Below the pieces are notes generated by a model. That model ran no database searches, was not told the DNA's origin, and saw nothing but the letters and a program-made list of their open reading frames with translations. A stretch of DNA of 64,000 nt from Hyaloraphidium curvatum SAG 235-1 (Eukaryota; Fungi; Monoblepharomycota), in contig JAIVFI010000032.1 in the NCBI GenBank assembly GCA_025558095.1, forward strand, positions 496,001 through 560,000, given 5' to 3'. Below, in pieces: positions 1-64,000 of this stretch. Positions within the stretch are counted from its first letter, which is position 1, and the number at the start of each line of letters is the position of its first letter. The position numbers were made by a program, and so were the translations under genes.

Positions 1-5
1 CGCAG

Positions 6-869
6 GGCTCGTGCTGCTCCGCATGGGGCTACTGCTCAGGCGGCGCCGACCCCGGCACGCACGACCTCTGGTGCTCCGCCTCGCACGGGTGCCAGCGCCA
101 GTTCGGCAAGTGCTTCGACAACGCCGAGCTCCGCTGCGGGCACGGCCTCGGCCACGCGTGCTCCGCCTCGGGGCCCGAGTGCGCGACCGGGTGCTGCGTC
201 AACGGCGCCTGCGCAAACACCCACATCTGCTTCCCGCCCGCCGGCAACGGCGCCTCGTGCACCGCCTCGGACGGCCAGCAGTGCCAATCGGGCTGCTGCA
301 TCAACGGCGCCTGCGCCGACGCGGGCCAGTGCTTCCCCAACGGCAACCCGGCCCAGGCCGTCACCCTGATCGGCGCCAGCCCCATCCACGGCAACTACCA
401 GCCCGCTTCTCCGCCGCCGCCGCCTCCCGCCCCGGCCCCGGCCCCGGCCCCGCAGTCCCCCGCACCCTCGGGCGGCGGTGGCTGGATCGAGGGCTTCGGC
501 ACCTGGTACAATGCGTGCGTGATCCCCCCGGCTTGGCAACGGAACGGCCCGACCTGACCCCCCGCCCTTTGCAGCTGCGACCCCGCCCAGAACCACGGCT
601 ACGTCTGCATGGGCTCCTGCAACGGCAACTACATCGACGACTCGATCCCCGCCGTCGCCCTCAACGCGGCGCAGTACAACCACGGCCTCTGCTTCGCCTG
701 CATCGAGGTGTACGACCCATCCACGGGCGTCACCGCCAGATTCTCGGTGCAGGACCGCTGCGCGGGGTGCGCGTGGGGCGCGATCGACCTGACCCCCGCC
801 GCGTGGAGGAGGCTGGGGAACGATCCGTACACTTCGGGGTACAGGAGGATGAGGTGGCGGTTCTGCTGA
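6..869 (+). CDS. 3' part of a secreted chitin-binding (hevein/CBM18) + Cys-rich + RlpA-like DPBB (expansin/barwin-like) protein; 5' end outside window
   Basis: Reads GSCCSAWGYC...GCQRQFGKC (hevein), two CxxGCCxNGAC repeats, Pro linker, then GFGTWYNA|intron ~515-574|CDP...AVALNAAQYN...VQDRCAGCAWGAIDLTPAAW (DPBB motif), stop at 869. Confidence 0.85.
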
Positions 870-1112
870 GCGCGCTGCCGCCGGGTGACGGGGACGCGGG
901 GGGTTATACCGGGCACCGCGCGGTCGCTGGTTGGCCGCGCGGGCCCACGGCGCAGGGAGCCGTTGTGAAAAACCGGGGAGCAGGAGGAGGTCGATACCCG
1001 CGGGCAGGCCCGCGGACCGAATCAGTTAACACACATCAGTGTATTGTAACACGTCGGAGGATAGAGCGGCCGGGAGCCTTACCGTCGAACCTTGCGCCCC
1101 ATCCGGCCGCGA

Positions 1113-1310
1113 TCACGGCCTGCAGACCTTGCCGTGCCCCTTCCACGCCGCCCGCTGGCAATCGGCCCCACAGTACCTCGCCCTCCTGCACCTCGAGCAC
1201 GTGAGCAGCAGGATCGGCTCCTGCTTCCGCCCGCACGTCCCGCACCCCTCGTTGACCAGCGGCGGCGGGCCGGCGGGGGCCCTCTGCGCGCGGGAGAGGA
1301 ACTCCGCCGC
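1113..1310 (-). pseudogene. MYND-type zinc finger fragment
   Basis: Minus frame not in the ORF track: GCGTCGRKQEPILLLTCSRCRRARYCGADCQRAAWKGHGKVCRP*; no in-frame start upstream. Confidence 0.7.
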
Positions 1311-1362
1311 GGAACGTAGACGTCCCCCGAACGGACGAGGTACTCGTCCTCAGACGTCGGCA

Positions 1363-1730
1363 TCACGCCAACCGGAGCTCGTAAAAGACGTTGAGCGGGT
1401 CGTCCACGTAGTCGCCAAAGGGCCCGATTCTGCGGAACCCGGCGCGTTCGTACAGCGCTATCGCCTCGGCGTTCAGGATGCCGGTTTCCAGGCGTGCGAC
1501 TCCGATGTGTCGCGTCCGCAGGTGGTCCAGCAGAGCCCCGAGCATTTTCCGCCCGAGCCCGAGCCCCCGGAACTCCGGGAGCACGAACATCCTCTTAAGC
1601 TCGCCGTACCCCTCGCGGACGGCAACCGCCCCCGTGGCCGCGGCGATCCCGCCGACGCGTGCAACCAGGAAGCAGACGTTCGGGGCGAGCAGCGCGGAGG
1701 CGCCCAGCATGTGGTTGCATTCGGGCGGGA
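1363..1730 (-). CDS. GNAT N-acetyltransferase (bacterial-like), probably 5'-truncated at the LINE boundary
   Basis: FPPECNHML...GELKRMFVLPEFRGLGLGRKML...RLETGILNAEAIALYERAGF...PFGDY (acetyl-CoA RGLGLG motif); the usual N-terminal helix is missing. Confidence 0.8.
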
Positions 1731-2833
1731 ACTAAACAGAGTGGCTACATTGCGGAAGCGGGAGACACGGGTAAGCATGCCGCGGCGCGACAGGAGGCCA
1801 TGAACAATGCCTATGGTATCTGGCGCCGGATGATCGCCGACCACACTGGGCTGGAACCGCGCACTTCGCTCAACATCCTGCGGACCATCGTGGAAGCCGT
1901 CGGCCAGTACGGCAACCCACTGCTCATTAGCAAACCGTCGACGGACCTTCTACGCGGCAAATCGGCGCGGGACGTGACCATCCGTCGCGCACTCCGCGCG
2001 GTTCTCGGAGTGCCCCGCTCCACCCCCATCGCCTCACTCTTCGGCATATCCGGACATCTGCCCCTGGCCGTTCGCGACCACGAGATGGCCTTGCGCTACC
2101 TGATGCTGCCTACGAGGGACAAAGCGGTGCGGGCCTGCTTCGAGGCTCTCCGTCGCGAGATCGGCCGGAGGAAGGACGCGACATGTTTGACAACGGGAGC
2201 TCGGGCTGGAACGCCTGGACGATCGAGGGCCTGATCAAGAAGAAGGTAGTGGAGACCATGACCACCTGGATCGCGGATTCAGGGGCACTACACTTTCGGC
2301 GGACCTCGGGCATTACTTTTGGGTTCAACCCGTCGTTGGAGATCGAAGGGGAAACGAGGAGGCACGCCTTGCTCCGTCTGCTCACCGGGATGGAGAGCAC
2401 GCTCATGCAAGTACACGGGCGCTACCACAACTGGCCGAAGGACCGACAGACCTGCAAACATGATAGGGGAGAGATTGACGACGAGCTGCACCTACTGTTC
2501 AACTGCAGTCACAACAAAGACCTGAGGGACCGACTAGCTGCGCGGGTGCGAGAGCTCGGAGCAGACCACGATCACGGCCTATGGGACCTGGGAACGTGGT
2601 CATGGATACTGGAGGTGTCGCCCTTCCGCCTGGACAACGAGGAGCGGAGCGCTAAGCGCAGGATGCTGAGCGCGGCGGCGACGTTCATCGAGAAGAGCAT
2701 TGAAAGAAGGAAGAAGGAAGCTAAACCAGCATCACCGAGAATTCATCAGACGCCAATGGTGCGAGAGAGGTCCATAGCTGCTGTGGCGGGGGCCCGGGTC
2801 ACCGGCAATTTTGATTGATTGATTGATTGATTA
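1731..2833 (+). mobile_element. 5'-truncated non-LTR (LINE) retrotransposon fragment with (TTGA)n tail
   Basis: Post-RT-like text (LRAVLGVPRSTPIASLFGISGHLPL), frameshift near 2180, C-terminal zinc-knuckle CKH...DDELHLLFNC; ORF stop lies inside a (TTGA)5 run at 2811-2830. Confidence 0.8.
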
Positions 2834-2932
2834 CCGCCACCCCCCGCCTATGATGTGATCGGGCAACTGGACGACAAGCATCGCAGGCGAGCCCGCGCCG
2901 CCGTGGATCGCGGGCCGCGTGGTGATGGTGCC

Positions 2933-2989
2933 CACTGCCAGCGGTCGGCGTGGAAGAAGGAGCACCGCAAGGTCTGCAAGCAGCGATGA
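2933..2989 (+). pseudogene. Second MYND zinc finger C-terminal remnant
   Basis: HCQRSAWKKEHRKVCKQR*; similar at DNA level to the reverse complement of 1113-1165. Confidence 0.55.
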
Positions 2990-3303
2990 TGGGCGCGTGG
3001 ACAGTCTGGAGCCGGCAGTCCCCTCCCCTCTTCCCGAATCCAACGTGGCGGTGACCGGTTGTTCTTGCCCTGGACCGATGGCCGGCAGATCCGGTGGTGC
3101 ACAAGCCGCTATCGAAGAGCGCGCGACCGAAGAGACATCGAAGAGCAGGGTGCATAAGTAGCTGGCAGTACACGCCAATAGCCGATTCTCCATCCCCGCG
3201 TCCCCCCGACCATTCTAACCCTCGTAACCAACGGCCAAAACGGAGCCCTTTCCTCTGGGCATGCGCCCCCTGGCTGTCGACCGCCCTTCGCGCCACCTTC
3301 GCA

Positions 3304-4017
3304 TCAGGGGAAAGGGTCGGTAATGGTCAACACGAAGTTGGGACCGCTGATGCAGGGGAAAACCGCCCACTGCGCCAATGTGTTGCAGTTTTCGCCAAAG
3401 ACGAAGGGCAGGAACGACGCCATGCATGTCCCCGGGGCGCTGTCGGTGATGGGGCCGGACACCGCCGAGGAGATGATCTGCCCGCCGCCGGACCCGATGG
3501 GGCACGCGCCAGCCCCCATGGTGAGGAAGGTGCCCGTGACGTTGACGGCCAAGTTGTAGCAGACTATCTGGCCGATGTCGCCTTGGTAGAACTTGCCGCT
3601 GATGCCCGCGCGGTCGAGGCAGTTGAGGTTCTCGTACCGCTTGTACAGTGCGTGGTCGGTGCCGTGGGTGACGCACGCGAGGGGGAGCTCGGGCGTGGCG
3701 TCGGGATGGTTGAACTCGCTGCGCGGCGGGGGGCCGGGCGGGTCAGCGGGACCCAGAAAGCCGCCGGTGGCGCGCGGGGGAAGCTGTACCAGTACGAGTC
3801 CTCGAGGCAGTCCCCGCACGAGCGGACAAACACCGCGTGCTCCACGGGGGCGGCTTGCTCGGCCGGGCCGTCGTCCACGATGGGCCTGCCGGGGAAATCG
3901 CATCGGCCGTCAGCGCCGGCGCGGGAGCGGGCGCGCCGCAGCCACTCACGCCGCGGAGGCCGACAGGGCGGCGCAGAGCGCAAGCAGAGCGGCGGCAACG
4001 GCGGCGGCGGCGCGCAT
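3304..4017 (-). CDS. Secreted Cys-rich protein, family member 1 (2 introns)
   Basis: Signal peptide MRAAAAVAAALLALCAALSASA; spliced HAVFVRSCGDCLEDSYCEFNHPDATPELPLACVTHGTDHALYKRY followed by a unique ~110-aa Cys-containing domain. Confidence 0.8.
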
Positions 4018-4888
4018 CTCTTTCGAAAGTTTCGGGTTTGTGGACACGGCGGTGCGATTCGTGGCCGCAATGCCGGCCCGGCGGCGTGATTGGAGCATGA
4101 TTGCGGGTCCAGGCCCATCCGGCCATCTCGGGGCGGGCAACCCTACGATGCCCACCATGTTTCCGGACACACGCCATTCCGACCGCGGCCATCCGGAATG
4201 GAAGCTCTTGCTCCGGCTCACCGTTTCCGACGCTGATCCCGCGGATTCGGCACATTGTAGGGTCTCGCGGGCGGAATCGGTCGGACGAACCAGCCGCCGC
4301 GGCCGGCGGAAGCCACGGCGCCCAACCGCCGCCTTCGCCGACGCCGCCCGACCGCCGCCTTCACCGACGAGCACGGCCACTCCATGCCGGCGCACGTCTT
4401 TGGCCGCGAGAGCCTCGTCGCGGGCCGCGCCACGGCGCCAACCGGCGCCGGCGACGAAGGGTGTAGTGAGAGGGGGCACGCGCGCCGACCGGGCCCGCCG
4501 GCGCCGGTGGCGAGCGCTGGCTGGGGCGCCGGCCCGGGGAAGGATCTCGACGCTGTCTACACCGATGCGCCTCGGACCGCGCCAAAGAAAGGGAGTACTT
4601 CGAGCCCAGGGCGTTCCTGCGGAACCGCACGCCAGGCAACCCACGCCTCCTTCAAGTTCTTCAAAAGCGTATGGGGAAAGTAAACGCAACATTACTGCAC
4701 AATGTGGGGATAGTAAAAGTAGCTGAAACACCACCAGCTGGCGTAACGTACACCGACGGAGCGGCGCTCGACGAATTCATGAGCACGACGCTTCATCCTC
4801 GGGCCGAGGGGGCCTCTCCTTCGCACCAGTGGATCGGCCCGCTCCCCGCGTTTCTTGCCCGGATACATACTTGCCATACGGGACGCCT

Positions 4889-6235
4889 TCACTGGCTTTC
4901 GCCGCCCTCCCCGCCGATCGCGAACCCCATCCTCTCCAGATCCCGCGCCGTCTCCTCCTCCCCGCCCTCGGCGTGCACCTGCCTCGAGAAGAAGAGCAAC
5001 CACCCCGCCAGCGAGAGCCCTTCCTTTTCCCGCTGCACGCGGGCCGGGGGCGGCGCCGCCTTGCTCTTGCCCTCCGCCGGGGATCCCTCCGCAGGCTGTC
5101 CGGCGAGCCATTCCCCCGTCCAGATCCTCGTTTCCGGGTCGACGCCCCCCTCGAGTGCCGCGACCATCGATTTGGCCTCCTTGAGGGTGACCGGGTGGCC
5201 GTTGGCCTTGTGCACCGCGGTCGCGAAGCCCGCGGGGGGGAGCACGGCGTCGCCGCCGAAAGCGCGGAAGGCGCGGAGGAGGGTCGTCAACAGGGAGGAG
5301 CGGAGATGGAAGGGGGGGTTGGTGGGGTCCGAGAGGAGGGATGTGGGGATGACGTCGGGCGTGGCGTGGGGTGGAGGGTCGGCCTCGTCCGCCAGCTGCC
5401 GAAAGTCGTCATCACCACCCATTTCGATGCCGATGTGCGCCATCTCGGCGCACGCCTCGTTGTGCCCCTCGAGGAGCAGCAAAAACGCCAGCAGCCTGAT
5501 CGAAGGAAGGTGGTTGGGAACCATCCTGAGCAGGTGCACCAGCCTCTCCCCCGGCGCCAGCGTGCGCACCGACAGCGCCGAGCCGCCGGAAGAGACGGAG
5601 AGGTGTTCGGCGCGCTCGGCGAGCTCGGCGTCGGAGGAGCGGATGCTCCGCGTGGAGCTGTTGGGTCCCCCCTCGGCGTCCGAGCCGTCCATCGACACGT
5701 CGCTGTCCGATGCCGCGCCCGACGGGCCGGGCGCTGCGGAGTCGCCGGCCACTTCGGCCTCGGAGCTGCTCCCCGCGGCGTCCATCGCGTGCTCGGGCCC
5801 CCCGTGGCCCGTCTTGCCCTCGAGCGCCCTGACCTCCTCCAGCACCTCCTCGAACGTCTCCTCGATCCCCGCCAGCTCCCCCGCCACCTCGTCCTCCTCC
5901 TCATCAGTCATCTCCGGCGCCGGTGCCCGCGGCTTGCCGGCGGCCTTTGCCCACAGGTCGGCCCGCATCCGCGCGCGGGCGACGTCCTCCCGCGCGGGCT
6001 CCCACGGCTCGTGCTCCGCCCCCGGCAGCAGCGCCGCGAGCTCCTCGACCTTGGCGGCGTGCGTGAAGTGCCGCGCGAACGCGGATGCCCAGTGCGGCGA
6101 CGCGGCGGCCGCGGCGGACACCGACGAGCAGACGAGGGAGAGCGGCGCGAGGAGCCGCGGGGGCAGCGCGGGGGACGCCGCGACGAGGGAGAGCGCGGCG
6201 GTGGCGGGGTCGGGGGCGGCGCGGTCGAGCTCCAT
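4889..6235 (-). CDS. Hypothetical protein; possible F-box-like N-terminus and EF-hand-associated C-terminus
   Basis: Long GC3-rich ORF from MELDRAAP; C-terminal GLSLAGWLLFFSRQ...EETARDLERMGF resembles fungal EF-hand-associated segments. Confidence 0.6.
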   Translation of the reverse strand: MELDRAAPDPATAALSLVAASPALPPRLLAPLSLVCSSVSAAAAASPHWASAFARHFTHAAKVEELAALLPGAEHEPWEPAREDVARARMRADLWAKAAGKPRAPAPEMTDEEEDEVAGELAGIEETFEEVLEEVRALEGKTGHGGPEHAMDAAGSSSEAEVAGDSAAPGPSGAASDSDVSMDGSDAEGGPNSSTRSIRSSDAELAERAEHLSVSSGGSALSVRTLAPGERLVHLLRMVPNHLPSIRLLAFLLLLEGHNEACAEMAHIGIEMGGDDDFRQLADEADPPPHATPDVIPTSLLSDPTNPPFHLRSSLLTTLLRAFRAFGGDAVLPPAGFATAVHKANGHPVTLKEAKSMVAALEGGVDPETRIWTGEWLAGQPAEGSPAEGKSKAAPPPARVQREKEGLSLAGWLLFFSRQVHAEGGEEETARDLERMGFAIGGEGGESQ

Positions 6236-6539
6236 CGCGGCGGGGGACACGCGGGGTGACGGGCAAGGGGCGACGCTACAGGGTAAACAAAGAGTCCGCG
6301 ACCACCCCACACAGGCTGGAACACCGGCGCAACGGAAGCAAAGCACCATCAACGAGTCAATAAGCTTTGGGCCTCCGTAGCATCCCGGGGATCTCTCCCC
6401 GAAAAAAGGAAAGACCAGCACGCTCGCACCGCTTGCCGACAATCCCCTGCTTCTGTCTCTATGGCGGGCCCACGCCGGCTCCCCTTTCGCTAGACGCCTC
6501 CGAGCTTCTCGCGCTCTTCCCGCTCCGTGCGCCTCCGGA

Positions 6540-7320
6540 CGGCCGTCGTCGTGGTGGGGCGTCCTCATCGGCGCCTCCTTCTTCCTTTCAGCTTCGACGT
6601 GGGTCTTCGGAAGCTACCTCGTCCGCGCGGCGCGGACGAGCCCCGCCGACGTGCGCCTCCGCACCCGGCTGCACCGTCGCGCGACTAGCCACGCGCTGCG
6701 GGACTTCCTCTCCCGCGCGCGCGACGCCCTGGTCCACGGCACCCCGCTCGGCGACCCGTGGACTGGCGAGCCCTATGCCGTCCTTCACGCGTCCTACGAG
6801 CGGCGTTGGCTCGCCGCCAGGGCCGTCCGCGCGCTCTCATCCTCCGCGGCCTTCACCGCCCTCGTGACCGTCTTCGTCCCCCTGGCCTTGCTCGCCGGTG
6901 CGGCGGCCAACATCGCCGCGGGCGGCTGCATCCCCTTCTGGACCGTCGCGTGGGCGCTCGTCGCCCTCGTCAGGCCGTGGGTCGACCTTGCGCATCTGCC
7001 GGCGTCCAACGCGCAGATCGACGCCACTGATCTCGCTCTACGGCGACGCCCGCACCGCCCTTCAATCCATGCTCGCCGAATCCCTGCGGCTTCCCGAACC
7101 CCCCGAATGCCGCGCCGCGGAGCTCAGGGAGCACGTGGGCCTGCTCTCCGCGCTGGGGACCGCGGACAACCTCCGCGCGACGTTCGTGGGGATCGCGGTC
7201 ACCTGGGGACTGGCGAAGACGGTGTTCGTGACCGCGGCGAAGCTGGCGGTGGCGCTGTGGAGCGTGCTCAGGGGGGCGGGGGTTTCTTTTACCATCGAGA
7301 CAGCGTGTCCAGGATATTGA
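6540..7320 (+). pseudogene. Multi-pass membrane protein paralog, truncated and frameshifted (paralog of 39330-41043)
   Basis: SWWGVLIG...EPYAVLH...GGCIPFW...SNAQI, frameshift ~7025, then ELREHV...ATFVGIAVTWGLAKTVFVTAAKLAVALWSVLRGAGV...CPGY*. Confidence 0.65.
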
Positions 7321-7446
7321 ATGTTACATGGGCTATTGCGGCCACGCCACACACGTCCGAACCCCATCCCTCCATCTTGCCGCCCCTTCTGCAGATGGCG
7401 CAGGCTCCATCGCGGCCGAAAACGCATCCCTTCCCCCCGCCCCACC

Positions 7447-7764
7447 TCACGCGGCGCGGTGCAGGATCCCCTTCTCCAGCTCCACCACCACCTCGTTCCC
7501 CTCCACCCTGGCCTTGCCGTCCGCAATCAAGCTCATCCCCCCCTCCTCCTTGGCCGGCCACAGCAGCACCACCTCCTGCCTGTCGGCGATGTTGGCCCGC
7601 GTGGTCTTTCCGGCGTCGGCGATGCGCGCGGTGGTGCCGCTGACCGCGGGGCGGCACGAGACGGGGTGTGCCCGCGAGGGAGGGGGGGAGGTGGTGATGA
7701 GGAAGCAGGAGGGGTAGGCGGCGGAGGCGGCGGCGATGCCGTCGGCGGGCACGGGCCGGGTCAT
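7447..7764 (-). CDS. Pyridoxamine 5'-phosphate oxidase-like (FMN split-barrel) small protein, actinobacterial-like
   Basis: Intronless 105 aa: FLIT...AHPVS...GKTTRANI...VVLLWP...MSLIADG.A...GILHR. Confidence 0.65.
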   Translation of the reverse strand: MTRPVPADGIAAASAAYPSCFLITTSPPPSRAHPVSCRPAVSGTTARIADAGKTTRANIADRQEVVLLWPAKEEGGMSLIADGKARVEGNEVVVELEKGILHRAA

Positions 7765-8821
7765 TTTGGGTGTTCGTTGGGGGGCCCGGCGGTGCGTTGG
7801 CGTTGGGAGCAGGGCGCAACGCAGGGGCCGCGGGGCGATAGGCAGGGCAGCGATCGAACGGAATCAAGGAAGAAGCCGGAAGCAAGCTGCCGACGGGCCC
7901 GAGACGGATGTGGCGGTCTGCCTCCCGGCAATCCCTTGCTGGTCCCCGTAAACACCGCGGTGACGCCACAATGGCCGGCTGGTACGGAGGCTGGCAGGCG
8001 CCTCAGGCACCCCAGTGGCTGCCGGCGGGGCCTGCAATGGGCGTCCATGTGGTGGGGGCGATGCTGAGGAGGATCTCGGCGAGGAGGCCGGGGAAGGCGA
8101 CGACGAGATACGGCAAGACGGGGAGGGCGATTGTGGTGGGGAGAACGACGCTGAGATCGAGGATTACGAGGCCTTCAAGCCCGAAGCCACGTTCAAAAAG
8201 ATGGCGCAAGCGCTTCAAGTGCTGAAGAACGAGCGCTTGCGCTTGCCGATGCTGGTCCGCGACGCAGACGCCAAGACCCTCCGCCCGCGGTGACGGCGAT
8301 CCCGTGCAGGCACGTGCTGCTGCGCGAGGGGTGCTGGGGGAGGGTGGTGGTCGCGATTGGGAGCGGGTGTCCCAGGTGCGGGAACGGGGTGCAAGAGTGG
8401 CTCGAGGTCCAGTTCTGAAGCGCGGGGAAAGGTGGCGCGAACGCAATAGTCTTGAATGCAGGCACGAGTCTTTCAACCCGATGAGCCCATCAGCAGTGTT
8501 CCTCGTCGGATCCAATCCAGCATCCTGCCGACAAGTCCGCCTCGCCGCTCTCTCTGCCCTTGAGCCCGACCCGAGACCTTGCCCGATTGCCTCCGCGCCT
8601 CCCGATCCGCAGTGACCGATCCCGTGCCGCAAACGGTATCGCCAATCAAGCCGTTTTACGCCCGGGAAAGGTGCTGATGCGAAGTGTGTGGAACGGGGAC
8701 GAGCTGCGGCGAAACCCGGTAGGGAAATCGGGGTTGTTCCGCGGCCCGCGCCAAATCGCCGCCGCCCCAACAAAATCGCACCACAGCGTCGCCGCGCAGA
8801 GCAGCCATCACCCAACGAATA

Positions 8822-10645
8822 ATGTCTTCTCATCAAGCACTCTTTACGGCCGCCGGCGTCGCGGCCGGCGCCCTCGCCCTCGGCACCCTCGCCGCGCGCC
8901 GCGTGCTTCGAGTCGGACCCTGGGCCTCGGCGTCCGACGTCCTCTTCGGGCCCGCCGAGCCCCCGGCGCTACCCACCGCCGCGGATGCCGACGGAATCAT
9001 CAAAATCGACGTCGACACCGCGCGCTACTCCCTGACGGGCACCGTGTACAAGGACTTCCTCCCGGTCGCCGAGGCGTTCCTCGAGAACATCGCGCGCGGG
9101 GAGGAGGTCGGCACGGGGCTGTGCATCTACCACCGGGGGAAGCGGGTCGTGGACATTGCGGGGGGGTTGAAGGACGGGTCGGGGAGGCGGTACGATCTGG
9201 AGAGCGGTGAGTATACCCGTGCAGACTCGGCGGCGCCTGATGCTGACTGCCCCCGCCGATTGAAGTCAACCAGGTCTGGTCATCGGGCAAGACGGTGACG
9301 GCCATCTTGGCCGCGTACTGCGTCTCGAAGGGCTACTTTGACTACGAGGACCCTGTCGCCAAGTATTGGCCAGAGTTTGCGCAGGGCAACAAGGCGGGCG
9401 TGCGCATCAAGGACCTCCTCCAGCACCGCGCGGGGGTCGGCATGATTGATGAGCAAAATCTGCCGCCGGTCGAAATGTTCTGGGAGGATTTGGACGGGGT
9501 CGCGGGGATGCTGGCCAAGCAGGAGCACAACTGGGGCGGAAGGAAGGTGCAGAGCTAGTGGGTACTCCGGATCGGGGCACGGGGGACAACGCTAAGGACA
9601 GTGCGAGTAGCCACGCATTCAGCGGAGGGTGGTTCCTCAACGAGATCCTGCGCCGCGCGCATCCGGAGAAGCTCACGATCAGGGAGGTCATGGAGCGTGA
9701 GGTGCTACCGCTCGTCATCCCGAAGGGCGAGGAGAAGGGACATCCGTTGTTCGTGACAGTGCCCGAGACCCCGGACGTGATGGGCCGCCTGTGGGACCTG
9801 ACCGAGTTGGTGACTCCTCGTAACTCGTTCTGATCTCGTCGATGCTGACCGTCGTGCAAACCAGATACCCCAAAATCCGGGCCCTGATCCGGTACCTCCT
9901 CCCCACCGTCGTCAACCCCGAGCCCATCCACCCCGAATTCCTCAAGGCCATGGCCGACCGCAACAGCGTCGCCACCCGCTCCGCCGCGCGCTCCACGCCC
10001 CCCATGACCCGCCCCGACCCCATCACCGGTCGCCGCGGGCCGGTGCCGCTGGGCACCAACACATGGGGCATACGCAGGGGACAGCACGTCTCCTTCGCGG
10101 TGCATTCCAACGCGCGCGCGCTGGCGCGGTTCGCGGCGGTCGTGTGCGAGGGAGGCGAGCTTGACGGAGTCAGGCTGCTCGATCCGGAGACGCACGCGCG
10201 GGCCACGGCGAGGGATCTCTGGGTGGGGCTGGACCGGTTCTTCAATAGGGTAGTGCCCTACACCCACGGCGGATTCGCGATGTGGGAGGGCACGCAGGTG
10301 CCCAACATCCCGATCGAAGACGAGTGGCTGCCTGACGGCGGGGGGTGGACGTGGCACGGTGGGTTCCGGACGGCGGATGCATTTTATCAGTGGCTGACGT
10401 GCTTCCTCTTCGTTGTTACAGGATGGGGAGGGTACGGCGGGTCGCGGATCATCTGGGAGCCCACGAAGCGCCTCGCCTTCGGATAGTCAGTGCATCCGCG
10501 GGCGTCGGACTTCGCTGTTCTTACACCGTTCTGCACCAGCGTACCCTCGGGGATGCAGATCGCGATCATGGGCGACAAGAGGTCGGCCAAGCTGCTCCTG
10601 ACGACGATTGAGTGCCTCAAGAGGATCGGGGACGCCGACAACTGA
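8822..10645 (+). CDS. Beta-lactamase-related serine hydrolase/esterase (EstB-like), multi-exon, N-terminal membrane anchor
   Basis: GLCIYHRGKRVVDIAGG; VWSSGK (SxxK); DPVAKYWPEFAQGNK...IKDLLQHRAG; SNARALAR; GWGGYGGS. Confidence 0.9.
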
Positions 10646-10748
10646 ACCTCGCTCCACTGTAGCCTTCCATAGATGTAGACGCCAAATAGAACTGACAATG
10701 AAATGCATAAATGCTACGAGAGAAACACGGCACGAAACGAAACGGGCT

Positions 10749-13037
10749 TTAACCCCCTCTCCCACCACGCGACCCGCCGCCGCCCGACGATCCGCCCCTC
10801 TGAGAACCCCTGGCGCTTCCCTGCCCCCCGCTCTTGCCTTCCCTACCCCTCCCGGGATTTGCACTCCGCCCGAACCCGTCTTTGCCGTCCTCTTCCCCCA
10901 TCTTTTCGTCCCTTTCCCCGCCCCTCCCGCCGCCACGGCCGCCGCCTCCGCCGCCATCCAGCTCCTCGTCGGGCGGCGGCGCAGTGTACGGCTTCCCCGA
11001 TACCCCGCCTTCGAGCACGTCGTCGGGCGGGGGCACCGTGTACGCCCGCACCGCGCCCCTCCCGCCCTCTTCGTGCAGATCCTGCAGCAGGTTGCCGTAG
11101 CTCTCTTCCACATCCCCGCTGGCCCTCTCGAGCGCACGTGCGGTGTCGCCCCGTGGGGGACGGGCGGCGCGGGGGTCGGGAGGGCGGCCGTCGGGCGTGG
11201 TGAATGAGAGCCGAGTGTTGAGTTCCGACGCCTGGCGCTGCCCGGCGGCGAGGAGGCGGTTCGGGTCGAGGGAGGCAAGGAACGGGTGACACATAACGGC
11301 TTCCCAGCCTTCGCGCGGCGGATCGGGTCAGCTGAGGCGGCGGACGTGGCTTTCCGCCGGCGCACCTTTCTTCCCCTCGGCCTGGTAGCTCCCCAACCTC
11401 GTCCTCGGATCCGGATCGAGCAGCCTCGAGACAAAGTCCTCCGCGTCGTCCGGCAGCCCGCGCATCCTCGCTGCATCCAGGAACTCCCGCTGCGCCGGCA
11501 CCCGCCCGCGGCGGAACGCCCTGCCCCAGAACACGGAGTAGTCGACCTGGTTCTTGAGCTGCGGCAGGAAGGGGCCGTTGTGCTGCTGGTTCCATTCAGG
11601 CTGTGGAGTCCCCGTGAGGAGGTTGAAAACCGTGACGCCCAGGGACCACCAGTCGACCTCGAGGCCGTCTATTCGGGCTGTGAGTCAGCTGCTTGCAGGC
11701 GGAGGACGAATGGGGGACCCACAGGGGGGCGCGTCGGGGTTGCGGTAGTACACGATCGCTTCGGGGGCGCTGATGCGGTAGTCGCACACGCCTGCTTCGG
11801 ACGAGTCTTGCTCGACGAGCTGCGGCGGAAGCATGAGATGGTGGATGGACGGCGTGCCGCGTGTCGCACCGATGCCTCGATCGCGCAGCCGAAGTCGGCA
11901 ACCATGGGGCGGCGCTTGGCGTCCAGCAGCACGTTGCCGGGCTTGAAGTCCCTGTGTATGATCCCCTTGGAGTGCATGAAGCCGATAGCGATCGCCAGCT
12001 GGCCTGCCATGATGCGCGCCTTGTCGACAGGGAGGCCCGGGCGCACGGGGTCGCGGAAGAACTTGCCCTTGCCGAGCAGCTCCGACTGTCGGTGGGGCGG
12101 CGCTTAGTCACTTGCGCGTTCCCGGCCCAAGGGAAGGAGCACCTCGAGGTCGCTGAAGGCCTTGGCCATGGCGATCGAGAAGGTGATCTTGAACGGGGTG
12201 TTCTTACCAAGCGGGGCCCTGCTGGTCCAGGAGCCCCAGAACTTGATCATGTACGGCCCACCGTCGAGAGCTTTCATCTGCGGTCGACAGGGCACGTCAG
12301 TCCGTTTCCTGATGGCCTTGCGGCGCCGGAACCCACGAACTGCGGCTCCGTCCGCGATGCGCGCCGCACGACGCACGGCTTGGGGTCGTCACCGCACTTG
12401 GGCCACAGCGAGAAGCTCTGCTCCTTGATGGCAAACAGCCTCATCTGGCTGCCCTCTGCTTCGTCCAGCGGGCCCGGCCGCACGCCTCGCAGGGAGCCGA
12501 GCAGCACCCGGCCGAATGCACCGGCGCCGAGCTCCTTGCCCGTGTCGAAGTAGACGAGAGGGACTATCGTGCGGTTCCTGTTGCGCAGCACCCGGTTCGG
12601 GAGGGAGTGCAGGGGCGAGACCACCGTGGGCTGCGCGCGGACGGCGGGGCACTGCCGGGCGGGCGGGGCGCCTCCCGACGCCGATCCACTGCGGGGACGC
12701 CCTTCCGGCCTGCCCGGCGGGCCGTCGTCGACGTCGACCTGGGCGGCGTACGCGCTGCCCCTCCCCGAGTCGTCGATGTCGACCTGCGCCGAGTAAGCGC
12801 TGCCGCCCCCGCCCTCGCCGGCGTCCGGCCTCTGCCGCTGCCGCTGCGGCTCCTCCCGCGCGGTTCGGGATCGTCGATGTCGACCTGCGGGGAGTAGGAG
12901 CTTCCCTCGGGCCTGCCGCCCCCGCTGACGCTCGGCCTCCGGGAGCCCCCCTCGGCCGCCTCCGCCGCGCCCGCAAGCAGAAGCAGCACCAGCAGCGCAA
13001 GAAAGGACGCTGCCCGGCCACGAATCCGCCGTGCCAT
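10749..13037 (-). CDS. Ser/Thr protein kinase with N-terminal signal peptide (frameshift near 12830)
   Basis: MARRIRGRAASFLALLVLLLLAGAAEA; LGAGAFGRV, FAIK, HRDFKPGNVLL, ADFG, SAPE, DWWSLG, FVSRLLDPDPRTRLG, HPFL across GT-AG introns. Confidence 0.8.
12722..12900 (-). repeat. Three coding repeats (S/A)Y(S/A)xQVD(I/V)DD
   Basis: SSYSPQVDIDD, SAYSAQVDIDD, SAYAAQVDVDD between the signal peptide and the kinase domain. Confidence 0.8.
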
Positions 13038-13354
13038 CGAGCGTCTGGCGTGCGGGAGAATGTTGCGGATCCAATCGCGGAGGATGGGCGGGTCCCGCTC
13101 TCTGCCCTTGCGGCCACGATGCCCGGTCAGGGTCCGCGCGGTCAGCAAGAAAAGAGTCGCGGACATCCAGGACGGCAACGCACTCCTACAGCAGGGCCCC
13201 GGACCGGACAGACAGCCCGGCAAAGCAGACCGCGCTGTGTAAGTACCGCCCGTCGCGTCTATTGTGTCCGTGGCCGATCACGCACAATCCATCGCCGATA
13301 CCATCCAAAGCAAGCCGACCCCAACTCGTTACATAGAACGCCTCCTCCCTAGCT

Positions 13355-13983
13355 CTAGCAGGTCGCCGTCGGGCACGTCGCCGGCGCCTGCGCAAACACC
13401 ACCGACGACGGGTTGTCGCCGAACGCGGTGCACCCCGTGAAGGTCTTGCACTGGAACAGCGACGGCCCGCCGACGTAGGCAAATTCGAAGTGTGTGCAAC
13501 CCGGGCGGGCCTCGCACGAGGCCTGGCATTCGTCGCGGTCGGTGATGCCCGGGTCTTGCTGGCCTTCGTAGCTGCAGCAGAAGTGGCTTCCGCAGTTGGT
13601 GAACTGTCCGGAGTTGGCGTAGCGGCGATACAGCTCGTGGGGGTCGCCGGCAGGGGCGGCGACACAGGCAACACGGTCTTGGGGGGCGCCGGGGTAGGAG
13701 AACTCGCTGCGGGAAAGGGGGGGATTCGAGGATCAGGAGCCGGGGGGCGCTGGAGCAGCAATGCTGCCCACCAGAACGATGTGCCAGCGCATTCGGAGCA
13801 GGACCGGGCGAAGACGACGTGCGGGGCGGCGGGGGCGGCCTCGGCAGGGCTGGAATGCGGGAAGGAATCGGGTCAGTGTCGACGCGAGGAACGGGGCAGC
13901 AGTTGGGCCCGCCTGGCAAGCAGGGCGACGAGCAGGGCGGTGGCGGTCAGAACCATGGCGGTGCTGGTGCGGTGCTGGACCAT
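13355..13983 (-). CDS. Secreted Cys-rich protein, family member 2 (PAN/Apple-like C-terminus)
   Basis: MVLTATALLVALLA; HVVFARSCSECAGTSFCEFSYPGAPQDRVAC...GDPHELYRRY; then CGSHFCC...DECQASCEARPGCTHFEF...CKTFTGC...CPTATC*. Confidence 0.8.
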
Positions 13984-14647
13984 CGTGTCTCGCGGCGGGG
14001 TTGGGGTCGTGGCGCTTGGCGAACTCGACGCGCTGGTACCGGAGCGCTTTCTCGTCTGCGAGGCGGCTAGAGGGCTCGCTTTCTCCTCCTCCGAGTGGTT
14101 TTGCGGTGGCTTCGTGGTGGCCGGCGGCCTTTTGTACCGCCGATCGTAGGGTCCGTCGCACGCGGCGATGTCGTGCGGGCGGGTTCCACACGGCCACGCT
14201 TACGCGCCTCAGTCCAGCGAGCAGGCGCGCATGGGAGATCCAGCCGCGATTCCTGTTGGGATCGTGCCAGGTTGGTTCCGGGGGTCGGCGGTGCGACCGC
14301 CCTCTGGCCGCGCGCGGCACGGCGCGCCGAAAGCCTCGGTCGGCAATGATCCGCTGAGCAGGATTCGGAGGCCCATGTTCCGCGCGCCGGCCGGCCACTT
14401 ACCGGCCGGATGGGCCGCAGATGCTTGGTTTCCACCGAAAAAGTACGGAGCGGTGGAGCTGGCCGACATGGGGTTCCGGAGGGGCGCGGAATCGAGGCGG
14501 ATGCGGCCGAAAGAGAAGCCGAGGCGCACAAAGGAGTGCCACCGAAGAAACGATGTGTGCAGAAACGGTTCTCGGCATTCAAATACGCGGCACCAAGATG
14601 CAGCTCCTCCTTCCTCACTCCCACCAATCCCCTTCCCGGAACGACCA

Positions 14648-16458
14648 TCATTCGGCCGCCACCGTCGCCTGCTTCAGCGCCGCGTCCAGCTCGCCCACCT
14701 CCTCGTCGTCCACGCCCTCGGGCTTGGGGATAGACGGCGCGTTGGCCACCCGGTGCGCCGACAGGGAGCTGCCTGACTTGTCGCCGAACGCCGCGACCAC
14801 TTCCTGCCGGTCAGCCCAAGGTTCGCCGCGCGCACGAAGGGGGACCCACCCTTGGCCTGCACCGCCATCCTCTTGAGCGTCGCGATGCCGTTCCGCTTCA
14901 TCGAGTTCCGCTTGATCGTCCCGCTGATGTCCGGAGCGACCAGGTCGGCGCCCAGATTCGTGGCCGCGGCCGCGGGCTTCTCCTCCGGCGGGCGCGCGAA
15001 CTTCTCGAGCCAGGGGTGCTGCAGCGCGTGCGCGGAGCGCATGCGGGCGGAGGGGTCCACGACAAGGAGCTTGGAGATGAAGTCTTTGGCTGAATGGGGG
15101 GGTCAGTGCTGGGATCAGAAGAGGGGAGGCAGGGGCTGACCTTCGTCGGAGATCTCGCCCCAGTCCTCGATGGGGAAGGAGAAGCTGCCCTTCTTGATGA
15201 GCTCGAACATCTCGGCCTGGGATCCGGTCTCCGAGGCGAAGGGGAGGTACCCGCACAGCATCGAGTCTGCCCCCAGGCGTCAGCACGCCCGGTCCGTCCC
15301 GAAAACCAAAATGGGCACGTACACGCGATGCACCCGGCGCTCCACATGTCGACCTCGATCCCGTGTCCGCCGCGGTTGAGGATCTCGGGGGCCACGTAGG
15401 CGGGGGTTCCGCAGATGGTCTGCAGGAAGTGCGAGGTGCCCACGAGGCGCGAGAAGCCGAAATCCGTGATGAGGATGTGGTTGTCCCCGGGCTTCTTGAA
15501 GAGGATGTTCTTCGGGTGCCGGATCAGCGGATGGGAGAGGAAAGGGAGGGGAACGGCCCACTTCGGGTTTGAGGTCCCGGTGCACCACGCCCTTCTTGTG
15601 CAGGTAGACCAGCCCCTCGATCAGCTGCTTGATGATGATCGCCGCGTCGTTCTCGCTGAATTCGCCGCGGGATATGATGGCGTCCAGCAGCTCGCCGCCT
15701 TTTTCCCCGTCAGCGTCCGTCCGCACGCTGCGGCACGTGAAGGTCACCTTCGGCCAGGTCCAGGATCAGGTAGATCTCGTCCTTGAGCTCGAAGCTCTCG
15801 TACACCCGCGCCAGGTTGGGGTGCTCGAGCTTGGCCATGATTTCGATCTCGGAGATGACGTCGGATTCCTTGCCCTTGATCTTCTTGCGGTCTGCCGAGC
15901 CGGTGCGGGATCAGTCGGACCGAACGGTGAACGGGGGGCGGGGGAGGCCCACCGATGGCTTTGGCGGCATAAACGGTGCCAGTTTTACGGTCGGTGCACA
16001 GCTTGACGGTCGCTGGGGGCGGAGGGGTTGAGTCAATCTGGTGCCGTCGGGGGAAAGGCAGGCAGTGATCCCGGCACGCGGCGGACCCCCGATTCGGCCC
16101 CCGGCGCGCAGCCTGTGCCAATTCCATGCCGAAGAGCGGGAACCGATTACCGGCAGCGGCCACCGCCGCGCGTGCGGCCCCCCGAGATACTGTATCCCGT
16201 CCACCGCCCAATCCCCCCACCGCACCGACACCCACCGTACGTCCCCGCCCCGAGCGTCTTCCCGACCTCGTACTTCTCCTCCAGCCGCTTCTTCGCGTCC
16301 TCGTAGCCGCCCGCGGACCCCGTCGACGCGACGCTCGACACGCTCGCCAGCGAGCTCGCGGTGTTGGTGCGCTTGGCCGGCGGCGCCGCCCCCGTGGGGG
16401 AGCCGGGCGACCCGGGGCCGCTGTCTTTCTTGCCGAAGAGGGTCTTGAGCTTGTTCAT
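14648..16458 (-). CDS. Ca2+/calmodulin-dependent protein kinase (CaMK1-like), multi-exon
   Basis: [75 protein letters not shown]. Confidence 0.93.
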
Positions 16459-16803
16459 CGCGCCGGGGGAATCGCCGACGGGTGCGTGGTGTTCGGGGGA
16501 CAGGTGCGCGCGCGGGCGTCCCGCGGAAACTTCCCCGGGAAAGGCGAGGGAAGGGAGACGCATTCCACGGATGACGCGTCCGTTCCCCCGGGAACAGCCC
16601 GAATCAAGCATGATTCATCCATCCCGACCGTCATCCGCGCCCGATCGGGATCGCCTCGACGGACGATCGGTTGACTTGGCGCCTTGCTGGCGCGCAGTGG
16701 ATCCACCTAACTCCGCATCCCCTCTCACCGAAGGAGCGAGGACGCCCCCTGTGCCCCTCCATTTCCCTCCCCCACCAATCTTTGACACGGCTTGCGGAGG
16801 GAG

Positions 16804-17279
16804 ATGGGCTGCCTAGAGGATATCTGCTGGTGCGCGGCGCCCCTCGACACCCGTCCCACCGCCACGGAGGAGGCCTGACTGTGGTGTCCCCGGGGCGGAC
16901 GCAGCTTCCCTTGCAAGCTCTGCAGTTCCTTCTGCGACATCCTGGTGCGTGTTTCCCCGGTGCCGGCGGGGTTCCCGGTCGCTGACTTCGCGGCAGAACG
17001 GTGCGGGGGATCCTCCCTCCGCGTCCGGTCCAACGGGCACTGACCCCTCCTCTATCTTTCCCGACCTGCTACAGTCATTTTCTGCTGCCCGTGCCGGTGC
17101 ATGTGCGGCTGCCCCAAAACCAGCACCGGTACCCTCTCCTCCCTTCTTTCCACCTGGCCACCGTGAGCTTACGGCCCGCCCGAACCCCCGCAGAGAAGCA
17201 GAAGGAGCGCGAAAAGCCCATCATCATGCAGCAGGTCGTCGTGCAGCAGGGACAGCCGCAGATGCAGCCCCCGCGGTGA
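16804..17279 (+). CDS. Small Cys-rich protein (69 aa, 12 Cys), 5 exons including a 4-nt microexon
   Basis: Exons 16804-16829, 16905-16944, 16997-17000, 17075-17128, 17194-17279 give MGCLEDICCFPCKLCSSFCDILNVIFCCPCRCMCGCPKTSTEKQKEREKPIIMQQVVVQQGQPQMQPPR. Confidence 0.75.
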
Positions 17280-17322
17280 CCTTCCCGGGTGCCGAGGGCG
17301 CGGCTTGCCCCAGGGGGAGGGG

Positions 17323-18204
17323 TCAGGAAGGGCGGGAGGATCGCGCGGCGAGGAGGGGGAGGGCGAGAGAAACGGCTGCCGGGAGCTGTGCGGCAGAGAG
17401 GGCAGGATGGAGGGCGAGGAGGGCGCCGGCGGCGGCGTACGCGAGGTTGGAAAGCGGCGCCGGGGCAGGCGGGGAGCGGGGTAGGGCGGCGAGCGCGCAG
17501 AGGAGGTGCAGGGCCGCGGTTACGGCTGCTGCGCCGGAATCAGAAGGGGTGAAAAAGGCGGAGAGGGGCGTGGGGAGGGGAGGTACGGGGAGGCCGAGGG
17601 CGGGCAGCGGGCGCAGGGCCCAGAGGGCGCAGAGCAGGGCAAGCAGCGCCGAGCCCGATTTGCCCTTGCTGTCCGCTTTTGCAATCAAGGCAGGAAGCCC
17701 AAGCAAACCGGCCGCCGCAGCCATTCCGAACCTGCCCCCTGCCAACGCGTGCCCGACCAGGAACGCCGCCGTTCTCCCCCAATCCGGCCCCATGCCCGGC
17801 TCCAACGCCCGCGTTGCCAGGTCCAACAGGCACCACGCGTCCACTGCCGCCGGCACCACTGCCGCCAGCCCGGCCCAAGATGCCTGCTCGGCGGCGCCGC
17901 CCTCGCGGCCGCGCTGGCCCCCCAGGAACCCGGCCTCGCCCAACGACACGGCAGCCTGCGCGCCGGCGAGGAACAGCAGGGCGACATAGGGGAAGTACCG
18001 CCACCCGGGCCACTTTTCCGCCCCCGAAAGCGATAGAGCGGGGGCGACGAGGAGCAGCGCGGCTGCGGACCAGCCGACGAACGACGGGGCGAGGTCGGAC
18101 CCGGAGAGCGTGGCGGCGAGGAGTGCAGAGGGGAGCAGGAGGGACAGGTAGGGGAGGAAGGACAGGAGGGCCGGCGGCGCCGGGGGTGGGCGCGGGCGCG
18201 GCAT
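17323..18204 (-). CDS. Hypothetical polytopic membrane protein
   Basis: 293-aa ORF with many Leu/Ala-rich hydrophobic segments. Confidence 0.55.
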   Translation of the reverse strand: MPRPRPPPAPPALLSFLPYLSLLLPSALLAATLSGSDLAPSFVGWSAAALLLVAPALSLSGAEKWPGWRYFPYVALLFLAGAQAAVSLGEAGFLGGQRGREGGAAEQASWAGLAAVVPAAVDAWCLLDLATRALEPGMGPDWGRTAAFLVGHALAGGRFGMAAAAGLLGLPALIAKADSKGKSGSALLALLCALWALRPLPALGLPVPPLPTPLSAFFTPSDSGAAAVTAALHLLCALAALPRSPPAPAPLSNLAYAAAGALLALHPALSAAQLPAAVSLALPLLAARSSRPS

Positions 18205-18689
18205 CGTGAAGTTGGGGGAGGCGGGACTCGCACATGCGGCCCGATCGAGGTCACATCCGGCCCGCGGCCGGATTCGGGTTGGACTGCGGGTTCCACGGAA
18301 CTAATCGACCGGATTCTTCCGTTTCGTAGGCGCGGTGGACGGCGGAGCTTGGCTTGCGAGGTGCCTGATGTATGGCTCGCCCGGGGGCCAACGCGCGTTC
18401 CGCCATGATCGGGCAGGATCTAGCCCCTCGTCCGACACCGGTTTCCGGCGGTGCCCATCGCCGCTCTGTGGCCACCGTACGGGGCGGACCGCCGTGGTGG
18501 CGAAAGTGCAGCAGCAACATATGACTGGTCTGGTCTGGTCTGGACGTCAAGCAGACCACACATGGGTACTCATCAACCCCCAACCTGATGCGGGTGACCG
18601 TGGAGCCTACCTGAGGCTTCAATGCAGTGGCCGGTCGCCATGCGGAATCGGTCGGCAGGGTTTCGGGACCCCAGCCTCCGTCGGCGGAG

Positions 18690-19061
18690 GCTTTCCCCGC
18701 AGAGCGGCGCGCGGCCAACGGGCGGCCGCACCGACTGCCACACCGCCGAACCCAGGAGAACGCCAAGCATGTTCCGAACAAAGCTGCCGCTAGTTTGTCG
18801 ATGCTCCTTTGCCCGCTGGGGTCGGAACCGGTCGGGAGCGTTGGCCGTCTGGAACCCGCCCGCATCACATCGCCCACGCCCTTATGGGCCGTACGGTCGG
18901 CGCTACAAAAGGGCCGCCGGCCATCGCGAAGCCACCGCAGAACCATTCCGAGCTCCGAAGGAGGAACCAAGCTGAGCTCGCCCCTTTCACACGGCAACTG
19001 CCGCCGCGCAGAGAAGCACTCTTGTCAGCCGAGCGCCCCGTGAACCTTCCGCAAAGAAACG
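18690..19061 (+). repeat. Upstream region duplicated in inverted orientation at ~14000-14330
   Basis: GGAACCCGCCCGCA, TACAAAAGG(G)CCGCCGGCCA and GAAGCCACCGCA.AACCA occur here and, reverse-complemented, upstream of member 2. Confidence 0.8.
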
Positions 19062-19683
19062 ATGGCCTCCCGCATCTCCCGCGCCGCGATGGTTCTCGCC
19101 ACCCCCGCCCTGCTGTTGGCCCTGCTTTCATGGCAGGGACACTGGCTGCACCGTCAAGCGTGGCCGCTGATTTGCCTTTCTCATCGCAGCCCCGCCGCCG
19201 CCGCCCCGGCCGCCCCGCATGTCGTCTTTGAACGCTCGTGCACCGAATGCACCGCTTCGGCATTCTGGTCAGCTGCCCTCCTCCTCACCGTGCCGCACGG
19301 CTTCTGATCCGCGAACCCCCCCTTGTCCTCACAGCGAGTTCGCCTTCCCCGGGGCCCCCCAAGACCACGTCGCCTGCATCACCACCGCCCCGGGCGACGC
19401 CCACGCGCTGTACCGCCGCTACGAGGGCGAATTCGTCTCCTGCGGCAGCGTCTACTGCTGCATCACCGACGGCGGCCGCAACGAACCCGACATCTCGGAC
19501 CGCGATGGATGCCAGGCGGCCTGCGCCGCGAGGCCCGGCTGCACCCACTTCGAGTTCGGCTCCTCTGGCGGGCAGTTCTTCTGCGGGACGTACACGTCGT
19601 GCACCAACTCGGGGGCCGACGGGGGGTACGCCGTGTATGCTCAGGCGCCGGCGGCGTGCCCGGCGCTGACCTGCGGGTTGTGA
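19062..19683 (+). CDS. Secreted Cys-rich protein, family member 3 (PAN/Apple-like; inverted duplicate of member 2)
   Basis: MASRISRAAMVLATPALLLALLS; HVVFERSCTECTASAFCEFAFPGAPQDHVAC...GDAHALYRRY; CGSVYCC...DGCQAACAARPGCTHFEF...CGTYTSC...CPALTCGL*. Confidence 0.82.
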
Positions 19684-20172
19684 TGCGGCATGCACGGAAG
19701 ACGGTGTGGGGACGGCCTTGCCTTGCAACGCTATCGGAGTGTACCTCTTGTATTGAACTGGGATCGGGGTCGTACAACCGACCACATAGAAGGGAGATTG
19801 GAGTACGGCAGGCCGCTCCCATCCAGCTCCGCCATCCGAAGATCTGACAACCTGCGTTGGACGTACGTTCAGTCAGTAGCATGTCCCGGTCCGAAAAGAC
19901 GGCAGCGCGATCGAGCGCCAGGCGTCAGCTAATCGGCTCCGACAGACCCACCGATCCGAGCGGCGTCGGCGTGTCCCCGAGCAGCGCCTTCCGACCGGCA
20001 CTATTCAACGATCAAGCTTCTCAAGAGCGCTCGCAGAATCAGCGGCGCGTCATCTGCACCATCATCCGCGAGTTAGTCACATGCGGGCGGCGCGGAGCGG
20101 ATCGAGGTGGCAGTGCGGCGGAGCCCGATCGCTTCTCCCCGCCCTCCAATCAACACCTGCCCGAAACCCGCG

Positions 20173-21284
20173 ATGCCGCTCCAATCGACCCTCTCCGCCG
20201 TTGCCGGCGCATGGGACGCCCTTTCCTCGGGCGTCCTCTCGGCGTGCGAGGCCGCGCTTCGCTCCGTGCCGCTCGTCGGCGAGCGCCTGGTTCCCTACGC
20301 CGATATCCCTGCCTACGGTCTCCTCTTCCTCGCCACCAACGCGGCCGTCGTCTGGCCGCTCCACAACACCCTGCGCTACATGGACGCGCACCCCGAGGGG
20401 TGGTGGTTCAAGCACAAGATCGAGAAGGTCCGCAAGCCGCCCAAGGAGCTCGAGGAGGCCGCGGGGGCCTCGGGGCGGTGGGGCCGGATCGTGGTCGGGC
20501 CGGTGCAGGAGGCGATCGTGTACGCGGTGCTCTACCGCGCGCTGAAGCCGACGTTCGGGGTGTCGGTGCCGCTGGGGACCATGGCCAAGAGGATCTTTGG
20601 CGCCATGATTTGGACCGACGTCTGGCTCTACTGGTGGGCTCTTTTCACCGGCAAACCGGGCTGTCTTTGGCTGATCTCGATGCCAGGTACCACCGCTTCG
20701 TGCACACCAACAAGTGGGCGTGGCGGAACCTCCACCGCGAGCACCACGAGTTCATCGTCTCGACCGTCTACGCCTCGTACTGGGGCACCCGCAACGAGGG
20801 CTTCCTGCAGTCCTCCCCGATGTGGACGGCACCGCTGGTGTGCGGGTTCACGTCGGTGCCCGAGATCCTGCTCTGGATGGCGATGAACGAGTACATCAAC
20901 CTGCACCAGCACTGCGGGTACTCGTTCCCGTGGGATCCGCTCGAGTACTGGCCGCTGGCTGGTTCTGCGCACCACTGGTATGTTCCGGAAAGGCGGTGTC
21001 CGTGCCCAGCTAACGACGTGGTCCTTCCAGGTTTCACCACGCGAAGAACTCGGGTCCCCGCTCGGGGAACTACTCCCTGACCTTCTTCAGGTGAGGATTC
21101 GACGGGCCTCACGACGTGGACCCTAAACTAACCCCTGCAAAGCTTCTGGGACACCGTTTTCGGCACGGACAAGCGCTACTGGGTGTGGTTGAGCCGCAAG
21201 GCCGGCGAGGACCACGCCGCGGAGGACGCGGCGGAGGATAAGGAGGCGATGGACGCCGTCGCCGTCGAGACCAAGTCCCAGTGA
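20173..21284 (+). CDS. Fatty acid hydroxylase / sterol desaturase family (ERG25/ERG3-like), multi-exon
   Basis: His boxes YHRFVH, HREHH, HQHCG, HHWFHH; WDTVFGT. Confidence 0.9.
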
Positions 21285-21372
21285 TTGAATCGTGCCTTGG
21301 AGAGCGTGGCATTGGAGGCAGTTCAATTGCACTTGCATTACCTATTTGAATATAGAACCACACGTCGGCATT

Positions 21373-21480
21373 TCCGAGTTGGCGGTGTGTGTCGTGCGTG
21401 ACGGTGGTCGGCGAGCTTGTCGGCGAGTCACACGGCGAGTTTGTCGGCGAGTCACGCACGACACACCCCGCCGAGTCCGA
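21373..21480. repeat. ~110-bp hairpin / MITE-like element
   Basis: Perfect 16-bp inverted repeat GTGTGTCGTGCGTGAC (21387-21402) / GTCACGCACGACACAC (21451-21466), imperfectly extendable; interior has four CGGCGAG units. Confidence 0.75.
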
Positions 21481-21549
21481 ACCTCCGCAAAGGTCCCCTC
21501 CTGCCACGTCCCTCGGCGATTGTCGGGTTCCCATCGCGCGACGCAAACG

Positions 21550-21855
21550 ATGGCCAGCCACGCCGCCGATGCCGCGGCGAGCGACATCAAGGCGCTCCAC
21601 TCCTCCCCCGAGCTCGCCGAGGAGCTCAAAAGGGCCGCCGAATCCGTGCACGCGTCGCTGCTCTCGATGAAGGCGCTGGACGAAAAGGACATGAAGCAGA
21701 CCGCGGACATGGTCAAGGGCCTCGTGACGGACACGCGGAAGGAGCTGCAGGCCATGGGCGCCATCGACAAGGTGAACGCGGCGAGGGCCGAGAAGGAGAT
21801 CAGGAAGCTGGAGGGCAAACTGAAGGCGCTGTTCGAGGGCAAGGAAAGGAAGTGA
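21550..21855 (+). CDS. Small helical/coiled-coil hypothetical protein (101 aa)
   Basis: Strong GC3 codon bias; MASHAADAAASDIKALH...LFEGKERK*. Confidence 0.65.
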   Translation: MASHAADAAASDIKALHSSPELAEELKRAAESVHASLLSMKALDEKDMKQTADMVKGLVTDTRKELQAMGAIDKVNAARAEKEIRKLEGKLKALFEGKERK

Positions 21856-22059
21856 TGGAGGGACGAGAGGAAGCACGCAGAATGGCGGTTTTTGCGAGTA
21901 CCGCGCGAGGCCAGTCGCCGAGGAGGACGCGGACGCGACGAGAGCGAGGCGATGGACGCCGTTGCCGTCGACGCCACTGCCCAGTCACATGCCGAGTGAG
22001 AGCTTGCTATGGGAGCAGCTGCAAGTGCATATATTGTCTATAGGGGCGGCATTTCCAAT

Positions 22060-22439
22060 CTCATCTTCCTGCCATGAGGGCCATGAGGGCAATCAGCATC
22101 ATCGCCATGTTCGTGTGGTCCGTCAGGGCTTCGAGTTCCATTTCGTCGGCCCGCTTCTCGTGCTCTCATGCAGCTTCCTGGCGATCTCGGCCATCTTCGT
22201 TTCCGCGGCGGCCAGGCGGGCCTCGAGTTTGGCCACCGTCCCCTTGGTCTCCGCCAGGGCCTGCTCAGCCTCGAAGAGGTGCTCGTCGAGGGTCGCCTTG
22301 ACGTGGCCATCCAGCTCTTCGAAGGGCCCGACGTGGCCGCAGAACGGATAGCGGCACGACTGGGGCCGCCTCGGGCACCCGGTTGCGTGGCCGGCGAAAG
22401 TCCTTCGTGGGGCTCTGAACTCGCACCCGGCGGGGCCAT
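22060..22439 (-). pseudogene. Degenerate zinc-finger/coiled-coil fragment
   Basis: CRYPFCGHVGPFEELDGHV...DEHL followed by a coiled coil; frames broken. Confidence 0.35.
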
Positions 22440-22925
22440 TTTCGGGCAGAGGTGGGCCTCAGGCGGGGTCTATGGATAGTTCGGAAAAGAATGCGAAGCC
22501 GGAAGCAGGCTGCGGGACGGGTCGTGGCCTTGCGGTCCGCGAATTCAAAGTCGCCTCTCCGCGCCGCCGGACCTGCAAACCACGCCTCGACTTCACAGAC
22601 ACGGACAACTGCGTCACACAAGCCCTTGTGTGTACCTCGTGGCGAGCCTCATCCGTCTCGTGCGTGTGGTGAGTAAGCTGTGCTCACTTGCCTCTGCGCC
22701 GTGGCGTTTGGCGCCGCCGGCCGCTCACTGTGGCGACGTGGGCGACACTCCGACCCCCTTGTCACTCCCGCACCGTTCCCCCGAAGGACAGCCGCCGCCC
22801 GAGCGCGTTCTTCTCTGCGACGTCAGCGCACTCCGCCCGCACTCCAGGCACGCCGCGCCCGCCGCTCCCGCGCTTCCCGGGTGTGACTAACCCCACCCGG
22901 TGGCGGCGCCTCGCAGACCGCCGCC

Positions 22926-25531
22926 ATGCCGGACTCCGGGACCGCGAAACCGTTCGAGTTCGACTTTGACGTGCGTCTCGTGCCTTCCGCCCGCCTTCCC
23001 GGCGCCCTCGCATGGCCGGTCGCTGATTCCTTGCCACACCCGCCCCGCCGCATCCCAATGGCTCACCGGCAATGCGACTGGATGATGGGCCGACGATGAC
23101 TGACAGCCTGCGGAGCTCCACAAGAAATGTACGCCCCGCCGGTCTCCCCCATCGCGGCGCAGGCGCTGACGTGTCCCCCGCAGACCTCGCCGAGCGGGAC
23201 CGCCGCGTGCGCTCCGAGCACACGGGCCAGTACATCACCTGCGGCGAGGGCAAGGGCGCCAAGTTCGCGCACTGGCTGCAGGACCCGTGGAACCCGCGCG
23301 TGGAGCGCGAGCCGATCGACGCGGACGTCGACTGCCTGGTGCTCGGCGCCGGGTTCAGCGGCATCTTTGCCTCGGCGAGGCTGAAGCAGGCCGGCGTCAA
23401 GGACTTCAAGGTGCTGGACAAGGCCAGCGGGTGGGGCGGGACCTGGTGTGGGTACCTCGCCTGTCACTGCACCGGTGTGCGCTGATCATCGGGCGCCATG
23501 ATCAGACTGGAACAGGTACCCCGGCTCGGCATGCGACTCGGAGGCCTACTGCGTGAGTTGGACATTCCCGCCCGCGCTCCGATCCCGCTGATCAACTTTC
23601 TTTCTGCAGTACCTGCCCCTTCTTGAGGAGACGGGCTACATGGTGCGCATCCGTGGGCCTCGCCCCCTCTCTCCGGCGCTGATTTCCTCCGCCCCCCCTC
23701 AGCCCTCGCAGAAGTACATCAACGGCTGGGAGATCCGCAAGTACTGCGGCATCCTCGCCGACCACTTCGGCCTGAACGAGCACGCGGTGTGGCAGACCGA
23801 GGCCAAGGACCTCCGGTGGTCCGACACCGACGGCTTCTGGACCGTCACCACGGACCGCGGGGACACCTTCCGCGCGCGGTTCGTGGTTGCCGCTGGCGGC
23901 CCGATCAACGTGCCGCACCTGCCGGACGTGCCCGGGATCGAGACCTTTGGCGGGCACGAGTTCCACACCGCGAGGTGGGACTATGCCTACACAGGCGGAA
24001 AGGACGACGGGGAGTACAAGATGGAGAAGCTCAAGGACAAGCGCGTGGCCATCATCGGGACGGGCGCTACCTCGATCCAGGTGCGTCGGACCCCGCCGTC
24101 GTGATCGTCCGCGCCGACCGATTGCCCCGCGCAGTGCGTTCCGTACCTCGGCGAGTGGGCCAAGGAGCTCTACGTCTTCCGTGGGTGCCTGATACGCGGG
24201 ACGTCGCTTTCTTGCCGCTGACCGGCTCTTTCCAGAGCGCACCCCCTCGGCCGTCGACGTCCGCGACAACAAGCCCACCGACCCCGCGTGGTGGAAGTCG
24301 CTCCCCAAAGGCTGGCAGAACGACCGCGACGACTCTTTCCAGCTCGGCCTGCTGGGCATCCCCGGCAAGGTCCCACTGGACGACGGCTTCTCCAAGTCGT
24401 TCCAGTACCTCTCCAGCCTGGCGCGGGCCAAGGCCATGGGCGAGCCCGACGCGGAAAAGTACTCGCTGCAGGAGTGCCTGGAGCTGGCGGACTACCAGCT
24501 CATGAACCGCATCCGCGCGCGGTGCGACGAGGTGGTCGAGGACAAGAAGACGGCCGAGGCGCTCAAGCCGTGGTACCGACTCGTGGGTCGCCCCGCTCCC
24601 TCGCACCTCGTCCGGCGCTAACAACGAAGGCCGTAGATGTGCAAGCGTCCGGTGTGTGGCGGACCCAGACCGAGGATTGGTCTGGACTGACTTGTTCTGG
24701 CTCCGCCACAGGTGTACTCGGATACTTACCTGCAGACCTTCAACAAGCCGTCGGTGCACCTGGTCGACGTGGCGGACGACAAGGGCATCGAGGGCGTGAC
24801 GGAGAAGGGCATCATCGGTCCCGGCGGCAAGCTGTACGAGGTGGACTGCATCATCTGGTCGGTTCCCCTGCCGGCGAACGGTCTCCGCGCCGCTGACGCG
24901 GGGCCACAGGTCCACGGGCTTCGACATCTTCGGCCTCGGCGTGGAGATCAAGAACACCTTCTCGATCTACGGCCGCGGCGGCGTCACCCGCGCTCAAAAG
25001 TACGAGAAGGAGGGCGTCGCGACGCTGTTCGGCATCTGCACGAGCGAGTTCCCCAACCGTGGGTTTCCCGCGCGCCCCCGGGATCCCGGGCACGGCCGAC
25101 CGACCCCCGCGCCGCCCGCAGTGTTCTACTACGGCCACGCGCAGGGCGCCGTGTCGACCAACTTCACCTCGGTCTACAGGTACTACTCGGAATGGGTCGC
25201 ATTCTGCATCTCGGAGATGCTCAAGCGCGGGGTCAAGGTGGCCGAGGTCACCAAGGACGCGGAGGAGGAGTGGTCGCAGGAGGTGCTGCGGGTGAGCACC
25301 GAGGACGTCAACTTCCGGCTCGAGTGCACGCCCGGCTACGTGGGTTCCGTCGGACGCGGGCCGGCGGGATCGGGCTGACGCGGGCCGCAGTACAACGCCG
25401 AGGGCGACATCGAGAAGCTCACCAAGCTCAAGCGCGGCGTCAACTACGGCGCCGGCCCGCTGGCGTACTACGAGCGGCTCAAGGAGTTCATGAACCGGGC
25501 CGACTTCCGCGAGTTCAAGATGGTCAACTAG
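22926..25531 (+). CDS. Baeyer-Villiger monooxygenase (type I BVMO), many short introns
   Basis: FDFD-PAELHKKYLAERDRR; VLGAGFSG; GGTW-WNRYPG; FGGHEFHTARWD fingerprint; IIGTGATSIQ; QRTP; CKRP; STGF; CTPGYYNAEG. Confidence 0.93.
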
Positions 25532-25904
25532 GGAAGGGGTCGCGAGCAGAGCAGCAACGACGTGGTGCTGCGCCCGAGGAACTGGAGCAGCGACGAGTTC
25601 GAGTCGGCGGATGAGGGCGTAGCGGCTTGTGCATACTTTGGCGATGAGACAATAGGATTTGGATCTAAGCCTATGGCGGGGCTTGGGCCGGTTGACTTTC
25701 AAGGGTCCACGCCACTCTCCCCTTTGGAAGAGGGACCGCCACCTGCGACCAAGTTTGCGGTCTTGCTCTCTCTACCGTCGAATCCTCTGCGCGGCAGGAG
25801 GACGCGCAGCCGGAAGACACACCGCCGGACGCCGGCGGGTTCCATCGCACGGACCCCGCCCCCACCGGGCTGCTGCTGGGTCCAGACACACAGTTTTCCC
25901 GGCG

Positions 25905-28357
25905 ATGGGCCTCTTTGGCACGAAGGAGGAGAAGTTTGTCGAGGCGTGTTGGCTGGAATCGCCAGGGCGACTCCGGAGACTCCTCGCCGACCAGACCATT
26001 GACGTCAACGCCAGGAGCCGCACCTTCGGGCGCACCGGCTTCATCTTCGCTTGCGTTTGCGGCAAACCGGACGTGGTCGCTCTCCTGCTTGCCGATCGTA
26101 GGATCAACGTCAACGCCAAGGACAACAACGGTCGGACGGGGTTCATCGAGGCATGTGCGAACGGCAACTCGGACGTCGTTCGGTTGCTGCTCGGAGATCT
26201 CAGGGTCGACGTCAACGCGAAGAGCAATGATCATCTCTCTGCACTTATGGTCGCTTGCGTGGCCAACCAAGCGCACGTTGTCAAGCTCCTCCTCGGTGAT
26301 TCTCGCGTGGACGTCAACGATTCCGCAGAGCTCGCGAGATTGTCGAGCCTCGTCACAAAGACCCAAGCTGTTCTTCGCTGCGCGACCGCTTTTGTCATTT
26401 CGTGCTGGCTTGGACATTCGGAAACCGTTTGGGAGATGCTCAGGAGCCATGAGGTCGACGCCAATCTTGCCGACGCGGATGGGAACACGGGGCTCATATT
26501 TGCTTGTCAACAAGGCCACGACGAGATCGTGAAGGCGTTGCTCAGTTTCTCGGAACGTGTGGACCTTTGGGCTCGAAATAAGGTCGGATTGGCTGCTGCG
26601 GACTTCGCGAGCCTGCGCGTCAGACAACTTTTGGGGGAGAAACTAGAGGGACCACGCGATCAGCAGCAAAGATTTGGTGCAGCGGCTGATGGTGGTGTGC
26701 CGTTGCCGGATGGTTGGGCAATGGTCGTGGACCGGAGCACGTGCCGCTGGTACTTTGTGGACAACCGGACCTCGCCTCCAACAAGTAAGTGCCCTGCCCT
26801 TCGGTTGTTTGTGGTCACTAATCTTCTTCTCCCGCAAGCCACGTGGACGGATCCTCGCACGGGTACATTCGCTGCCCCGTATCCCCTCAGCAGCACAATG
26901 GAGCCACGGAATCATCCTCCTTCGGAGGGAGTCGACCCCGGGACACCATACGCTGCTGCTGCTGTGGCTGCAGTGGCCCATGCTCCGGATGCCCCCGAGA
27001 ACGACGAGCTCTTCGCACAAGCAGTTGCCATGGGTATCGAGGACCTGGACCGCATCTCCGCCGCTGTGCGGGCATTGTCAGCTGATCCTGCGCAGCCTGC
27101 AATTACGATGGAATCTGTGCTTGACTGGTTGGACCGTGTCGACAGAGCGCCAGCAGCAGCAGACTCGTCACCGGGCTCTTCTCCGTCAGAAAACCGGGTG
27201 GCGCATTTCGAGGACAACCACGACATGGAACGGGAGCTGGAACTGCGACTAAGACATCTTGAGCTACTTGAGCAGCAGGAGGTGGCTGGACCACTTGTTC
27301 CTGAGCAAGGCGCCTCCGAGAGCTACGACCACATTTCATCGAGTGGAGGTTCTGCCGGGACGGAGATATCGTCTTATCTTTCAAAACTCCGGATTACCTC
27401 TTCCGAGGTCTTCTACGACGAACTTCTCGTTCTTGGCGAAGGAGGATTCGGCAAGGTGTATCGAGGTGTACTCCGGGGAGCCACTGCCGTTGCTGTGAAG
27501 ACCATAAAGGGAACCGTCGAGCCAAAGACCGTCAGGATGTTTCTAAGCGAGATTTCGGTTTGGGAAGGGCTCACTCAGCGAAACGGTGGGTCGTTGAACC
27601 TCGCTTCCTGCGCCAGACTGCCAGACTTTGCCAAAATCAGTCCTTCCACTCCTCGCCTTCTGCGAGTCACCGCCAATGATGATATCTGAACTCTGCGAGC
27701 AGGGCAACATGCGTAAACGCCTTGACGAGCTGGATTGGGATCAGTCGGTGGGCCTTCGGTACCTGAGAGGGGCGGCCGACGGGATGGCGTACCTCCACTC
27801 TTTCCGCGTACTCCATGGCGACCTCAAGTCTCTAAACATCATGATTGGTATGCTCTCGCGCCTTTTCTTTCCATCATATCCTTTGACCAAAGCCTACCTG
27901 GTGCAGACCATGACATTCCCAAGATTGCTGATTTTGGTCTCTCCCGTGTGCGCACACACCTCTCGATCTCGTCAACTGCAAACGGTGGCGGCTCTTCGGG
28001 TACGCCTGCGTTCATGGCGCCCGAGCTTTGGGACGGTGAAAGGCTACGGGCCCCCGGGGACGTCTACTCGTTCGCCATGGTGTGCTACGAGGTGACGAGC
28101 GAGGGAATGTATCCCTTCCAGGGGATGATCGCAATGGCGGTGGGTCTGCGTGCCTCAAACAACGGGTTAAGACAACGAAACTGATCTTGTTGCGCCTGCA
28201 GATCATGAGGAAGGTTTGCGACGAGCAGAAGAGGCCTTCAAGGCCCGACGCAGCCAGCGATGCGATCTGGGCGCTGATGCAGAGGATGTGGGCGCATCGG
28301 CCAGAAGACAGGCCGACGTTCGTGGAGATTGCGGCGGAAATGGCGCGGTGGCGTTAG
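25905..28357 (+). CDS. Ankyrin repeat-WW-UBA-like-TKL protein kinase
   Basis: Ankyrin repeats (VNAKDNNGRTGFIEAC), WW (PLPDGWAM...WYFVDN...TWTDPR), UBA-like MGIED...VLDWL, kinase LGEGGFGKVY, AVK, LHGDLKSLNI, ADFGLS, GTPAFMAPE, DVYSFAM, RPTF. Confidence 0.9.
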
Positions 28358-28527
28358 CTCTGAGGCCAGGTGTTTCGACTTCCGACCAGTCTGTCAAACG
28401 CTGCCTGGTGACGAAGCCGGTGACAAAAGTACGAAAGAGGACGCAGGACATAAGGTCAAGGTCGCCGCAGTGCGAAATAGTTCACCGGTATCTACAGCTG
28501 TGCACCCCATGCCCCGCAGCACGCCCC

Positions 28528-29913
28528 TCACTCCATCTTGGGCTCGCACATCTCCTCGGGCCGCACCCACTTGTCGAACTCCTCCGAGGTCAGGTAGCCC
28601 AGCGCCAGGGCCGACTCCTTGAGCGTGGTGTGCTCCTTGTGCGCCTGTTTCGCGATCTGCGCGGCCTTGTCGTAGCCTGCGTCGGGAGAGGTCGGCGATC
28701 GGCGTTGCATTAGGCTGCGGCGAACTCACCGATGTGGCGATTGAGCGCCGTGACGAGCATGAGGGAGTTGTTCAGGTACTCCTTGATTTCTGAATCGCGG
28801 TTCCGTTAGCGAGCTGTGGGACACGGCGGTCGTAAGTGACGTACTCGGCTCGTTGGCCTGGATCCCCTCGACACAGTTTCTGCAGACCGCGGATTGAGTT
28901 CGGCAACGCCCACGAGCTCCTGCAAGAACCCACTTTGCGAACGATTTGGAGGCGTCCCCGAGCAAGCGGATGGAATGGAGCACGTTCCGGATGATGAGCG
29001 GCTTGAACACGTTGAGCTTCCGAGGCCGCAGGTCACAACCTGCCCATCTTCCCGGCATCCACTCCACCGCTCACCTCAAAGTGCCCGTTCGCTCCGCCCA
29101 CCGTCACCGCCACCTGGTTCCCCATGACCTGGCCGCACACCATCGTCAGCGCCTCGCACTGCGTGGGGTTCACTTTCCCGGGCATAATCGACGATCCGGG
29201 CTCGTTTTCCGGCAGGAACAGCTCTCCCAGGCCGCAACGCGGGCCGGATCCGAGTAGCCGCACGTCCGAGGCGATCTTGAAGAGGGAGCAAGCGAGCACG
29301 TTGAGCTGCCCGTGGAGGTCGACGAGGGCGTCGTGGCCCGCGAGGGCCTCGAATTTGTTGGGCGCCGTCCTGCCGTGCCGTGAGCGGGCCAGCTTCTGCG
29401 CGGTGCTGGGTGCCAAGACACCCACACAAAGGGGTAGCCCGTCGACTTGGCGATCTCGGCGGCGACCGCAACGTCGAACCCCGGGAAAGTGTTGAGTCCG
29501 GTTCCGACGGCCGTGCCCCCAAGCGCAAGCTGGTACACCCCGTCGAGGGCGCCTTCCACCCGCTTGATCCCGTTCTCCACCATCTTTGCGTAACCCGAGA
29601 ACTCCTGGGACAGCCGTAGCGGGACGGCGTCCTGCAGGTGGGTACGCCCGATCTTGACGATGTGCGAGAAGCGCTGGCAGCACTTTTCGAGCTCCGAGAG
29701 GAGGTAGCGGAGGGACGGGAGGAGGCGCTGGTGGACCTCGACGACGGCAGCGATGTGCATTGCGCCGGGAAAAGTGTCGTTCGAAGATTGGCTGCGGGGA
29801 AAGTGAGGAACGCCACCCAACGCCGAATGGGGGCCCACCTCATGTTCACGTGGTCGTTCGGGTGTATCTTCGACTTCTCCTCCCCGAGCTTCCCGCCCAT
29901 CATCTGGAACGCC

Positions 29914-29946
<33 letters not shown>

Positions 29947-30710
29947 CTCTGGGTCCCCGAGCCCGTCTGCCAGACGACGAGCGGGAAGTGCTCCATGAGC
30001 CGCCCCTCGATGACCTCCTCCGCCGCGTGCTGGATGAGCTCCGAGATCTTGGGGTTGAGGCCGAACTTGACGTTGACGATGGCCGCGGCCCGCTTGATGA
30101 TGCCAAAGGCGCGGATCACGGGGCGAGGCTGTCGGAAAGAGGCGGGATCAGGAGACGTCGGGGACCTGTAGGACGTCGAAACCCGCCATGTGATCGTCGG
30201 GCGTGTTGATTTCAAAGTTTTGGAGCGACCTGAGGGGGTAGACCGGGGGTAAGGAGGTGTCACGGCTGGCGGGGCGGTGAAGGTGTCGCTGACCTCTGAG
30301 TCTGGGCACCTGCGGCACCGAGACACGGAATCGATGAGCATCGACTTCGCTACGATCGCCAACTCTTCGAAACCCACCCCAAAGCTTGTCCGAAGGCACG
30401 AGAATCTCCCCCATCGTGTCCCGCTCCGTCCTGAAGCTCGACGTGTGCGGGTGGAGTTCCTGGTCCATCTCGACTGGCGGAACACAATCTCCGTCGGTTT
30501 CCCCACATCTCGGCGACCGCAAAGCCGGGATTCACCGGTATTGCGCCTCAGGAACTTGCGCAGCTCTGGCTCGCCCTCGGAAACCTTCCGCGGCGACTCC
30601 GACATTGGCGACGTCACCAGGCCGTCCTTCGACCCGCCGAGCGACGACGAGAGCTTAATCTCGACGGGCGCGGTGCCATTGACGGGCTGAGGAAGCGGTT
30701 GGTCTGGCAT
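28528..30710 (-). CDS. FUM1: Class II fumarate hydratase, multi-exon
   Basis: [65 protein letters not shown] signature, [10 protein letters not shown]. Confidence 0.96.
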
Positions 30711-30884
30711 CGCGGCGGAAGTTGTCCGTGGCGTCGACGTGACGTTGGGCCCCGCGCGTTCGATCGTCGTCCCTGCGCTGCTGCTTCCTCCGAATCACCG
30801 GCTATTCGATCGACTACCACCGCACGGTATCCTCATTTTTCTCAATCTACAGTCTAGTGTCCCATAGATATCCCGTGTCGCCGC

Positions 30885-34735
<3,851 letters not shown>

Positions 34736-35098
34736 CTACTTCTACCCATCTGCCACAGCCCGCGGGGCTCGTCATAGATTCCGTGGGCCAAGCTAACCGG
34801 CTCCCATCCCGATCGCTATCCCCGCCGAAGTAAAGCGCGGAAGGCTCGATCGGGCCACTCGTGCATCTCTTTGCTTGTTCCATTTTGGACCTGCCATGTG
34901 ACCGGTCGACTCGAGCAGCCGAGTTCTGGCGACGTCCGTGGCGGCGGCATGCGGCGGTGCGGCAAACCAGCAAACGGTCCCCCGAATCCCAACCGCCGCG
35001 GACCCCCCTGCCGCGCGGGGAGCAGCCGGCGGGGCGGGGCACGTTGCACGCTGTCTGCGCGGCTCAGCTCCCGGGCCCGGCCGGGCCGCCCCGCCGCG

Positions 35099-36454
35099 AT
35101 GCGAGGCTGCAAAGGGCCCTTCCGGGTTCTCGCCGCGCTCGCCGTGCTCGCCCTGGTATCAACCGCAGCCGGAGCCGATGATTCCAGCGGCGAGCCGTGG
35201 GACTGGGAAGCTTCCTCCGGCTTCCAATTGGCGCCGAACGCCGCCCCGGACGTCCTTGCCGACCAGCCGACGGGCGACGCCTTCCCCCTCCCGCGCAAGC
35301 AGTTCCCCGCCGCCTCCTCCTCGCTCCTCCTCCTCGGCCACTGGTCACTTATGGAGGGCACCGCACGGACGGACTTCCAGCGCGGCAGGCTGCTCCTCCG
35401 CGTCTCGGGCACCACGTCAGTCACGGTGCACTGCCTGCGCCCCGGGTCCGAGCTCGGCGACGCGCCGGTGGACGCCTTCTTCCGGGTGCTCCCCGGGAGC
35501 GGCACGTGGAGGCAGGGAAGCGTGGCGTGCGCGCAGTCGGGGGCGTCGATGGGTGCTCCCGGCGCTCTCCTCGTCGCCGGTCTCGACCCCGCGGGAACGC
35601 ACGACGTCGAGGCCGATTTCGGGTTCCAGACGGTGCAGTGGAACGCCACCGACCCACGCCCCTTCGTGATCGAGAGCGTCGGCCTGGATCCCGGCGACCA
35701 AAGTACCCTCCTGCCGGGTCCACGGAAGCCGGTGATCGAGTTTGTCGGCGACAGCATCACCCGCGCCTCGGGCATCTCCGCCGCGCACCCGGACCGGCGG
35801 ACGTCGTACGCGGCCGAGGCGGCGAGGCTGCTGGCCGCGGACCACTCGGTCGTCGCGCTGGCGGGCACCGGCCTCCTCACCACCCCCTCTATGGCCGCTT
35901 CGTATCTCGCCGAGTCGTTCCACCCGGGCTCGCCCCCCTTCGATTTCGCCGCGCGCACATACGCCCCCCGCATCGTCGTCGTGGCACTCGGCACAAACGA
36001 CCGCCAGCTGGACCGCAACGGCACCCTCTTTCTCGCCGCGTACCGCGCCTTCGTCTCCTCATTGATCGCGCGGCACGCCAAGGATACGGTGTACGTCGCG
36101 CTGACCCCCTTCGGCCGGTACCTGCGCTCCCAGCGCCGCGTGGAAAGGCTGTATATCCCCGCTTTGTGGCAGAAGATCGCCGCGGGCCACGGGGCGAGGG
36201 TGCTTGTGCTCGACACCGTCGGTTGGCTCGACGGCAAGAACGCGGCCGTCTACCTGGAGGACCACGTGCATCCGTCGGCCGAGGGTCATCTGTATCTGGG
36301 GGAGAAGGTGGCGGAGGGGCTGAGGAGGATCGGGGCGGTGGATTGGCTTCCTGCGGTGCCGACGAGGCCGGCGGTGCAGGCGAGGAGGACGACGCGCCGG
36401 GGCCGGGCGACGACGGGTCGGCGGCGGGTCACGACGACCAAGAGGCGGACATAG
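35099..36454 (+). CDS. Secreted SGNH/GDSL esterase (CE2-like), intronless
   Basis: Signal peptide; IEFVGDSIT, VALAGTG, ALGTND, DHVHP blocks; basic Thr/Arg tail. Confidence 0.85.
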   Translation: MRGCKGPFRVLAALAVLALVSTAAGADDSSGEPWDWEASSGFQLAPNAAPDVLADQPTGDAFPLPRKQFPAASSSLLLLGHWSLMEGTARTDFQRGRLLLRVSGTTSVTVHCLRPGSELGDAPVDAFFRVLPGSGTWRQGSVACAQSGASMGAPGALLVAGLDPAGTHDVEADFGFQTVQWNATDPRPFVIESVGLDPGDQSTLLPGPRKPVIEFVGDSITRASGISAAHPDRRTSYAAEAARLLAADHSVVALAGTGLLTTPSMAASYLAESFHPGSPPFDFAARTYAPRIVVVALGTNDRQLDRNGTLFLAAYRAFVSSLIARHAKDTVYVALTPFGRYLRSQRRVERLYIPALWQKIAAGHGARVLVLDTVGWLDGKNAAVYLEDHVHPSAEGHLYLGEKVAEGLRRIGAVDWLPAVPTRPAVQARRTTRRGRATTGRRRVTTTKRRT

Positions 36455-36639
36455 TGTAGCCTTGCCGGATGGTGATTGGTAGCCCAGATCTGACCTGATG
36501 GAGCCCGTGCCGGAAAGCCGTCCGCGCGTCCTCTGTTTACGCGCCGCCGGGAAGTCCCCCATCGCACGACAGCGCCCGCACCGCGCTGCCGACCCATCGC
36601 ACCAATAGCCCGAGATCGATCGAATCGGCTGATCGGGCC

Positions 36640-37962
36640 ATGGAGGAGTACCGCCCCCTCGGCCCCCTCCCTCCGGGCCGCCCGGCGCAGACGGTTATTG
36701 TTGTCGGCGCCGGCCCCGCCGGCCTCGCCTGCGCGCTCGAGCTCTCGATCGCCGGGCACGACGTGACCGTATTGGAAGCCCGTGATGTCCCCGGCGGCCG
36801 CGTCCGGACGATCCGGCCGGCGCGCCACGGGGTCGCCGAGGTCGGCGCGACGTTCCTGCCGGACAACCATCCGCTGACGATGCGGTTCGCCGCCGAGTCG
36901 GGGCTGCCGCTGGTGGCGTACCCCGACCCCGTGCCGAACCCCGTGCCGGCTGCGGGACGCGTCCCGCCGAGGGCGCCGGCAGCGATGGCGGCGGTGGCGG
37001 AGCGGCTGGGCGGGTTCCCTCCGCCCATCGGGGACCCGGGCGCCTGGGCCCCGCTGGACGCCGTCTCCCTCGCCGACCTGCTGCGCTCCGAGGGGCTGTC
37101 GGAGGATGACATCGAGGCCGCCAGCCTTACGCTGCTGGGCAACCTGGGTGACGGCATCGGCACCGTCTCGGCGCTCGCCGCCGCGCGGCAGCTCGCCCTG
37201 CAGCGCGGCCGCAAGGGGAGCTTCGCCGTCGTCGGCGGGAACGACCTGCTCCCCGCAAAGCTCGCCGACAGGCTGGGGCATCGGGTGCGGTACAATGCCG
37301 AGGTGACCGCCGTGCGGCAGGACGCCTCGGGGGTCACCGTGACCTACCACGGGCCGGACGGCACCATATCCTCGCTCCCCGCGGACCGCGCCGTCCTCGC
37401 GATCCCCACCCCCGCCCTATCCCGCGTCTCCGCTTCTCCCCCGTTCTCCGGCGCCAAGTTGGCCGCCATCAGTCGCCAGCGCTGGACCTCGGTCGCGAGG
37501 GTGTTCCTCCTCGCCGAGCGGCGGTTCTGGGACCCCGCGCGGTTCGGGCTGCTCGCGTCGACCGCGGACCCGGCGGTGCGGTGGGTCGCCGGGCCGCCCG
37601 CCGCGGAGGGGGAAGGCGACGTGCTGGTCGCGTACGTCATGGGCCCCACGGCGAGGGCGCTGGCCTCCATGGACGACGGAGGAAGGGCTGCCTGGGCGCG
37701 CGCCGAGGCCGCCAAGGTGTTCCCGCACTGGCCCGAAGCCGCGACCGCGGAGTGCCTTTCCTATTCCTGGGACGCGGACCCGTTCGCGGGCGGGGGATAC
37801 CCCTGGCCCGCGCCGGGCGACGACGCGCTGCCGGCTGCGCTGGCGGAAAAAGGGGGGAGGGTGCACTTCGCGGGCGAGCACACGACGCAGCATTACGGGT
37901 GGATACAGGGGGCGATCGAGAGCGGGTTGCGCGCGGCGAGGGAGGTCCATGAGGGGGTGTGA
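36640..37962 (+). CDS. Flavin monoamine oxidase family protein, intronless
   Basis: VVGAGPAGL, LEARDVPGGRVRT, EVGA, SWDADPFAGGGY, VHFAGEHT...GWIQGAIESGLRAA. Confidence 0.92.
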   Translation: MEEYRPLGPLPPGRPAQTVIVVGAGPAGLACALELSIAGHDVTVLEARDVPGGRVRTIRPARHGVAEVGATFLPDNHPLTMRFAAESGLPLVAYPDPVPNPVPAAGRVPPRAPAAMAAVAERLGGFPPPIGDPGAWAPLDAVSLADLLRSEGLSEDDIEAASLTLLGNLGDGIGTVSALAAARQLALQRGRKGSFAVVGGNDLLPAKLADRLGHRVRYNAEVTAVRQDASGVTVTYHGPDGTISSLPADRAVLAIPTPALSRVSASPPFSGAKLAAISRQRWTSVARVFLLAERRFWDPARFGLLASTADPAVRWVAGPPAAEGEGDVLVAYVMGPTARALASMDDGGRAAWARAEAAKVFPHWPEAATAECLSYSWDADPFAGGGYPWPAPGDDALPAALAEKGGRVHFAGEHTTQHYGWIQGAIESGLRAAREVHEGV

Positions 37963-38069
37963 ATGGCCACCTGTCGCATCTCTCCGGTTGTCACAGGGTG
38001 CCCAGGATCGTGTCCACCAGCTTCTGCGGCATGCTCAGCGCCACCGAAAGCCCCCCGGCACCTTAATTC

Positions 38070-38520
38070 GGTCTTCAGAAACTATGTCGAGGGAATCCAG
38101 GCCAACGAGCCCAGTACGTGGCTTTCGGCCGCCGTTGGACAGCTCGCTGACGAATCCACGATCTAGAAATCAAGGAGTACCTCAACAACTCCCTCATGCT
38201 CGTCACGGCCCTCAACCGCCGCATCGGTGAGTTCGCCGCTGCCTACTCCAAAGCCGATCGCCGACCTCAGCCGACGCAGGCTACGACAAGGCGGCGCAGA
38301 TCGCGAAAAAGGCGCACAAGGAGCACACCACGCTCAAGGAGTCGGCCCTGGCGCTGGGCTACCTGACCTCGGAGGAGTTCGACAAGTGGGTGCGGCCCGA
38401 GGAGATGTGTGAGCCCAAGATGGAGTGAGGGGCGTGCTGCGGGGCATGGGGTGCAGAGCTGTAGATCCCGGTGAACTATTTCGCGCTGCGACGACGGTGA
38501 TATTCGTGTGCTGCGTCCTT
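38070..38520 (+). pseudogene. Inverted partial duplicate of the fumarase 3' end (last exons, introns and 3' flank)
   Basis: [11 protein letters not shown]|[19 protein letters not shown]|[16 protein letters not shown]...EPKME*; near-identical to the reverse complement of ~28440-28890. Confidence 0.9.
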
Positions 38521-38679
38521 CGAGAAAGCAGTAGGGGCCGCCAACCGTGCGGAAGAGTCTTGGTAGCAAATCTCCAGGAGTTGATTTGTCGGGGGGCGCC
38601 GGCATCGACTCACCGGCCCGTCCGGAGCGCAGAGGCTTCACATCCCTCAACCAGCGCCCCCGCACCGCACCTTCCGACC

Positions 38680-39152
38680 ATGGGCTACTCGACCGAGCTC
38701 ATCGGCTCCTTCTCCATCTCCCGCTCCTCTCGGCCGCGCACCGCGCCTACCTCACCGCCTTCACCGAATCCCGCCGCGTGCGCAGCGATGCCGACCGCGC
38801 CGCCGCCCTGCCGGACCCCGTGCGCGAGGCCGTCGGCCTGGAATTCGGGCAGCAGGGGTGCTACTACGTCGGCCGCACGGAAGGGGACGACGTCGTGGAC
38901 CACAACGGCCCGCCCGAGGGGCAGCCCGGGCTGTGGTGTGACTGGGTTTCGTCGGAGGACGGCATGAAGCTCCAGTGGAACGGCGGCGAGAAGTTCTATT
39001 ACTATGACGACTGGCTTAAGTACGTCGTGGAGCGGTTCCTCAAGCGGTGGGGCTACGTCGCCAGCGGAACGGTGACGTGGCAGGGGGACGACCCGCGCGA
39101 CAAGGGGAAGCTGGTGCTCAAGGACAACAAGCTGACCGTGCTTCGGCGTTGA
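38680..39152 (+). CDS. Conserved hypothetical protein of phage/giant-virus/bacterial type (frameshift near 38720)
   Basis: MGYSTELIGSF / AYLTAFTESRR...DPVREAVGL...NGPPEGQPGLWCDW...WNGGEKFY.Y..WLKY...FLKRWGY...G.VTWQG; intronless. Confidence 0.6.
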
Positions 39153-39329
39153 ACGACGGATGGTTTCAGACGGCTATGCGGGTCATCTGGCGCGCAACGA
39201 GGGGCTTTGGGGCTGTTGAATCGTCGGTCGGATGGGACGAAGCAAGACGGAGCAGGACCTGATCGATCATCGTAGCTAGGATCAGTGCGCTTGTCACAGG
39301 ATGATCAAGGAGCTCGCCGACCATGTGCC

Positions 39330-41043
39330 ATGTGCGACGACGAAACGGCGGAAGAGTGGAAGTACCAGCCCATCCACCGACTCCCCCCGCCATCACCGTT
39401 CCGATGGCTGCCCCGTGCGCTCCTGGAGAACCGTGACGCGGTTTATCTGCGGCCAAGTGGCTCTGCTTGCTCCTTGCCGCGTCCCCGGAGCCGCGGCGGC
39501 TCAGCAGCGTGGCGGCGCCGGCCGGGGTTTGGGACCCCGCGGCGGACGCGCGCCGCGCCCGGCCCGTCACGCCGTCGGTCGTGCTCGCCGCGCTGGCGCC
39601 CCCGAGCCGCCCGCTCTTCCGCCTGCTGCTGCTCAGCAACTTCGCGCTCGCGCCGTGGGCCGCGCGCGCCGGGATCCGCACCGCGTTCCTCGCCGCGGCG
39701 CTGCTCGTCCCGCTGGCGCCGCTGTGGGTCTGAAGGCGTGCGCCAGCTGGCGTTAGCGTCCGTCGCCGTCGCCGTGTTCCCGATCTGGTTCCTGGCCATC
39801 ACAATGACGACAAACTGGCGCCTGTCGTACTCTCTGAGGGCAAAAGCGGCCGCGAAGCGCGGCTCGGAGCCCTCACTGGACGGGCATCCGCTGGCGCCCC
39901 TCGTGCGGTGGCTCCAGCTCGTAGCCGCCGGCGAAACGAGCACAGGTAACGTATTGACGACTGCTGGGAGTGAACCTTCGAAGGAGCCGGGCCCGCAAGC
40001 GAAAGAGGACGTCGAGCTGGGTAACCCCGGCGGGCAACCCGTCTCGCCGCTTCTCGAGCACGATGCCAAGGATCCGCTTTGCCCCTGCCCGCTGCCGTCG
40101 TGCGCCGGCCAGTTGCCCGGCCGGGCCGCCCAGCTCCGCGTCGTGGAAGTAGCGGGGCGGATGTTGCTCGCCTGCAGCTGCCTCTTCTTCATGCAGTACA
40201 CCGTCGTCGTCACGCTGGCAAGCCAGACGTGGACGCACTGGTGGAGCGCGCTAATCCTGGTCTTTTCTTTCTCCTTTTCTCTGGCCGCCGCTGATTTTGC
40301 TCGACCCGACCGCAGTGATCGTAATTTCCGACACCCCCATTACCTCGGCCAACGCCCGCTTCCCGGGATCGATCTCCGCCATGCAGCTTTCCGTGCGCGT
40401 GCAGCACTGCGCCATGCGCCTGGCGCTTTCGGACATGCTGGACCGCTACGGCCGGGCCCTGGACGGCGCGAGCCCGGGACCCGCCCCGCCTTCGGTCCCC
40501 CCGACGTCGGAGCCCTACATCCACCTCCACCTCACCATCTCCGCCTCGAACCTCGCCCGCTTCCCGGGCCACTCGTCCGGATCGGGCCTCACCTTCCTCT
40601 TCCTCCTCTTCGGCTCCGCCATCGCCCAGGCCGCCCTCAGCATCTTCTCCGGCTCCTGCATCCCCCTCTACTCCGTCTTCTTCTTCCTCTACGGACTATA
40701 CGCCTGGCTCCAGGACCTCATCAACATGGCCGAATCCAACCGCGGGATCGCCGCGCACCGCGCGCTGCACTCGGACGCCCTCTCGGAAGCCCGCATGCTG
40801 CTGCTGCGCGCGTCCCCGGCGCCCGAGGACGCCGCGGCGAGGGAGCTCCGGGCGCACATGGAGGTGATCAAGGGGTGGGTTGGAGCGTCCGAGGGGAGCA
40901 TGGCGAGGTTCGCGGGGTTCGCGGTGGATTACGGGGTCGTCAGGACCGTGGTGGTGACGTTCGCGACGGTGGCGATCGGGCTGTGGAGCGTGCTGAGGAG
41001 CGGGGGGGTGGGGTTGGTCGCGGACATGGTGTGTCCGTCGTAG
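39330..41043 (+). CDS. Multi-pass membrane protein (possible 7TMIC/gustatory-receptor-like), apparent frameshifts
   Basis: Several TM segments, CPCPLPSC loop, WWSAL, EPYIHLH, GSCIPLY, ESNRGI, ELRAH, ARFAGFAVDYGVVRTVVVTFATVAIGLWSVLRSGG...CPS*. Confidence 0.65.
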
Positions 41044-41220
41044 CCTGTCTCGGAAGGGGGCGGCGCCGTGCCGGGCACGGGATCGATGTCGGGTGGAGGT
41101 GATGGGAAAGGTCGCGGCTCCTCCATGTCGGCTAGTGATAAATTTACTCCGGCGCCGCCAGCAAAGGCAGACCGTAACGTATGCGGCAAACGAGATAAAG
41201 CCACGTCCATCGCAACAGGA

Positions 41221-44200
41221 TCACGCCCCCCCAAACCCCCCGAACCCCATGTTGTGCCTTGAGATCATCTGCCCCGCCAGAAACGCGTTGGCCGCCGCCT
41301 CTTGCTCGTCCACCAGGAAGAGCCTGGCGTTGAAGTTCCGCCCGGCAACGTACCTCGCCATGGCATCAATCGGGTACAGGTGTCCGCCCGACATGACCCG
41401 CGTGAAGTACAGCGGCCGGTCGGTCGGGACGAGGGCGAGGTCGTCGACGTAGCTGTCGAGCACGATCGCGTAGTCGAGCGCGTAGCCGTCGCTGGGGAGG
41501 CCCGAGAGGAGGGAGTAGAAGCCCGCGACGTTGCCCGACAGATTCGAGACGCCCAGGGAGAGCACAACAACGTTGGGGAAGTGGTGCTTGAAGATGATGC
41601 GCAGTGCATGGAATGCGGCGGAGTAGTCCTCGAAGTAGCGTTGGAGGCCCTCAAGCGACACGCCGGTCCCATGATCCACCTGCACCGCAAACAGCGGTGT
41701 CTGCAGTGACGCCGCAAGAGCTGCAGCCCGCGGGCCCCAATACCGCTCGAAGTGATCAGCGATGCGGTTGACCGGGAGAGAGTGGCCCAAGGCCGCGCCG
41801 GTGTTGATGAGGAGAACCACCCGCGCCCCAGCGTCGGTCAGGGAGTTGATGATGGCTGGGTCATCAATGTCAATCACTCGCACCGCCGAAGCGCCGGCCG
41901 CTGCCAAGACCGACGGAGTGGTCCCGGGGATCATGTTGAAAGGGGGCGTGAACGAAAGGCCCATGGCAAAGCTGGAGGTGTAGAGCCCCCCTGGCACATA
42001 GGGCGGATAGTCGATCGGGCTGCCAAAAGTGGGACGCCGCGGGGTGGTCGTGCTTGTCGGCTGCCGAGTGGTGCTCCCCGACGTCGAAGATGCCGTGGCC
42101 GTCCGGCTCTGCGTCGTGGTCCGCGCCGTTGAAGATTGTGTGGCCGTCCGGCTGCTAGTCGCGACGCCCGGCAATGGTCCCGAGAAGCTCAGATCGATGG
42201 CGAACACCATCCCCCTCCAGTCCGCAGGCCCCGAGTCAAGGACCCCGTAAAGCCGCCCGTCGCTGCCCAGGGCAAGCTCCTTCTGCGGTATCGTGAAGGT
42301 TCCCAAGGGCAGCACGTCCATGCCGCTGACGAACTGTAGCGCGGTCTCGCGGACGAACCTGGCCACGCGCACCGCCACTGGGTTGGCGGCGGCGGGATCG
42401 ATCCGGAAGATGATGGCCCTGATGGGGAAGTAGTCCGTCTGGGCGATACCGTAGATGGCTCCATCGGTGGAGAGGAGGCTGGCGCGGGGGTAGCGGCCGT
42501 CGTCTAAGCCGAGGAAGTGGTATATGTTCTCCAGTCGCGTGCCGTTGAACCGCCAGACAGTTCCCGAGTTCGCTCCGCCGCCGAAGGTGGCGGTGCCGAT
42601 CACGGTGCCGTCCCCAAGAGGCAGGGGGCGCGTCGGCCTGCAAATCGGGCGTCAGAGTGTCGCACGCTGGGCGACGACGGTGCGTGCCTACCCGCAGCCC
42701 GTGTAGCTGTTCATGTGGGGAAGGAACGACTCGTCCCCGAAAAATGAATCCAGGATGGTCACTGTGCCGTCCGTCCCTATGCGGAACAACGTGCCGCAGT
42801 CCCCGAACCCACCGGCGCCCGCTGTCCCGTAAAGTAGGCCGTCCGGTCCTAAGGCGAGGCCAGAGCCAATGCCGTTCCCAGTCATGAAGGAGCTGAAGTT
42901 CGCAAGAACCGAGAAGCTCCCGTCTACGGCGATCCGGAACACGGAGCGCTCCGTGGTCCCGTAAATGGCCCCATCGGGCCCCACGACGAGCGGCGAGCGG
43001 GAGGGGTGGTCCAAGGATGCAAGCAGCGTGAGGGTGCCCCAGACCGTCACTCGGAACACCGCCCCAAATGCGCGCTCGCCTCCCATGGAGGTGGCCCCGT
43101 AGAGGTGACCGTCGGGTCCGACGACTGGGGCCGCGAGCGGCTCGGCACCGTTCAACCAGTTGAATGAGGCGATGGTGGTCACCTGGCCGGTGGGGGTGAG
43201 CCGAAAGACCGAGCCGCAGTCGCAGCCCGTGGTATTCCAGTTCGCGCCACCCATCCGCGTCGTGCCATACCAGTTGCCGTCGGGATGCTCGACCAGGCCC
43301 TGCGGCGCCCCACTGGATCTGTCGAAGCGCGCGACGATCGTCTGCGGAGGATGGCTAGAGTTAGCTTGGGGGCTCAAGGAGAGCTCGGCACGACGCACGG
43401 CACTGATGATCGGGGTCTGCGTGCGGGTCGAACGTGGCGTCTTTGATGTGCTGGTGGACCCCGTGCGGGACCTCGTTCTCGATCGAGTCGACATGGGAGT
43501 CGTTGTGATGGTTGTACGGGAGGTCGACGTGCTTCTTGCCGGCCTCGGCAGGCCCACGTCCACGACAAGAGCCATCCCCTCCCACCCCGCCGGCCCCGTG
43601 GTCGCAACGCCGTACAGCCGACCATCGCCCCCGAGGACCAGCTCGTGCTCAACAGTCCCGAAGGGCAGCACGTCGGTCCGCCCAGCGAAGAAAGGCAGCG
43701 CGCTCTCGGGGACGAGACCGACCACGGGCCCAAACCCCCTCCCGTCGGGGCTGATCCGGAAAACTTGCGCCGCATCGGAAGACGATCCGACAAAGGACAC
43801 CCCGTACAGCGCTCCGCCGGCGAACACGAGGCCCGCGGGCGGGCTGTGCCCGTCGGCGCCGGCAAAGTCGTGGAGCCTTTCGAGTCCCGTGCCGTTGAAC
43901 CGCCAGATTGTACCTCGCGACGACCTGCCACCGCTCAGAGTTGTACCGATAATGGAGCCGTCGGGAAGAACCAGAACTCGGTTCGGGCTGTAGGGCGCCG
44001 GGGAATGAGCTGAGTGGACCGAGACCACTTCGAACGACGACCTACCTGCAGCCAGTGAATGGTTGAATGCGCTCCACATCTTCCCCGCCTTGGAAATGGG
44101 CCAGGATCTCCCTCTCGCGACTGGGTCCGAACCTGAAGAGAACACCGCAGTCTGCTAGCCCGCCCTTGTAGGTCGTCCCGTAAAGCCACTTTCCGGCCCC

Positions 44201-47200
44201 AAAAGTGACCCCTCCGTAGACATCGTAGCCGGTTTCCACGGTGTCGAAACCCGCCAGCTGGATGAACCCGCCCTGCTGGGGCTGGACGAGGAACGCGCCC
44301 ATCTGCGTGCCTCCGTAGAGGTACCCGTCGGGGCCCAAAGTGAGCTGACCCCTACGGGGCGCGTCGAATGGGAATGGGGCGAGCACGGTGATCTCCCCCG
44401 AAGTGGTGACCCGGAAGACTGTTCCAGAATCCTGCGACCCGCCGCCCCTGGTCGTCGTGCCGTACAAATGCCTGTCGGCGCCGACGATCAAGCCGGCCTG
44501 CGGGTACGCGCCGTTCCACCACTCGAACGAGGCAATCGTGGAAAACTGCCCGTCGGGCGTTAGCCGGAACACTGTACCGCAGTCGCAGCCTGAAGTGTTC
44601 CAGTTCGCGCCGCCGATCCGCGTGGTGCCGTACCAGTTGCCGTCCGGGTGCTCTACCAGGCCCTGCGGGCGGCCGCGCGATCGATCGAAGCGGGCGAAGA
44701 TTGTCTGTGGAGGGCGAGGGAAATCAGAATATAGCATCGTAAACCCCCATAGAGGGACTTACGGCTGTGGCCACCCGCGTGGCTGTTGACGTCACCGTCG
44801 CCGTCCTGCTGGTTGTTGTCCGAGTGCTCCTTGAAGGCCGCGGCAGGTCCAAATCCAGCGCGAACACAGTCCCGCCCCACCCCTGCGGGCCAGAGGACGT
44901 GAATCCGTAAAGTCGGCCGTCGGCGCCCTGCACCAGCTCGTCCCCCGGGAGCCCGCCGGGGAGCACGGCGCCGCCCTGGCCAGGCGCCTCGCCGTTTGCA
45001 GTGAAGCTGACCACCCGCGCGAACCTCGATCCGTCGGGGCGCACCCGGAAGACCTGGCCCGCGGCCCCGTCGGCCCCCGCCCCGACGCCATACAGGGCGC
45101 CCGCGACGGGGACGACGCCCGCGGAGGGAAGCCCGCCGCGCTGCTCGTCGATCGTGACGAGGCGGCGGATCGCGGTGCCGTTGAAGACCCACACGCTGCC
45201 CCAGAGGGTGGAAAACTGGGGAATCCAGGGGATAAGGAACGATGACGCCGTGCCGACCAAAGAGCCGTCGGCGAGGGGATATGGTCGGGAGATTGGGCTG
45301 CGGGCGGAGGAAGATGAGCCGATGTGAGCAACAAGCGCGCGCCCAAAACTTACATGCACCCGACCGAAAGATCAAAATGAGCCAGCGTGGTCATGGACCC
45401 GTTCGTGGCGATCCTAAACAGAGTTCCGCAGCTTGGTCCGGGATCGTGGCGCGTCGTACCGTACAGTGACCCGTCCAAGCCGACGCTAAAGCCACCGACG
45501 AAGCTGAGCATGTCCCAAGGCCCATACCGCGCCAGCACGGTCCAATTGCCATCCATTGAGACCCGGAACACGGTCCGCGGGGTGACGCCGTAGAGAGCGC
45601 CGTCGGGCCCAAACACGAGCGGCGCTTGGGGGAAGGCCGAGGAGGCTCCGAAGGCGGGACGACGCGCGTCACCGGGCGTCATTCCCCATGTGAACGACGC
45701 AAGCACCGTGATCTCGCCACCCGTGGTGACCCGGACGACCGTCCCGACGTCGTGAGCACCGCCAACAAACGTGGTGCCGTACAGGTGGTCGTCCCCGCCG
45801 ACGATGAGGCCAGCGCGCGGGCTGGCTCCGTTTGTGCCGTTGAACGAGGCGATCGTCGACAACTGGCCGTCGGGCGTGAGGCGAAAGACGGTGCCGCAGT
45901 TGCAAGTTCCCGATCCACCAAACAGGGTGGTGCCGTACCAGTTGCCGTCCGGGTGCTCGGTGAGCCCCTCTGGTTGGGAGGGCAAAGCAAAGCGGGCGAG
46001 GACGGTCTGTGTCACGGGATGAGCGCCGGCCACAGGTCGGAGAGGAAGTTAAAGAACCCACCGGCGTGACGAGCACCGTCTCGATTGTGGTGGTGACCGT
46101 TCGTGACGTGGAAGAGGATCGGCTTGTCGACGAGCTCGTCGGCGTCCGGCTGGATGTCGTCACCGTCCTGGTCCTCGTCGTCCGAGTCAAAGACGTCGCC
46201 GTCCATGTGCTTGTCGATGCGGCGGTCAGGCTCGAGGAAGTAGCTGTCCGGCTCGTGCGGCTCAGGTTTGTCGTCTTCGCCATTTTGGTGCTTGTCGGGG
46301 TCCGGCTCGAAGAAGTGGGCGTCAGGCTGGTCGGAGTGAAGCTCGAGGACATGGTCGCCAGGTTGATCGAGGTGGTGCTGTTGGTGGTCCCCGGAGGAGG
46401 GATCGGGGAGGTCGTCGGCGGGACCGGGGGCGCCGGTGGAGGGGGCGGAGGAGGCGACGGGGGTGGCGGCGACGGGGGTGGGGGGGTCGGGGGCACGGGA
46501 GGCGGAGGAGGGGGAGGGGAAGGGGGGGGATAAGGCGGGACGGGGGGCGGAGGGGGTGGCGAAGGAGGTACCGGCGCTGGTGCCGTCGTGGGAGGCACTT
46601 GCTTCACCTGCACCGTCGTCCTGCGTCCGGTCGTCGTCGGCACGACCTTGCCCAGGGTCCGCCGGACCTTCTTGGTCGTAGTCTTCCGGCGCGTCGTGGT
46701 CCGCTTCTTCGTCCGGCGCTTCGAGGTGGTCTTCTTCTTGAGCTGCCGCGGCACCAGGCGGGGTCCAGCTCCTTGGTTATTTGCAACGGCATCCTTTGCC
46801 CGGGTACCCAATCAGCTCCTGCCCTACCCGAGCACCGTCCTTTCCGACCCACCTGGTTCGCGAGAGGTCCGGTATCGGGAGACGACGTCATTCCTGTCCC
46901 CCGACGCGTCTCCTCTCCTCCCATCGCCGTCGAGGACGCGAGAGGGCAGCAAACGGCGGCGGCATCGGTTCCGGAAGTGTCCTGGGCAAGCCAAGCGGAC
47001 GGCGGGCACGGCGGGCACCAGTCGCGGCGGGACGCGTCCCGTTCGCGCTCCGCCCCATCGAATCGGCTTTCCCGCCACTGGTGCTGAATCTCCGATTCCG
47101 GAGCATTGCTGGAGCCCAAGGATACGGGGCAGCAGCAGCCGGCATCGGGCAAAGACGCGCTGTGGGAGGAAGGTGCGGTCGGTCAGTCAGCCTGTCTCCC

Positions 47201-47366
47201 AATTCCGCAACTCCCCAGGGCCCCACCTGCAAGCGGGGCCAACGATCCAAAGTCCCGGAAACGGTCCAACAAGCGATCGGTGGTTGCCAGGCTCGGCGAC
47301 GGCAAGGAGGATCGGAATGCAGATTGAGAGAAGGGCCACTGCGGCGAGCGGCAGCGTGGGCGCCAT
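41221..47366 (-). CDS. Large secreted protein: signal peptide, Lys/Arg/Thr and Pro tracts, three GloVer (Gloeo_Verruco, TIGR03803-type) repeat units, GH17-like C-terminal domain
   Basis: MAPTLPLAAVALLSICIPILLAVA; repeated PxGLxxxPDGNWYGTTxxGG...CGTVFRLTPxGQxxTIASF motifs; eight GT-AG introns join the ORF-track pieces in frame. Confidence 0.85.
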
Positions 47367-48246
47367 CCTCGCGGCCGGCCGCAACAAAACGGAACGAGAG
47401 CCGGTGGGCTGCGAAAGCAGGAAAGGAGAATGTCAAGAACTGTGCCATTTGCCGCTCTCCGGCCGGGTCAGCGTTCATCACCGGACCCCGCCCGCAGGAC
47501 CCCGCCCGCAACCCTCCTTCCGGTCCGCCGCGGTCGGCCATCGCGTCCCGATCGTGCCAAGAGCGAACATCGCGGCCCCGAGGCCTCTCTCCTGTCCAAC
47601 ATCGCGCCAATCGGGGACCGTACGCCGCCGGCATTGAAGCGCGCCAGACCCGCAGCCCTTGCCGCTTGTTGTGCTCCCCGCCACGTACCTTCCGCGGAGG
47701 GCGACCGATCTCTTTCCTTGGGCACAGAGCAGACAGGAGTGCCGCAGCGCCGCAGGAAACGGACCAAAGCGTGGCCGTCGCGCGATTACGGCGGCACTGC
47801 ACGCAGGGTCCGCGGCCGGCGGCCGCCGGCCGCTGACCCGTGCGCAGACCGGCGCAACGCCCCGCCCCGCCGTGCGATCGCAGTTCGACCGGACGGCGCA
47901 AAATGGAAGCAGGCACCGGTTTTCCACGGCACTTTGCACGACCCTTGGTGCATCCCCTCCTTACCTGGATGGTTCCGCCGCGGGGTGACGCGGCGGGCAA
48001 GACGGAGTCCTGGCGCTGGACCCTTTTGCGCTCCGCTACACCCATGCTCCGTCCCGCTCGCCCGCTGCGGACGGAGACTTGGGGAACCTACGCCGGCGAC
48101 GCGGATGGATCACGGGGACGTCCGCCTCCCGCCGCGGGGCGCAGGCCGGACCGCGGACCGGAAAGCGAACTGTGACCCCGCCCGGCTTTGCGGACGGCGG
48201 CGGCCGCGCGCAAAGCGCACCGCTCCCTCCCCCACTCCGCCCGAAG

Positions 48247-48863
48247 ATGGCCGGCTTCCTCGACGTGGCAATCGCCACGCAACTCCTCTCCCTGGCCTCC
48301 GACGACGGAACGCTGCACACCCGCGAGCGGCGCAACGGGGACCTCGGCACGGCGCCCGTGACAAAGCGGGGGGAAACGCTGGACGGGTTCCTGGAGGAGT
48401 ATTCGGCGACTGTGGCGGAGGCGGCGAGGGGGAAGGTGGCCAAGGGGGAGGCGGTGCCGCGGCTGGGGGTCGACGTCGACGACATCGGGGAGGTGGAGAG
48501 GAATTTGGGCGAGAAGCTGAGGGCAGGAAGGAGGCACGACGATGCTGCGAGCGCGAGGTCGAGAGGGTCCTCGGTGGCGAGCTCGCTGAGGGGGCTGCTG
48601 CGGCCGCGGAGCAGGAGCGCGGACCCCCGGGTGAGGGAGGTGGAGGACGGCGGCGGGGTCGTGGCGGATCCGGAGATGGTCAAGAGGGCAAAGGAGGAGG
48701 CGGCCAAGAGGCCGTCGGCGCTGGACAGGTGGGAGCGATCGCGTCGTTCGGTTGGCACTGTCCGGCGGGATCCTGATGCGTGGTCTCGGCATGCAGGGTC
48801 TGGCAGGAGATCAGGTACAACAAGGACTCCCCCGTCAAGATCTTGCTGGACAACGTGTCGTGA
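48247..48863 (+). CDS. Hypothetical protein (1 intron)
   Basis: MAGFLDVAIATQ...RPSALDR|VWQEIRYNKDSPVKILLDNVS*; coding-like GC3. Confidence 0.55.
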
Positions 48864-48974
48864 CCGGTTTCGTCGAGTCCACCGCTGATGTATGCGCTCT
48901 TGGTATTCCATGCGGCTTGTGTTGCCACTGTTGACCTCGCAGGAACGACGGATGGTCAACCCGAAGGCACGGGC

Positions 48975-49514
48975 CTAAGCCTTCCACAGCGCGTCCCGGA
49001 TCTTGAGCACGGTCGCCCAGTTCCTCCCCGTCCACCCCGGCCCGAGCACCCCCTTCGTCAGCGCCCTGTTGGACGCGCTCCTTGCAACCCCATTGGGCAG
49101 CCACAGGTGCAGCTCGCGCCCGTGCAGCTCCCACACCTCGTCCCCGCGTTTCAGCGCCTCCAGTGCGCGCACGGCGTCAGGCAAGGGCGCTCGGTCGAGG
49201 AACACCACGAGCGTCCGGGACGGGTCCGTCGCGACGGCCGAGAGCGGGTTGAGCGCGGCGACGGCGTCGATGTCCTCCTTGGTCCGCGATATGACCGGCA
49301 CGTCCAGGTCGAGCTCCGCGACCAGAAGGTCGTGCACGGCCCCGGCGAGCGCGTCGGCGTCCAGTTCCGTCGTGCAGACGGCGTTGCCCGAGTTGAGGAG
49401 GGTGCGGACGTCGGTGGAGCCGGCCGCCGCGACGATGCGGGCAAAGTCGGCCATCGCGATGCGGTTGGCGCCGCCGACGTTGACGCCACGGAGGAGGAGG
49501 GCGACCCGCGTCAT
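48975..49514 (-). CDS. DUF1697 family protein, intronless, bacterial-like
   Basis: ALLLRGVNVGGANRIAMADF...VRTLLNSGNAV...TGRNWATVLKI. Confidence 0.9.
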   Translation of the reverse strand: MTRVALLLRGVNVGGANRIAMADFARIVAAAGSTDVRTLLNSGNAVCTTELDADALAGAVHDLLVAELDLDVPVISRTKEDIDAVAALNPLSAVATDPSRTLVVFLDRAPLPDAVRALEALKRGDEVWELHGRELHLWLPNGVARSASNRALTKGVLGPGWTGRNWATVLKIRDALWKA

Positions 49515-49682
49515 TTTTGGGGTTTGGGGCGGAGGTGGAGAGCCGAGCTCGGCGACGCTCGTCCCAACTTCCATCGACGTCGGACTTGACCGCAACTTCC
49601 GCGATTAATGCCTCTCTGGTGTTCAGAATAGTGTATCGGCATGTTGTCGGCCTCCAGGCCCAATGAACCCTCCTCGATCCAG

Positions 49683-50408
49683 CTACAGCCTCTCTATCGC
49701 CCGGTCCCCCTTCCCCCCCGCCTCCCTCCCTTTCCGCTCCATCGGCCTGGCCGGGGTGCCGATCCACGTCACTCCGCCTTCCGTGATGCTCCTCAGCACC
49801 CCCGAATTCAACCCAATGACCGTCCAGGGCGCCACGCCGACGTGGTCCCCCACGTGCGCGTTCAAACCCAGATGCACCCCCTCCTCCAGCCTCGTCCCGC
49901 CCCCTATCGAATTGTGCCCGTTGAGCTGCACGTAATCCCCGACGCGGCAGTCGTGCGAGATGATGGTGAACGGACCCACGTGGCAGAAGGCCCCGACGCT
50001 CGCGTTGGGCCCGATGCGGGCAAAGGGCGCGACGAAGGTGCCCTCGCCAAAGGTGCAGTTCATGGCGGGGCAGAGGAGCGGGTGCATCGCCGGCGGGAAG
50101 CGGATGCCGGGGAGGAGGGAGCGCAGGCGGGCCGCGAGGCGCTTCCGCGAGGCCGGGGTGCCGTGCGAGACGAAGACGTCGAGTTGCGGGTGCCGGGAAG
50201 CGAATTCCAGCGCCTCGTTCTCGCTCCGGAGGTGGACGAAGCCCGCGGCGGTCAGGGCGGGGTGGATCCCCGGGCCGTCGTCCCAGCAGGCGGCGTTCCC
50301 ATCCCTCGCGGCGGTGGCGTAGCGCGGTGCCACGGCCTCCCACAGCACGCCGGCCTGCCCGCCGCCGCAGCGGAAGAGCACGGCGGGCGCCGGCGGGGCG
50401 GGTTCCAT
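49683..50408 (-). CDS. Hexapeptide-repeat sugar acetyltransferase (NeuD/PglD-like), intronless
   Basis: GGGQA N-terminal motif, HP, FGEGTFV...IGPNASVG...ISHDCRVGDY...WIGTPARP. Confidence 0.85.
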   Translation of the reverse strand: MEPAPPAPAVLFRCGGGQAGVLWEAVAPRYATAARDGNAACWDDGPGIHPALTAAGFVHLRSENEALEFASRHPQLDVFVSHGTPASRKRLAARLRSLLPGIRFPPAMHPLLCPAMNCTFGEGTFVAPFARIGPNASVGAFCHVGPFTIISHDCRVGDYVQLNGHNSIGGGTRLEEGVHLGLNAHVGDHVGVAPWTVIGLNSGVLRSITEGGVTWIGTPARPMERKGREAGGKGDRAIERL

Positions 50409-50842
50409 GGCAGGGCGAGATAGGGAGGCTTTGTGATTGCGGATTTCGGGGTCTGGCCGTCCGGGCACTGCCTGAAGGTCCGCTCGGTGGCCGTTCGTCC
50501 GATGCGTTGGCCGCTTCTCTTGGCACCTCCTTCACCCGGTCCGACGACCTCCACCGGACGGATGTCATCTGTTCCGGCAGCTCCGGCATCCCGCTCAGCC
50601 CGGAACGAGGGCCGGCGTGTTGCCAAGATCAAGTCAAGGCGGCTCCAGCAGAAATCGATTCCGGGGGGCCCCTAGCAAGAACCGCCCGTTGTTCATCTAA
50701 TGTAGCAGGTATGCTCGGCGAACGGCTTTTATGGACTCATCGCCATCTTGGGCGGCCACGACCTCCAAGGTATCCGCCCCGCTGTCCGCCCCGCCGAGCC
50801 TGCCTGACCTGCCTCGCTTTCACCACCACACCCGAGCCCGCG

Positions 50843-51991
50843 ATGGACCCCTCCCCCGACGCCCCCCCTCCATCGGACGCGTCCGACGCGTGCTCCGAGG
50901 AGGCCTCGCCGTGGTCCTTCCCGCCCGAGGTCTTCCTCGCGCTCGCCGCCTTCCTGGGCCCGCAGTCGCGGGCACTGCTGGAGCTCTCCCTCGCCTCGCG
51001 CGAGATGCACCATCTCTTGCTCCCGACCCTCCTGAGACGCGTCGTTGTGCCCGATCCCCCTTCGCCCGGGTCGGTCGACGCGTTCCTGGCCGGAACCGGC
51101 GCGGGGTTCGCGCCGGACCGCCTGCGCCTCGTGCGGCACCTCGCGCTGCCGCCCTCCTGGGACTCAGGCGGCCCCGTGCTGAGACGATGCCGCTCCCTGA
51201 CCCGCCTGGACTGCGAGGCCGCGTCGGCGGAGGACCTCGTGCTGCTCCAAGAGCTCGCGCCGCCCTCCCTCCTCCACCTCTCCCTCCGCATCCGGGGCGA
51301 GCCGTACGTGCCCCCCCTGTTCGCCCTGGACCTGCCGCACCTATTGCACCTCTCATACCGCGGCCCAATCCACGCCCGCATCGAAGCCGCCGCGCTCGCC
51401 CTCCCGGCCCTCGAGACCATCGACACGCACTACGACCAGCCCCTGGACCAGCTCGCCGAGGCCGGCGACGACGTGTACCCGGACTTCCTCGCCAAAATCC
51501 GCACCCTCACCTTCAGGAAGCCCGACCTGCTCGAGGCGCTGGCACGCCGCCCCGAGTTCCGGCCCCGCGCGGTGGTCCAGGAGCCGGGACAGCGGCCGGC
51601 GGAACCGGCGCGGAGCACGCACGAGATGCGGATCCTGGCCGCCGCCCGGGAGGTGCCGAGCGTGAGGGAGGTGGAGATGAACACGCTGTCGAGCACGGCT
51701 CTGTGCGCGTGGTACGACCCGAAGCTCGAGTCGGTCAAGGTGCGCAGGGCGAGGCTGGACATCTCCCCCGCCTTCTTCGAGACGCGCGCGAAGGAGCTGG
51801 CGGAAGTCAACCCCAAGCTCGCCCTGGACGCCCCTCCGTCGGCCGGGGAGCCGGTCGTGGAGATGGCCGTGGACACGGACGCGCCGCACCCCGACGGACC
51901 CGAGGCAAGGGACGCCGAGCTGGCGTTCTGGAGGCGGATGGGCGGGGTGCGGGTGGTGATCGCGCCGCAGGCGGGTGGGCAGGGGGCGTAG
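50843..51991 (+). CDS. F-box/LRR-like hypothetical protein
   Basis: FPPEVFLALAAFL...LLELSLASREMHHLLLPTL F-box-like segment, then LRR-like LxxLxL repeats. Confidence 0.65.
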   Translation: MDPSPDAPPPSDASDACSEEASPWSFPPEVFLALAAFLGPQSRALLELSLASREMHHLLLPTLLRRVVVPDPPSPGSVDAFLAGTGAGFAPDRLRLVRHLALPPSWDSGGPVLRRCRSLTRLDCEAASAEDLVLLQELAPPSLLHLSLRIRGEPYVPPLFALDLPHLLHLSYRGPIHARIEAAALALPALETIDTHYDQPLDQLAEAGDDVYPDFLAKIRTLTFRKPDLLEALARRPEFRPRAVVQEPGQRPAEPARSTHEMRILAAAREVPSVREVEMNTLSSTALCAWYDPKLESVKVRRARLDISPAFFETRAKELAEVNPKLALDAPPSAGEPVVEMAVDTDAPHPDGPEARDAELAFWRRMGGVRVVIAPQAGGQGA

Positions 51992-53369
51992 GCCCGGGGG
52001 CCGGGCATCGTCAGCTCGAAGTACGGAACCCCGCGGACGCCGGTTCCGGGCTGCATCGGCCTCGGGGGGAACGCGGTCGCGGTTGCCGGATCGGCACGGC
52101 GGGACTGCGCAGCACGGGCTTCCGGGCTCGATTCTCCGAGGGACCCGGCTCCCGATGAAGGGACGGCGGAGGGGGCGCTGGTGCGCGGTGGCGGGCCGGT
52201 CTTGCGCGGAGGCGTCCTCGGGGCGGCGACTGGAGGGGACGGCGATGGACGCGGGACTCGTCGGGGACGCGGGGCCATCCCGACGGCGGGCCACCGGGGG
52301 ATCCGGTGCTCCGGTCGGGGGCGTCGGCGCGATCTGCGGATCTCGCCGTGTGCGGCGGGAAGATCCGGCCGCGTCGTTTCTCCGGCTCCATACAGATCGG
52401 CGATGTGTTCGCATACCGGCCCGACCGGTCCCGGTCCCGTTCGAGGACCGCCTCTCCCGCCCCCCTCGCTCGCGGGTCCCCCATCATCTCGCTGACGGAG
52501 CACCGGAAATTCCAGGGCGGTGCCCGCCTTCCCGACTAGGGACCGGGTCGCTGGCGGTGCAATAAGCTCAGGCAATGACGAACCTTGTCCTTGTTTTGGG
52601 TCGCTGGCGGTGCTGCACTGGCTGTGCCGGCTGGGCGCCCCGGGGTGGTGCCATCCGGCGCGGATGGCCGGCAAGACCCAAGGAAGTCATCCGGAAAGGC
52701 GGCGGGGAGCGTCCGGCGGGGTGGATTGCGCGGTGGGCGTGGTCCGCGGCGGGAACCCGAGTGAGCCTCGCGGGGCGGTGCGGGAACGGGGATCTTCGGG
52801 GGCGCCGGGCGGCCCACCCCCTGCGCGCGAATCTTTGGGATGGCATCCGGGAAGCAGATCCCGGACTTTCTGCGCTTCGGGACGCCGGTTCCAGCGCGCG
52901 GCAGGGGTCGGAAGTCGCAAAGCCGATCCCCAAAATCTAGGGGCCGATATCCGTTCCCCGGCCTGGACCATGACGCCAGCCTCGCTCCGCAACGCGATCT
53001 CGCGGCCGGGAGGGCACCGGGAGACTCAGAGGGGTTGGAATCAGTGTTAATTGGTCCAGCAGATCCTCCCGGACGCCCAGGACCGGGGGGAAGTCCGGTT
53101 TCCCGGTTAGTCACCGCCCGCACTATCTTCCCTCACTCTGGGACAGAGCTGCCTGTGCAGCGAATCCGGCCATCTGCGCCCGCAATAGACGATGTTGGGT
53201 ACTGGCAAGCCTACCGGAAGCTTCCATGCAGCGCGCATGCAACCCCGGTGGGTTGGTCAGCAGGGACTTTGCTGTGGGCGGCTTTGCGGGCCGCAACAAT
53301 GGAAGGTGCTAGGTTCTGGTGCGGATGACATACGCCGCCCACCAAACACCCCCCGCGCGCCCGCCCACG

Positions 53370-55927
53370 ATGCGCGTCCTGCTCACGCTCCTCGGGCTCG
53401 CCGGCGCCGCGGCGGTGACCGCCTCCGCGGCCCCGGCGGTGCGGCCGCGCCAGCTCGTCGAGGGCGCCGCGGAGTTGTTGTCCGCCGAGGTCGGCGCGCT
53501 GACGGCCGAGCGGGCCGCGGGCGGCGACGCCGGGCTGCGCGCGCTGCTCGCGGCCGGCGACGTCGATTGCCCCGACTTTGTGCTCGGCGCCGCCACCGAC
53601 GAGAGCCCCGCGCTGCCGTACCTCTCCGCCACCGCCTGCGAGCGCCCCCTCGGCAGGCTGCACTTCGCAAACGGGTCCGCCATGGTCCCCTCCGAGGCGT
53701 GGCAGCCGTGCTACGCCAACCAGAAGTTCGAGATCCTGCGCGACGACGGCACCTGGAAGGAGGCGCCCGACCCGACGCTCTACACCGAGCCCGCAAAGGG
53801 CCCGCAGGACCCGGCAGGGCCCGCGCAGGTGGGCCGCATCCCGCCCGCCGCCGCACCCCCCAGTTGCTGATGTTATTCCGCAGCTCGACATGAGGTTCTA
53901 CGTGCACCGCCGCGACAGGGACGTGCTCGAGCGCGCAAACTGCCAAACCGAGGCCGAGGGATCGACTCAGGCGCCCAGCTGGTACACCGCCTCCCTGCAG
54001 GGCCGCCTCCTGCGCCTCCATGTGCAGTGCAACAGCGGTCGCACGCGCGGCGACCTGTACTTTGTGGTGGGTGCACGGGCCGGGTGGCTTCCGTGCCGCA
54101 CGTCCCTTGCTCACTCGCTCGCCGTCCCCCGCAGTGGTCCCACCCCGCGACCGACGGCGTCGGCATCAAGAGCCTCACCTGCTCCGGCGGCAAGGTCACC
54201 GGCTACACCCTCGTCGGCGACGGCGCCCCCGAGCCCCCGGCAGAGACCACCCCTTCCGTCCCGGCCGAAACGACCCCGGCTGCCCCGGCAACGACTGAAG
54301 CACCCCCGGCCACCACCGAAGCACCCGTCGAGACCGCCACGCTCACCACCGTCTCGGGCACCCGCACCGTGTTTGTTCCCTGCCCCACCATCCCGGTCTC
54401 GACCGACGGCCGCTGCGGCTCGAGCTTCGGCACGCGCTGCGAGGACGGCATCTGCTGCTCGCGCTGGGGCTACTGCCAGGGTACGTGCATCGCGATGCAT
54501 GGTCGTGCGAGCGGGAGCTGATTCGCGCCCCTCCGCGACCCGCGAACCCCCATCCGACGCATGCAGACAACGGCGGCAACGCTGGTATGCACCCTTTGTG
54601 CACCACACGCCCTCCCCCGCTAACCTCGATGCACCCACAGGCGTGCCCTGGTGCGGTGTCGGCTGCCAGGTCGGCTTCGGCAAGTGCCACAAGCGCCCCG
54701 CCCTCGCCTCCGTCTCGGACGTCTGCAACCCGCACGGCACCCCGACCTCGGCCGCCTGGTCCGCCACCACCGTGTCGGCATCCACCCCGGTGTACAACCC
54801 CTGCCCCGACCTGCCCGTGGAGACCGACGGGCGGTGCGGGCCCGACTTTGGCGGCGCGAAGTGCTCGGACGGGTACTGCTGCTCGCAGTACGGTTACTGC
54901 CAGGACGACGGCGACGATTCCGGTTCGTTGACGCGCGTTGTGCATCCGTTTCGATTGGTGCTGACCGTGTTTGTGCGCAGGCGAGGCGTGGTGCGGCGAC
55001 GGATGCATCCTCGGCTACGGCAAGTGCTTCGTCGGCGCCACCGTCGTCAGCGACTTCTGCCCCGGCTCGACGACCACCGACGCCCCCGCCGCGACGACCG
55101 AAGCCCCGGCCCCGACCAGCGATGCTCCTGCTGCCACCACGGATGCCCCGGCCCCGACCAGCGACGCCCCCGCCCCGACCAGCGACGCCCCGGCCGAAAC
55201 CACCCCTGCCGCACCCGAGACCAGTGCCCCGGCTCCCGAGGAGACCACCCCGGCCGCAGCAACCACGGACGACGTCGCCAGCACCACCGCGTCCGCCGGC
55301 GTCGAGGAGACCAGCGCCCCGGCTCCCGAGTCGACGTCGGCCCCTGAGACGTCGTCGGAGCCCGCGCCGGCGACGAGCGAAGCCCCAGCGACCACGGATG
55401 CGCCCGCGGCTACCACGGCCGCGGAGGAGACGACCTCGGTGGGTGTTTGTACGTCGGGTGTCGCCGGCGTGCGTCTGACACAATCGTCTGCAGGCTGCCG
55501 AGACCAGCGCCGCCGTTGAGACCAGCGCCGCCGTCGAGACCAGCGCCGCCGCGGAGACCAGCGCCGCAAGCACCGAAGCCGCCAGCGAAACGACGTCGGC
55601 GGCTGCGGAGACCAGCGCCCCGGCCTCCGAGACATCTTCGGCCGCTCCCGAAGCCACGTCCGAGGCCGCATCGGAAACCACGTCGGCAGCTGCCACCGAT
55701 GCCCCCACGACCACGGAGGCCCCGTCGGAGGTGCGCATCGTCGATGTTGTTCGCGGGCGGCGATCTGACTCGCGTTCCAGACCAGCGCCGCCGAAACCGC
55801 GACCGAAGCCGCAACCACAACCGAAGCAGCATCCTCCACGGAGGAAGCCACGACCACCGCGGTTGAAGCGAGCTCGACGGAGGAGGCGACCACTTCTGCC
55901 GAAGCCACGGAGACGGCCACCCCTTAG
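53370..55927 (+). CDS. Secreted protein: unknown N-terminal domain + two hevein/CBM18 domains + long Ser/Thr/Ala/Glu-rich tail
   Basis: MRVLLTLLGLAGAAAVTASA; STDGRCG...CCSRWGYC and ETDGRCG...CCSQYGYC; APAPTSD and ETSAAV tandem repeats. Confidence 0.88.
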
Positions 55928-56120
55928 ACGGCCGCGATTTTCGACATTGCAGTTTAATTTCTTCCCGGCTAAAGAGTGTATGGAGTGCGCGTGCGTACTT
56001 GGACTAGAGCGACAGACATCTATGCTAGTCTTCCTCCTTCGCGTCGAAGAGGTTCCGGCCTCGGGTCAATTTCACACGTCCCGTTGCATACCCGCCCACC
56101 TTTTCCCTTTCCAACGCTGC

Positions 56121-57347
56121 CTACAACTTCGCAGCCTCGACCTTCTGCCCCTGCACCGCGATCTTTCGCTCGATCATCCCCGCGATCCTGTCCGCGCCGT
56201 ACCCCAGCTCGCGCAGCACGTCTGCCGTGTGCTCCCCCACCGCGGCCGCCCTCCTGAATTTGATCTTGGCCACCCCCTCCACCTCGAACGGGGAATTGAT
56301 CGTTTCGACCCCGTCCTCCCTCTTGACCACGATCCCCGCGGCGCGCGGCTGCGGGTCCGCCGCAACGTCGTCCATCGTGTTGATGATGGTGAAGGTGACC
56401 CCCGCGGCGTCCAGGGCGGCGCGCCAGTGCTGCCGGTCCTGCGACGCAAAGATCTCGTCGAGGAGGGCGATGAGCTCGGCCGCGTTCTCCTTCTGCGCCT
56501 CCTCGGTGGCGAACTTGGGCTCCGCCGCGAGGTCGGGCCGGCCGAGGGCGGCGAAGAGGGGCGCGAACTGGCGCTGGTTGAGGATGGCCAGGAACAGCCA
56601 GGTGCCGCAGCCGCAGCGGTAGATGTTTGCCAGGGGGCGGTCGCGCTCGGCGCGGGGCTTGCCGGGGATCTCGCCCGTGAAGTCGTGGCCCGAGAACTTG
56701 CCCTGCAGCATGGCGCCGTTGGCCCACATCCCATTGGCCATGAGCGAGGTGCGCACGAGGCCACCCCTGCCGGTCAGCTGCCGGCGGTACAGGGCGGTGA
56801 CCACGGCCGCGTAGAGCGAGACGGCGGTGGGGTGGTCGCCCTGCCCGGGCATGCTGGACGAGGGCACGGTGTCGGGCGACGAGCGCACGAGGTCCATGAG
56901 CGCCGAGCGCGCCCAGAAGGCCGTGGCGTCGAAGCCGCTTTTGCCGGCCTCGGGCCCGACCTCGCCGTATGCCGAGATGGACGCGTAGATGAGCCGCGGG
57001 TTCAGCTTGGCGAGGTCGGCGTACTCGATGCCCAGCCGCTTGCGCGCCTCGGGGAGCTGGTTGGTGATGAAAACGTCGGCACCGGCGACGAGCTTGTACA
57101 GCGCCTCGCGCGCCTCGGGGTGCTTCATGTCGAGCGCGAGGGAGCGCTTGTTGCGCGAGTCGAACTCGTACGGGAACGAGCCCGTCGGCCAAAAGTAGCG
57201 GTAGAGGTCGCCCTCTGGCGGCTCGACGCGGATCACGTCGGCGCCGAGGTCCGAGAAGATGGTCGCGCAGGCGGGGCCCGCGATGTACGAGGCAAAGTCG
57301 ATGACCTTGAGGCCCTTGAACAGGAGCACGGGGGCCTCGTCCGCCAT
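56121..57347 (-). CDS. CoA-transferase family III (CaiB/BaiF), intronless
   Basis: GLKVIDFASYIAGP...DLGADVIRVEPPEGD, SRNKRSLALD, NPRLIYASISAYG, GD, GEHTADVL. Confidence 0.95.
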   Translation of the reverse strand: MADEAPVLLFKGLKVIDFASYIAGPACATIFSDLGADVIRVEPPEGDLYRYFWPTGSFPYEFDSRNKRSLALDMKHPEAREALYKLVAGADVFITNQLPEARKRLGIEYADLAKLNPRLIYASISAYGEVGPEAGKSGFDATAFWARSALMDLVRSSPDTVPSSSMPGQGDHPTAVSLYAAVVTALYRRQLTGRGGLVRTSLMANGMWANGAMLQGKFSGHDFTGEIPGKPRAERDRPLANIYRCGCGTWLFLAILNQRQFAPLFAALGRPDLAAEPKFATEEAQKENAAELIALLDEIFASQDRQHWRAALDAAGVTFTIINTMDDVAADPQPRAAGIVVKREDGVETINSPFEVEGVAKIKFRRAAAVGEHTADVLRELGYGADRIAGMIERKIAVQGQKVEAAKL

Positions 57348-57644
57348 CGCGTCACCAGTAACAAGCGGTAATGGGCAGGAGGAAGGGGATTGGAAGGCTC
57401 GGCGCCGCGATGGCCGGCGGGGAAGCCGCGGGAGACAGAATCGGCGATCTCAGAGGGGGCAAGCGTGGTGGCGAGGACGCCGCCGCCCACCCGCGTGGTG
57501 GCTACCCGCTCAAGGAACGGGATACTCTTCCATATTCGGCCGGGATCAAGAAAATGCGGTCTTTTTTGGAATCAGCTAGACGACCGAGCGCCCACGAGAG
57601 GCACCGACCGCCCGCCGAGGCGCTGAGGCACGGCCCCGCACCCC

Positions 57645-58472
57645 CTATCCCTGATTCGGCTCCTTCACCACCAGCACCGGGCAGCTCGCGTTGTGCACCA
57701 GGTGATCGCTCACGCTCCCGATCATCAGCCTGCGCACCGCGCCCATCCCCCGGGATCCGACCACCAGCACGTCCGGCTTCTTGGTTTCCTTTCCCGGGGC
57801 GTCAGCTTCCCATCCGGTCCCGGGAGCGGGCGGAGAGCAACCCACGACGTACTCCGAGATCACGTCCCTCGGATCCTCCCTCTTGACCGTCACCGGCTCG
57901 TGCACGAGCGTCCACTTCCCCCCCTTGCCCGATTTCGGATCCACCCCGGCGGCCGACAGCTCCGTCTCGGCCTTGGCGATCATTGTCTCGGCGAATTTGG
58001 CCTCGGCGGCGACCAGGCGGTTCTTCTCGCCCTCGCTCGCGACGCCTGCGGGGCGCCCAGGGACGGGATCAGCACGTCGGCGTCGGGGGAGGGGCGGGGA
58101 GGGGCAACCTTCGGCCGCGTCCGAGCCCAGCAGGGCCTCCATGATGTCCTCGTAGTCGTCCGGCACGACGTTGACGCTCTGCGGGTCGGAAAAGGCGAGG
58201 AGCGCGTGGCCGGGAGCGAGGGTGTGTCGGTGCGGGCCACGCGGGAGCGCGTTCCGGGCCACCGGAATCAACATGCGGGGCCATTGCATCACAAAAGGCG
58301 CGGGAGTTCCGCGGTCAGCCCCGCTTCGACGCCGTGGCGGGCAGCGGGCACCCACGAGCACGGTCAGCGAGTCGCCCCTCTCGGTCCGCAGCAGGTTCTC
58401 CGCGGCGAACCGCAGCGCGGCGGCGCCTCCGGCCGACCCGTCGAACGCGACGATGATGTTTTTCGGGGCCAT
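57645..58472 (-). CDS. Universal stress protein (UspA), with introns
   Basis: NIIVAFDGS...DPRDVI...VLVVGSRGMGAVRRLMIGSVSDHLVHNASCPVLVVK. Confidence 0.92.
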   Translation of the reverse strand: MAPKNIIVAFDGSAGGAAALRFAAENLLRTERGDSLTVLVGARCPPRRRSGADRGTPAPFVMQWPRMLIPVARNALPRGPHRHTLAPGHALLAFSDPQSVNVVPDDYEDIMEALLGSDAAEGCPSPPLPRRRRADPVPGRPAGVASEGEKNRLVAAEAKFAETMIAKAETELSAAGVDPKSGKGGKWTLVHEPVTVKREDPRDVISEYVVGCSPPAPGTGWEADAPGKETKKPDVLVVGSRGMGAVRRLMIGSVSDHLVHNASCPVLVVKEPNQG

Positions 58473-58627
58473 AGAGGGCGCGGGTGGCTGTTCGGAGTTG
58501 TAGGTGAGTGTGAGTCAAGTTGTTTGGGCGAGTCCGAGTCCACGGCCGGCACCGCTCGGGACGTTCGCGCGCCGATCAGGGACAAGGCGCAAAAAGAGGT
58601 GGCGCAAGTGTTGCAAAGTCACATACA

Positions 58628-59881
58628 TCAGTCCTTGGATGGGTCCGACGAGGACACTGCTCCAGGTGGGGTATGCTCCAGGGCCAAGAGCACGGCATTG
58701 GCCCACCTCCGCACGCCCGGGCTTCCCGGTCCGAGCGAGTCCGACAGTCCAGCGGCCACTGCCTGCAATCGCGCGGCGGTGTCGGGATACGCCAAGGAAG
58801 GCACCTCCCGGAGGATGGACTCCAGCGGGAGCAGCCCCGCCTCCGCGGCCCTCGCGTCCCCTTCCTCCAGCGCGCCCTCCAGCGCCCTCACCAGCGTCCC
58901 CACCGCCCCCTTGTCCGCCGCCCTCCGGCACGCCTCCGAATGGCGGAACACCATGCTCCCCACCGCCTCGCACGCCGCCGTCCTTGCCTTGCCGTCCTCC
59001 CCCGCCGCGACGTCCAGGACGGCCTCGAGGCACCCGGCGGCGAGAAACGCGTCCTGCTGCGGGCTCGGGGCGCGGCCGTAGGTGGCGTGCGAGACGGCGT
59101 GGCATGCCCAGCGGCGCACGCGGGGGTCGGGGAAGGTGGTGATGGCGAGCAGCAGGAGGGTAGGGCCCGTCATGACCAACGGTGGTCCGGAATGCAGGTG
59201 GTCGTCGGCAATAGAGCATTCTGTCCGTGAGTGGAGGGCATCCGAGGCCTCCGAGGGTTGCCGGTCGCCGTCTGCCGGTGTGTCCGTGTTTGAACCCGGC
59301 CACGAGGCCACCATGGCCTTGCGCTCCATCGGCCCAACCATGTCCGTGCCGTAGCACAGGTTCCCGACCGCCCTGCACAGCTGCATCGCCAGCTCCGCCG
59401 TCCCGCGGTCCCTCTCCTCCGCCCGGCACGCACCCTCGAGGCAGCGCAGCAGCAGCGCCAGCCCGCCCGCGTCGGCGATCGCGGCCTTTGCTTCCGGCGA
59501 CGACGATCCGCCGATGTTGCCCAGCGCGGTGGCGGCCTGCACGCGCGCCCACAGGTTGGCGGGCGATGCGGGGCGGCGCAGGACGTGCAGAGCGAGGTCG
59601 ACGGCGCCGCCCTCGACGAGCTCCATCGCGACCGCCGCGTCTTTTTCCCATAATCGCGACTCGTCGGCGATGAATTTGCACGCGCGGGCGGCCAGCGCGG
59701 CGCACGACGGCGCGCCCATCGCGGCGGAGCAGAGGAGGGCGACGCGTTGGAGACGCGTCAGGGCGGGCCGGGAGAGGCCATCGGGCGCCGCTGGCACGCC
59801 CTTGACGTCGCGAGAGAGGTCCACGAGCCCCAGCAGCGTGACCGCTGCCGCCAGCGCCCGGTCTCGCGTGGGGGCCGGCAT
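58628..59881 (-). CDS. Armadillo-repeat protein
   Basis: AATALGNI, IADAGGLALLL, CRAVGNL, ACHAVSH, ACEAVGSM, GAVGTLV repeats. Confidence 0.75.
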   Translation of the reverse strand: MPAPTRDRALAAAVTLLGLVDLSRDVKGVPAAPDGLSRPALTRLQRVALLCSAAMGAPSCAALAARACKFIADESRLWEKDAAVAMELVEGGAVDLALHVLRRPASPANLWARVQAATALGNIGGSSSPEAKAAIADAGGLALLLRCLEGACRAEERDRGTAELAMQLCRAVGNLCYGTDMVGPMERKAMVASWPGSNTDTPADGDRQPSEASDALHSRTECSIADDHLHSGPPLVMTGPTLLLLAITTFPDPRVRRWACHAVSHATYGRAPSPQQDAFLAAGCLEAVLDVAAGEDGKARTAACEAVGSMVFRHSEACRRAADKGAVGTLVRALEGALEEGDARAAEAGLLPLESILREVPSLAYPDTAARLQAVAAGLSDSLGPGSPGVRRWANAVLLALEHTPPGAVSSSDPSKD

Positions 59882-59996
59882 CGGCGGTCCCGTGTCGGGG
59901 ATCCACTAGCCCGCGAACGCGTAGCTACGTCGAACGACGACACGAATCTCTTGTGAGTAGTTACGTTACATCCAATTGCCAAGTTGCACTTCCGGT

Positions 59997-62581
59997 TTAG
60001 TTGGATTGACCCTCGCTGCCATCCGACGAATACTGCAGGTGGTGCACCGACTTGCCCGCGGGGCTGGCAAACAGCAGCGCCGCCCCGGCCTCGCCCACCT
60101 CCACCTCGAGCTCGAACAGCCCGCGCTTGCCGTCGCTCTGGACAACGGCGTAGCGCTCCGGCTCGCTGCCGGGCTTGAGGATCCGGTAGACGGCGATCTC
60201 GACGGCCTCGCCGGGGGGTTCGGCGACCCCGAGGACCTTGGCCCGCTTGCCCGTCGTCGTGGTCCCGCCGAGCACCGCCTCGCCGTTGACGCCGAGCAGG
60301 TACGGCGCCCGCGGAACAACCTTGTCCGTGACGACGGTGACTTCGTACGGCCTGCCCTCGCCCAGCCCGTCGACGTTGAACCGTATCTTGTGCGTCTCGC
60401 CGGGCTCCAGCACCTTGCCGGCGTCGTAGACCGCGCCGCCGCCCGAGCCGAGGTCGAACCGGTCCACTTCGGTGCCGTCGACCATAACGGAGCACGGCTT
60501 GCCGGCATGGTCGCGCGACGTCGAGACCGAAAGCCACGGGTCGCGGGGCACTTTGAGCTCCAGCGCGGGCGAGCCATCGTCCCGCACCAGCCTGCCCGAG
60601 GCGTAGGCCACGTACGCGGGCATCTTGCTTTCCTTTTCCGTGCCCCGCACCGAGACGAGGTATGGCTCCGATCGCGCTCCGTTGGCGACCAGTACGACCT
60701 CGTAATCCCCGTCCCCGATCTGGTCCGCCCGGTAGCGGAACCGCGCGTCCCTGCCCGCGATCGCGGTGCCGACCCAGCGCCACGCCCCCGCGTCGCGGAC
60801 GACGATGTAGACGAGGGTGCCCTCGCCGCCGCCCGAGGTGCCCACCACGAGCGCGGAGGCGCTGCCCTCGAGCGAGACCTCGAGGCCGTCGGGGGTGTTG
60901 CCGCCGAAGGATTCGAGCTCGGGCGCCTTGTCCGCGCCGGAAGACTGCGGGATCTCGACCTCGCCGCCGGCTGTGGTGCCGTCCCCCGCCTTGGTTTCGC
61001 CGCCCGAATCGGCCCCCTTGTCGCCGTCCTTGAGGAAGTGGTGCGCGCGCTTCCCCCCCGGACCGGCAAACACGAACGTCGCCCCCGCCTCGCCGACCTC
61101 GAGCTCGATCTCGAACCTCCCGCGCTCGTCGGTCTCGGCCGCCCCGACCTCCTCGGGCTTCGCGTACGGCTTGGCGATCCGGTAGACCGTCACCTTGTCC
61201 TTCCGGCCGGCGGGCTCGGCGATCCCGCGCGCGGCAAACTTTTCCCCGGAGACGGAGGTCAGGCTGCCGACCACCGCGCGGTCGCCAGCCCGCACGAGGT
61301 AAGGCGGGACTTCCTTGATATCCTTGGAGGCCTCGACGAGGTACGTGTCCGAAAAGCCAAAGGTGAGGAAGAACAGCTTCCGCGCCTCCCCGGGCTTGAA
61401 CATCCCCTCCGCATCCTCCCAGCTGAACGAGCCGTCGGGCCCGGCGGTGCCCTGTCCGACCTGCTCGCCGTCCACGTACACGCCGTAGCCTGCGTTCGGG
61501 GTGCCGAGCCCGAAAAAGACCGGGTTCGGCGGGGCGACGATGGAGGTGGGGTCCTTGGGATCGGGGCGGCGGCCCGAGACGGAGCGGAGGGAGGGGAGCC
61601 GCGGCCCGTCGGGGACCTCGACGACGACCTTATACGATTTGGAGGAGCCCGGGGTGCTCGAGACCCGGAGCTCGTGGCTGCCGGACTCGCCGACGGGCCC
61701 GGCGTCGAACTCGAATGCGCCCCCGTCGTCGGCGATGGCGGTGCCGATCCACTGGCCGTCCACCGTGAGGTAGATGAGAGAGCCCTGCGGCGCATCGGCG
61801 GTGCCGGAGATGCGGGCGCCGCGGCCGTCCAGGGTGACGACGCCGTCCCGGTCGGGGGCGGAGCCTTCGACGTCGGTGAGCGAGGGGGCGTTGGTGTCGG
61901 AAGCGGGTGGGGGCGGCGTGGGCGGGCGGGGTAGGGGAGTCGCGAGGGATGCGAGGGCATTGATGCACCTGCAGCTGCCCGAGGACCTGCGGGATGCAAG
62001 CCAAGGAGGGGGATGCGGCGGGCGGGTCAGACATGCATGCCACGTGAGCGCATTGGGGGCGGGACTCACCAATCGGCTGTAAACATGTCCTGCCTCCTGA
62101 AGAGGCGCTTGGTGGGGACTTGAACCGCGACGGGCGTACCGTCGGGCACCACCATGCCGTCGGCTGTCACCTCGACGTAGCCGTCCTCCGCGGGCTCGAC
62201 AATAATCTCGGGCTTCAGGGCCCAGCGTGCCTTGTAGTCGATGCAGATTGTGACGAGGTCAATGGTGCCGCCCGCACCGAGGGAGGCGTCGGCGGCCTGG
62301 AGGGCGTAGGAGCCCGGGCGGCCGGGCACCGGGACCAGCGCAGCGGGCCCGTCCGCCGAGGCCAGCAGCCCGCCTTCGACGCGCAGCACGCCGCCATAGC
62401 GCCCGGCGATGTCGGCGGGGTTTCGCAGCGAGACGGCGGAGCACTGGCGCCACAGCGCGGGGGAGCCGGGCGCGGGGCGCGGGCCCGACAGCGGCGTGAC
62501 GCGCACGTCGGCGTGCCACGACGGGCGAGCGAAGGCGGTGCCGAGGAGAGCGAGCAGCACGAGAGCCGCGAGGGCCGCCAT
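59997..62581 (-). CDS. Secreted protein with tandem bacterial Ig-like (Big-type) domains, 1 intron
   Basis: MAALAALVLLALLGTAFA; ISGTADAPQGSLIYLTVDGQWIGTAIADDGGAFEF; GLGTPNAGYGVYVDGEQVGQGTAGPDGSFSW; two internal ~300-aa copies ending FE(I/L)E(L/V)EVGEAGA...GK..HH. Confidence 0.75.
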
Positions 62582-63631
62582 GTCGATACCGGCGGAGTGG
62601 GAGTGCGACGGAGCGGTGCGGAGGCGAAGAGATGAACGTCCCTGGGCCGCGGCCGGCAATCCGCCGTTCAGCCAGGTCGGAGGGATACTCCGCGCCTGCT
62701 CGGGAGCGCGTAAGTCCGCCGATTAGAGCCACTGGTACTCGGGATGAACTCGTCAAGACGTGCTCCATCTGGGTGGCCTTGACCTTTGTTCGTGCCGCGC
62801 TCGCATGTGCCGAGTCGGCGATCCCCCGCCCGCATCCCACCCGATCTCATCATCTGTCGGTCGGGGCTGGACGGCTCTGGAAGCGAGGGCACACTCAATC
62901 GCCCGGATACGTGCAGCCATGTATCCGGCATCGCGGAGGCCGGCACTTTGCTGTTCTTCAGGTCCTTTCCCGAGGACCAGTCCCCTCGGCTCTCGAGGGA
63001 TCACAGCCAGGGGGCAGCAGCAGGTTCAAAACGACAGCAGTCGTTCACCTTTGGTGCAATTCGGGGACAATTGAGCAGTATACCGAGCTAGCCGATCGAC
63101 TTTCGACCGGACCCCCTCCCGCCTTCAGCAGCCGCGGCAACTCTGGCATCTGGCTGGCCGCCGTACCGTAAAGGTGGAGCACCTCCGATTTCACAATGGA
63201 GACAGTGACCCGCCTCCAGTGGACAATGGTCCTCTCGGCCAAAAGACCCGCGGTCGGCTTGGACCCGTTGCAGCAGCTTTGATTTCTTCCCAATGATCGT
63301 TCGCCCGGCACGCGCATCCCCATTGCAAGGATCACACGGCAAGGAATGGGACGTGGGAGGTTCGATGGCCCGATTCACATCTCCCCTTGTCCTTTTGAGG
63401 CCTTGCGGGCTGGCAAGCCCCGGAAGACGAGGCGGCGATTTGGTCTGTCTGGTCTGGTCTACTCTGGTCTTTCCGTGGGCGTCGCAATACACGAGATACA
63501 TCGATGCCACTAGGTTATCGCGCCAAAGTGCTTGTGTCCGCCGTCAATTCCTTTCCGTGAAGTCCACTTCGCCATCGCCGCTTGGCGATTCAGAGCTCCG
63601 GATTGGGGTTCTTCTCGCGCACCTTCAGGGC

Positions 63632-64000
63632 TTAAGCCACGAAGGACGCTACCCATCTCCAGATCCGGGGAGGCAGGCGTTCATCCTCCAGCATTGTCGA
63701 AGGATCCTGGCACGTCGTCTTGAACAGGGGGGGGGACCAAGTGCGCCCCGCCGTCGCTAGGCGGTCGACGAGGACCGCCCGCAAAGCATCCACGTGCGTG
63801 CACTCGAAGAGCAGGTGCAGCTCGTCGTCCACGACACGCTCATCCGTGCCACCAATCCTCCATCCACAATTGCATACTCGCTTGCATCGGCACAGCGGAG
63901 CCGCGGAGCCGTCGGGGTGTCGTTCGCGCCGACCATCTCTGCTGTGTGATCGCGCTATCGTTTTCACGGCGCGTAGCGCGCGCCTTTCGCCGCTTCGAAG
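63632..64000 (-). mobile_element. Second LINE-like remnant (C-terminal zinc-knuckle region), continues beyond the window
   Basis: RVCNCG...VDDELHLLFECTHVDALR matches the DDELHLLFNC motif at ~2480. Confidence 0.65.

Follow-up and report, generated by a model that had tools for sequence, protein, structure and literature searches.

The DNA analysed here comes from Hyaloraphidium curvatum SAG 235-1 (assembly GCA_025558095.1, contig JAIVFI010000032.1, positions 496,001-560,000, forward strand), and all coordinates are positions within this 64,000-nt stretch, which we call the window. A preliminary description had placed in it three genes with a shared signal peptide, shared introns and a shared N-terminal module. 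Their translations, made exon by exon, are identical to the public models P0003 (gene 1), P0001 (gene 2) and P0002 (gene 3), each annotated "hypothetical protein", which confirms the three genes at the positions listed below. We call cargo the part of each protein that follows the module.

3304..4017, minus strand: gene 1 (P0003, 192 aa), exons 4017-3950, 3885-3790 and 3718-3304
3949-3886 and 3789-3719, minus strand: gene 1 introns, both GT-AG, phase 2
3634..3842, minus strand: gene 1 module, residues 38-83, interrupted by the Cys-codon intron
3648-3637, minus strand: gene 1 LYKR site, with P1' Tyr at 3636-3634
3307..3633, minus strand: gene 1 cargo, 109 aa, six-Cys, cargo class c2
13355..13983, minus strand: gene 2 (P0001, 166 aa), exons 13983-13913, 13849-13772 and 13706-13355
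13912-13850 (GC-AG) and 13771-13707 (GT-AG), minus strand: gene 2 introns, with an RNA joint and a loose end
13619..13824, minus strand: gene 2 module, residues 33-79
13633-13622, minus strand: gene 2 LYRR site, with P1' Tyr at 13621-13619
13358..13618, minus strand: gene 2 cargo, PAN/Apple-like, ten-Cys
19062..19683, plus strand: gene 3 (P0002, 165 aa), exons 19062-19132, 19190-19267 and 19335-19683
19133-19189 (GC-AG) and 19268-19334 (GT-AG), plus strand: gene 3 introns
19266->19334 (+1), plus strand: RNA joint in gene 3, with the end of a contig piece at 19132
19215..19422, plus strand: gene 3 module, residues 33-79
19408-19419, plus strand: gene 3 LYRR site, with P1' Tyr at 19420-19422
19423..19680, plus strand: gene 3 cargo, PAN/Apple-like, ten-Cys

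All three proteins have a hydrophobic N-terminus and contain the motif H.VF.RSC..C....[YF]CEF..P........AC........LY[KR]RY. Both introns are in phase 2 throughout: intron 1, which is GT-AG in gene 1 and GC-AG in genes 2 and 3, lies at the signal-peptide boundary, and intron 2 splits the codon of the third Cys (TG|gt...ag|C). RNA contigs showed that genes 2 and 3 are transcribed and spliced as modelled, and they do not contradict the splice models first proposed. When compared by BLASTP, P0003 and P0001 align only over residues 39-85 and 34-81, respectively (49% identity, E 1e-11), with no alignment beyond, whereas P0001 and P0002 align from end to end (57%). Between genes 1 and 2 the similarity stops after the motif, as had been proposed. 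The similarity among the three predicted proteins is far beyond chance.

The family is real, but its size is not three genes. Searching the 32 Mb genome with a 29-aa half-module profile gave about 137 matches at E<1e-7 (E 1e-15 to 1e-8), with 150 scored of 188 candidates, which puts the predicted family at roughly 140-190 prepro-protein genes in H. curvatum. Queries were exon references or public annotated proteins. Word-index protein searches recovered just 7 proteins, all from H. curvatum, and overlooked most of the paralogs; because they are therefore uninformative on relatives, a full-module profile built from 11 contiguous modules was instead searched exhaustively against 1.84 billion representatives. 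It matched 88 proteins, 79 of which were checked as H. curvatum, and yielded no verified relative outside this species; none of the other organisms searched showed the uniform leader-plus-cargo design. The predicted family is lineage-restricted and hugely expanded in H. curvatum. The sole non-Hyaloraphidium match among those checked, P0083, is the translation of a tandem junk repeat and was rejected as a relative.

Gene structure is largely kept across the family. Of the 86 sampled members, 61 have the exon-2 half together with the same intron upstream; some of the others are intronless at the Cys-codon position and some carry the intron slid by 1 nt. With signal peptides scored by a simple hydrophobic-window heuristic, a hydrophobic N-terminal stretch was present in 62 of 64 members with a module start no later than residue 60. 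Some copies are degenerate, with short or out-of-frame cargo reading frames, an in-frame exon-2 stop (L057) or fused gene models, as would be expected if the whole set came from faulty annotation or assembly, from a repeat element or from pseudogenes. This explanation is essentially refuted: most copies have intact open frames with conserved introns and Cys, splicing in the RNA contigs follows the models exactly, and the copies are spread over more than 40 contigs and carry diverse cargo that models confidently.

The module consists of 47 aa and ends in LY(K/R)R|Y; its invariant residues are Cys, Phe, Arg, Glu, Pro and Ala, and its four Cys presumably form two disulfides. AlphaFold2 predicted three beta-strands, with a pLDDT over module residues 1-30 of 81-85 in a module-only model and of 85-90 in a module-plus-PAN model, suggesting that the module can fold on its own; its independence from the PAN domain is read from pLDDT and pTM (0.64), as the model gave no inter-domain error estimates. 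No Pfam family matches the module in any of the 88 members, PDB sequences gave no match at E<=10, and fold searches (PDB Foldseek, VIA wide, the atlas and the language-model atlas) gave no significant match, in keeping with the proposal of an undescribed family. The best weak structural neighbours were beta-defensin-like mini-proteins (VIA Z 2.0-2.9, rmsd 1.8-2.8 Å, 32-43 residues), and an atlas beta-defensin-like cluster gave a TM of 0.53. Since the module is also the conserved part of these proteins, and conservation usually marks function, it might be regarded as the main bioactive product, a defensin-like disulfide peptide freed at its C-terminus, the variable parts serving as co-products or carriers. 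We consider this unlikely. A Z below 3 is at noise level for a 47-residue model, the comparison with the beta-defensin fold failed (best Z 2.9, Foldseek E >3, four Cys and not six), the module is by inspection not cationic, and more than 100 genes with diverse, well-folded C-termini would be an improbable route to one peptide.

Modules that precede cargo of one class are 54% identical, and those that precede cargo of different classes 50%. The module is thus conserved about equally whatever the cargo, for which reason its role should be generic; a function as cargo-specific chaperone is unlikely.

The cargo itself is highly diverse. Downstream of the site, 34 BLAST clusters were obtained among 74 annotated members, a sample of the family outside which lie about 45 strong genome copies, and they cover many folds and not a single C-terminal one, as the variable C-termini of the preliminary description implied. 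More than 20 unrelated domain types are represented, mostly of binding or adhesion type, including PAN/Apple, EGF, Stig1, NHL, Kelch and glycine-rich (ALK_LTK_GRD) domains, all recognized by Pfam, and Ig-like domains. The shortest cargo has 33 aa and the longest about 490 aa, the former being the six-Cys knottin-like peptide of P0044, with a weak Toxin_23 match of 17.5 bits, under the cut-off. The number of Cys in the cargo is even in 62/74 members, next to the 4 Cys of the module. The gene 1 cargo has no Pfam match and only chance-level matches in the atlas search; the genome encodes at least 4 paralogs of it, 3 behind the module and 1 without it. For the PAN/Apple-like cargo proposed for genes 2 and 3, Pfam is borderline (PAN_1 at 21.9 bits for gene 2 and 19.4 for gene 3, with a cut-off of 21.4; 28.2 for the paralog L027), and the fold search supports the assignment: the top PDB matches by Foldseek are almost all PAN/Apple (rmsd 2.2-3.1 Å over 75-92 columns, with weak E of 0.016-1), and TM by target is 0.45-0.60 for single-domain PAN/Apple entries. 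The PAN part of the model has a pLDDT above 90, and by these matches it takes the fold that is defined by a helix on a curved, disulfide-stapled antiparallel sheet. The gene 2 and 3 cargo thus shares its fold with the N-domain of plasminogen and HGF, the apple domains of factor XI and the microneme lectins of apicomplexans, but is very divergent from them, with a CC pair added N-terminally and a C-P-x3-C tail C-terminally. Together, these results support an undescribed family of putatively secreted modular proteins, in which a constant N-terminal Cys module precedes many unrelated C-terminal domains, and illustrate a large surface/binding repertoire built through reuse of one N-terminal cassette.

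The recombination at the dibasic junction that had been suggested received no support: an intron lies near the junction in only 7/49 mapped genes, the junction being normally within an exon, and no two of the sampled members were found to join almost the same module to different cargo. The cargo class changes 47 times on the module tree versus about 53 in shuffles, a 47-aa tree being too weak to separate frequent swapping from poor resolution. Recombination at the junction and a carrier role of the module are both conjectural.

The site at the end of the module is nearly invariant. Among 76 annotated members, P4 is Leu in 74, P3 Tyr in 68, P2 Arg or Lys in 75, P1 Arg in 72 (it is absent from the other 4) and P1' Tyr in all 76; LY[RK]R occurs in 67/76, at about residue 70-90. 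Kex2 prefers Arg in P1, Lys or Arg in P2 and Leu in P4 (PMC8528282), so that the motif fits the specificity on which a Kex2-type site had been proposed. The module-plus-PAN model (mean pLDDT 87) is least confident, at 57, over LYRRYANSGQ, a stretch flanked by two confidently predicted domains, and the tail residues 41-47 of the module-only model have a pLDDT of 56. Kexin-type genes are present as well: the genome has 11 places with a P domain, and two loci combine Peptidase_S8 with a P domain. Kex2-type cleavage at LY[RK]R|Y is accordingly a plausible reading of the sequence, and the earlier proposal stands at that strength.

The site could also mean something else. The Tyr in P3 and P1' are unexplained by Kex2 specificity, and the motif may therefore serve another or an additional purpose; moreover, the pro-domain is folded and conserved, unlike typical Kex2-processed ones, and could for this reason be a lasting functional domain. 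The module would then be a permanent N-terminal domain for anchoring, oligomerisation or ligand binding, and LYRRY a structural or binding element that is never cut. The strong constraint on the folded module, a Tyr invariance beyond kexin needs and the prevalence of adhesion and binding cargo, common in multidomain mosaics, all fit such a domain. We nevertheless find it rather improbable: L-x-[KR]-R is the exact fungal Kex2 motif, it lies outside the module core in the least confident, linker-like stretch, the 33-aa cargo of P0044 resembles a released peptide, and the module sequence is essentially independent of cargo class.

The reading we favour, with modest confidence, is that of a cleavable, generic folded pro-module placed before diverse cargo and cut off by a kexin-type convertase. 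The primary product would consist of a signal peptide, a spacer of 5-20 aa, the 47-aa module, L-Y-[RK]-R|Y in a flexible linker, and the cargo. Removal of the signal peptide and oxidative folding in the ER would come first, and a kexin-type proprotein convertase of the late secretory pathway would then cut after the dibasic pair, giving a mature protein with an N-terminal Tyr and setting the folded pro-module free. The module may act as a handle for ER export, sorting or quality control, or as the partner of a common receptor; the cleavage itself and this role we infer from the features above.

An analogy with the CRN effectors had also been drawn, and as far as architecture goes it is sound: oomycete CRN and RXLR proteins likewise have a constant N-terminus, variable C-termini and a large lineage-specific expansion. 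In addition, 34% of the H. curvatum copies lie within 50 kb of a contig end, versus 13% expected; a search for the telomere-type repeat found no TTAGGG arrays, so the location cannot be upgraded to subtelomeric. The module could on these grounds be a CRN/RXLR-like or polymorphic-toxin-like leader delivering variable effector domains into other cells. Against this, the hallmarks LxLFLAK, HVLVxxP and RxLR are absent from the module, Pfam found no Crinkler or toxin family in the 88 members, and it is a dibasic site, not a recombination motif, at which the similarity stops. The cargo, moreover, consists of PAN, EGF, Stig1, NHL, Kelch and Ig-like binding domains and not of enzymes or toxins. H. curvatum lives free in fresh water as a saprotroph and has no known host. 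Such a delivery role is very improbable.

For a cleavable pro-module, other parallels exist. Conotoxin and spider-toxin precursors have the same conserved signal and pro-region, basic site and hypervariable Cys-rich mature part, but use one scaffold per superfamily, whereas the H. curvatum cargo has unrelated folds and the pro-module itself is presumably disulfide-bonded. The leaders of yeast prepro-alpha-factor and killer toxin likewise end in a Leu-x-Lys/Arg-Arg kexin site, and their pro-region serves ER export in a generic way; they are, however, glycosylated, Cys-free and limited to few genes, and are not homologous to the module, to which Pfam, PDB sequences and Foldseek gave no sequence or fold relation. 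The K2PP effectors of plant-pathogenic fungi (SnTox3, ToxA, SIX1/4/6), which are processed by Golgi kexin, present the same order of signal peptide, pro-region, LxxR/KR/RR and folded mature domain (PMC8528282). The H. curvatum family shares with them the signal peptide (by the heuristic) and a KR/RR or LxxR in the N-terminal half, but not the disordered pro-region, the module being a predicted three-stranded fold: K2PP pro-domains are short, mostly disordered and mutually unrelated, whereas here some 140 or more genes with over 20 types of cargo have one folded four-Cys module in common, the site hardly varies, even at the P3 and P1' Tyr, and H. curvatum is not known as a pathogen.

The K2PP literature calls the working of pro-domains in fungal secretion unresolved (PMC8528282). 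Should the module prove to be a cleavable, generic leader, it would be an unusually clear case of one structured pro-domain for more than 100 unrelated secreted proteins; it would bear on whether pro-domains act in sorting, in folding or by an activity of their own, would open the secretory biology of a scarcely studied, early-diverging fungus to testing, and might supply a portable secretion leader. A more specific and only tentative version makes the module a dedicated "zip-code" leader, through which a specific receptor or convertase would route adhesive and binding proteins to one secretory or cell-wall pathway before it is clipped at LYRR|Y. If so, this folded, disulfide-bonded leader would be a eukaryotic counterpart of sorting domains in bacteria, for instance the T9SS C-terminal domain, or of the microneme propeptides of apicomplexans, and would have arisen within a single early-diverging lineage of fungi.

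The three window genes have the exons below, placed by exon-by-exon translation and listed with the two introns that use a GC donor.

Exons and GC-donor introns of the three genes
4017-3950, 3885-3790 and 3718-3304, minus strand: gene 1 exons
13983-13913, 13849-13772 and 13706-13355, minus strand: gene 2 exons
19062-19132, 19190-19267 and 19335-19683, plus strand: gene 3 exons
13850-13912, minus strand: gene 2 intron 1, seen as an RNA contig joint
19133-19189, plus strand: gene 3 intron 1, with an RNA contig piece ending at the donor

The public proteins, which served as the spliced sequences in our analyses, agree with these translations (P0003, 192 aa, for gene 1; P0001, 166 aa, for gene 2; P0002, 165 aa, for gene 3), and all three are annotated as "hypothetical protein" of Hyaloraphidium curvatum. 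Both introns are in phase 2. Intron 1 falls where the signal peptide ends; its boundaries are GT-AG in gene 1 but GC-AG in the other two genes. Intron 2 interrupts the codon for the module's third Cys (TG|gt...ag|C). Expression is seen in one public run, whose contigs skip introns and which is therefore RNA. For gene 2, the joint 13849->13913 (63 nt, GC..AG, minus strand) is intron 1, and intron 2 is confirmed by a contig that leaves at 13772 and resumes with the first bases of exon 3; for gene 3, the joint 19266->19334 (cut +1) is intron 2, and a contig piece stops at 19132, where the model places the GC donor of intron 1. The RNA contigs match the splice models that the preliminary description had drawn for genes 2 and 3, and the splicing of gene 1 is taken solely from the public model. 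Between genes 2 and 3, a highly covered minus-strand transcript at 14570-16482 is interrupted by eight or more short introns, which are 49-223 nt long and read CT..AC on the plus strand. Three RNA contig joints fall in 16828-17193, and the joint 16944->17074 has three letters (AAC) between its sides, which implies a tiny micro-exon.

By BLASTP, P0003 and P0001 are alike over the module only (residues 39-85 and 34-81, 49% identity, E 1e-11), and the alignment of P0001 with P0002 spans both proteins in full, at 57%. The family that the preliminary description had proposed from these genes extends far beyond them. Exon 3 of gene 2 has 114 matching places in its own 32-Mb genome, mostly over the first 30-35 residues only, and a 29-aa half-module profile (EFxYPGxPxxxVACV...LYRRY) gave 150 scored matches among 188 candidates; 137 of these reach E<1e-7, almost all of them at full length, and they are spread over more than 40 contigs. 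Ninety loci were fetched and yielded 86 clean members, with about 45 strong copies outside this sample. In 61 of the 86, the exon-2 half (xVFxRSCxxCxxxx[FY]) lies 46-172 nt upstream and ends in the same TG|gt donor; about six members have no intron at the Cys-codon position and in some the intron has slid by one base. Mapping 49 annotated genes to DNA showed the Cys-codon intron in 41 and the intron at the signal-peptide boundary in 34. In the public models P0037, P0058, P0029 and P0063 a LYRRY gene is fused to its neighbour, leaving the module mid-protein (the partners are a VIT family protein, a short-chain dehydrogenase and a long N-terminal extension), and the models P0070 and P0007 have the Cys-codon intron retained or mis-spliced.

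The copies are concentrated near contig ends, 41 of 120 (34%) lying within 50 kb versus 13% expected (binomial p about 3e-9, tandem clusters uncorrected). A search found no TTAGGG arrays, so these copies cannot be called subtelomeric.

Examples of family clusters near contig ends (genome G000)
C28:1645-17298
C3:9616-17344
C16:8981-32610
C31:4123-9608

Run over 1.84 billion cluster representatives, a full-module profile of 47 positions, made from 11 contiguous modules, matched 88 proteins at E<=1e-3, 64 of them at E<=1e-10. Fifty proteins, including three from word searches, map exactly onto fetched H. curvatum loci and for a further 29 matches the source gives H. curvatum as the organism; the origin check covered all but about ten of the matches. 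The single foreign match, the metagenome protein P0083, was rejected as a relative because it is a tandem junk repeat. Within the searched protein library and at HMMER sensitivity, the module as a sequence is restricted to this one species. It matches no Pfam domain, either in exon pieces or in the 88 full-length members, in keeping with its earlier description as new, and its profile matched no PDB sequence at E<=10.

For P0001 residues 25-166, an AlphaFold2 model based on 37 aligned sequences has a mean pLDDT of 87. The model is judged by its pLDDT per region, not by inter-domain error estimates: the module (85-90) consists of three strands plus a short helical turn, the cargo (the part after the dibasic site) exceeds 90, and the minimum of 57 falls at model residues 51-60, LYRRYANSGQ. 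Modelled by itself with 74 aligned sequences, the module (pLDDT 77) keeps its three strands, with a loose tail at residues 41-47 (pLDDT 56). Fold searches with the whole P0001 model returned PAN/Apple structures only (plasminogen, the HGF N-domain, factor XI, apicomplexan lectins and the SRK ectodomain), with rmsd 2.2-3.1 A over 75-92 columns and weak E values of 0.016-1. For the module, nothing was significant in Foldseek (E >3), VIA (best Z 2.9, to beta-defensin-like mini-proteins) or the atlas (TM <=0.55); we treat the defensin match as a generic small-sheet likeness.

Members resemble one another up to the Tyr that follows the dibasic pair and no further. Beyond it, 74 annotated members fall into 34 BLAST clusters, 2-486 aa long, and this count agrees with the variable C-terminus first described rather than with one fold. 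The commonest cargos in the 86-member sample are PAN-like (31), twelve-Cys (about 13) and Ig-like beta-rich (6), and most cargo classes have no Pfam match.

Pfam domains matched in the cargo
PAN
EGF: three members
Stig1: three members
NHL / teneurin-NHL: two members
Kelch repeats: locus L034
ALK/LTK glycine-rich domain: locus L028, 31 bits
CBM_4_9: weak match

At the small end, P0044 has just a 33-aa six-Cys peptide after LYKR. The gene 1 cargo (109 aa, six Cys) belongs to a class without a Pfam match and has four other genomic copies, three behind a module and one, at G000:C26:458898-459098, in a 595-aa frame that has no module close by. The twelve-Cys class has one module-less copy (G000:C10:135702-136031, in a 358-aa frame), and the genome search with gene 2 exon 3 gave five PAN-only matches. 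Such module-less homologs are candidates for cargo-domain donors or for module loss. In the Ig-like class (loci L040, L045 and L063), the cargo contains, about 55 residues from its start, a second conserved L-x-R-R (QLARR / QLLRR), which could be a further processing site.

The junction is nearly invariant across the 76 annotated members with a complete module.

Residues around the junction (of 76 members)
P4: Leu, 74
P3: Tyr, 68
P2: Arg, 66; Lys, 9
P1: Arg, 72
P1': Tyr, 76
P2': mostly Ala, Asp, Glu or Gly

The review PMC8528282 describes Kex2 as requiring Arg in the P1 position and favouring Lys/Arg in P2 and an aliphatic residue such as Leu in P4; the enzyme does not touch the P3 residue directly. 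LY[RK]R therefore fits at P1, P2 and P4, and the invariant Tyr at P3 and P1' exceeds what this specificity explains. The proprotein-convertase P domain matches 11 places in the genome, two loci have both Peptidase_S8 and P domain, and at least two or three kexin/furin-like genes have a strong P domain.

Kexin/furin-like convertase genes with a strong P domain
L091, G000:C21:105266-108526
L092, G000:C33:284659-287937
G000:C17:596445-596761

Many fungi have a single Kex2 homologue (K2PP review, PMC8528282), and several genes here may reflect co-expansion with the substrate family.

The best-supported interpretation is a prepro-protein family with a signal peptide, a folded four-Cys pro-module, a kexin site and a mature domain. 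Its main rival leaves the module in place as a common N-terminal domain of the mature protein; a minor one makes the module itself the product. Cleavage at LYRR|Y by a kexin is favoured by the motif, its position in a linker, the presence of kexins and Cys parity: the module always has four Cys and the cargo an even number in 62 of 74 members, which, on sequence grounds, fits two independently oxidised units. The Kex2-type site of the preliminary description agrees with the motif and with the presence of kexins, and the cut itself is inferred.

Recombination at the dibasic junction, also proposed there, fared less well. Module identity is 54% within cargo classes versus 50% between them, the nearest module has the same cargo class in 14 of 50 cases (6.5 expected), and cargo class changes 47 times on the module tree versus about 53 in shuffles; the module is too short to separate frequent swapping from lack of resolution. 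In the DNA of the exon-3 half, all pairs at >=85% identity have the same cargo. Where the cargos are unrelated, identity goes up to 80-84%, much like that between genes 2 and 3, and no recent swap was seen among the pairs compared. An intron lies at or just after the junction in only 7 of 49 mapped genes; because a single exon usually runs across the junction, classical exon shuffling at this dibasic site is not the usual mechanism.

Because the module is conserved independently of cargo, it would have a generic role, in sorting, export or binding of a common partner. A CRN-type delivery leader would likewise precede varied cargo and is the least likely reading, since the cargo is of binding type, not toxic, and the organism is a free-living freshwater saprotroph.

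Among known systems, Kex2-processed pro-domain (K2PP) effectors and yeast prepro leaders are the closest in working to the LYRRY family, and conotoxin precursor superfamilies resemble it in architecture, but it is homologous to none of them. The K2PP definition includes a disordered pro-region, whereas the LYRRY module is predicted to be folded. What is new is one leader, predicted folded and disulfide-bonded, with a near-invariant site, reused by well over a hundred genes before more than 20 cargo types unrelated to each other.
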